NCBI GenBank assembly: GCA_976226885.1
Contig: OZ320315.1
Span: forward strand, 67,146,001 to 67,210,000
Origin: Iphione sp. A-MEVVRFRX5
Taxonomy: Eukaryota
DNA: 64,000 nt
Reading direction: 5' to 3'
In this document: piece after piece, positions 1-64,000 of the stretch
Numbering within the stretch: the first letter of the stretch is position 1
Layout: every line of letters begins with the position of its first letter
Position numbers and translations under genes: made by a program
Notes under the pieces: model-generated
Told to the model about the DNA's origin: nothing
The model's input: only the letters and a program-made list of their open reading frames with translations
Database searches by the model: none

Positions 1-865
1 TGCAAACAGGTCAGTCTGAGGAAAAAGGCTACTAAGAATACGTTATCTGGAGACTAAGGCCCTGATGGCCAAAGGTCATCTTCAGTTTAAGAAACGAAAT
101 GATGGACTATATCAATGAAGCTGATGGCCAGGGGTCAACTCAAAGATAAACGGGGGCATGCCTGAATGTGGAGACGCGTTTTATTATAAGACAGGGCACT
201 TGTTGTGCCCATAACCCAGAAAGATCCTAAGGGTAAACCTGAGTGCTAGTTAATCATGCATGGCTGCGTAACGCATGACTAAGATTATTCTTTTATGTTC
301 ATTGTTGTGAAAGTGGCAAGGGCAGCGCGATGTTTCTGTGCGACCGTGCAAATAGTTTCATTGAGTTTTCCATACCTATGACCCCAAAAAAGAAAATAAA
401 CAATGCTCTTGTTCAGAGATAAAATTGTTTTCCTCATAGGGTTCAAACTCTGTCTTCCCAGCACTCCTAGAGCAACCATCATTTGTCCTGTTAATTTTCT
501 TAGTACACATTTTCTCAATACGACTTTGAAAAGGGCTTCTCTACGGCCTCATGTAACCTCGGATAACTATCCAATAAAAACCCATGTAATGTGCTTGATG
601 AAATCACATTTGCAAAACCACAGAATCCTTCTGTCGAATCGAAAGATTTGTGATGAAAAGGGGATAAAAACGAAGCAAGGGTTGAGGAAGCCTTTTAATA
701 CAGGATCTGTTGTACTTTATACAGGGCACTGCATGCTCTTCATTTTCGTCTTGGTGTATAAAGACAATCTACACTGCATAACATTGGGGGATATAGGGCA
801 TATTATTTGGCAGAAATATTTTCAAATGTCTTACCTATTAAACTTCAGCACAGGGGTTCATGCCT

Positions 866-1180
866 AGTAAAGCCTTATCTGTGTCTCCGGTAACCAGACT
901 GACCCTATTTTGGTGGACATTACAACATCTTATTTTATTGTTGTTTTGTGAATATCTCCTGAACAAATAATTAGACTTCTACAATACACCATTGTGTTTT
1001 TTAGGGCGCTGGCTTTCATATGATACATGTTTATTAAAGATAAGCAGTAGAAGTGATATTACCATATACATTTGGTGATTTGAGCATGGATTAACACTGA
1101 AAACAGGAACATTAATAAGATACCACCTACGGACCGACCCTATTATTTTTCACCATGTTACCGGAAACACAGATATCTTT
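866..1180 (+). mobile_element. MITE-like element (CGACCGACCCT family), copy 1
   Basis: Inverted arms ATCTGTGTCTCCGGTAAC (877-894) and GTTACCGGAAACACAGAT (1157-1174) match at 17/18; subterminal GACCGACCCTA motifs. Confidence 0.7.
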
Positions 1181-1379
1181 TTATGGGTTATATCCTGGCA
1201 CAATTTATAGATACACCTGACAAAGCTCTTTATAGAAATCCATCACCATACAGAATTATAGCATAATAATATACTTACCTTCCTAGTATTGCTCACTTTG
1301 TTAACCCTGACTACACCGTAATAATTCCCTTCACTACAAACCACGCGGTATGTAGAATAAGCAAGTACACCACATGCCA

Positions 1380-1640
1380 TAAGAGGATAGTAAACATGAC
1401 TCAGGGATATCCGGTCATGAGATTATGAAAAGTATTAAGCTGTCAAATCAAGCTGCACTTACCTCTACCACTGTTATTACTTTATATGCAATCGCTGCCT
1501 TGTAAAGATCCAGATGAACTCAACTACTATCTCAGAAACCAACTGATTTGTAGACAGCAATATACACCCAAGTTTCAGGCTTAATCCTCCTAAAGGGTTT
1601 AACTATTATGACAAACGAACAGCACTCTGACGTCTAATCA
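1380..1640 (+). mobile_element. Possible ancient Penelope-like GIY-YIG remnant
   Basis: Frameshifted YFICNRC (cf. IYxIxCxxC) and RLNPPKGFNYYD (cf. LxTLxPxGLNxxD). Confidence 0.3.
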
Positions 1641-1843
1641 CAGATGATCGTATCCTTTATGGGCTTTAATTGAGGTAATTGGGAGTGTCGCATACGGGGG
1701 TTAGAACTAATTACAACAGTAATTGCCTGTATAATTATGTCTTCTTATCGATCAAATTTTTGTCCTGGGTTCCTCCTCATTGAGACCTAATTACTATCTA
1801 TTTCGCATACCTTTTTACTGGTTTAAAATATTGAAGCTATCTC

Positions 1844-2035
1844 TCAGGCTGCTTTGCTTTTCACATCATCAACGCCAACCTTCCTCACTATGTGCTTAGT
1901 GTGTGTGGCATCGTGAATTTGTGTATTCCTTGGTTCAGAAAAAACAAATCCACAAATGCTGCACAGTTCAATCTCTCTAATACGGCTATACTTCATTTGT
2001 CCACCACTAGGTAGAATCGTCTTCCTGGTCCCCAT
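1844..2035 (-). CDS. Short ORF or terminal exon with one C2H2 zinc finger
   Basis: CSICGFVFSEPRNTQIHDATH = C-x2-C-x3-F-x8-H-x3-H, canonical spacing. Confidence 0.45.
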   Translation of the reverse strand: MGTRKTILPSGGQMKYSRIREIELCSICGFVFSEPRNTQIHDATHTKHIVRKVGVDDVKSKAA

Positions 2036-3833
2036 GAACAGTGCTGACCTCTAAGGTTCTAATGGTCAGTTATATTCATCTTAGGTCTTGCCACTTAGCT
2101 CCTATATACATATATATGTAAATATATATATGTACTATTGTTTGTATTTGGGATACAGCAGAAGGTTATTGAAGATGGCTATTTCTATTCAGATATGACA
2201 GCAATACAGCAATGTATTGACTAAAATTGCAATTCTTTCAAAATATGACCGCAAAATATAGAATATCAGTGTTTACATACCCCTCCTTTTAATAACTACT
2301 GCATGTCCGTGTGGAATTTTTGTGCAGCTGACTCTGACCAAGTGAGAATTGAAGGCTGATAACAGAAGTCATAAAGCAATCCTTTAGGTCACATGTAGCA
2401 CTCATTCAAGACCCCTGTACTCGAGACTTTCGGTTGGATTGGCTTTGCATGCCTCATCTATCCCAACCTCATGATATTTCGAATCCAGTCCGTTACTCAT
2501 GCTATGTCTCACACATATATCTATATATATATAGCGAGAGAAGCCAATGTGGAGTAGTATTTACCATAAGAGAAAATTGGGTTTTTCCTAAGTAGCAAAG
2601 ATGTCAAATATAATATTATCAATTACAGCGAGATACATGTCCATGTTCTAAGGTGGCACAAGTAGCCATGCATAGGGAGTGACAAGGATGGGTGTCTGAA
2701 GATGTTTACAACAGAAGTGCATAGGGCTCAACCCCATGCAGTGGCCATGCATAGACAGAATCGTTGTTCAAGGATGTTCACCTAAAACAGTATTGAAGTG
2801 TCTCCACTATGGCCAGGCATGCCAGGAGAGAATAACGTATGTTGCAAGAAGTAAATGGCATCATTCACGGTGTTTATGTATGATTAGTTAAGGAACAGAT
2901 GTTTGAAAATATTTACCTGAAAGAGTGTAGCTTACACCAGTAGCCCTTGTGGTTGACAGTTGGAGCAGCTGCTACGAAGACGTCTACTAAAGTTGTGCAT
3001 AAGGATAGTCTATAGTAGGAGGAACGGGATGACGACAGCGGTGGGGGTTTGGCGTGTAAACGTATAGGTGTTAAGTGAATATACGAAACTCTCGTAATTA
3101 CATAAAGAAGCTAACACTGCAGATGAAATTAAGTAACACTATAAATAGAAGTAGCTAACGCTGTACGTAGAATTAGCCCTCAAAGTTTGGAAATGAAAAA
3201 GCAACAGATTCTGGAGATAAACAGATAAGAGTTTATAGATTCAGCACACGAACTAATTAATCAATTGAAACTGGAGGGAGGAGTTTCCTTTTCCTGAGAC
3301 AAGATTAAGTCGGGATTTACTCTGAAATTAGCTACTAATATATTTATTTCTATAGTAAGTTGTGGGGACTTTGACGGTGGCATTTGAAACCACCTGTGGC
3401 ACTGACCCAATCAGTCTAAATCATTGATGGTCTAATTGATTTAAAAGTAGACCCCGTCAGGCGAGAAAGCCAGACACTCCTTGTAATCAGTTTGTGTGTG
3501 TATGTGTGTGTGATTATGTGTGTGTAAGGAAGAGATTGCAGCAAAGTCTATGCTTACACGCTTGAGTGACTCAGCACATTGCTTCTGTCAGGAAGAGCCA
3601 CTGCAGGTAACCCAAGCCTTCAATTGGCCAATAAGGTGATACGACCCGCGAGAATCAAGGCCATGCATCCTCCAGACCGCTCGGAGATAAGAGGCAAGCT
3701 ACGAAAGACACCGACTGACTGGCTTCAGTGATAAGGCAACACCGGAGGTCAACAAAGGGGCGGGTTGGAATTGAAGGATCACTTGCTGCACCGACCTCGG
3801 AAGGCCCGAGACTAGTGGTGGAAGGAGACTTAC

Positions 3834-3992
3834 CGCTGGACGCACGCCTGACCGCAGCTTGTACAAGGTTGTGGGCAGAGCTGTTAGTGCAGCTTGGTCG
3901 TGGGATATAGAGTAACTCGGTGGGGTTGGAGAGGGATGTCGAGGTCAGTATTGGTGGGAGGGGTTGGTGTAGTGGTGTAATAAAATGGCCAT
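3834..3992 (-). CDS. Candidate internal exon (159 nt, phase 1-1)
   Basis: Acceptor cctcttgcAG|, donor AGCG|GTAAGT; DGHFITPLHQPLPPILTSTSLSNPTELLYIPRPSCTNSSAHNLVQAAVRRASS. Confidence 0.6.
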
Positions 3993-6907
3993 CTGCAAGA
4001 GGTTTATATTGATCCATCATCTGAACTGGATAGAAGTGGGTTAATAGCATAGCGTTGGGCACATGCCAAGACAAGATTGAAAAGACATAGATTAGGGAGT
4101 GGGTGCTTAAAAGAAATCAGATAATTGCCTGGATCTGTCTTGGGAATACCCTCCCAAGGGCACATAAGGTTACGTGGACAGGTAAACAAAGAGATTATAT
4201 CAACTAATGCTCATTTTATCATTTAGATCCCTTGTAGTACTTGGTCGCTATTGTATTATTATACTTCACTTATATACTCAATTAAGAATTTTAATACATG
4301 TCTACATACTACCTAACGTCAACAAAATTAATGAGTAATAGCATCAAAATACTGTGTATCTTTTTAAATGAAAAGCATTATATCTAATGACGTTTTCTGC
4401 AATACTTTCCAGTCTAACCGAGAAGAAAGTGTTCCTATTACCTTCATAAATCTTTGGATGTCATAAAATAAAATCAGAATTACGTAGACATGGACTCACA
4501 CTAGGATATAAGTTTCACTCAATCAAGCCTGGCACATGGGAAAGACATCAGTAGTACTAGTCTTGTGTTATGAAATGTGCATTATAGATTTATAAGTTTA
4601 CGGTACCTCGGTAAAATTCGGGTTTCTATCTCTCCCTGTTGAGACAAGATGACTCTGCATTACAAATTCACTTGAAGATAGCTTGGTTCGGGGAGCAAGT
4701 AATTGCTTGGTGCGGGTGAGAAGTGTTGTAAGTGTGCGCAGTCCCCAAGGTCGTTTATATTCTAAGAACGATGCAGCAGGTGTTATTTAAGCTGTCCTGA
4801 TAGGAATTCAAGTCAGTGTAGGTAGTAAGAAAGGTACATTAATGGTCAGGCTAAAAAGCCACCATAGGTATGTAAATAATCGTGGGTAAGGTGATTTGAG
4901 CCCACTGTGCTGATCCTTATGAATGCACACATAAAAAAGAGATATATTTTGTCTGTGGATGTTAAAGAGATAGTGACAATGTTGCCCATCTGTGCAGAAA
5001 AATGCCTGTTAATCGAAGTGGATTTGCCCTGCTTTTCGTTTGTCCATTAATGAGGCCTGAGGGTTGGAAGAAAATAAGTCACCATTGGGGGATATACTGA
5101 TCATATACAATGATATTAAGCTATGCTACTTTTCTTGTTAGAAACTATAATAAACCTACGGAAAATCAGGTGTATTGCAGCAAGCATAACTTAACATGAT
5201 GCCCAAAACATCATTAACACTCTAAAGATAAAGGTGAACGTCGGCATGTATATCTTAACAGCATATCTTAACAATATCCATTCTTTTAAATTATTATCAA
5301 GAGCCATAAGGTAACTACAACAATCAGAACTAATTAAATTAACCATATTGTACGAGTTTGACTGATTGTAAAATTCTTGTCCTGTATTCTCTGTAATTTA
5401 GCACTGTGTCTGTTACTTCACATCATATCTATAACTGAAAGGACAAGCATATCTTACAATATCTTACATAGATGTCTAAGATATATCCATTTATTCCTCC
5501 AAAACATAGCATTTGGGTAATAAAATGCACCCTTAGAGTACCATAATGTGGAGTGAACCTGGCAGAATGTACATTGACTTTGTGTGTGTTAAATACATGA
5601 ATATTATGTACTCAAAGCCTTCTATCCGTACTAGGTAGATGGAAATCCCCTGCACAATGGAGAAACCAAAAAGGAATGCTACCATGAACGGCCAAAGGTG
5701 GTTCGTTATTGCCTGAATATAAATTAAATATTGACAATTTCCGGGCGACTGCCTCAGAGAAAATCCCAATTATTTATTGATCAAAGTGTTGTAATTTTCT
5801 TACATTTAGCCTTCCATAAGAATGGGGTAGCGTGTCCGGATCTCGTTATTTTAGCTTAGAACAGCTTTCTCCTCTCATTTATCTCCTTATATCTCTAATC
5901 TGTCTGACTCACTGTGTATTCTTGTGTTTAGGTTTCTTTCTATCTTTCTGGATACTTCCCCTCTTCCTATCTCCTTTCCTTGACATTCTGCTTTTCGTCT
6001 TCGTATAGCCTTGATTTGCTCCGCTTATCCTTTTTCTCTCCGTATCGTCCAACTTTCGTCACTGTCCAGGTCCCTCTCTCTGTAACATGTGGCTCCTCTC
6101 TCTCAATTGCCCCTGCTGTCTGTTTAGCTGCCTGTTTAACTTTCTCTCCCTTGGTTTGTCTCTCCCTGCCTTGTGTTACTCAATGTGACTGACGTGACTG
6201 TGTATTGAGTCTTGGATAAATGCCGAACAATTCAAGGCTTTTCTCCCCGCCAGGGTTTGGGTGGCAGCACTGTTGTGTCTGATCCGGGGCTGTACAGGGG
6301 CAGGCCTGTCGGTATGGGCTCCGATAAAAAGTTACAATGATATGCAGATTAGATCTTTGAGCGCACGCAAGTCTAATCTCATCAAGGGAAGTAAGCTGGT
6401 GTAGCGGATCAGCTTGTCATCCTAATGTTGAGTGTTCCTGATTTGTAGGTCCATTATACAAGGGATTTTCTAGAACATGGGCAAGGGCTGAGAGGAAATT
6501 CAATGAGCATAACACTTATTACCAATATCTGCACTTTTGAATCTACTTACTTCAACAGGACCTTTTTGCGCTGTGCATTCTTTGAATGCAATGCGTATTT
6601 TAATAATCTTCTTCTATCCAGTTGTATATACTATATACTTTGTTATTACCATAATTATTATTGTTCTATCCAGCTGTACTATACACTTTGTAATTCATAT
6701 CATCTCATCACATTCTCTCACCTGTATTCATATTTGTTAGATGTAACACAGTACATGTAATCATTCCACCTTCCCCTTGGTGAAAACCATCCGATAGGAC
6801 GACTATTGTGGGAATAAAACATTATTATTAATGTTATTATTCTTTAACATTGGAAACCATCACTACCTGGGCCCAAGATTGGCCTATGCAGGGAAGCCCA
6901 TGTAGAT

Positions 6908-7128
6908 CCCATGTGGTTTTGTCCATCTGCCTCCCGCGTGGGCAAGTCATCCTTAGCAAAGACGATGCCTATTATCTATAAACTGCTTTTCCATTTTTAG
7001 AGGACACGCGATGCCCTGAAAGACAAAGATATATTCTTCCTGAAAGTATTGGAAAAAATATACAAAATATATATCACCAGATTTTTCAGGTGCAGTCCAG
7101 CTGGAGACCATGGACAAACCCATATGGG
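6908..7128. repeat. Inverted repeat pair, probable MITE relic
   Basis: CCCATGTGGTTTTGTCCAT (6908-6926) vs the reverse complement of ATGGACAAACCCATATGGG (7110-7128), 17/19 identity. Confidence 0.5.
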
Positions 7129-7408
7129 CTGGCCAGCTTTACCCATGTTGCTCATATACTGTTGTCAAACGTGCTAATGGAGACAAACAGAGGTCGTCCT
7201 TATTTTCCTTGTGTTTATTCTCTCGACCAGTTTCAATACAGCTGGTCGGAAAACACTCTGAACTGGATCGGTTGGGAGAAAATATAAATATTAACACTGG
7301 GATACACTCAACAGCTGAGATATTTACCGACACGGGTACTGAAACCAGTTCTGTTACAGCACTGTGAGTTTCTCACATGGATCTTTAGAAAAATCTGACA
7401 CAAGAATC

Positions 7409-8700
7409 TATCCGGCAGGGTGGAAGATTGCCAGGGTGTGTCCGATATACAAAAAGGGAGCCAGGGGTGACCCGGGCAATTACAGGCTGGTTAGCATCCT
7501 GCCCCTGCCTGGCAAAGTGTAAGAGCGCTGGTTTTGAAGTGAGATAATCAAGGAACTCGAGGGTAGAGGGGCAGTGTCGATCAAACAGCATGGGTTCCAC
7601 AAGGGACATGGCACTGACACAGCGGTAAGTAGTCTGGTGTGCAGGACTTGGGAGAAACTCAATATGGGTCAGGATGACAGTTAGTAGGGGGGGGGATACT
7701 GCAACAATTCAAGGTCCTGGGAGGTGGGGAAAAAGTGCTAAGAATATTACGAAGCTATTTATCAGACAGATGGCAATTTGTGGAGTGTGAGAGAGAACCA
7801 TCAAAGATTAGGCAGGTGAATCTTGGAGTACTCCTGTCTTTGGACCCTTGGGATTCATGCTGATTGTCAATACCATAGAGCGAGTGCTACCAGCTGGAGT
7901 TAGTGCGGTCCTCTATGCAGATGATGTAACACTACTAGCGAGTGCTACTGACTTACTGAAGCTGTGAGGCCTTTGCCAGTGTGCTCTTGGTAGTGTAGAA
8001 GGGTTGTGTGGGAAGCAAGGACTAAGACTTTGTGCAGACAAGTGCATGCACATGGTAATGGGCAAAGGACTGGGTCTGGATCTAGACTTACATTTGAAAG
8101 GGGGGAGGCTGAGGGCAGTAGAGAACTGTAACTTACTGGGGTACAAGTAAGCTGCAAAACTAGCAATAAAGGGTGCAATGAAGGGTGTAATGGGGAAGAT
8201 GTGGGGCATGTCACTCAAGCTGTCAAGGGTAAAAAGGAAGTTACCATTGCAAGTAAGACTTTTGGTGTTTAGGTGCCTGGTGTTGACCCATATGATCTAC
8301 CTGGCAGGTTTTCTCTTTGGTGTGGCTGGGTCAGACATCATAAGGCTACAGGTCATGGTACACAGATGTGTGCATGTGGCTGTGATGACCAACATGAAGC
8401 AAAGCACACTAAGCTTCCAGGAGCACATGGGCCTACCCAGAATTTGGAGACTCATAGGTCAACGGGGGCTTATGCTGATCCACAGACTGATGCAACTGAA
8501 ACTGTTGCCGAGTTGTGCAAAGACTAGTGTGAGAGCAGGTAACAAAAAGTCAGGGAAACTATTTAAACCTCGAACAAGCAGGTACAAGGCGTCCCTGAGA
8601 CACAGTGGTCTACTTATGTGGAACATGCTGCCTGAGGAGATAAAGACTAGGCCTAGGTGACCTTGTGGGGCATGGGAGATATGGCTCAAGGACACTTGAA
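7409..8700 (+). mobile_element. Decayed CR1/L2-like LINE RT fragment
   Basis: YPAGWKIARVCPIYKKGARGDPGNYRLVSILPLPGKV*...QHGFHKGHGTDTA from 7409; VSAVLYADD at 7911-7925; C-terminal RLLVFRCLVLTHMIY...RHSGLLMWNMLP (8178-8660). Multiple stops and frameshifts. Confidence 0.9.
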
Positions 8701-10112
8701 CGAAGGCTGACATGAAGGAGAACAGGGGCTGGACCCTGGACAGAAGTCAGCTTATGGTGGGATGGGCAGACTGGAGGGGGATGGAGAGAGTGGAGTGTGT
8801 TGAAAATGGTGTGTCATGTGTTCTGGGAGTGTGCATATCCAGTGTGAGGATGAATGTGAAGGGGTGTCGGGTTAGAATGTCTGTGGTGAAGGTTGAAAGA
8901 GCAAGTATGTGCAAATGGTAAGTGTACTGTGTATGGGGAGCATGTTAAACTGTCTGGGGATAAGCACTCAGATGCCGTTGAGAAGTAGTGTTGCTGATTA
9001 ATTTGGATATGTTCCTGTGTGAGGGGATTACTAGTTGAAGGCATGAGTGGATAGGTAAGGATAACAAAGGAAACAGTTGAATCTAATGTGGTAATCAGGT
9101 CGTTCCAAATTGCATCACCCGTAGTGTTTACATCAGGGGTGATGCATCAATGACAGTACTTACACTGAACATATCAATATAGTCAACAACTGTATTCAAT
9201 CCCATGGAATCTGTGATAGTATATCCACATGTTAGCAATTAAGTAAATTATCACTTTTGCATTATGTGACAGACAGAGCTACCAACAGTGTCTAGAAACT
9301 GTGTAACAATGGAGCCATGAGGTGCTGTTTATTTGCAATCAAAATAAGTATGTAAATCACAGAGAGTCAGAATAAATGGATTTCAAATTTGAATATTTCA
9401 AAACCAATTAACATAATCACTTGCAATCTGTCTTGTCACCCTGGGTGTTTTGTCTACCTAACAACTAGCCTCCTGTTCTTAATATCTATATATTGGTATA
9501 TATTTGTTATATATTTGATATTTGTCTATATATATATGTATACCAAACTACATATGTCCTTCATGCCTTACTATAGTACCCTATATATGTCGATGTATCT
9601 CTTTCTTTTTGTCATATCCCGTGTTCGCCGCTGCTTCCAATGCCTACCGACCAGCACATCACGATGTTTATGCGGGCGAGATATTTATAGTCTTATTGTC
9701 TATTTCAGGGGTCGAAATTTATAGCCTCCTCTGGCAAATATGAATTACTGGCGATCTATTTAATTATAAGCAAGTCATCTTTGATCTGCTGTTCTTTAGT
9801 TTGGGTCATCATTCTTTGATATAGACATAAATAGATCCAGGGGTATTCTATTGTGTGTGTTATACAGAGAACTAAAGGAGATGGGAAATTGTACGTTGTA
9901 AATATACACCTCAACAATTGGAGGCGGGAACTCCGCATTTATCTATACACACAAGCTAACGGAGGAGAAAGTCAGTTCTTTGTAATAAATACGAAACACT
10001 TTGATTATTGAAGAATTATAGAAATTAAAACTAGTTTTGTTCTCACCAAAATGTTATAACTCCTTCATAATGTTTGTCATGTTTGTCTTTCTTGGGTTGT
10101 CCACATCCTTAC

Positions 10113-10139
10113 CTGCGTGTAGGATTAGGCTTTGCTTTA
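10113..10139 (-). CDS. Candidate microexon (27 nt, phase 1-1)
   Basis: Acceptor tttttacttcAG|, donor CGCAG|GTAAGG; (V)KQSLILHA. Confidence 0.35.
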
Positions 10140-12699
10140 CTGAAGTAAAAAACCCTACCTTTAAAGGTAACACCCGCCAGTATTGGCCTTTGTGTGCTGA
10201 TACTTAATGACTTCCTTTGAAATCTTGAGAAAAAGTCATGTGTAAATGATGGCCTTGCGAGAACCACAGGCAGTCCGAACTTCAAAGGCATTCTAACGTT
10301 CATTTTACAAGAACTTGTATGTTCTGTCGTTAATCATACTTATAAAGAGAGTGCCTCCTACTGGCTTTATAGTAAATTAATCCCAACTGCTCAATCTGTC
10401 CGTTAAGCCACGGCATGGTATCTCGACATGCTTGTATTTTCAGCCAAACGTCAGAGCAACATTACAAAAAATAGGACTTCAAGGAATATTTCCATACCAT
10501 AGAAAATGTTGAACCAGCGTGTCTGAGAAAATTTTCTCAAAGTTTTCTCTGCCATATTCGATCTCCCCCCCCCCGAGACTGTTGAACAATGACATCCCAA
10601 GGGATTCCGCCCTCTGGGAGGTCCCATATACATGTATGGGGCTACCATGTAAACCTTGAGGGGCTGCCATCAATGCTGGCAGAGGAACATATCAAAGTTC
10701 GCGTCGTTCTGGGAGGCTATAGGGGCAGGGGAAGGATGTAAATGTGATTTTTCCCAATAAATTATTCATTCTGTGCTGGTTTCTATGACATAGAGGCTCA
10801 TGATAACTTCTGCAGACACGTACCACGACAGGTACGCGTATCACGATTAATCTCAGTAAAAGCGCTGTAAAATATCCCCCGTCTCTGGCCGAAACAGAAC
10901 TGGATATGTGATATACGGGAGGTTCAGCTCTTGCTCCTATATATACCTTCTTTCTGCGAGTCTTTGTCATTAGTACCTACAGATGTCGTTTTCTTACCCA
11001 TGCCGGTTTGCCGCCCAAGGACCTGAAGCTAGGCACAATCTGGGTCGTAGTTCATACAGACCACGTGGTCTTTTTTCCAGATAAAATCACACTTGCAATC
11101 TGGCGATTAAGCCCCAGAATCGTCATTATATAGGACTGCCACCATTTTCATCAAGCATCTCAGATCATTATTTGACGCTGTATGAGCTGTTAATTAAAGA
11201 TGTATCTCTATCCATGATGCTCCATTAATAATGCTTACACGAGGGTTATGCTAAATTCACAAGGGTCACGACGCCTGCCACTGTATATAGTTTATAATAT
11301 CTTATAAATAGTTATTACATGTATACCGAAAGTAATACCGAAATTTCATCAAGTTCGTTTTGCGTGCGTTAGCTTGATTTTATCTAGGGCTTTACGATAA
11401 ACACTCTATAGTTATTCAGTGTAAAGCAGTATGTATTGAATAAAGACACCAACACAGCCTCGAGTCTGTTTATAACTTTTGTCTGTAAAATTCAGGCGGC
11501 GGCTTCTAGCAAAAAAAATTTTTTACACTCGTTAAGGTAATCACTTCTGTGCATCTATCTGGCTATTCTGGTCACTTGTTTATTTACATCAGTGAATTTC
11601 AGACATGGAAAATGCTTACTGATTTGTATGCTTTTCTCAATGTTGATCTGTCGTTTTCAACGTTGGTGTGTTTATATGTGCCGATGTGCGAGAAATAGGC
11701 AAAAGTACAGTTAAATATTGGTACGTCGACAGAGTGTTTATCTTTTCGCTTTCTTAATGTAATTAACTGTGTCCGTTTCCTTCCAGAGAATATAATATGT
11801 CGCCTGCCTTCGCCGTTTATGGGGCAAAGGGAATTCTGCAACCTTTCCATCATACACACCTTCATCCATCAAGTCGTATCTTTCGCACTGTACTTATTCC
11901 TGCATGCATTTAATACATCATATGATTGATTGCAATCTGTTTGAGCCAACGCTTAATCTCTGCCTGCTAAAGAAGCCTTTGGGCGATCCTGAGTTCACCG
12001 AGTTCAATAACATACCGGAAGAGGTAAACTGAGAGAGACCATTACATAATCAGAGTAGGAGACAGAGAGGGTCAGTTAGAGCGAGATGGACAGAGGGATA
12101 GACACTAGGAAAGGGATCACTTGAGAGAAAATAAGTAAGAATAGAATAAGGGGGGATTTATGGAGAGACGCCAACAAGGAGAAGCTCGAAAACTACAGGA
12201 AAAAATGTATAACACGATACAGGACGACACAATGTGAATTCAGTTTACATCAACAGGCTTGTGCAGCAATTCTTCCATTTATGTCTTGTGCTTGCTGGGG
12301 GTGTATTCCAAACAGCTCCTATAATTAATTATAGACACCGCGCGGACCGGTGGGATGTCCTGGGTGGGGGATGGATGTGGCAAGGGGGATGTGGTAGCAT
12401 CCTGAGGGAGGACGCCCGGAGCCTTTCAAGTATCTGGGAAGTGGGAAGATGGGAAGGTAGGTGGGGGTGGGGCGAATTGTAAGGGATATGCGGGCAGGAA
12501 CGGTTGCTAAAAGTGTGGGGGGGGGGGCAGACATACAATGGATCTGACTGAAAGGGATAAAACCACCATCAAGCACTGGAAATCAGTGCAAGTTCACGGA
12601 CTGGTATTACCTCGAGAATGTTTGAAGTGGTGAGGCTGGTATAGTATAAGCATTAACTAGTGATCAGATTGTTACGGAGATTTTTATCAGGTCAATATA

Positions 12700-14250
12700 A
12701 GGTGAAACCCATACAATGACTAAGTTTTGTAATCAAAAGATTTATGGATGTGGTTTTGATTTGATTAGAAGAATATCACCTAAGGCTGCATTGAACTAGT
12801 GGATTTTACCTCTTAAAATCACGTGTACACAGTTTTCGAATAACCCATCCAAAAGCGTCAAGGCACTGTGTAATTGGGCAAATATAGCGACTCCCAACTT
12901 GCTGCCCGTGTAATAAATAATCGAACCTGAAGGGAGGGGCAGCGTGGTGTATATCTAATCTGGCTAGGCAGGGGAACCAGGGACGATTCAACCTGGCACC
13001 CTGGCCTGTCAGTGTAGTAGACGCCAGGGACTGAGGCGGTATCCTCCATAATGCTCTGCCCGTTCAGGGATAGGGGTGGAGAGCGGTATCGGGATGATGT
13101 CAAACAGGTGCCCAGACTTGTCACTGTGCCAGGCACCACGAGAGGAGGAAAGTATTGAGTGTAATTACAGCTAGCGTCCCAAACTGTCACGTGAACTTGG
13201 ACCTATCCTCTCACGTGATAATAACACACGCTCCGGCCTTTTATCTGACCTGTCACATATAATGCAAGCTATTTTGGGGCCATGCTGAAGTACAATCATT
13301 TTGCCCTGTCAATTTGCCTGTCCAGATACGAGTCTGGGAGCGTTTAATTTGGTTTATTGTGTATCAATAGGCATATCATGAATTCACTTAGGCAGTAGAA
13401 AGCTATAGGATAGACGTTGGTTGGGAGCCATGGGGTGTTACCAGTCTGTTATTGAGACTGTGTAACAGAGGGCATTGACCAGTCAATGTCACTGAGGTCA
13501 GTTCCCTCAGTACGATAGATACAGGTCGCAACTGGGGAGTGGCATTCCCCTTGCGTTCACCGTTAAAAAGATGGACAGGAGCGTAGCCCAGTGGGGTGTA
13601 ACCTTACTTATAAGGGATGATTTTCTTTTCCTGTATCCATCCTCCAGTACATTGCGCTTACATCCAGACAGCACAGTATCCCGTGTTTTTGCGTACATGT
13701 ATCTTCCAGAAACAAATGTGAACCACTTGTCAAGAGGTAGTGGAGATGATTTTAATGAAGACCCTTAGAGCTACACACTGCGGTCTCCTATGGCAGCAGC
13801 TAGCATAATGGCGCTAGTGGCAGTCTGTTGTTGGAGGTTGATGGTAGTGAAGAAGGACGGGGGACGCATCCCTTTCCGCCTTCTTGCCTGTAACTTCCGA
13901 TTGGAGCTGACGGCCAAATGAAGCGACACCCAGTGGCCGGCAACAGAAATGGGCTCCGGTCCAGGCAGACATGCTCAGTCTTGTCACTACCTCGGTTGTG
14001 AGGTCTTTCATGTCCGCATTGTGAGGGTGGGCAGGGCCGCTGTTGCCTGATGCTGCCGTCTATTTGGTGGACAATGGGAATGATGTGTTGTTGGGTGAAC
14101 GGATGGGATGGTTTTGATAATAGCTAGTCTCAACAGGGGCCCTTCATTATGCCTGTTACTATTGAGTAGGGTCTCTAATTGTTGAGCAACACCATATAAG
14201 AACACGGCTAGTATATAGCTAGGTTTATTCTGGTCCTGTTCGATCATCCG
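12700..14250 (-). mobile_element. Decayed DIRS/Ngaro-like (tyrosine-recombinase retrotransposon) gag-RT remnant
   Basis: Minus-strand fragments: PLDKWFTFVS and GYCAVW (gag-like); LNAPRL..QHG.KI; SLNGQSIMEDTASV; LARLDIHHAAPPFRFDYLLHG (cf. LAKxDIxxAFRxxPxxxxDYxLLG); LGDILL (cf. YLDDFL). Frameshifted. Confidence 0.5.
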
Positions 14251-27652: not shown

Positions 27653-28067
27653 CTGTGGGAGCACACACAAAAAAAGAGATGGGAGGTGCCAGTTTATGAG
27701 AGATCTAAAGGACTGGTTAATATGTCTATGAGGTGACTGGTGAAAAAGCAGATGTAAGGAGTGGTTAATGTGTGTATGTGTGTGTGTTTGTGTGTGACAG
27801 GTGAACGTCAGGAAAAGCTGTAAAGGGGTGGTTACTATGAGTTTGTTAGGTGAAGGCAAAGAAGGGCTGTGCAGAGTGGCTAATGTATCTCTTAGGTGAA
27901 AGCAAACAACAGATGTAAGGAGTGGGTAATATGTCTGCAGGGCTACAACAAAGGATATGTGCAAAGAATGGTTAATGTGCCCCTAGGTTAAAAGTAAAGG
28001 AGAGATGTAGGGTGTGGTGAATGTGTTTAACATATAATAACGCTAGAGAGACTCCTGGAGTAGTAAA

Positions 28068-28400
28068 AGGCCGAAAAAAATTCTTTGTTTTCCAGTAACA
28101 AACTGAAAAAATACAGGGTCGGTCGGTAGATCCCATTTTTGTTATTTTTCTTTTTTTCAATGCCGAAAGACCCTGAAAGCAACAGATGTGTATGGTAATG
28201 CCATTATACTGCTGAGATCTTAATAAATTAATTGAAAGCTAAGAATGTAAGAAAAAAATTATGCATAGTTTGTGTCTCTACCATTATTCTTTCTGAAGTT
28301 ATTTATATAAAAAAAAAACAAGAAAAAATAAAAAGTTACAATTCGCCCTAATGTAGGGTCGGTCGGGTTACTGGAAACACAGAGCTTTTTTGTTAGGCCT
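28068..28400 (-). mobile_element. MITE-like element, same family, reverse orientation
   Basis: Imperfect TIRs AGGCCgaaaaaaattctttgttttCCAGTAAC / GTTACTGGaaacacagagctttttttgttaGGCCT; two internal AGGGTCGGTCGG motifs. Confidence 0.75.
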
Positions 28401-31400
28401 AACGTCTGTTAAATGAAAGCTATGGAGAATGAAAGCGTTAAATGTGTTTATGAAGTGTAGCAAAAGGAGTGGTGAATATATCTAACATATAACAATGAAG
28501 AGATGTTAGGAGAGCTTAAGAGAGCTTAATGTCTGTGAGGTGAATGGTATCCCAGCAATCGAGAAATGCAAAGGGTGGCTAATATAGGTACATGTGTAAG
28601 TGATATAGGCGGAGTTATTTACAAGTCTATGGGGGCACCAAGAGGTACAGATTAGTGTGTTCCGGAATTAAACGGACGATGGCGGAGGGGGATACAGTGA
28701 ATTCTTCTATATATACACGCACACGCATATCCACGAACACAAACATTACACGTATAGATATAGGCAACACACCCAGAGGGAGGTGGGAAGAAAGAGGGTT
28801 ACATATGTACGCTCATATAGTTTTGCATATATAAAAGCTTCTCCCTTAGGCAGGCAACATAGCTTAGACATAAGGAGCCACGGCAGACAAACAGTGCTTA
28901 ACACACGTAGAATAGGATCAACTTCTTCGATGATGCAAGTACTGCACATAAACATCCTACCAGGTGCATACGTTCCCACATTAAAGCTGACGTCAAACCG
29001 ACGCACACGTCAGTCTACACTCATACATATCAGGACGATGCAGACATCCACCCGTACGCATCCATTTATAGGTGGCAGGCGGTCACTACCTTGTGAAAAT
29101 GAAAGGTCATTAAAGGAGACAAACACCTGAAACTAGTGTGTTTAGCTCTTATACTCTGTGCCGGTTAGGTACTAGGACACATATTCATGGAGGTGACAGA
29201 TAACCAAAACGTGTGAAATATTGCCTGATTATTGTACCTGTCGTCCTTTTGAACTGTTATGTCAATCTGCATAATGCGTTCATACCTTATTTATCTCCTT
29301 CTGGACGATTCATTATATAAAGCAGAAGACTGACATACGCATGCTTCATGGAAAGCACTAGGCCTCGGCATATGTGTTTCAGCCTTCAGTTCTCTATGAC
29401 CAACAGTCTCGTAGACATGAATATAGCAAGCCGCGCGGAAGACGTTTCTGTGTTTGTCTGCAATGCCTGAGCGAAAGGAAAGTGATGGAGACCTGCCTGA
29501 TAGTTATGAGTATACTCCTGACAAAGGTTATACGGCCTCACACAATCTTTGGGTAACACATATTACTTTTATTTGGCGAGACATAAGAAGGACTTCAAAG
29601 TAGAACTTCAAGAATAAAAAGATATACTTGCCCCGCTAATATGTAACGGGGTGCTTTCTCAAGGACTTTTCCATTTTCGTCAGTTCTAGACGTATTGTAC
29701 CTCCTTTATGTCTGGTATATGTTGTGTCTACCAAGCCTTCTCTCTCCTGCTCTTTCCCTCTGCTTCAGTCTTTCTCTACCTGCTTCTGTCTCCGTTTTCC
29801 GCTTTTGCCTTCTACCTTTTGCTATTCTCTTTCCTGTTTACAAACTCTCTCCTCTGTAACTCCCTCTCTTTTCTTCCTCTTTACCCTTCCCCTCTCTCTG
29901 TCTCTCTCTCTGTCTGCCTCTCTGTCTGTCTTTATCTCTCTCACTCAGAACAACAACTACATGCTAATTAAAGGGAGGATCCCATCGCTGCTCTCGCAAA
30001 TGGGCCGCATTACCTATCCTATATCAGAACAAAGATTCGCAGCTGTAGGATGTCATACATCGGAATCGAGAGGGCTGGCTAGAAGCTCCGTGATGGTGTG
30101 ATTATGGTATATCATTAAATTACTTTTGATGTCTTCCTGTCCCCCGATGCCCTTTTCTTATTTCACTTAACAAGGTCCAAGACCAAGCCAGACATAATAG
30201 AGTGTTGAGGAACACATATGTTCTGTCTTACGGGTGTCTGGCGGGAGAGCAGGAACCAAGGGAAAATGATGATATAAAGTGCCGACAACACTAGCTTGAG
30301 AACGGCATACCCCCATCCCACAGAGCCCCAGTCCCCGCCCCTACCTCCGCCGCCTTCTCCTCCTCCAGCCGCCGCCCCAGGAACAGTAGACCCGTGACAC
30401 TTGGGTGCGAGAAGATTTTTTCCCGTTCTTGGCTCGGAGGGTGAGTGATCAATCATTGCGTTGGAAGCCACTAGATGGGGCTGCCAATCTCGGCAGTCGG
30501 TCTCTAAGTCGGAGTAGTTTTCGGGATGAAAAATAAAAACCCAAACAATCGGTTCAAAACTATGAGTGTGCGAGGAGGGGGGGGGGTCTTTACAGTTGGC
30601 GCCTGGGTACTTTCATAAGGCGCCGATTTTAATGTGAATGTTTCTAGTAAATGTAGCTGCTGGGAATTACAGGCTGGGACGACTGCAAACGCCATAGGAA
30701 ACGATACGTGAAGGAAAATGCTCACCGGCTGCGTGCTGCAGTAAACGGGTACCTTCCCGCCACAGCTGTAACGGATACACGGTCTCTGGCACTCGTTGTG
30801 GGCCATAATGCATGAATTAAGGGGCCAATTGATAGAGGTGGATGTTCCTATGGATATTGCTGCGTCATTGTCGTAGGAGACCTTCCCAAGTCCACAGTTG
30901 CATGCAGTGTATAGAACGCCTGTGTAACTTTTGACTTTTACATGTTTTCTTTGTCTGTACGGCAATGGTATTTCATGCTTCTTGCTAGCTTTTTCAATCC
31001 ATCACATATAGAATATAGGAGCACTGTATTTTCCTATACGGCCTTGTCATGTCAAAAGAATTCCACCTCAAGATCAACAGATTGAACAAGTGCAGTGACA
31101 AGTGAATCATGTAGTGGCCAACGAAACGTCACACACTGCCATAAAATGTAATGGTCAATCACCACAAAAATATGCCATGCCAAAAACATCTGACAAATCT
31201 TATTCCACACCTTCCTAATAGTCCAAGGTGTGACAACAGTCATACTCATTGCTACTTGCACTCATCACAGCTGAGGTGAACTAGACAATGAATTTTAATT
31301 TTTTAATTTTTAGTACATGTACATGCACGTACAGTTCCGAATATTCTTTTGCCTGATGCTAAAGGATACACACATAACACGGATATGCACATAGATAATT

Positions 31401-31473
31401 CTTCGTTCCTGCATATTGAGACTGCGAGTATCTTCCTCTGGCTCACCACTGCCCATACAGACACACACACTTA

Positions 31474-31900
31474 CACATCGACGAATGATAAATTCTTGCT
31501 CACTTGCTGCCAGCCATAAAGCCAGGCAACCACCTGCTGTATGACCAACTTGGAGTGAGAGTGAGTGGGCACGAAGAAGACGAAGAAGAAGAAGAAGAAG
31601 AAGAAGAAGGATCAGTAAGTGGAATGGCAACAGAAGCCAGGAGTAAACAGACGCTAGGAAAGCGACGGCCGCGGCGGCACAGGGGCTTTGATGTGGAGGT
31701 GATGACTTGTGGCGGCTCCTGGCGGCTCCCTCTTGAAGCGTCTGCTTGGATCGTCGATGAGAGCAGCTCAGACATTGCTAATTGCTCGCCGCCGCCGCCA
31801 CCGCTGTGGGTGATGAACGCCGGGTGAGCAGTTCAAGATGGCGTCTTGCCTTGGTTGGTGCAGCTCACCCCTCTACTAGATGGCGCTGGTTAATATTTGA
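31474..31900. other. GC-rich exon-like island with (GAA)n; coding strand unresolved
   Basis: Open frames and plausible splice sites on both strands; YY1-like AAGATGGCG at ~31836; (GAA)n at 31572-31608. Confidence 0.4.
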
Positions 31901-34900
31901 GCGTTTGGCGTGGGACACATCTGTCAGATCTTTTTAGCCTGTCTGAAAGCAATGTTATAAGTTGTGGGGCTATCTTGATAGACTGACAGACTATTTAGAC
32001 ATAGTCACTCCTCTCCATCTGAGGTAGACATCGTCTGTTACCTGCGTGTGCGTCCTTGGTATTGGCTGTAATAAGGGGATGAAGGGCACCAACGTAATGA
32101 AGGGGATCCATTTACAGACGATGCGTTAAATATAATGCGGTATTCTGTTCACAGTATTTTAGACTGGTAAGCTGATTTTCATTACCTCTGCGTCATGTCA
32201 GAATATTGAAATAGTTCATACTAACAGCACTAAGTACACGAGGACCGAACAAGCAAAGTGGATTCTACAAACCAGAACTGTGCAAATTACTGAGAAGCCT
32301 TCTTCATATAGCTTAATATAAATTACACATTTCTTGTGTGTGGTAGTTCTCCCCGATTTTATCTGTCTCTCCATACATAATTAAAAAGGTATATCTATGC
32401 ATATTTATAGAGAGAAAGTGAGAGAGTGAGGGAGGCTGGGAGAGATGCGGTGTAAGAGGCAGTGAGAGACAGTATGTCCCACGTAAATGTGACCCAAGGA
32501 GCTTTGAACCCCTTTTATACGTGCAGCTATAAACCACCTTGACGTGTCTTACTTAGACATGGTGCTATTTTAATGTATCAGTGGCAAGAGAGGCTAGGAA
32601 TAACTTTGTTTTGCTTGGATTGCATCCACATGGGAAGCGTATCGGTCTTTTGCCTAATGGCATAGAAATGTCCTACCGCCTGGATAAGGACGATACCATT
32701 AGGCAATGTCAACAAGTGGAAATGGCGCGGCGGAGGCCGTACCAGTGAGCGAGCTCGTCTCCTGGTCACCTGTCACCCACGCTCATGTTAGTTGCCAAGC
32801 ATGTGAGAGGAGTGCCAGGAACCTCCTCCAGCCTGCGTAACAGGTGCTAACTCTCGAGGGGGATATAGGAACACTGTCATTGGATTTAGAAAAGCCTCGT
32901 GTCTGAAAGATTAGATATGTCATCCTTTTTTTGAATGTAGTAGGCGCGGATTCCGGTTTGGGTTAATTTCCCTCATATTGGTTATTTTATTAAGATAAAA
33001 CATTCCAATTGGCTACATTCCTATCATATTAGTCAGACTGGGAGTCCTTCTATTATTTTATATGGCACTCTAAAAGGCCACTATAGAAATAAGAAATCAG
33101 GCCACAGTATCAAATGAAGGTCACGGTATCGAGGGAAAGGGAATTTTCGGATTACTACTCCGCCCATATTACACCATACAACTCTGATGAATGAATTTGA
33201 TGTATTTAATGCGGCGCAGTCTCCGCGGTGTTCTAACGAGAAAGTATATCTAAAATGGGTAGCCCCTTCCTCTTGTATCACTTCAATTTCATTGCACATA
33301 TAAAGAAAAACTGAAACGATGCCGTTGTGCATGTACAGGTATGTCTTTTGATGAATTATTCTGTCAGACATTTCTTAGTAGAAGAGCAGTGAATGTCCCA
33401 TTAGAAACCATGTAATCTGTTTTGTTATGGGGGTTAATTGAAGGTTTACTGACTCACCGGGTTCATTCCCGAAAGATCCGTTACGAGATGCAAGCCTGTA
33501 GTTGGAAGAGATTTCCCAACACATACGAGGTGCAGACAGTTCTCTGGCTCCTCCAGTTAGATGAGTGACAACCCTGTGAGACCTAACTCTTAACACATCG
33601 TTCGACGATCACTAAGTGAGTAACAACCTGTATGCTCCCTGGAAAAACGCTAGTATACTCAGATATTATACGGACAATATACCAACCCTTTACGGTGTGT
33701 TGCCTTACACCTGATAGCAACACGTAGTAATGACAAAAATTAAAAGGCTAATATTTCCCAGGGAAATCATTTTCATAACTTGAAAAGAGACTGTTTCAGG
33801 TACATTTACGCGATACTCTTGCGGAGTCCGCTGGGGTATGCTTGAATTGATTATGTGGAGTAGAGATGGAGGTAGGAAGATGAAGGTCAAGCATTCCTAA
33901 GCACCCTACCCCATTAGGGGAAGCAAGAATGAAAAGATTATTACTTCCGTAGGTATAACCTGGCCTATGAATAACTTATATCGCTGTCTAGGATCCGTCA
34001 TAGCAAGGTCGTCACTGGTAACCTACTGGTAACCTCTGTGGAGCATCCGGACTGCATTAGGTGGAAACTATTGTACGGACCTCGACACAAATAGCCACAC
34101 ACTTATCAATCTTCCTTTCTTGGTCTCTTCTGCAGTAATAGCCATATTTTTCTACTCAAAGACACCTGTTGTCTATCCGTTGTACTCTCTTTTCTGGGTC
34201 GCTCTTTCTTGACATCGTCTACATCCTGTCCGCTAGATACTCTCCCTACAGATACTTAAGCCAAACAGGCTGACTTCTCCTGCCCTCCGTAGTCCTATGA
34301 AGTAGCACTCATATCATTTAACATATATTTTCCAAGCTTAGATATCTACTATTAGTGATCTTCTGCACTTCTCTGTGACAATTTCCATATGCTCTCGTGT
34401 CCTTCAGCAACAATTTTGTATCTACTATTTTCACTCGGTGAATATATGCAAACCATACCGACATACCTTTTGTGCTGCTTTACACAATTAAATTTTCTTT
34501 TTCTATTGTAAGGAATCCAGATGACCTACTTTTAACACCCCGTGATACACACCTTTAGTCTGAGGTGTACTCACTGTACATAGTCAATAGGCAGGAAATA
34601 CCTCATGCAGAAGCTCTGCAGTCGCACAAGGCTATTGCTTAATCTGTCTCTCGCTTGGCAGCTCCCTCTCTATTGCCATACCCTTCAGTGATTACCTTTA
34701 ACTTTAATTCCCATTCTCTCTATGTTCCCCTGTGTAGAAGGTTGTCCATGAACCTTTCTGTGGCAACGCTCTTCGTTATTGCATGTACTATGTTGCAATC
34801 CCTCAATGCAAACTATAAAGCTATTCTGACTAACCATGCCCCTTTATGGTGCCTTCCAGATGTGTTCATCTGCTCCATTTCTATCGTCACAATTCTTCCT

Positions 34901-35099
34901 ATGTTGCATGTCTTAGGCCCAGTTTCCATTAATGTGGAAGCATGCAGAGCTGTCCAGGAGGGGTCCATGTGCGGAGCCATGCGGAGTTTTTTTTCTCTGC
35001 ACTCTCACACACAGGGGTGTCCTCCGTAGACCAGTGCAGATCAGTGTGTGCCAGTGACTGGAGAAGAACAAAAAATGGAAAAAAAGGCAAAAATAATAC

Positions 35100-35215
35100 A
35101 CATTTCATGAAAAATAGGCCGAAAACGGCTTATTTCATGGAAAATAGGCCTAAAAGCATCAAATTACATGGAAAACCAGCTGAAAATGACTTATATCATG
35201 GAAAATAGGCCACAA
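35100..35215. repeat. ~29-bp degenerate tandem repeat
   Basis: Repeated TTTCATGGAAAATAGGCC-like units (4 copies). Confidence 0.7.
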
Positions 35216-38200
35216 AATGTCCGAAATGTGCTGAAAAATTCCGGAAAGAGATGAGATTGTGCAGAAATGTGTGGTAATGTGAGGTCATGTCTCTAAAGGT
35301 GAGTAAAAGTGAGTAAAATGAAGGAATATTAAGAAATATGAAGAAACCGCTGTGCGTGAACATGTGTATAGTGTGTGTGTGCAGAATATTATCGAGCATG
35401 TCCCGAAAAAGAACCCTACACACTCTATGAATGATAACAAACATGCACAGTTCCAGATTAATATAACACCCCTCGCTGATGATCATTGTTGCAATAAGTA
35501 TACATATCTATGCATGGCCACGCACACGCACCATTCCACATGAATAGAAACATTATGTGTGCGGTGTGTTTATATGGACATACCGAAGTTGTTCTTACTC
35601 AGTGCTCAACTCCAGCTAAACTCCGTCTTCCTCTTTACCCTGTTCAGAAGCAGATACATGATCCATTTAAGTAGTGATCTTTTCCTATCACAAATTCTGT
35701 GCTGTAGCCATTAAGAGTTCACGGCTAAATACCACTGAAGATTATTTTGTCGCAATATATTCATTTAAAACACCACTGACTATCCCGATGTGGCTCACTT
35801 CTCCCTTTAGAGTCTCACTGACTATGCTGTAGTCCCTCACTACTCCTTTCAAAGCCCCAGCGAATGCTCTGTGGTCCTTTGATGTTCATTGGAGCCCTAC
35901 TGACTCACTATTTCTCCTTTGTGCTCCTCATCAGGAGGCGTCGCATTCACCGTTTCTGACAATGATTCTCCATCTACTGCATGTCCTGTTCTGTACATTG
36001 TAGTACCTCAACGTGCGTAAATTCCATGCTGTACAGAATGACTACTCCTCCGTATTACACTTACCTAGTATCCTCTTCCACCTCTTTCCCTGAGTGTTTT
36101 TGCTGCCAATCCGAGGTGTTTGTGACAGAGATTAACGCGTTGGAGTGGCAGGCTGTCCGAGCGATACATCTTAAGTGGCAACTGACATGGGCCTTGGCGA
36201 GCGACATGTTTTCGGTGAAGTAGAAATGGTAGGCCAGTGTCATAGTAGGCGCCATGCCACCATCACTCAGGCTCAGTAAACAGGAACTTATGAACACCAT
36301 CAGGGGAGGAGGACAGACAAAAAGGACGGGCTCTATATCAAGAGCAAATTGGAAGTTTTCTAAGATTTAGGGGCATAATATGTGGAGGTGAAGACGAATG
36401 TGGATGGAGGATTAGGGAGTTGTACCAAGGAGAGCGGAATAATGTAATTGAAAATTTGAAGAAATGTCTGTGTCGTTAATCACCCTATTGTTTCAATGAT
36501 CGATTGGTGGGCTTGAAAAGTATTAGAGGTAAATCAGTCTCTCTTATGGTAAAGAAGAATCACCCATTAAGACACTCCGAGCATGACATACCCCTCTTCC
36601 ATAGTGTTGCTTGTCTTATTGCTTGCTTACCCTTGCTTACGGTTATTTTACGAGAAACTTCATGCAACATGGCGCGTCAAACCTCATCTTTAATACTAAA
36701 TATATCCGCATAACTAAATACAAATACAAACTCAGATTGTCTCATTTAATCTTCCTCAAAGTTATAGTAGCAAGTAGCAAACAAATTTTGTTCACTTAAT
36801 GTAACTCTTGTACTGTTCTTGGTTGGGGAAGTAATGAAGATGCTTCTGAAAATTCAGGAATGTATCTCCGTTTAGAACAACGCCAGTATTGTCAGGCTGA
36901 ATGATAGGATGGCCTGGTGTGTGGTCACTTTGCTTTTCACTCTTTGGTATCCCTCTAACCTAGACAACTATCGATTAGCAGAACACCCCTCAAATGTCTT
37001 ACAAACAATTTCAGCCTCCAATAAGGCACAATGCAATCAGGGACAGAAACAAGGGTATGATTATAAAAGGCTTTTCAAAGGGCTGCTTAACTGAGGAGGG
37101 GATGGTGTGAGGGCGGGGTCTGGAAAAAATTTATAGCCTAACACTCAACACCACCACACCACACCACACCATCTACCGTGTTCGCAGAGAAATAATGGCA
37201 AACACCAGATATGGAAACTGTTGTTGAGAGAGCTAAAAATAACTTAGCCGACCTACACTGGGAGTTGTATGCTTCCTGTATGGTTTGAACCTAACCAAAC
37301 ATAAAAATACCAGAAAACAAAAAGGGCCCTTCAGCTATGTGAAGTTTTAGGTTCCCTGTCATGTCCCCCGTGACAATACACAGAGTCAATAGGGAAATCT
37401 ATTATATAGGACCCTTGCATGTTTGCCTGAGTGTGTGGTCGGTAGGGGGCGTGTGGGACTAAGCTCAAGAGGACTATTTCTATATGCGTCATTAATGCTT
37501 ATAAGAGCTCATCCAATAATGTGGGTGGACTGCTTCTTCTTTCTGTTGACATTTAAAGGTTATTCATGGTGCAATGATGGTCATCACTTCCTATGATCTG
37601 TTGTCAGCAATGGATGCAATAATATATTACAGTGGCATTTTTCATTATACAAGTCTGATCAGACTGACGTATGAGCCAGATTCCTGAGACGTTCGGAAAA
37701 GAGTATATGTACAACAAAATTGAAAGAATATTCCACGAATGACTCTACAAGACTAAGGGCAAAAGAAACAGCAAACACGGTGGGAGGCTTGTTGTCTATG
37801 AGAAGACAGGGCAAAGGGATATTTAAAAGATATGGAAAAGAGACGACTGGTGATATCAATATGGATAGAATGATTGCAGAGAGGCATTGGCGAAAAGGGT
37901 ACAGAGAGAAACAGACACAAATAGACAACGAAGGACAGATGAGAAATTAAAGCTCGGGTTAGCAGCTTATCAAAGCATTACTCATTCGCGGAATGAAAGA
38001 GATTATCTATCTTACCTGTCTTAATTGATGAAAGGGTATCGTTGTAATTATTTTCCGTAATGGGACAGTAATTACTCTTTAACCAATATAAATATGCCAG
38101 TACACTCCTCTCGATTCTAAGCGATATCTCGTCAGGGATATAGGTATATAAAGGACCACAAAAGAAGTATAAGTAAATTCATTTGATGACCTCACCAACA

Positions 38201-40406
38201 TACACAGCATATGACTACTAATACTACTAAACATCCCTTAACAGTCTGTGAATCCAATACGAATGGCTGGTTTAAACCCTTCGTGCATTTGTGACCCGTC
38301 TAGCCTGCTACTAGATGCCCCTTTGCTAACAGCTGGAGCCGTACAGCATACACGCCAACCGCTCATACCGCTCATACCGCCTCGTGTTCTCTCTATTGTG
38401 TTGCTTGCTAACATTCCCTTACCTACCCCCATTTACACAGATGGAGGCATACGTATTGCTTGTGTATTAAGGGTAGAAGGTCCACGATAATCTACTCAAA
38501 GAACGGGTTGTATGTTCAACGCATATGATTGTCTGTTATCATCAGTATGTATATAAATGTATGTAACGGAAAATGAGAAGGACAGAGAAGGATAATATAA
38601 ATTTACGAGAATCAGACAGGCAAGTAAGCAGGTAGGAAGAGGGGAAAGTACTGCAATATTCGTCCTTGTTATAATGATTTTATCCGTCAGAAATATACGC
38701 CTAGAACACATAGCTTAAACGTACTGTAATGCTTTTAAAACCAAGAGAAAGGGATGACATACTTCCCTCGCCATGATATCTACCGCCTAACCTGTCATCC
38801 AATAAATATTTTGCCGCTTGGGCGCTGCTGGGGTAAAACGTTCGGCTACGGAGATCTTGTCTGGCCAGACACTAATTATGGAGCAGCTTCTCTCTCTCTC
38901 TTTTGGAGACAGATGGTGGCTCATCTTCTGTTATACTAACATATAAGCTTACCTGATAATGGAAATGGGACTATGACAATAAGCATGCGCCTTCAATAGA
39001 CAACAGGATACATGTACTTAGATATGGACTAACCTGATACCTAAGTCAGGAATGGTTTTTAGGATACTGAAGTAAGGGATTCTTAATGTCTATAAAACAG
39101 ACCTGCTAATAACTGTTAGGATGCTGAGAAATGTCTTGCCTCAACGAACACCTTTTTACACTGTACAGCACTTTATGACTCGAAATCAATTGGTGCAATG
39201 GGTAACCAGGCTATGACAGCATTAGGTCAATCTACGGCAGTGCCGACATTCTGCTTTTTTTATTTGAAGAATCATGGTAGACCGGTGTCTTCCCGAGTCC
39301 CAAGCAGCCACTTTTAGTTATCAGCTTTTTATGCAATATAAATGAAAGCTTGAATCTAAAGACGACAATGAGCGATACAATAGCTCTGCAGGATCATTAT
39401 GAAGGGTTCTATGGCCAAGTAAAGTTTGCCTGCAGACTCGCAGTAAAAATGACGTTTTTCCCCCCACGAGACTGTTAGAAGTGTAAATAACTCTTGCTAG
39501 TCCGATATCAGACAGACAGATAACAATGCATAAAACTGAGCACTTGGGATACGGAGGTACAGACTTAACCACCAATAGCTCACAGGATACTAAAATATGA
39601 GCTCGGCAAATTCTAACAAGACTATGCCAGCATTAACTTATACAATACTAAGATAACAGTTCCCCTGCAGATGACCATAAGGCTGAACAAGCAACTCTTC
39701 GGTCCTTTGATGAGAGGCTTGCCACTATAACTCATAGAATATGGGAATGGGGGCTGTCCCATAGACTACAGTGCTGAGGCAACAATAAACCATAGTCTAT
39801 TGAAATAAGTGATATTCATAGGATCTGTAACATAAAGCAGCAGTAAACCAGGAGGTAGGCCGAGCCATTGACAGAAAGGCTTAACCAACATGTAACTCAT
39901 GGGATACAAACATATGGGCTGACCTGATCATTATAGGGTATGGTGCTATGTCGGCAATAGCCTCAAGGTTGCCACGATACCTATTTAAAACAAGACCGAA
40001 CGAGCAGTATCTACTGTGATACTAAAGTATAGACTGACCCATTGACAAAGGGCTGAGCTATCACATAGTTCATGGGACACCGCCATATGAGCTGACCTGA
40101 TGCTTACAACATGGAACCACGCCAGCGATTCTCCTCTCCATCAAGGGTAGGGCAAGAGGAGGCCTGTCGACGTCAATTAGCGTGCATGGCGCCTAAGCGG
40201 CCACCTAGGGACCCATCGTCGAAACAGTGATGAAAGATGCAAATAACGATAGGGCGATCGGGAGAACCGTCCCGCGGGTGGGGATAGCCCCACAGAAGGG
40301 GGTGGGGAGGGAGGGATGAGTCAGTCAACGGTCACGTGACCACAGCAAGGGCCGATGGTACTGCAAAGCCTCCCGCCGCCTTACGCACTCAAACGCACAC
40401 ACGCAA

Positions 40407-40428
40407 ACACACACACACACACACACAC
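40407..40428. repeat. (AC)n microsatellite
   Basis: Read directly. Confidence 0.9.
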
Positions 40429-40479
40429 AAATATGCATACAAACTGCACCAATCCTACCACCCTCCCTCCTACCAAACG

Positions 40480-40704
40480 ATCTCTCCAACTTCCTCCACA
40501 AACACTATGGGACAAACCGTCCACCACACTCTCAACCTCGCAAAGCGCGCCTTTTTTTTCTGTTCCATTTTGTTAGTATCATCGATAAAGTTGTAATGTA
40601 AGATTTAAATTCATGGATGGTTGTCTGAGCCCTCTTTGAAAATTCATCCAGCTAGGGTGACATTTGTGCTCAATAAAATCTTGAATCTTGAATCTTGAAT
40701 CTTG
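40480..40704 (+). mobile_element. Orphan 3' end of an L2/CR1-like LINE or SINE
   Basis: AATAAA (40672-77) directly followed by the (ATCTTGA)x~4 tail (40678-40704); upstream boundary uncertain. Confidence 0.6.
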
Positions 40705-42789
40705 TCCTAACCCCCTCACACCCTCTGATATCTGACACGAATTTCATATGTATCTTCCGAGCATTGACAACTCATGAACAGATACTATATGCAAGAGTTG
40801 GTGACACCGGGAGGCAGGTCATGAGGTATTTATAGCAACAGTGACCTACATATGGAGCAGGAGGCAGTAAATGTCCTCTGGCGTCGTAAAACGGAGAGCA
40901 TTGAGAGCGATACATGATAGTCACAGTGATCATTGCCTATAGCCAAGATAGCATGCTGATGTTCTCTAGTGCTGAGACATAGGCTGGTATTGTAACCACA
41001 CTGACAGGACAGATCTAGGAATGACGGATGATTGATGGTTGCAGGTACACAGAACATAAGCAACATCTGCTTTAAAGCATGAAAATCAAGAAAAAGTATC
41101 TTTTATGTTGAAGCGGTACATGGTGCGGCGTGGCACATTGAGTGATGCGAAGAAGGTGTGGGCAGATTCGAATAAAAATGCGCTGTTGTTTTATTTCGTG
41201 ATGGGTGTGTAAATTTTAAGCAGTGCCTTTCAAGCTATGGTGTCCCCAGTTCTTTCTACTTTAAAAGCTCGATTGCTCTACATCTTGCTTTTAATTGAGG
41301 AACCTCCCATCCAGCAATGTCAAGTTGATACACTACGGTGACAAGACGGCAGTACCGTGTTGGTAACGATGCTTATAACAAAATGGGAATATTAAGTAAA
41401 GTGTCCACTGGTTTCCATAATTAAGTGGTGAACAACAGCTCACTAGACAGTACGAACTCCTTAATGAAGCCATAAGGCACGTTCATCACATGGACATGAT
41501 CGTTATATTTTGGGGTGGATGCATAAGCGAATAAACGACGAATATGGCCTGAACACGGCTTCTGAGAGCCCCTGTATACAGTATTAACATTTGTGACTTT
41601 AATTAACATCTATTACAGGAGGGACTATTTTGACGTCGTCTTGCACTATCTTCATGCCAATCCAGGTCCGATTTCATCAACCACAATCCATAGAATGAAT
41701 TCAAATTTTCAATTTGAGTTTCCACAGAACCAGAAGACCTATGCCCAGTGCCGTAGCGACTCACCCTGCGGGCAACCCAACAAGTATTTTACGCTGGAGT
41801 AAACAACACCTACAACTTTTCACGGTTCACGGTGTCTAAAAAACTGTAACAGAACATGTCGTGATCCGTGCTCTTTGTATCCTATGATGAACGGAAAATG
41901 TATAATTTACCTTGTGGAGATATAATCTTGTCCGTTGCTGATACGTGGAATTCCTCCTCCAAAGCCCCTTCAAAAAGGCATTTTTGCTGTTTGGGACTGT
42001 CGCAGTTTCAACCCGAATAAACACAAACCAAAAAGCAAACAAACACAATACACAGTCTTAGTCCTTTGAGAGTGAAACACAATCTGAATGCAGGCAGAAT
42101 ACCATCAAAGGCTATCTATGCCAGGTTTAACACAACTCCCGACCGAAGTAACAGTTGCTGGATTGCTGCTTATATCTCCAGCTTTCCTTGTATGAGTGAT
42201 GGATAAAATCTTGGTGTCGCCGTGCGTTGAAGTATGATAACGTTGGGATAGCTAGGATCTTGAAGCAAAACTCACAAAACCTGCCTCCTCTCTGATGTCG
42301 CCTCCGAAACAAGAGCAGCAGGAGCACGGCGTTCCCCATCGGTATCGTAGGTGGTCACGTGAAGCAGTTTTGGAAACAGAGCAAACAGGGGCAACCTATA
42401 ATTAGAGGGAGCGCTCCCAACTTCTCTCCGTCTCCCACGTAAGAAATATTTTTGTGTTGATAGTTCGGACCTGATCAAGACGCCGTAAATTGTTATGGAA
42501 GAACTCATTTTTCCCACCAGAGACTGTATGGGTGCACGCCAAACCAAACCTGGCCTTTTTCAGCGAATAGAAAAAAGGAACACATCACTTGTAGCAGCAA
42601 GTGGAGGAAAGAGAGCAAGTAACTCTGAAGGAGTACCTTAATTAATGGCTTGCAGTTGCTTTTAAGTGAAGAGTCATGATGACAGTTGTATTGAATGTAT
42701 ATCAACATATTACCTGCTGTTGAGGGAAGAGAGACAATCCAAATATGGAGATCACGTTGAACTTCACATTTGGGAAAACGTTTGAGGGG

Positions 42790-43180
42790 TGAAACAGAGG
42801 AGAGATAGGGACAGAGGAGTGGGAGGATCAAAAAGGGGAACAGAGTTGACAAAATAGAAGAGAGGCGGAGATGGGCAGGAGAAGGGGACGGGGAAGCCGA
42901 GAGGGAGGGGTAAGGAGAGAGAAGAATGAAGGTAAGAAGGTAAAGGAATTACGGGGCGTTTGAGAGCAGAAAAAGGAGAGGGGCGGGGAGGACGAAGAAT
43001 GACAGCAGGAGAGAAGGCGCAGACGAGTTAAAGGAGTGTTAAAGCGGACAGGGAAGAAGACAGAAAGAGGAACCCAGAGCAAAAGAAAGTAGGACATGCG
43101 AGAGAAATGGATGTGATCAAAAGAGATTTACGGAGAAAGCAAAGAAGAAAAATAAAAACACCAAGAGGGAAGAGAGCGTG
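42790..43180. repeat. Low-complexity purine-rich (A/G) tract; similar tracts at ~51200-51610, and C/T-rich at ~5870-6180 and ~29720-29950
   Basis: Strong strand asymmetry with no clear periodic unit. Confidence 0.7.
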
Positions 43181-44077
43181 CAATGTGTATAGCTGTGTGT
43201 AAAGGTCACGATCAAAGAGACAGCAGGCCTCGTCTTGGCGGTGTTGGGTGTCAAAAAGTTGACGGGGGGAGGCCGTGGTGAGACACGCCGACGGACAAAC
43301 ATAGCTTGAAGCAGCGTCTTCTGCTTGCTAATTGGGACTCGGCGACCCTGGTGAAAATAATGGTGATTCCCGCCGTGGGAGCACTTTTAATGAGACTAAA
43401 GAATCAAGTCATTAGAGAGAGGCTGTACTGGACGCTTGGTTGGGTGGGAGGGGTGGGTTAGAGGAGGCAGGGGAGGGAGGGAGGAGAGAGAGCGGTAAAG
43501 TAGGAGGTTAAGAGACAATAAAGATACCTTGCCTAAGTCTAGCATATGGGTAGTTTGGTGTGTGTGGATTTCTGTAATTTGCCTATAAAATCAAGATAGG
43601 TATTTTAGAGGAAAGGAAGAGCAAAAGAGGAGAAGACAAAAAGTGATGAGGAATATTGTTTTCAAATTAACTACAGAAAAACGGGGTTTCAGAAAAGACC
43701 GAGGAGAGGGATTCACCGTATGTCAGGGGCAAAGGGCTGGGGGGAAAAGAGCGAAATAGACTCTTCCTCCAGAAGCACGCAAGTAATTCACAGCTTTTGC
43801 ATTCATTGAGAGACACTACATGACCTTCAAAGCCAGACAACTAACCCTTTGGTAAATACCTTCCTTCAGTTTCCAGCGCGCTACTGAGGGGCAACCATAC
43901 GGTCCTCACTAGGCTAACAGCGGACAAGACCTTTTACCTGCTAGACGTCTCAGCAGGAGGCGAGAAAGATGACATTGTGAGCAAAAATAGATGTATTACC
44001 ATTGATTTCCGCGACACCTTGCTCTGTTTAGTAGATAATTTTGAATAGGGATAGATTCATAAGTATGCGATACAGGA

Positions 44078-44382
44078 CAGGCCCGTAGCCAAGGGGGTAT
44101 CAGGGGTACCGTCTGATACCCGCCAGAAAAGCCAGGAGTTCCACCTCTTCAGGCCTATAGTCAAGGATGTATCATGAGAAAGAGAGACAGACAGACACAG
44201 AGAGACAAATAGAGAGAAAGATACAGAGCCAGACAGAGCTAGAAGAGGGAAGAGAGGGAGAGACAGAGAGACCTGTCTAACCAGGAGTTCCACCTCTCTA
44301 ACCAGGAGTTCCACCTTTTTATCCAAGAGTCCCATCTCTCTAATTTGAGATAACCCCACAAGACTTCCTGGCTACGGGCCTG
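44078..44382. mobile_element. 305-bp MITE with perfect 14-bp TIRs and 6-bp TSD
   Basis: TIR CAGGCCCGTAGCCA...TGGCTACGGGCCTG, flanked on both sides by ACAGGA (44072-77, 44383-88). Internal CCAGGAGTTCCACCT x3 and an AG-rich tract. Confidence 0.85.
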
Positions 44383-44680
44383 ACAGGAAAGGAACATGCG
44401 TCACAATATATTCTCTAGGGCCAATAATGTTTGTTTCTTGTATTCATGCAATACACACCTAGCAAGCTTCGCCTTCTATCATTAGCATTTATGTAAAAGC
44501 TTCTGTCAGAGGAATTCGTTGATGACATAGATCTCCCCTGGGTCAAATTCACTACCAATTTCAATGTACTCCGCTACAAATCTTACAAACTGGACATGAC
44601 CTTTGACTAGGGAATCCTTAACCGTTTGCAGTACCTGTTTCAACAATAACCACGACGGAACACAAGAAGGCGTTTCATAT

Positions 44681-44735
44681 CCGGAAGTAGAGTAAACACC
44701 GCTAAAAGCCACAAGATAAAAGTGGCCAAGATGGC
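44681..44735. promoter_or_regulatory. Possible core-promoter motif cluster (ETS-like CCGGAAGT + YY1-like CAAGATGGC)
   Basis: CCGGAAGT at 44681-88 and CAAGATGGC at 44727-35; minus-strand donor CAG|GTACTG at 44634. Confidence 0.25.
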
Positions 44736-45526
44736 AACTGCTCTCTAACCTCTTTTACCTCCTTCTTGTAAATACAGCAATTCCCACTTCTGAAAATGTA
44801 GGTGATTTTTGTGATACATATTTTGTCCTTAGGACAGAGCAATCAGGCCGGTATGTCAGGGACGGGGGAGGGTTTGAAATGATCAACAGATTCACGTCAT
44901 ATAATGCATTTTGATAATTAAGGGGTTTCACTTGAACCCAAACAGTACGATTTCAGCTCAATATAATTAACAATAATGAACAACAATAGAATAACTTTTA
45001 AGCACTTGCACACTTAATAAAGGTTATGTATTTTCGCTAAATCATGAAGGATTTGTACTGATATTTTTAACAGAATTTCTTAATGGCTTTCTGGGTGTCA
45101 AAGGGCAAGTGACAAAATAATAACAAAGGGCATGTTCAACTGAGCACCTTAGGCCTCAGGCTGTCTTGATTTGAACGGATAAAACATCAATACGTCAATA
45201 ATGACGCAGATCACTCTGGGAGCGTGGGAACGGCATGCCATTATCTCGAATGACCTGAGTGATCTTTAGAAAATCGTTGATAAGAGGCATATCTTGACTC
45301 TCGAGCACCATAAAAACAAAGACAATTATTCGCCGCAATTTCTGACCATTTACGGAACCCGAATGCAAAATATACCTGTACATTGGAATTCCACTTAACA
45401 GGTCCATAGCCAGGAATTTGTGTTTCTTTGGCAATATAAAGTTTGCTAGAATACCGTGGCTTTACTTTCCCGCTTGTACTGATAAACACATATAGACATT
45501 CATAGGCTCACAAATCAACACACTCT

Positions 45527-46645
45527 GACGATATTTTCTTTCTCTGGCCCCATGGCCAAACAGAATTGAACTGTTTCATAGAACACTTGCAAACAAGAGT
45601 TCCGAATATCAAATTCACAACAAACATATCAACCACGAAGGTAGAATTCTTGGACACGACAGTATTGAGAACCCCGACGGGGGATCTAAAAACATCCCTG
45701 TTTATAAAAGACACAGACACAAATACAATACTACACTACACTTCCGCACACCCTTTAAGAATGAAGAGAAACATCCCATTCAGTCAATTCCTGAGAATAA
45801 GGAGGATTTGCAGTGAAGATGACGACTTCATGAAATATGCACTAATGAAGGCTAAAGGGATGTCCCTACGAGGATATCCGCTTACAGTATTATCAACAAG
45901 CTTACACGAAGCAGCAAAGAGAGATAGAGAACAGTTGTTAGTGAGAGAGAAGAATAACAACAAGAATTTGGAAAATAAAGACATATTTGTAACGACTTTC
46001 CAACCAGGCAACAACGATACAGAACGAATCATACAGAAGAACTGGGATTTTCTAAAAAGATCAAAAAGCACTCGAGTATTTATGGACTCCAGATTACTAA
46101 TAGCATATAGAAGACCGAAAAACCTGAAGGACCTCCTAGTGAGAGCACGTTACCTGGAGTACAAGAAGACAGAGACTAGAACCAAAGAAAATAAATGTGA
46201 AAATCGAAAGTGCAGATACTGCCCGAAATTAAACACCACAGAGACATTAAGATGTAGAGACACAAACCGAGAGTAACAAGTTAGAAAGGTTGCAACCTGC
46301 AACAGCAGCAACTTGATATATGCTATGAATTGCACCAGATGCAATCTTACTTACGTAGGTCAAACCAAACAACGATTGAAAGACAGACTGAGGAGCCACC
46401 TCTATGACATAGAGAAGAAAAAAGATAAGAACTTGATAACAATCCACTTCAATAAAAAAGACCACAGCTACAAGGAAAACCTAAGATTCCAAGTTATAGA
46501 CTTCATATACCAAGCCCCAGACAGTAAGAGGGCCCAAGAACTGAGAAACAACCTAGAGCAGAAATGGATACATCGCCTAAAAACATTAGCCCCAAAAGGA
46601 CTCAACATAATGGATGGAGAATATAGTAACCAAACAGATGTATAA
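45527..46645 (+). pseudogene. PLE RT(thumb)-GIY-YIG ORF interrupted by a single in-frame TAA (46274-46276)
   Basis: ORFs 45566-46276 and 46313-46645 are in the same frame; reading through gives RE*QVRKVATCNSSNLIYAMNC. Confidence 0.88.
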
Positions 46646-46744
46646 ATAGCCTTGTCACAAAAAATTACATCCCTTCCTAGGATGTAATTTTAAACTAAAT
46701 ATGTCATATATGACACCTGTACCTACAGGAAAATTATACATCAA

Positions 46745-46784
46745 CATGCCTGATGAGACAACCGTCGAAACCGCGTTAACATGT
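46745..46784 (+). ncRNA. Minimal hammerhead ribozyme-like motif in the PLE 3' region
   Basis: CTGATGA (46750-56), GAC-aacc-GTC helix II, GAAA (46767-70), then C-cgc-GTT; flanking CATG(T) arms could form helix I. Minimal hammerheads are established in Penelope pLTRs. Helix I/III pairing here is imperfect. Confidence 0.65.
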
Positions 46785-49138
46785 GCCTAAAAACAAAGTC
46801 AAACTTCTTTTCCCCACCCATGGTAGTGAGACCTCAAAGGCTGTCACCATGGCAACAGAAAAACATGTATATAAGAGACAGGGGACAACTGCTGGCTAGA
46901 CACAACACGGTAGCATGTAAAGAGAGAGGTACCTTGCCACGTCTTTGAAATACACTCTGATAAAACGTACATGTATGTATACAGGTGTACTTCTGTTAAT
47001 GAAAAACATGTGTTCCTCCATGTAATTCTCGTCTTGGAAACAATCTTTACGGCGGCACACCATTCCTGCATGAAGTTTCATTTGTGTGACTTAATATCCG
47101 TTAAAAGAGCATTTCCCCCCGTAACTTGCACGTGATCGTTTGCCCATTAATTCAAACTCTGATGTTAGTTTCACATTTGTTGTTTACATAAAACATAATA
47201 CAAGTACATATGCTACACTCTAGAAGTGGGGCATATTTTGTGTCGGTGTGCCAAGGAACTAAGTACATGTATATATTGTTGTGCAGAGCAGTAGTATACT
47301 CCGCACCGAGTTACTCAGCACGCTGAGCATGTATGTAAGTTACTCCTCACGTTAGCTCCGTACGATATGACTGTATGTATAAAAGCAAGTGCGTGCGGAG
47401 TTCAGTTCAGTTGCATTCTTACCTCTCAGCTATAAACATCTAAACCTTACTTGGGAGTCTGCATCCAGTATGTTAAGGTCTGGCCGTAGCAATATATTCA
47501 TTTGCATTTTAGTTCTCTGCAAGAAGCTCTGTGCCTTCATGTGTGTGTGTGTTGATACAGAATGCGAGGATATCTCACCTCATGCGAGGGCCCATCCTTC
47601 CCCATGCACCCCTCCCTCTCCCCCAAACACGTCTATTCTGGCTCTCGCCCTCCCCATCACTTAGGGTGATCATGGAAACCCTCCATTACAATCCAGGCAA
47701 AGGTCGTGGGAAGACCTCACATGTCTGACGACCAGTCCTCCCTGTTTTGTACCCTCTCTGCATCATTAGCAAATTTTATTATCCGATAGGAAAGCTATGA
47801 GTAAAGGGGATAGTTGTTTTGAATTAATGTAAAGATACAGAGATATGTTTATAAATGATTCTGATTGATTTCCTTGTTAATGCATGAGTGGTATGTATAG
47901 TTCTCTCCATTATTACTGGATAGAAAAGCCTAATAGTGTCACAATGATATCTTATAAGTAGAAATGATCTGGTTAGATAACTGGCAGAGGGGAATAACCC
48001 AGTGTAAGGCAAAAAGTGGGAATGAGATTTTAATTATTTACGGTACGCATCACAAGAAATGTTTAAATTTCACTTAACACATAGTCTCAAACTAAGGAAT
48101 TAGTATGGCCCTAAATAATCACAGAAAAGAAAAAGAGGATATTCTGGAAAATCACTTATGCAACAGTATACAATTGGTCTGTGAATCTAGGGATGCCCAT
48201 CCCGCAAACTAACTCATTTCAATCATGTATTGTCTAACAGTCATTAAGCCAATTAAACTGCTAGCGGAAGCCATTACCATAGCAAATCAGCGATAATAGT
48301 TAAATGATCTCCACAAATTAACCCTTTTTTGAAACTTTGATTTCCCTTCCATGTCAATCAACCGAAACTATGCTTGTTTTCCAGGTTACATGCCGATGCC
48401 AGGAAGAACCTTTTTGTTTCTGATCAGCCTGTATTCGGAAGAGATTAATTTGTTGTGTGTTCGCCCATTGATTATAGTCTGAACCATGGGGAACCTAGTA
48501 CATTTTCATCCTGTTCCCCTACCAGACTGGATTGGTAAACAATATATATAGTAAAGCTTTAGTATTGGCTGGGTTGTTTAGTTTTTTTCCGTTATTGCTG
48601 GCTTACGTTCATTGTTCAGCAAAACATTGTGTTACTTTCAATCAAGTGCTGTTCATCTAGTGCTGTTTTAACAGTTCACCTCTTGGATTGTATAGATGAT
48701 CAGAAAGTTTACCAAAGGACTTCATACAAATGTTGATGGGTCATTTAGCAACAACTGATTACACTATTCTAGTACCTTATAAACACCAAACTGGTGAGCT
48801 GTAGTTTACCAACTACCTGAATGTTTGGTGAATCATTTATATAAAGGTCTGTAAATTTTCCCGCATCCGAGACTTTGGAGGGAAAAAGAGATGAGTAGGA
48901 TAGAGACATGAGGGTTTAAATCAGGAACACTTTGTAAATCAGGAACAGTATGGAGGGACAGTGCTTAACATATGTTAGTTCGTTGAAAATTTACTTATAA
49001 TTGCACAATGAGAAGGACAGAGAAGCACCATATACATAGAGTACCCCTCTCTGTGAGAATCAGTCATGTCAGATCAGCAAATCAATCACACATGAATAAC
49101 AGTTGTACGCAACTGTAAGCTGTACTTTAGTTGCAAGG

Positions 49139-49259
49139 TAGCTTAATCCGGAAATACTCTGATTATAGCTTCATCCTAGTGTACTCAGTATATGGCATCA
49201 TTCAGAGGTACTCAGAATGTAGCTTCATCTTGAGATACTCAGAACCTAGCTTTATCCTA
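49139..49259. repeat. 27-bp tandem repeat, ~4.5 copies
   Basis: TAGCTTCATCxxxxxxTACTCAGxxxx units at 49139, 49166, 49193, 49220, 49247. Confidence 0.8.
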
Positions 49260-51651
49260 CCCAAGTCATAGGCATCAACGACCCCCAGGCATCATTGCTA
49301 GTTAGAGACACTACAACATACTGTCATTTCATCATAGACTCATTGTTAGTAGGTGATCATTATTGTGATTAAGACATAAATTCTCTCTTCACTTTCGTAG
49401 GGTGTCTAAAGGAAGATTTCATTTCATGTGCATTACATTCTTATATCATTACAGTTAGGTATCCGCGGCGAGAGGTGAGGAGGTGCCACACTCCAAAGGT
49501 TCAGCTGGATTAGTTCTGTGAATTACTAAGGGTCATTAAATTTTAACATTTACACTCACAAAGACATGATTTTTATTCAAAGAAGTACTTGTATTATTTG
49601 TAAGTGACATATATGTTTGAGGTAGTATGGTTTAAATTTCGATATGAATATCTTGTACAGCATCGTCCGCATACGGTATACACATAGCCTGTAACGCCTG
49701 CTCCTACCAGCCTACCTGCCGACTACCGTACCACCCCCTTCCTCAGACCCTACTCTAAATCCTATCCCTCTCACATAATTATTACGCGGGCTGCTGTTCG
49801 CTCGACTGACAAATGATAGTCTCATTACATCAATTAAATCCATTTTTCTCCCTTGCTTGAGGCCTGTGGAAATCAAATGTGCCGCGTAATTGCCTCCTTA
49901 ATTGCCAGTAGACATTTGCTACAGGCTAATTCGTCTTGATAAGCCAATATTGGAGCTAGTTTCCGACATATTTAGCCCTACACCGACACGTAATGCATAC
50001 TGAACGGGATAAGTTACATCCTAAGTGTATTATGTGGTCATTTGGCTGTGGAAGAGAAGACTAAAAAGATATCTAAGGGAGGGGGATGAGAAAACGAGTG
50101 CTAATAGACAGATGGCTAGGGAGAGAGAGGAAGCGGGAGGATGTACGGACATGATAAAGATAAGAATTCCGTGAAGAGTGAAAGTCCAGGGTAGACTAAG
50201 AGAAAGTGAGAAAGAAATATTAAACAAACGAAACGCAAAGTAAGTTGATTCTTCCTTGACGGTTCCACAGTACATGTATATTCTTTGAAGATCATTTTAC
50301 AAGGAAAATACAACATTGCCTAAAGATTTGCTGCGAATATGCTGTGCTTGTCGCCCGGGTAAATTGCCTCTTTTTATGCTACTAGCATGAATTTATGGAT
50401 GCTACTTTTCAGCGGTGGTTCTCACATTCAAATACAACCGAATGGTAAATATCTGGGTCAATCCATATCTGTTGGTACACTGGAATAAGTCATGATCGTA
50501 TCAACATACATGTATCAATATAAACGTGCGCAAAACTTTTCTACCATTCTGACTCTTGTTGACGTACAGGAACTGATATATCAAACTGACTAAATATTTC
50601 AGTTTCCTCATCTCCATTGCCAGTCAGTGTGTGATAACAACCATAGCTCTAAATGGTTGACTATTTCTATATACACAGGGGCCCCTATAATGCGGACAGT
50701 TAAGGAATAAGCAAGACTGTATATTGAAAGAGTAATGTCCCGAATAGCCGGAGCATATGGTTTGATAGATATGGTTCCATCGCTTTCCTGCCCATGCAGT
50801 AAAATGCCCCGAGTGGAGGGTTCTGCAGAGTCAACTATGGATAGAGACGGGTGGTTATCATCATTTTACTCAGTGTAGCAGGTACCTCAACAAAGGTCAC
50901 TGCTATTATACTGACATAGTCTGACGTGTCCACAACCTCTGCAAGACACCATTTTCACACTAATTGGTCCACTTTATATATGTAACCAACATTAGAGATG
51001 TCTTTCACCACTCTAACACAGCCATGAACCTACATGCAAATTCTTACTCATGATTCTATCATTGTTTGGTCTAGCACGTACCTCAACCATGACAAGTGAC
51101 AACTAATCATGGCTGTAATATTAACTAATCTAGTGTGTACAACAACCAACCCTGGTCAGTTGTCACTGAGCAATTGTCATTCCATGGCAATGGGCATGGC
51201 AGAGAGAGACGTGGGACAGAGAAGTTAACAAGGAGAGTTGGAAATTGACAAATGAGAGCAAGAACAAGAGCCGAAAAGTGTAGAGGGATAAGGGATATAG
51301 ATAGAAGCAGATACAGAAGGAAACATACAGCGCAATTAAAAGACGCAGATGTACAGAGAGAATGGCGAAGAAACCAGAATGAATGAGAGGAAGAGAAAGA
51401 AAACAAAAAGATAATAATCAAGAAGAACGGAATGGAAGTGAAACAGCTTTATTGTCGTGAAAATAATGAAATACAGGAGAAGGAATGAAGATAGAATTAT
51501 ACGAAAAACGCAATACTATAAGTCCCAAATGAAGAAAGAGATAAAGGGAGGGACACGGGAAGGAATCAAGAGATAGAGAGAAGAGAGAGCATTAGGCGAG
51601 GGATTAAGAGGCAATTATGATAATGGGTCAGTTACCTTGACTTCTTTTAAA

Positions 51652-51836
51652 GACCTCACTGGATGACCTTGAATACATTACAATGTATTTTTCTAGTCCA
51701 CATTACCCCGTAGCGTCAGATACTGCCATTCCCAAGGTCTAAGGACCTCATTGGATAACCCTGAATACATTATAATGTACTTTTTCTAGTCCGCATTGCC
51801 CCGTCCCGTCAGATACTGCCCTTCACAAGGTCTAAG
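51652..51836. repeat. 92-bp tandem duplication
   Basis: GACCTCA..GGAT.ACC.TGAATACATTA...CGTCAGATACTGCC...CAAGGTCTAAG occurs at 51652 and 51744. Confidence 0.9.
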
Positions 51837-52998
51837 AGTGATCTATTTGTATCATATCAAGGCAGATAAGGATTTCATGACATACAATTATGCACATATG
51901 TAGGTCTGAGTATGTGTATAATACATATTAATACTTCGGAAATAGATATAAACGACCAGAATGTGGGATAACGGCAGGCGGTGGAGGAGAAATAAAAGCA
52001 ATAATATTTACTTGAGATGTAACCATTCTAGCAATGTCAGTATACTACATAGGTAAATGGGAAGCCATTATAGAGTTGAAATCTGCTCGAGGAAGCACCT
52101 TTAAAATGGCATGAAATTAAGTAAGGATAGAACAGATGGAAGCTCGAAGTTTATAGAGAGGCAAATTGCATGTTACTTGGTCAACAGTCACATGATTCGA
52201 AGGATCTTCAGGTTGAGGGTTGGAATTACACCCGCCCACAAAGCCTGGTGTGTGATAAAAGCTTGCCCAATGAATCGGATGGTTGTATGTTTCTGAATAC
52301 AATCTTTTTCCCTGTAGGTGCATAAAGCAGTACGATGACCGCAGTCCTTTGCAAAAACATTGAAGTCCAAATCAATTTGCAATTTTGCTTCAGTAGACCT
52401 AGTAAACATTATTTTAATCATCAAGGAAAGAACAGTCGTAAGAGAATTGTAATAGAAATTTATGAGCGACGACTGCGACTTTGGCAATTCTACTTTACCT
52501 TTTTATTTTAAAAGAGTCTTCTGGAATGAGTCCGCCTCATAGGCATATATCAAATAGAAGAATGAGACCGGAAGTTCGAAGTTGACATGGGATAACATTC
52601 AGGGGGAGCATATTGAGTTTGAAGGGTGGCAACAGTGAAAAAGTGGACAGTTGAGGGAAGTGACCATATTGACATTATAGTCACCATATTTGCAATATCT
52701 ATAGGGGGTTAGGTCGGCAGTCTAAGCATAACTCAAGGAAAGAGTTTTTTTGAAGTGAAATGCAGCTCTCCTATCATCATTTCATGATCGAATGCTTTGA
52801 AATTACAACTGACCAGATAGAGGTCCTACTTTGTATACAGTTCCTTCATAAATTAACATTACGACATCAAATATCAATTGACAATACGGACGCAAATGAA
52901 ATTATTTTCCCTCACGAAATCAAGATATAACTCTTAGCTACTCATAATACAGTACACTGCATTATACTAAGAAGGGCAATATGCTCATCAAAGGGTTT

Positions 52999-53020
52999 TA
53001 TATATATATATATATATATA
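52999..53020. repeat. (TA)11 microsatellite
   Basis: Read directly. Confidence 0.95.
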
Positions 53021-53299
53021 GCTTAGAAGGACTAGGTGGTATTGATCTTTATTTTGAGCGCATGCTTGCAGATTGTACGTGCTTTAAAGCCTAATAGTCC
53101 TTTGACAGCTCAATGCAAAATAATAAAATGTACTAAAGATGGTTTTAGGAGTACGAATACTTTACAGACTGTCAGGTTTATGACGGGGGTTTCCATGCAT
53201 ACATGTCAGAGCCCTTACTAAGTCACTTGTACCACAGAGTGTACCAGTGTTTGCTTTCATGTAAATGAAAAATCGAGGCGTCCAGACGTGTTCTCTTAA

Positions 53300-54957
53300 G
53301 TGAGTGATTACTTATGTCAAAATAACCAAATATGACAAGATCAAAAGCACTGAAACAGACGGAAAAGGATAAAAAACAACCAAAAAAGGGAACCGAACCA
53401 AAAAATGGAGAGAATGACGATGATCTACTACTAACAGAGGAATTTTCAAAGGCAAATTTGAATCAAACGGCCCTATCGGACAAGGATACCGAGCGGGATC
53501 ACCGAACATCGCCCAAACCAGCGGGAGGACGCGACAACAGTGACCGTTGTTTGACCGTCATGGACCGCACGGTCCAAGAACTCATTGACCACAATACAGC
53601 AGCCCTAAAACTACACACAGCGGCTTTGAACAACATTCTACAAACAGAACAACAGGTACTGGATGAGCTAAAGGGACTTCGAGACGATTACCAAAAGAAC
53701 AGAAAAGTAAGTGAAAGTCTGATTGAAAAATTGTCCAGGGAAAATAATCTCCTCAAGGAGCAACTAGACTCAGCAATGGCGCGAATCAAAACACTTGAAA
53801 ATTCAAGAATCGCTCCACGAGAAAATCAACCTGAACTAAACCCAGGTGATGATCACAACAATGAAATCAGAGGGGGAGCTGTTGATGAACTATCAGAGGA
53901 GGTTAATGACAAAAGGTGGAACCTCGTCGCCCATGGTATCCCGGAGGATAAAGCCCTTGACTTGTACAGGGAGGTACGTTCCCTACTGAGCTACTTAGAC
54001 CCAACAATTGAGGAAGAGGACATATTCAATATTGAACGTATTGGCATGTTCAAGGAAGGCAGGGAACGATCAATACTCATTGGATTCAATGCCTCTCAGG
54101 TACGTGACACAATTTATCGCAGAAGATTCAAATTAAAATCAAGTACCAACTATCAAGGAGTCTATCTCCGTGAAGATATTCCTCAGAGTTGCCGACAAAT
54201 CTATCAAAATCTACAAAATATTGCTGCTCTAGGAAGGAAAAATGGCATGAAAGCAAGTGTGAGTGGACTAACTCTACGAATTAATGGTCACTCGTACAAA
54301 CACACCGAGTTAGATCAGCTACCGAAGGGATTATCCCTCGAGGCCGCAAACATTCAAGAAACCGACGACTTGGTGGCATTTCGCGGAGCAAGCTGTAAAC
54401 TGTCTATGACGTATCCCACAGAAGTAGAATACGAGGGGGTAATGTATTCTAGCTGCGAACATGCGTTTCAATCAACTAAGGCCCACGTGTGTGAGGACGA
54501 ATCAGCTGTTGAAAATCTGAAGGGCATTTCAAATGGTCTCGTGGCCAGACGTGTCGGAAACGTCGTTACTCGCACAGCAAAGTGGAACAAAAAGGAGAGT
54601 TCTACACTCTATGAAATTCTCAAACTGAAATTTGGAAAAGAGGAGTTCAAAGAGACTCTGCTTGCTACAGACGATAAGGACCTTGTAGAAGTAAGTACTG
54701 ACTCAATAATGGGCAGTGGTTGCCATCTATACGATGATCGACTTCACAATGGTCAATACCCCGGAAAGAATCTTGTTGGGATGGCCCTTATGTGGTTACG
54801 TGCTGAGCTCCGAGAATCCCATTAAATCTGTATGGGATTGACTAAAACTATCTCTGACACTTGTGTATCATCATTTACATGCTTGTCATATTGAAAAGGT
54901 TCTAATCTGCTACCATAGATAAAAAAATAGTTAACATTTCATTTCGGTCATTTACAG
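53300..54957 (+). promoter_or_regulatory. Candidate intron spanning all of ORF1 (donor GTGAGT at 53300; branch-like TTAAC at 54931; acceptor TTTACAG at 54957)
   Basis: The donor lies 32 nt upstream of the ORF1 ATG. The pyrimidine tract + CAG ends 2 nt before the middle-ORF ATG. Sequence motifs only, no transcript evidence. Confidence 0.4.
53332..54825 (+). CDS. LINE ORF1 protein: coiled coil + RRM + CTD fused to a C-terminal NADAR (YbiA/DUF1768-like) domain
   Basis: Heptad-like region at aa ~80-158. ORF1-type RRM at aa ~194-272 (KRWNLVAHGIPED...IERIG...RSILIGF...RDTIYRRRFKLK). CTD follows (GVYLREDIP...LRINGHSY). aa ~347-495 match the NADAR pattern: AFRG..KLS..YP..VEYEGVMYSSCEHAFQSTKA...ARRVG...KW...LYEILKLKF...FKETLLAT.DKDLVE.S.D..(M)GSG...GKNLVGMALMWLRAEL. 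Confidence 0.88.
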   Translation: MTRSKALKQTEKDKKQPKKGTEPKNGENDDDLLLTEEFSKANLNQTALSDKDTERDHRTSPKPAGGRDNSDRCLTVMDRTVQELIDHNTAALKLHTAALNNILQTEQQVLDELKGLRDDYQKNRKVSESLIEKLSRENNLLKEQLDSAMARIKTLENSRIAPRENQPELNPGDDHNNEIRGGAVDELSEEVNDKRWNLVAHGIPEDKALDLYREVRSLLSYLDPTIEEEDIFNIERIGMFKEGRERSILIGFNASQVRDTIYRRRFKLKSSTNYQGVYLREDIPQSCRQIYQNLQNIAALGRKNGMKASVSGLTLRINGHSYKHTELDQLPKGLSLEAANIQETDDLVAFRGASCKLSMTYPTEVEYEGVMYSSCEHAFQSTKAHVCEDESAVENLKGISNGLVARRVGNVVTRTAKWNKKESSTLYEILKLKFGKEEFKETLLATDDKDLVEVSTDSIMGSGCHLYDDRLHNGQYPGKNLVGMALMWLRAELRESH

Positions 54958-54959
54958 AA

Positions 54960-55559
54960 ATGAATCCTTTGGTCAGGTATGTGGCGGACGAAACTGGCGT
55001 GGAATTAGCCTATCACCTACAGGAAACCTATGGTGACAGGATACTAATATCGTCTCACATATACCCTGGCCTAACGCCTGAATATCTTGCATCACACATT
55101 GCTACATTTCCTGACGGCCCATTCAGCTTCACGGTGGTGCGCCTAGGGCTGCACTCCTACGCCAGGGATGAGGAAGGTCACTGGAGATCCAGATGTACTG
55201 ACGACGACACAAGCCTCGAGGCAAGTGTCCCATCAACTCTGACGTCGATCAGCAATCATCTCAATGCAATGGGACACTCTGTTATTTACCTACCGATTAA
55301 TGGAGTATCCTTGCTGACCACTGATCATGCTGAACAAGACCTGTTGAACGCCCAAATTTGCCATTTTAACCTGGCGGTTGAAGAGGTCAATCTATTAGGA
55401 GGCCACACAACACCTGATACAGCCTGGCCGCTGCATGACTTTTCTGATGGTGATATCATATTTCGCCCCGAAGAATTAATTGGGGGTGTCAGAGTCAAGC
55501 ATCACATAGCATACAATTGGGCTTGTAATGTAGGCGATTACCTCCTCAGACTGCTATAA
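54960..55559 (+). CDS. Middle ORF, 199 aa, probable SGNH/GDSL esterase-like fold with degenerate catalytic residues
   Basis: Alternating beta/alpha pattern aligns by eye with the SGNH blocks: VRYVADETG (block I, GDS->ADE), SHIYPG (block II), TVVRLGLHS (block III, GxND->GLHS), SVIYLPI, helix LLNAQICHFNLAVEEVN, and ELIGGVRV...AYNWA (block V, DGxH->GGVR). Esterase domains are established in CR1/L2 ORF1 proteins. Confidence 0.6.
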   Translation: MNPLVRYVADETGVELAYHLQETYGDRILISSHIYPGLTPEYLASHIATFPDGPFSFTVVRLGLHSYARDEEGHWRSRCTDDDTSLEASVPSTLTSISNHLNAMGHSVIYLPINGVSLLTTDHAEQDLLNAQICHFNLAVEEVNLLGGHTTPDTAWPLHDFSDGDIIFRPEELIGGVRVKHHIAYNWACNVGDYLLRLL

Positions 55560-55648
55560 TTCAATTCCCCTACTTGGGAATCATTACATTCCTCTTAACC
55601 TTCTTCCACCATTATTACCTAATCTGTTAAATCTGAAGTCCTATTATA

Positions 55649-58429
55649 ATGAAGGGTCGTGGTATCATATTTTGGAATATCAGAAGCATTGTACCTAAAA
55701 TCGATGAAGTAAGGTCACTATTAGACAACCTTAGACCTTATATCTGTTGTATCACTGAAACTTGGTTATCTCCGACTATGACTAACGACATATTAAACCA
55801 TGATGATTATACTTTAATTCGACAAGATAGAGTATCCCCAGTAAAAAAACGAGGTGGAGGTATACTTGTATATGTTAAGAAGACTGAGGCTGTCACAGAA
55901 TGCCAAGACCTATCCTGCAATTCGGATAGTAGTGAATCAATCAGTCTTTTACTCCGTTCTCAACACCGTAAACCACTAGGGGTCACCGTTGTCTATTCCC
56001 CGCCATCTGGTAACAAGACTGAGTTAATAAAATATCTGGAAAATAACACTGCTGCATTGAAACGGAAGGGGGCTAAAGACATCGTTATAGGGGGTGATAT
56101 GAACATTGACTGGGCAAGAAAAAATCCAAATTCTATCAATCTTGATAAAGTCTGTTCTAAATTTGGATTGAAGCAATATATTAATGACCCGACAATAATT
56201 CATGAATCTAGCAAGTCAATTATTGATCTAATTTTCACTAATATGCTGAACATTAGTGAGAATGGGACAATTGATATCAATGTTAGTGATCATAAGCCGG
56301 TCTTTATACTGAATAAGAAAATCAGAGAAAGAAAAAAGAAAAATTCTTACATAGGTAGGGACTGGAGTAAGTACGACAAGAGTGCCTTACGAGACCATCT
56401 GCAACCAATAATTAATTATCATGAAAGCAATACGAACCCCTCAATTGATGACAAGTGGAATACTCTGTGTAGTGCCATTTTAGGGGCGGTTAAGGTCTTG
56501 TGTCCTAACAAAGCTAAAACTAGAAAGTCTGGTACTGATTGGATGACACCGGAACTTCTCGATGCAATTCGCAATCGTGATTATTTCCTAAAAAAGTACA
56601 CTTCAACCCAAAATATTGACGACCTTAGAATTTCAAAATTTTACAAATCAAAGGCCAAAAAACTTACCAAGCTAGCGAAACGAGAGTATTACAGAAGAAT
56701 ATTAGGAAATTGCACGACTGCGAAGGACTACTGGTCCTGTATAAACTCCTCCGTCCTAAACAAGGGTAAAGGTGCGTCTAAAATCAACCTGGTGGAAAAT
56801 GATGTAAGTCAATCAGATAGAGACACTCCAAATATCTTTAATGCCATGTTTGTCTCCCAGGCTCAAAATTTGTGTCATGACATCAATCTACCACACTTGG
56901 AATGGGATCCAAAATGGGACCTCATACCTGTAACTCATCAGTCTCTTGTAAAAAAGCTACTTCAGATCAAAACCAAAAAACCAAGTGGCATTGATGATGT
57001 TCCAACTACTGTACTTAAGGATGCTCTTCTAATAACCTCTGAATTGTTCCTCAATATTGTGAATGAAATAATTATGACAGGTAACTTCCCAGACACTTGG
57101 AAAATCGCAAGAATAACCCCGCTTCATAAAAAGGGATCAAAGGCAAAAAAGGAGAACTTCAGACCAATTGCTATACTTCCCCTGGTTGGTAAGTTAGTCG
57201 AAGCCGTTGTCCATGAACAGATGGTTAATTATCTTGAGAACAGTAAATTCTATTGTCGTGAGCAGCATGGCTTTCGACGCCAAAGAGGAACAAGCACTGC
57301 GTTCGCGGTATTTTTAAGAGACATTTACTCAGCAATTGACGAGGACAAATACGTGGCCAGTATCCTATTCGATTACTCTAAAGCCTTCGACGTTATCAAC
57401 CACGAACTGATACTACACTGTCTGAGACGATCCGGCATGGGTCCGAGAGCCTTAAGCTGGGCTTCTTCTTACCTAGAAGGTAGAAGCCAATTTGTCCGAT
57501 GTAATCAGGTAAACTCATCACTCCTGAAGGTTGAGCAGGGTGTTCCTCAAGGGAGCCTAATGGGCCCCTTAATGTTCTCTATTGTTATTAATTCCCTTCC
57601 CAGCTCGTTGTCTATAGCAAGTGCAGTTCTCTATGCTGATGATTTAACAATTACCTGCGTAGCGGCTAATGCACTAACACTGAGACTCAAGCTTCAACGT
57701 ACTATCAGGGATGTACATACTTGGTCACAGGCTAATGGCCTAACATTGAATACTGAGAAAACCCAGTACCTGTCGTTTGGTAGAGCCAACCAATTTGACC
57801 TTGACCTATCCATTGAAAATAAACAGATATCAAGGGTGACAAATTGCAAACTCCTAGGTTATGTGGTGGATGACAAATTGTCCTGGAGGCCAATGGTAGC
57901 TCAAACTAAACGAATAATCAGACAACGATCCACTGGTCTCTCCAAGCTTGTAAAATTTGTTCCTTTCAAGGATAGGCTAAGACTCTACCATGCATTTGTA
58001 TTGCCTTGTCTTGATTATGGACTCCCATTTGTTGTGAATGCGAGTAAATGCCTCGTTGATGATCTGCAAGTAGAAATGAACCGTGCGAGCAAATCTGTCC
58101 TCCTAGGCAGTACTAAATCCATGATGTCTGCCAGTAACCTACGTGGAAAGTCACGTCTTGATACAGTCAATGATAGAGGTAATAAGCAGCTGATCATGCT
58201 GATTCACAGGCTTCAGTGCATTACCGAATGTAAGATAAGATCACATCCAAAACACCTAAGAAGAAGTAGCCTTGGCAATATGCAATTAAAACAGCCTAAG
58301 AAGAGCCTGTTTCAAAATTCATTCTGGTATAGAGGGATAGCTGCTTGGAATAAGCTACCCTATCCAAGTAAGTCTAAACTGTCGGTGCGAGAATTCAGAA
58401 GAATTGTATATAGATGTTATCAGCCATAA
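55649..58429 (+). CDS. LINE ORF2: apurinic-like endonuclease + reverse transcriptase (926 aa, intact)
   Basis: APE motifs WNIRS, ITETWL, VVYSPP, GGDMNID, IIDLIFTN, SDHKPV. RT motifs FRPIAILP, QHGFR, FDYSKAFDVINH, GVPQGSLMGPLMF, LYADD, KLLGYVVD. C-terminal LYHAFVLPCLDYG and RGIAAWNKLP are typical of CR1/L2-like elements. No C-terminal CCHC seen. Confidence 0.97.
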   Translation: MKGRGIIFWNIRSIVPKIDEVRSLLDNLRPYICCITETWLSPTMTNDILNHDDYTLIRQDRVSPVKKRGGGILVYVKKTEAVTECQDLSCNSDSSESISLLLRSQHRKPLGVTVVYSPPSGNKTELIKYLENNTAALKRKGAKDIVIGGDMNIDWARKNPNSINLDKVCSKFGLKQYINDPTIIHESSKSIIDLIFTNMLNISENGTIDINVSDHKPVFILNKKIRERKKKNSYIGRDWSKYDKSALRDHLQPIINYHESNTNPSIDDKWNTLCSAILGAVKVLCPNKAKTRKSGTDWMTPELLDAIRNRDYFLKKYTSTQNIDDLRISKFYKSKAKKLTKLAKREYYRRILGNCTTAKDYWSCINSSVLNKGKGASKINLVENDVSQSDRDTPNIFNAMFVSQAQNLCHDINLPHLEWDPKWDLIPVTHQSLVKKLLQIKTKKPSGIDDVPTTVLKDALLITSELFLNIVNEIIMTGNFPDTWKIARITPLHKKGSKAKKENFRPIAILPLVGKLVEAVVHEQMVNYLENSKFYCREQHGFRRQRGTSTAFAVFLRDIYSAIDEDKYVASILFDYSKAFDVINHELILHCLRRSGMGPRALSWASSYLEGRSQFVRCNQVNSSLLKVEQGVPQGSLMGPLMFSIVINSLPSSLSIASAVLYADDLTITCVAANALTLRLKLQRTIRDVHTWSQANGLTLNTEKTQYLSFGRANQFDLDLSIENKQISRVTNCKLLGYVVDDKLSWRPMVAQTKRIIRQRSTGLSKLVKFVPFKDRLRLYHAFVLPCLDYGLPFVVNASKCLVDDLQVEMNRASKSVLLGSTKSMMSASNLRGKSRLDTVNDRGNKQLIMLIHRLQCITECKIRSHPKHLRRSSLGNMQLKQPKKSLFQNSFWYRGIAAWNKLPYPSKSKLSVREFRRIVYRCYQP

Positions 58430-58664
58430 ATGTGCTAATCACAAATTGCCCTGTACTGTGTAAATAGTGTACATAATCATGTATCTTACCTCTGTTTCGT
58501 TTCAAAGTCTAGAATTAGCCTTAATACGTACTTCACTTATGCCCAAATTATTCAATTTTTCATTCTTTTTTCTTATTTACTTTCCATTATTGCTCTTATT
58601 TTTTCCACCCTCTTGTATTCACGGGAATATCTCGATGTATTTCGCAGAATTGCATTGAGCAGTG

Positions 58665-58696
58665 AATAAATCAGATTTCAATTTCAATTTCAATTT
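58665..58696 (+). repeat. LINE 3' terminus: AATAAA plus (ATTTCA)3 tail
   Basis: gAATAAAtcagATTTCAATTTCAATTTCAATTT read directly; short tandem-repeat tails are characteristic of L2/CR1 elements. Confidence 0.85.
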
Positions 58697-60962
58697 ATTC
58701 ACATCAAAGACACGCCAGAAACACTCTACAGACACAATGGGAAATCCCAGATAAATCGAGGAAAAAATGTCACAAAAATGTATGTGTGCTGACTATCTCT
58801 GTCATATTTAACACTGAACGAAGGCACGTTTTGAAGATCATCTTAGTAGACTTTGAGGATGTAATACATCGGTTGACATTATACTGATAGTACTCAGTGA
58901 GTGCTTATACTTTATAAAATTCACAAGTAAAGAAACGACACATGCAAACTATGCGTATCGAATGTTTTATGAAGTATAAAGTTGAGTTACGTTCGGTAAT
59001 TTATTATAAAATCATTACTTGAAGATCATAACTTAAATAGCCGCAAGCCATACCTCCCAAGAAAGTGTCAAGATCATCTCAAAACCGATCAGATATGCAA
59101 AATCCATATCATCGAAATAAAGGACTTGAACTGTTTCGCTATATGCCTTTGATTGCAGTCTTTGATTTTGTTTAACTTGAAATTCATATTTCCCTTTCGG
59201 GTCAATAAACCCTCCATCAACCTTTTTTAGTCATTGTACTCGCATGGTGAACTATTGATCAAAGGTAGCCGCGATAGCTAGAATATAAAGCAATAAATCG
59301 AAAGGAAATGGTGTATAAAAGTATTCAGTGAACATTAACCAAACGTTACATTTGAACATAAGTAAACCTTCGTCAATCTTCAGATTTAGATGTTACATAC
59401 AACTGTTTCCAATTCTCTGTCGCCATCTGAAAATCTTGTTTTCCTATGAGAAATGAGACAATAAACTTATTACTATCATCATAATAAGATATAAAAACCT
59501 ACACATCTAGTTCTACACATCTATGTATTAATATAAGAACATCCTGTCGCGTCTGTTGTTATGAATACTGTTTCCTGTACAGCGACATCCACAATCTGTG
59601 GAGTGCCTCTATCAGTCCCGGACCAAATTACAACATCCCAGAGCATATAACCAACTGCTCACAAGTGCTCATCAGGCGCCGCAAATGGCGCCAGATTCGC
59701 TCACTCAAGCTCAGGCTTCGGTCGTTAGTGAGATACTCCATCTTGTTCTTTTTTTACGCTGTGACCCGCATTTGATTGTCTGCCGAATATTTGTTTTGTA
59801 GGGTACCAGCTGTGATATACATATATTTCCGCGAGGAGAACCTGGAGAAAGGAGAGTCGGCATATATTTACAAATATATGTTCATGTACATATATGGTAA
59901 AAATCTGTGTACAAATACATTTACACTCAACCTGTTTTCTTGATTTTACAGATCATGTTCGGTCTTGGAGAAAACGGAAACAACACCAAACATTGAGAGA
60001 AAAGGATATATAGCTGTATATAAAGGATTCTTTCCTGACATTTACCGATATTATATAATGCTCTTGGGTGACAGTGTATCACGTAAGTCCTTATCATATA
60101 TGTTACGAGTACTTTTCACGTGTGTCCTTACCCTGTTGGAAAGTAAGGAACAAACAGGTATAGCACATTGTATTAGCACTAGCTTGACCGAAAGTGTTAT
60201 TCACATTGAAAGCTTGAGATCCCACTGTATGGAAACCTTCTGCCTATACACAGCTGTTTGGAGAGGTAAGTAGGCTCTCTCCCTTACAGTTGCTTGCAAA
60301 AAACTGTATATTATACACGAGGTGGTCTATGCATACAAAGTGCGGAGGCGAGCAACCTGTGTTGGTGATGCTGAGACGGCGTGATTTGTGGCTGACTCAT
60401 TTTAGTACGATTCATCTCCAGCACCACTCGCTGCCGACTGTGACAGTAGTACAGGTACCACCAGCCATACACTCTCTGACGTCACAATTCACTGGGGAAT
60501 CACCTTGTCATCGGTATTCCCTCGTCTACGACTGCTGCCTTTCCGACAGTTAGTTGCAGGGAATGTACGCACTGCTTTAACCCTTCGCAGCGAATGTGTA
60601 CATTGTTTTGACCCTTAGCTTACCAAAATATTTTATTTCCAACCGGCAAGCGTCTCTTTCAATTTTGAATTAACACTTTGAAGGTCTGCTTTTGGTCTGA
60701 GTTGTGTTTCAAAATATAGCATCTCAAGTAAAATTATATGAGCATTGGCGAACATCCATTACTCTCCCCCTGCCTCCTCCACCGATCGTCAAAATTAAAA
60801 AGGCACAGTCAGTGCTGAATAGTGCTGTTTAAGAAGTAATCTTTCTATATATATACATCATTAAAGGCTGTGGCATTAAGAGAAAATCTCTTCTCCCAAT
60901 TTTAGATAGTTTGATTTGTTTATATCTCCTCCTATCTGCGAAAGGGTTCCAGAAAATTCACA

Positions 60963-61254
60963 CCATATGTAACTCACCCCATCACTGACTGACTGTATAC
61001 TGCTCTCATACCATAAGCAACACACCCCATTACTGATTGACTGCCTAATCTGCTCATACCATATGCAACTCACCCCATTACTGTCTGAGTGCATAGTCTA
61101 CTTACACCATAAGCAACTCGCCCTATCACTAACTGACTGCATGACCTAATCATACCATATGCATCTCACCCCATCATTGACTGAGAACATAATGCTCTTA
61201 TACCATATGCAGCTCACACAATCACTGACTGACTGCATAACCGACTCATACCAT
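60963..61254. repeat. 48-bp minisatellite, 6 copies
   Basis: Units start at 60963, 61011, 61059, 61107, 61155, 61203 (61251 partial); consensus approx CCATATGCAACTCACCCCATCACTGACTGACTGCATAxxxxCTCATA. Confidence 0.9.
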
Positions 61255-64000
61255 GATGAATGCATACCCTTCTGCCTGATCATCAGATTGTATCAGATTT
61301 CAATCCTTACAATGACTCAGCCTGTTAGAAGATTTATGACAAATCAAGTGCATGTATTGAACATTATAAACAATATATTATTCACATATCAGATTAATTC
61401 CAATATGAGGGGCAAATTATGATAATATTGATGGTTTTAAATGGTAGTAAGGATAAGAGATGATTTCTGATATGACAACAATAAAAACATTTTCCTTGTA
61501 TCTCTAAATGATGGTAAATGTATTGTTTTATGCTCGTGTTTCCAAATGGTGTTTACAAAAGTAACCACATTTTCACGCTATGTAAGAATTATGTCTTACA
61601 ACAGTTCTACATAGATGGCCTTTAGGAGGTATACTTTACAGAACATGACTATATAACCTGGGAGCAACTATATTAATCAGAGCACAAATTAGTCATAGTG
61701 ATAGCTTTAAATCTCTGATGTGTAATGCATGCAAAAGGATTCCTCGTTAGCCTTTCATGTTAATATGTATCTGTTGATGTTTAGATACTGGAGCTTGGTT
61801 ATATAACCAAATTAAAGCATAGCAAATCTTTGAGAAAAAGAGTGATAATGTGGATGATTTATTTCACTGTGTCCTTCCGAACATCTGTGATATCTCAAGC
61901 CAGTGCGCTTGAAGGGAATGGGTTAATTTAGTATGGGAGTGCACCAGATGTGGCAATGACAGTGCCTGAATATTGCCTTGTATGGCATAAACATTCCATT
62001 CTAATATAGGGGAATTAGAAATAATGTGTAACCAACTATGAACCTCTGTTTATAATAAGTCACCATTATACAGGCTATGACGAACGCAGTTTCAGGAATA
62101 CATAAATCCGTCGGTCCTTCTATCTTGTATCTTAGACGGTCCAAAACAAAGACAGCCCGTAACAAGTATCGAGGACATAAACCAGACACTGCCTCCCAGC
62201 AATCGTAGGAAACAGGAATACAGAGATGGACTGAACGTGATTTAGATCCAGCCGATGGCAATGATCCAGTATGAGATGGGTGTGCAATTGCTCAGAGTGG
62301 GCGGATGGGTAAGGCGGGTACGACTGACAGACAAGGAGTCACAACACAGCAGATCTTAGAAATGGTGGAACAATCGCATCCTGATCTAAGGGGTAGAATG
62401 AAAGAAGCAAGATAGGTTTTATGTTCAGCAAAGTAAAGTTTTATTTATCTTTGATAGTATACCGGAGGTCAGAAAGCCTGGTATGCACGCAAGTCTTGTA
62501 TGGCTCTTTACCCGTAACTAGGAATCTCTGTGGAAGTGGGTGATGATTCTTCTAATTTCAAATAAACACTGTAAGGAGCAAGGAAATAGACTTCCAAGAG
62601 AGTGCAGTCGGTCAATACATGTTATTGGGGGAAATCTGTAGATCACTATGTCAGAAATTGTTTCAGATTGGAGCTCACTTAGGTAAGACGAGTCTTGCGG
62701 AAGACATCCAGGACAACATCAGGTGATGTAAGCATGGGGGATGAACAGATGAAAATAGCCTAAGGCGATATACAGGTGATCTTTGAGAATGACAAACGAA
62801 ATGACACAGAACCCCTCTCACTTATCTCAGTGACATTGTCAAGTGACTACAGTTGACTAAAGGTCCTCGCATTGCGAGTAGACAAAGCATGCTGTTCAGG
62901 AGGTACGTATATAATAAAACCTAGAGATGCCATCTGGTGCTGGGTGCCCCACATCCTCTTATAATATATGTAGAAAGGGGCTAGACAGAGGGGGCAGAGA
63001 GGTATTACTCGACTACAAGGGGTCGCCAGTGGCCCCGCAGTATCTAGAGTCCTCACCTGCCCATCCATTCACCCACGACCCAATGGCCATATAGGGGTTG
63101 TCCTTTCTACCGGCCATTAAACACAGCTTCATTTCACGCTCCCAAAGCTCTGCGAGGACCTCTAGCGCTGGGTGTCAAAGCAAACAGATTTACAAACCTC
63201 CCAATGCTCCGTTGCTATGTTCGTTCCATACCGCCCTGCTCGTTTATTTATCTGTCCATTTAAAATATTGCTACACGGACGTTTCTCCTCTACTAAGGAG
63301 CACTAATATAACACTTCACCTTGTTTACCGGTAAAACGTTTGATGTAATCAGTGTAATACATTAGGGAGAAAGAGTTATCTTGGAGTGTGTTCCATGATA
63401 ATTACTCAGCATATAACGTTTTGCGGATTATTGGTTATAGAGAACTTCTTCAGGCAGCCTCCAGGAACGTTCGGTCAAAATTGTTGCAAAATTAATGTAC
63501 CACACACATCGAGTAGGCCCTCTTGTGAGAAGAAGAGAACAGTAAAATATTTCTTCAGAGGGGAGTTTGGAGCGTCCTGTTTCATAACAATAACAGACGG
63601 TTAATACAACCTTGGAGCGAATTGTCTGCTGCTACTGATTTTCATACGGTCCCCATAGACGTCTCATACTACATTCATTGTTTGTTCATTAATGTCTTGA
63701 AATGGTTATCATCATCATCGTATTGCGATTTCTAGGCAAACGGATTGTCGTTTCCACATTTAACATTCAAATTGCCGGCTTTTCGCGGAGCGATACCGGT
63801 ATGGCGTATATTAGACGCTTAACACGACTATAAGGACCTAAAGGTCATAATATGCAAATAAAACACGAATATACCAACGTAAATGTCATCTGCATTTTGA
63901 AATATCCGTCCTGTTGGATCGCCACTGGATGAAGTTACCATATATGGCCACGTGTGACCAAGGGCACCATTTATATGATATACTGACGTAGTTCCCTTTT

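What the first reader, a model, noticed from the sequence alone, without database searches (positions are those of the whole stretch)
54370..54825. LINE ORF1 nucleic-acid chaperone fused to a NADAR (ADP-ribosylhydrolase/N-glycosidase) domain
Seen in sequence: ORF1 reads coiled coil, RRM, CTD and then ~150 aa carrying the NADAR hallmarks (SCEHAFQSTKA, LKLKF, LLAT, LVE.S.D, GKNLVG..LM.LR). Established: LINE ORF1 accessory modules usually listed are PHD, CCHC knuckles, RRM and SGNH esterase, and I do not recall NADAR among them. NADARs include E. coli YbiA and the antitoxins that remove ADP-ribose from guanine in DNA (DarT1-NADAR). Some animals have guanine-specific DNA ADP-ribosyltransferases (butterfly pierisins, clam CARP-1), and some RNA viruses carry NADAR or macrodomains. 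Inference: the retrotransposon may package an ADP-ribose eraser into its RNP to counter ADP-ribosylation of its RNA, cDNA or target site, i.e. a mobile-element counter-defence system.
Basis: partly seen in the sequence, partly recalled or inferred. Interest (0 to 1): 0.92.

Follow-up and report, generated by a model that had tools for sequence, protein, structure and literature searches.

The report
LINE ORF1 protein carrying NADAR domain
A full-length jumping gene (LINE retrotransposon) in this invertebrate genome has a NADAR enzyme domain, the kind that strips ADP-ribose off DNA and RNA bases, fused to the end of its RNA-packaging protein. The fusion is real, old and kept by selection, but a 2025 paper already noted it in passing and its function is untested.

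Summary
Window 53285-58696 (+) is a full-length 5.4-kb LINE with three intact ORFs. ORF1 (497 aa) has a coiled coil, an L1-type RRM and CTD, and a C-terminal YbiA-family NADAR domain (Pfam E 8e-21). The alignment-based AlphaFold model has pLDDT 94.7 and matches Phytophthora NADAR, E. coli YbiA and human L1 ORF1p.

The genome holds at least 150 scored copies (3444 candidates), down to 35% identity. All 50 loci examined keep the order ORF1-NADAR, ~200-aa SGNH-like ORF, APE-RT. NADAR dN/dS is about 0.09, like the RRM and CTD. Both catalytic glutamates (E376, E453) are kept in nearly every copy and in all 31 external homologues. The same fusion is common in other public assemblies.

The novelty claim is weakened. 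PMC12477816 (2025) already mentions NADAR domains in ORF1 of oyster LINEs held in Repbase, and this scan has noted the family many times elsewhere in this genome.

The counter-defence idea is plausible but unsupported. No pierisin/Scabin-like or DarT-like transferase was found in the genome.

I rate this a new member of a barely described kind, of moderate interest.

The parts
53285..58696 (+). Full-length LINE element, 5412 bp
   Evidence: blastn against four full-length copies (78-84% identity) starts at 53285 and ends at 58695/58696 in every case. All copies begin with the same GACGTGT... 5' end and finish in a short tandem repeat.
53285..53331 (+). Short 5' UTR (47 nt)
   Evidence: Lies between the shared 5' end and the ORF1 ATG.
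53332..54825 (+). ORF1, 497 aa: disordered basic N-terminus, coiled coil, RRM, CTD, NADAR
   Evidence: ORF list, Pfam, models, Foldseek.
53533..53808 (+). Coiled-coil region (about residues 68-159)
   Evidence: One continuous helix, pLDDT 86-90, in the single-sequence AlphaFold model. dN/dS 0.105.
53902..54366 (+). L1-type RRM plus CTD (about residues 191-345)
   Evidence: Profile match to human L1 ORF1p 2ykp/2yko (E 5e-4), 2ldy and 2w7a. Foldseek 2ykp E 1.3e-5 over 145 columns. dN/dS 0.05-0.08.
54367..54822 (+). YbiA-family NADAR domain (residues 346-497). Predicted catalytic E376 and E453; ADP-ribose-contacting K383, R406 and W418.
   Evidence: Pfam PF08719 E 8e-21. Foldseek 8bau and 2b3w. 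Residues mapped through the 8bau alignment onto the residues described in PMC11543638. Conservation counts. dN/dS 0.086.
54960..55559 (+). Middle ORF, 199 aa, SGNH/GDSL-esterase-like without a conserved nucleophile serine
   Evidence: No Pfam or NCBIfam hit. ESM-Atlas feature neighbours include GDSL lipase clusters at 0.94. An intact ~200-aa ORF is present in 48 of 49 other loci. In the alignment D10, G13, G63, N137 and N144 are invariant, but the residue after D10 varies.
55649..58429 (+). ORF2, 926 aa: APE endonuclease (residues 9-218) and reverse transcriptase (residues 494-739). The C-terminal domain has no conserved Cys/His knuckle.
   Evidence: Pfam PF03372, PF14529 and PF00078. C-terminal alignment of 16 ORF2s.
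58430..58696 (+). 3' UTR with AATAAA (58665-58670) and an (ATTTCA)n tail (58675-58696)
   Evidence: Sequence. The last ~60 nt and the 5-6-nt tandem-repeat tail are shared by four other copies.

Best explanation
Shown: this is an autonomous, full-length non-LTR retrotransposon of a large, old, three-ORF lineage. Its ORF1 protein is an L1-type nucleic-acid-binding protein (coiled coil, RRM, CTD). A YbiA-family NADAR domain is permanently fused to its C-terminus. That domain is under purifying selection as strong as on the RRM and CTD, and it keeps both catalytic glutamates.

Inferred: ORF1p multimerises through its coiled coil and coats the element's RNA in cis. This places several NADAR active sites on the RNP. 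There the domain works as a glycohydrolase that removes ADP-ribose from nucleobases (guanine, possibly cytosine) of the LINE RNA, the nascent cDNA or the target DNA. Such adducts would block translation, reverse transcription or second-strand synthesis, so the element carries its own eraser. This parallels the NADAR antitoxin of DarT1 and the orphan NADAR of T4-like phages. The source of the adducts (host, symbiont or environmental transferase) is unknown.
For: Domain identity and fold.

Active site: PMC11543638 gives E43 and E125 as the ribose-coordinating and catalytic residues of P. nicotianae NADAR, and K50, K75, W89 as ADP-ribose contacts. Their equivalents are conserved as follows across 29 own and 31 external sequences: E376 in 60/60, E453 in 59/60, K383 in 54/60, R/K406 in 58/60, W418 in 59/60. 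In 20 further genomic copies E376 is kept in 19/20 and E453 in 20/20.

Selection: dN/dS is 0.086 for NADAR, against 0.39-0.47 for the N-terminus and linker. At deep divergence NADAR identity (38-45%) is as high as RT identity (32-49%).

Linkage: the order ORF1N-NADAR-middle ORF-APE(-RT) holds in 30/30 and 20/20 loci and in other assemblies. A search starting from the RT finds an element whose upstream ORF carries NADAR.

Abundance: 150 scored matches out of 3444 candidates. In the 1.84-billion-protein library 849 proteins match at E <= 1e-10, and the top 150 almost all span RRM-CTD plus NADAR.

Enzymology of the family: every NADAR tested removes ADP-ribose from guanosine in DNA and RNA, and some also from cytidine, including a sponge protein (PMC11125620; PMC11833690; PMC12945103). 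Phage NADARs act as counter-defence (PMC11825919, abstract).
Against: No biochemical or expression data exist; no sequencing run could be listed. No Scabin/pierisin-like, Enterotoxin_a-like or DarT-like transferase was detected in the genome. Only one ecto-ART-like frame (PF01129) was found, so no source of base ADP-ribosylation is known.

Several ADP-ribose-contacting residues of P. nicotianae NADAR are changed in this genome's lineage: R79 to N/D/S, R93 to E, W133 to Y/L/M, D130 to D/H. The substrate may therefore differ.

Earlier notes of this scan report sister lineages with dead but conserved NADAR domains (not re-tested here). If true, that would point to a non-catalytic contribution.
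Confidence: 0.45

Rival explanations
1. RNA-end or NAD-metabolite processing. The NADAR acts on the element's own RNA in a housekeeping step, for example by removing a NAD-derived or ADP-ribose-derived group linked to the 5' end or cap, or an RNA-repair by-product. This is what has been proposed for NADARs of RNA viruses. It would not be erasing a defence mark.
For: Structure neighbours in the ESM Atlas include RNA-virus RdRP-NADAR polyproteins and giant-virus mRNA capping enzyme (guanine-N7 methyltransferase)-NADAR fusions (rows 5 and 7). [quoted passage not shown] Changed substrate-contact residues allow a different substrate.
Against: The NADARs tested were inactive on 5'- and 3'-phosphate-linked ADP-ribose on RNA and DNA (PMC11833690). 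No NADAR has been shown to act on caps. The idea is as untested as the main one.
Confidence: 0.22
2. Non-catalytic reader or binding module. The NADAR fold serves to bind ADP-ribose, poly(ADP-ribose) or nucleic acid. That could, for example, steer the RNP to PARP-marked DNA breaks that can prime reverse transcription, or simply extend the nucleic-acid-binding surface of ORF1p.
For: The model has pTM 0.85 for RRM-CTD-NADAR as one compact unit. Earlier scan notes describe sister lineages whose NADAR has lost catalytic residues yet stays conserved (not re-tested). Several ligand-contact residues differ from characterised enzymes.
Against: Both catalytic glutamates are kept in 48/49 own copies each, and in 31/31 external homologues. 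That is hard to explain without catalysis.
Confidence: 0.15
3. Small-molecule N-glycosidase like E. coli YbiA (clearing reactive riboflavin-pathway intermediates), or another metabolite-directed activity that benefits the host cell or the element indirectly.
For: It belongs to the YbiA family. TIGR02464 (riboflavin-intermediate N-glycosidase) scores 72.3 bits, just below its 73.7 cut-off.
Against: A metabolic damage-control enzyme has no evident reason to be fused to a cis-acting RNA-coating protein in thousands of selfish elements. E. coli YbiA itself also removes ADP-ribose from guanosine in vitro.
Confidence: 0.05
4. Not a LINE feature: a host NADAR gene captured by chance next to one LINE copy, or a chance or annotation artefact.
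For: None found.
Against: The same in-frame fusion and gene order occur in all 50 loci examined on many chromosomes and in other assemblies. The element boundaries enclose the domain.
Confidence: 0.01

Closest known systems
Repbase 'Tx1' LINE families of Crassostrea gigas with YbiA-family NADAR in ORF1 (noted in PMC12477816, Genome Biol 2025)
   Same: A LINE ORF1 protein carries a YbiA-family NADAR domain in a lophotrochozoan. The function is unknown; the authors suggest RNA processing.
   Different: That paper gives one sentence and a supplementary figure, with no copy census, selection test, structure or active-site analysis. The oyster elements are labelled Tx1. The element here has a 5-6-nt tandem-repeat tail, a separate SGNH-like ORF and no C-terminal Cys/His knuckle in ORF2, which from memory fits CR1/L2-type elements better. 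I could not obtain the Repbase sequences, so whether the two are the same lineage is unresolved.
Ectocarpus Gypsy LTR retrotransposons with NADAR at the N-terminus of Pol (PMC12477816)
   Same: A retrotransposon has recruited a YbiA-family NADAR.
   Different: Different element class (LTR), different fusion partner (Pol, not the RNA-binding protein), and probably an independent acquisition from bacteria.
Phytophthora nicotianae NADAR (PDB 8bau) and E. coli YbiA (PDB 2b3w)
   Same: Best structural and sequence matches: 30% and 26% identity, TM by target 0.68-0.70. They share both catalytic glutamates, including the YbiA-family glutamate in the last strand.
   Different: Those are stand-alone enzymes, whereas here the domain is the C-terminal module of a LINE ORF1p. 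The equivalents of R79, R93 and W133 are changed in this genome's lineage.
DarT1-NADAR (DarTG1) antitoxins and orphan NADARs of T4-like phages
   Same: This is the functional analogy proposed here: a mobile or selfish genome carries a NADAR that erases guanine ADP-ribosylation of its nucleic acid.
   Different: DarT1-linked NADARs belong to the BC4488 family, with aspartate in the last strand and an N-terminal DNA-binding extension. Phage NADARs have histidine there. This domain has glutamate. No DarT was found in the genome.
Human/mouse L1 ORF1p (PDB 2ykp, 2yko, 2ldy, 2w7a)
   Same: Coiled coil, RRM and CTD in the same order, with a structural match over about 145 columns.
   Different: Pfam Transposase_22 is not matched. 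L1 ORF1p ends after the CTD, whereas here about 150 aa of NADAR follow it.
CR1/L2-type LINEs whose ORF1 carries an SGNH esterase (e.g. zebrafish ZfL2-1; recalled from memory, not checked here)
   Same: An SGNH-like module upstream of APE-RT, a tandem-repeat 3' tail and a conserved 3' UTR end.
   Different: Here the esterase-like module is a separate ORF and lacks a conserved nucleophile serine. ORF1 is L1-like and carries NADAR.

Membership tests
NADAR superfamily (Pfam PF08719) | Profile match above the curated threshold | tested here: met
   75.4 bits against a cut-off of 35.1, E 8e-21, profile positions 26-163 of 163.
NADAR superfamily (Pfam PF08719) | YbiA fold: helical core flanked by two small sheets (PMC11125620) | tested here: met
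   In the model (pLDDT 94.7) the domain has helices flanked by short strands. Foldseek top hits are 8bau and 2b3w, probability 1.00, TM by target 0.68-0.70.
NADAR superfamily (Pfam PF08719) | First catalytic glutamate (P. nicotianae E43) and lysine K50 | tested here: met
   E376 in 60/60 and K383 in 54/60 of the aligned sequences. E376 in 19/20 and K383 in 20/20 further copies.
NADAR superfamily (Pfam PF08719) | Hydrolysis of N-glycosidic ADP-ribose-base bonds | not testable with these tools
   Needs an enzyme assay.
YbiA family (as opposed to BC4488/DarT1-linked or phage NADARs) | Glutamate (not Asp or His) in the last beta strand (P. nicotianae E125) | tested here: met
   E453 in 59/60 and 20/20. 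The definition is taken from PMC11125620 and PMC11543638.
DarTG1-type toxin-antitoxin NADAR | Aspartate in the last strand and adjacency to a DarT gene | tested here: not met
   Glutamate at that position. No DarT (PF14487) match in the genome. The neighbours are LINE ORFs.
L1-type (coiled coil-RRM-CTD) ORF1p | Coiled coil followed by RRM and CTD folds | tested here: met
   Helix at residues 68-159. Foldseek 2ykp/2yko E about 1e-5 and 2w7a. Profile against L1 ORF1p E 5e-4.
L1-type (coiled coil-RRM-CTD) ORF1p | Pfam Transposase_22 (PF02994) match | tested here: not met
   No hit at E <= 0.1. The similarity is visible only by profile and by structure.
Autonomous APE-type LINE | APE endonuclease plus RT in ORF2, defined 5' and 3' ends shared by copies | tested here: met
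   PF03372, PF14529 and PF00078. Shared ends.
CR1/L2-like clade | Placement of the RT in a phylogeny with reference elements | not testable with these tools
   No Repbase or Dfam references are available. The indirect signs are a tandem-repeat tail, a conserved 3' UTR, an SGNH-like ORF and no Cys/His knuckle after the RT. The nearest named RT relatives are uncharacterised fly proteins.
Tx1 clade (label used for the oyster precedent) | RT phylogeny; C-terminal Cys/His knuckle in ORF2 (feature recalled from memory) | tested here: inconclusive
   No conserved Cys/His motif after the RT in 16 ORF2s. Human L1 ORF2p (8c8j) is a weaker match (E 1.9e-9) than R2 proteins (E 2.6e-13). No phylogeny was possible.

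The most novel reading that the evidence does not exclude
[quoted passage not shown] If so, much of what the ADP-ribosylation field calls 'animal NADARs' would be transposon ORF1 proteins.
Probability: 0.2. Interest if true: 0.9.

Novelty: new member of a known kind. Interest (0 to 1): 0.5.

Why it matters
NADARs are the only enzymes known to reverse guanine and cytosine ADP-ribosylation of DNA and RNA. The field states that the roles of animal NADARs are unknown, and the NADAR papers I searched never mention transposons.

This work shows that a large, selected, catalytically intact NADAR population in an animal genome sits on LINE ORF1 proteins. That gives a concrete and testable context: an RNA-coating protein that carries an eraser. 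It also warns that surveys of 'metazoan NADARs' may partly be counting transposons.

For transposon biology it adds a well-documented enzymatic accessory module to the ORF1 repertoire. That module recurs together with SGNH-like esterase modules, in this element as a separate ORF and elsewhere fused in one protein (row 10).

Tried and rejected
- Word-indexed protein searches with full ORF1 and with the NADAR domain alone returned nothing. These blanks are uninformative, because the exhaustive HMMER search found 3385 relatives.
- The single-sequence AlphaFold model was poor outside the coiled coil (mean pLDDT 44.7) and was replaced by the alignment-based model.
- No sequencing run was listed for the element, so there is no expression evidence and read laying was not used.
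- Cluster look-ups gave no names or taxa for 20 external homologues. The only taxon hints are ESM-Atlas clusters recorded as Annelida. The organism remains unidentified.
- None of the clade-assignment attempts for the RT was decisive: the RT homology search, PDB, the Atlas and Pfam on the ORF2 C-terminus.
- The search for host base-ADP-ribosyltransferases found no Enterotoxin_a, Scabin-like or DarT match. The control genomes did not ring either, so this is no proof of absence. One PF01129 ART-like frame was found and not followed up.
- The host-gene and chance-artefact readings were rejected on the copy census.
- Complex prediction was not used; trimerisation is only inferred by analogy with L1 ORF1p.
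Full report
**What is there.** The finding's coordinates (54370-54825) are the last 151 codons plus the stop of a 497-aa ORF at 53332-54825 on the + strand. It is followed by a 199-aa ORF (54960-55559) and a 926-aa ORF (55649-58429), each in a different frame. Pfam assigns residues 361-494 of ORF1 to NADAR (PF08719, E 8e-21, 75.4 bits against a cut-off of 35.1). It assigns ORF2 to the APE endonuclease families and to RVT_1. NCBIfam's YbiA-type model TIGR02464 scores 72.3 bits, just under its 73.7 cut-off. blastn against four full-length relatives fixes the element at 53285-58696, 5412 bp. All copies start with the same GACGTGT... end 47 nt before the ORF1 ATG. All end in AATAAA followed by a 5-6-nt tandem repeat, here (ATTTCA)n at 58675-58696.

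**Fold.** A single-sequence model resolved only a long helix at residues 68-159, the coiled coil. I then aligned residues 183-497 with 28 intact copies from this genome and 31 external homologues (A2). The AlphaFold2 model from that alignment has mean pLDDT 94.7 and pTM 0.85. Foldseek against the PDB returns two kinds of match:
- For the C-terminal half: Phytophthora nicotianae NADAR with ADP-ribose (8bau, E 1.4e-9, TM by target 0.68) and E. coli YbiA (2b3w, TM 0.70).
- For the N-terminal half: the human L1 ORF1p trimer (2ykp/2yko, E about 1e-5, about 145 aligned columns) and its RRM (2w7a).

The A2 profile gives the same picture by sequence: 8bau 2e-27, YbiA 2e-24, L1 ORF1p 5e-4.

**It is a property of the LINE lineage, not of one copy.** The NADAR segment alone finds 150 scored matches (3444 first-look candidates) across the 1.18-Gb genome, from 92% down to 35% identity. 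Most lie in open frames of roughly 450-600 aa.
- In the 30 best loci the order ORF1 N-part, NADAR, middle ORF, APE is always kept.
- In 20 deeply diverged loci (NADAR 38-45% identical) the order ORF1 N-part, NADAR, APE, RT is also always kept.
- An intact ~200-aa middle ORF is present in 48 of 49 loci.

Outside this genome, an exhaustive HMMER search of 1.84 billion representatives finds 3385 relatives, 849 of them at E <= 1e-10. The top 150 almost all match RRM-CTD and NADAR in one stretch at 24-33% identity. Three such proteins lie upstream of APE and RT ORFs on their contigs. In the reverse direction, one of the closest external relatives of this element's RT sits downstream of a 656-aa NADAR ORF. 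ESM-Atlas neighbours of ORF1 are 415-489-aa NADAR clusters whose few recorded members are annelids.

**Selection and active site.** Among seven close intact copies, dN/dS by region is as follows:

| Region | dN/dS |
|---|---|
| NADAR | 0.086 |
| RRM | 0.051 |
| CTD | 0.083 |
| Coiled coil | 0.105 |
| N-terminus | 0.39 |
| Linker | 0.47 |

dS is high (0.4-1.0), so the ratios are approximate.

PMC11543638 describes the P. nicotianae active site. E43 and E125 coordinate the distal ribose, and E125 is the YbiA-family signature residue. K50, K75, R79, W89, R93, D130 and W133 contact ADP-ribose. Through the 8bau alignments (chain numbering is +2) these residues map as follows over 29 own and 31 external sequences:

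| P. nicotianae residue | Equivalent here | Conservation |
|---|---|---|
| E43 | E376 | 60/60 |
| K50 | K383 | 54/60 |
| K75 | R406 | K or R in 58/60 |
| W89 | W418 | 59/60 |
| E125 | E453 | 59/60 |

Twenty more genomic copies give E376 in 19/20 and E453 in 20/20. The equivalents of R79, R93, D130 and W133 are N/D/S, E, D/H and Y/L/M in this genome's lineage. External homologues keep K/R at the R93 position and W/F/Y at the W133 position. The catalytic core is thus intact, but substrate contacts have drifted.

**Mechanism.** The anatomy, the selection and the intact catalytic dyad are shown. The chemistry is inferred. Every NADAR assayed so far removes ADP-ribose from guanosine in DNA and RNA, and several also from cytidine, including a sponge enzyme. 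None acts on thymidine-linked or phosphate-end-linked ADP-ribose. Because ORF1p coats the LINE RNA in cis, the simplest reading is that the RNP carries a base de-ADP-ribosylase acting on its RNA, cDNA or target DNA. This is analogous to the DarT1 antitoxin and to orphan NADARs of T4-like phages.

The weak point is the missing writer. Six-frame searches of the genome found no Enterotoxin_a, Scabin-like (pierisin family) or DarT domains. The tool's control genomes did not ring either, so absence is not established. One PF01129 ecto-ART-like frame exists.

The rivals are:
- An RNA-end, cap or NAD-metabolite processing role. Structure neighbours include RdRP-NADAR polyproteins of RNA viruses and capping-enzyme-NADAR fusions of giant viruses.
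- A non-catalytic ADP-ribose or nucleic-acid binding role.
- A YbiA-like small-molecule glycosidase role.

**Clade.** ORF1 is L1-like. ORF2 lacks any conserved Cys/His knuckle after the RT and has a conserved C-terminal motif ending in WN.LP. The 3' UTR end is conserved and is followed by a tandem-repeat tail. The middle ORF resembles SGNH/GDSL esterases by language-model features, although the serine that should follow the invariant aspartate is not conserved. From memory these traits fit CR1/L2-type elements. I could not run an RT phylogeny with reference elements, and searches did not decide it.

**Novelty.** A full-text search found one precedent. PMC12477816 (Genome Biology 2025) reports a YbiA-family NADAR at the N-terminus of Pol in one Ectocarpus Gypsy lineage. 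[quoted passage not shown] No paper holds both DUF1768 and 'retrotransposon', and in the NADAR plus non-LTR search the listed titles and abstracts showed no paper on a NADAR domain in a LINE. The two NADAR papers I searched for the word never mention transposons. This scan has also noted the family many times elsewhere in this genome.

**Verdict.** I class this as a new, well-documented member of a barely described kind, of moderate interest. It would become high interest if the enzyme assay and a writer enzyme are found.

Noticed in passing
window 54960-55559 (+): The middle ORF is kept as an intact, separate ~200-aa ORF in 48 of 49 other loci and resembles SGNH/GDSL esterases by Atlas features. 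The residue after the invariant Asp (where the nucleophile Ser should be) varies (E/N/T/R/S...), so it may be a pseudo-esterase.
   Followed up: partly
ESM Atlas cluster, row 10: An annelid-recorded cluster of 480-aa proteins combines NADAR (100% of members) with GDSL lipase (38%) and zf-CCHC (21%). NADAR and esterase modules therefore also occur fused in one LINE-type ORF1, which hints that the two modules work together.
   Followed up: no
L049 (G000:C22:65011208-65018693): This copy's RT is 61% identical to the window's RT, but its NADAR is only 39% identical and its ORF1 N-part 33%. That suggests modular exchange (recombination) of ORF1 between lineages.
   Followed up: no
A2 alignment, ORF1 residues 422 and 460: The lineage in this genome has Glu where P. 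nicotianae NADAR has the ADP-ribose-contacting R93 and where external LINE homologues have K/R. It has Y/L/M where the others have W/F/Y (W133). This is a lineage-specific remodelling of the ligand pocket.
   Followed up: partly
window 7412-8171 (+): A fragmented RT-like stretch, 35-38% identical to this element's RT, split over three pieces. It is probably a decayed copy of a related LINE.
   Followed up: no
L057 (G000:C22:19330202-19330666, -): The only ART-family (PF01129, ecto-ADP-ribosyltransferase type) match in the genome, E 6.7e-16, in a 308-aa open frame. Its substrate is unknown.
   Followed up: no
ESM Atlas clusters, rows 5 and 7: NADAR domains are fused to RdRP in Pisuviricota polyproteins and to the mRNA guanine-N7 methyltransferase capping enzyme in Nucleocytoviricota. 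These are useful comparators for an RNA-directed role.
   Followed up: no
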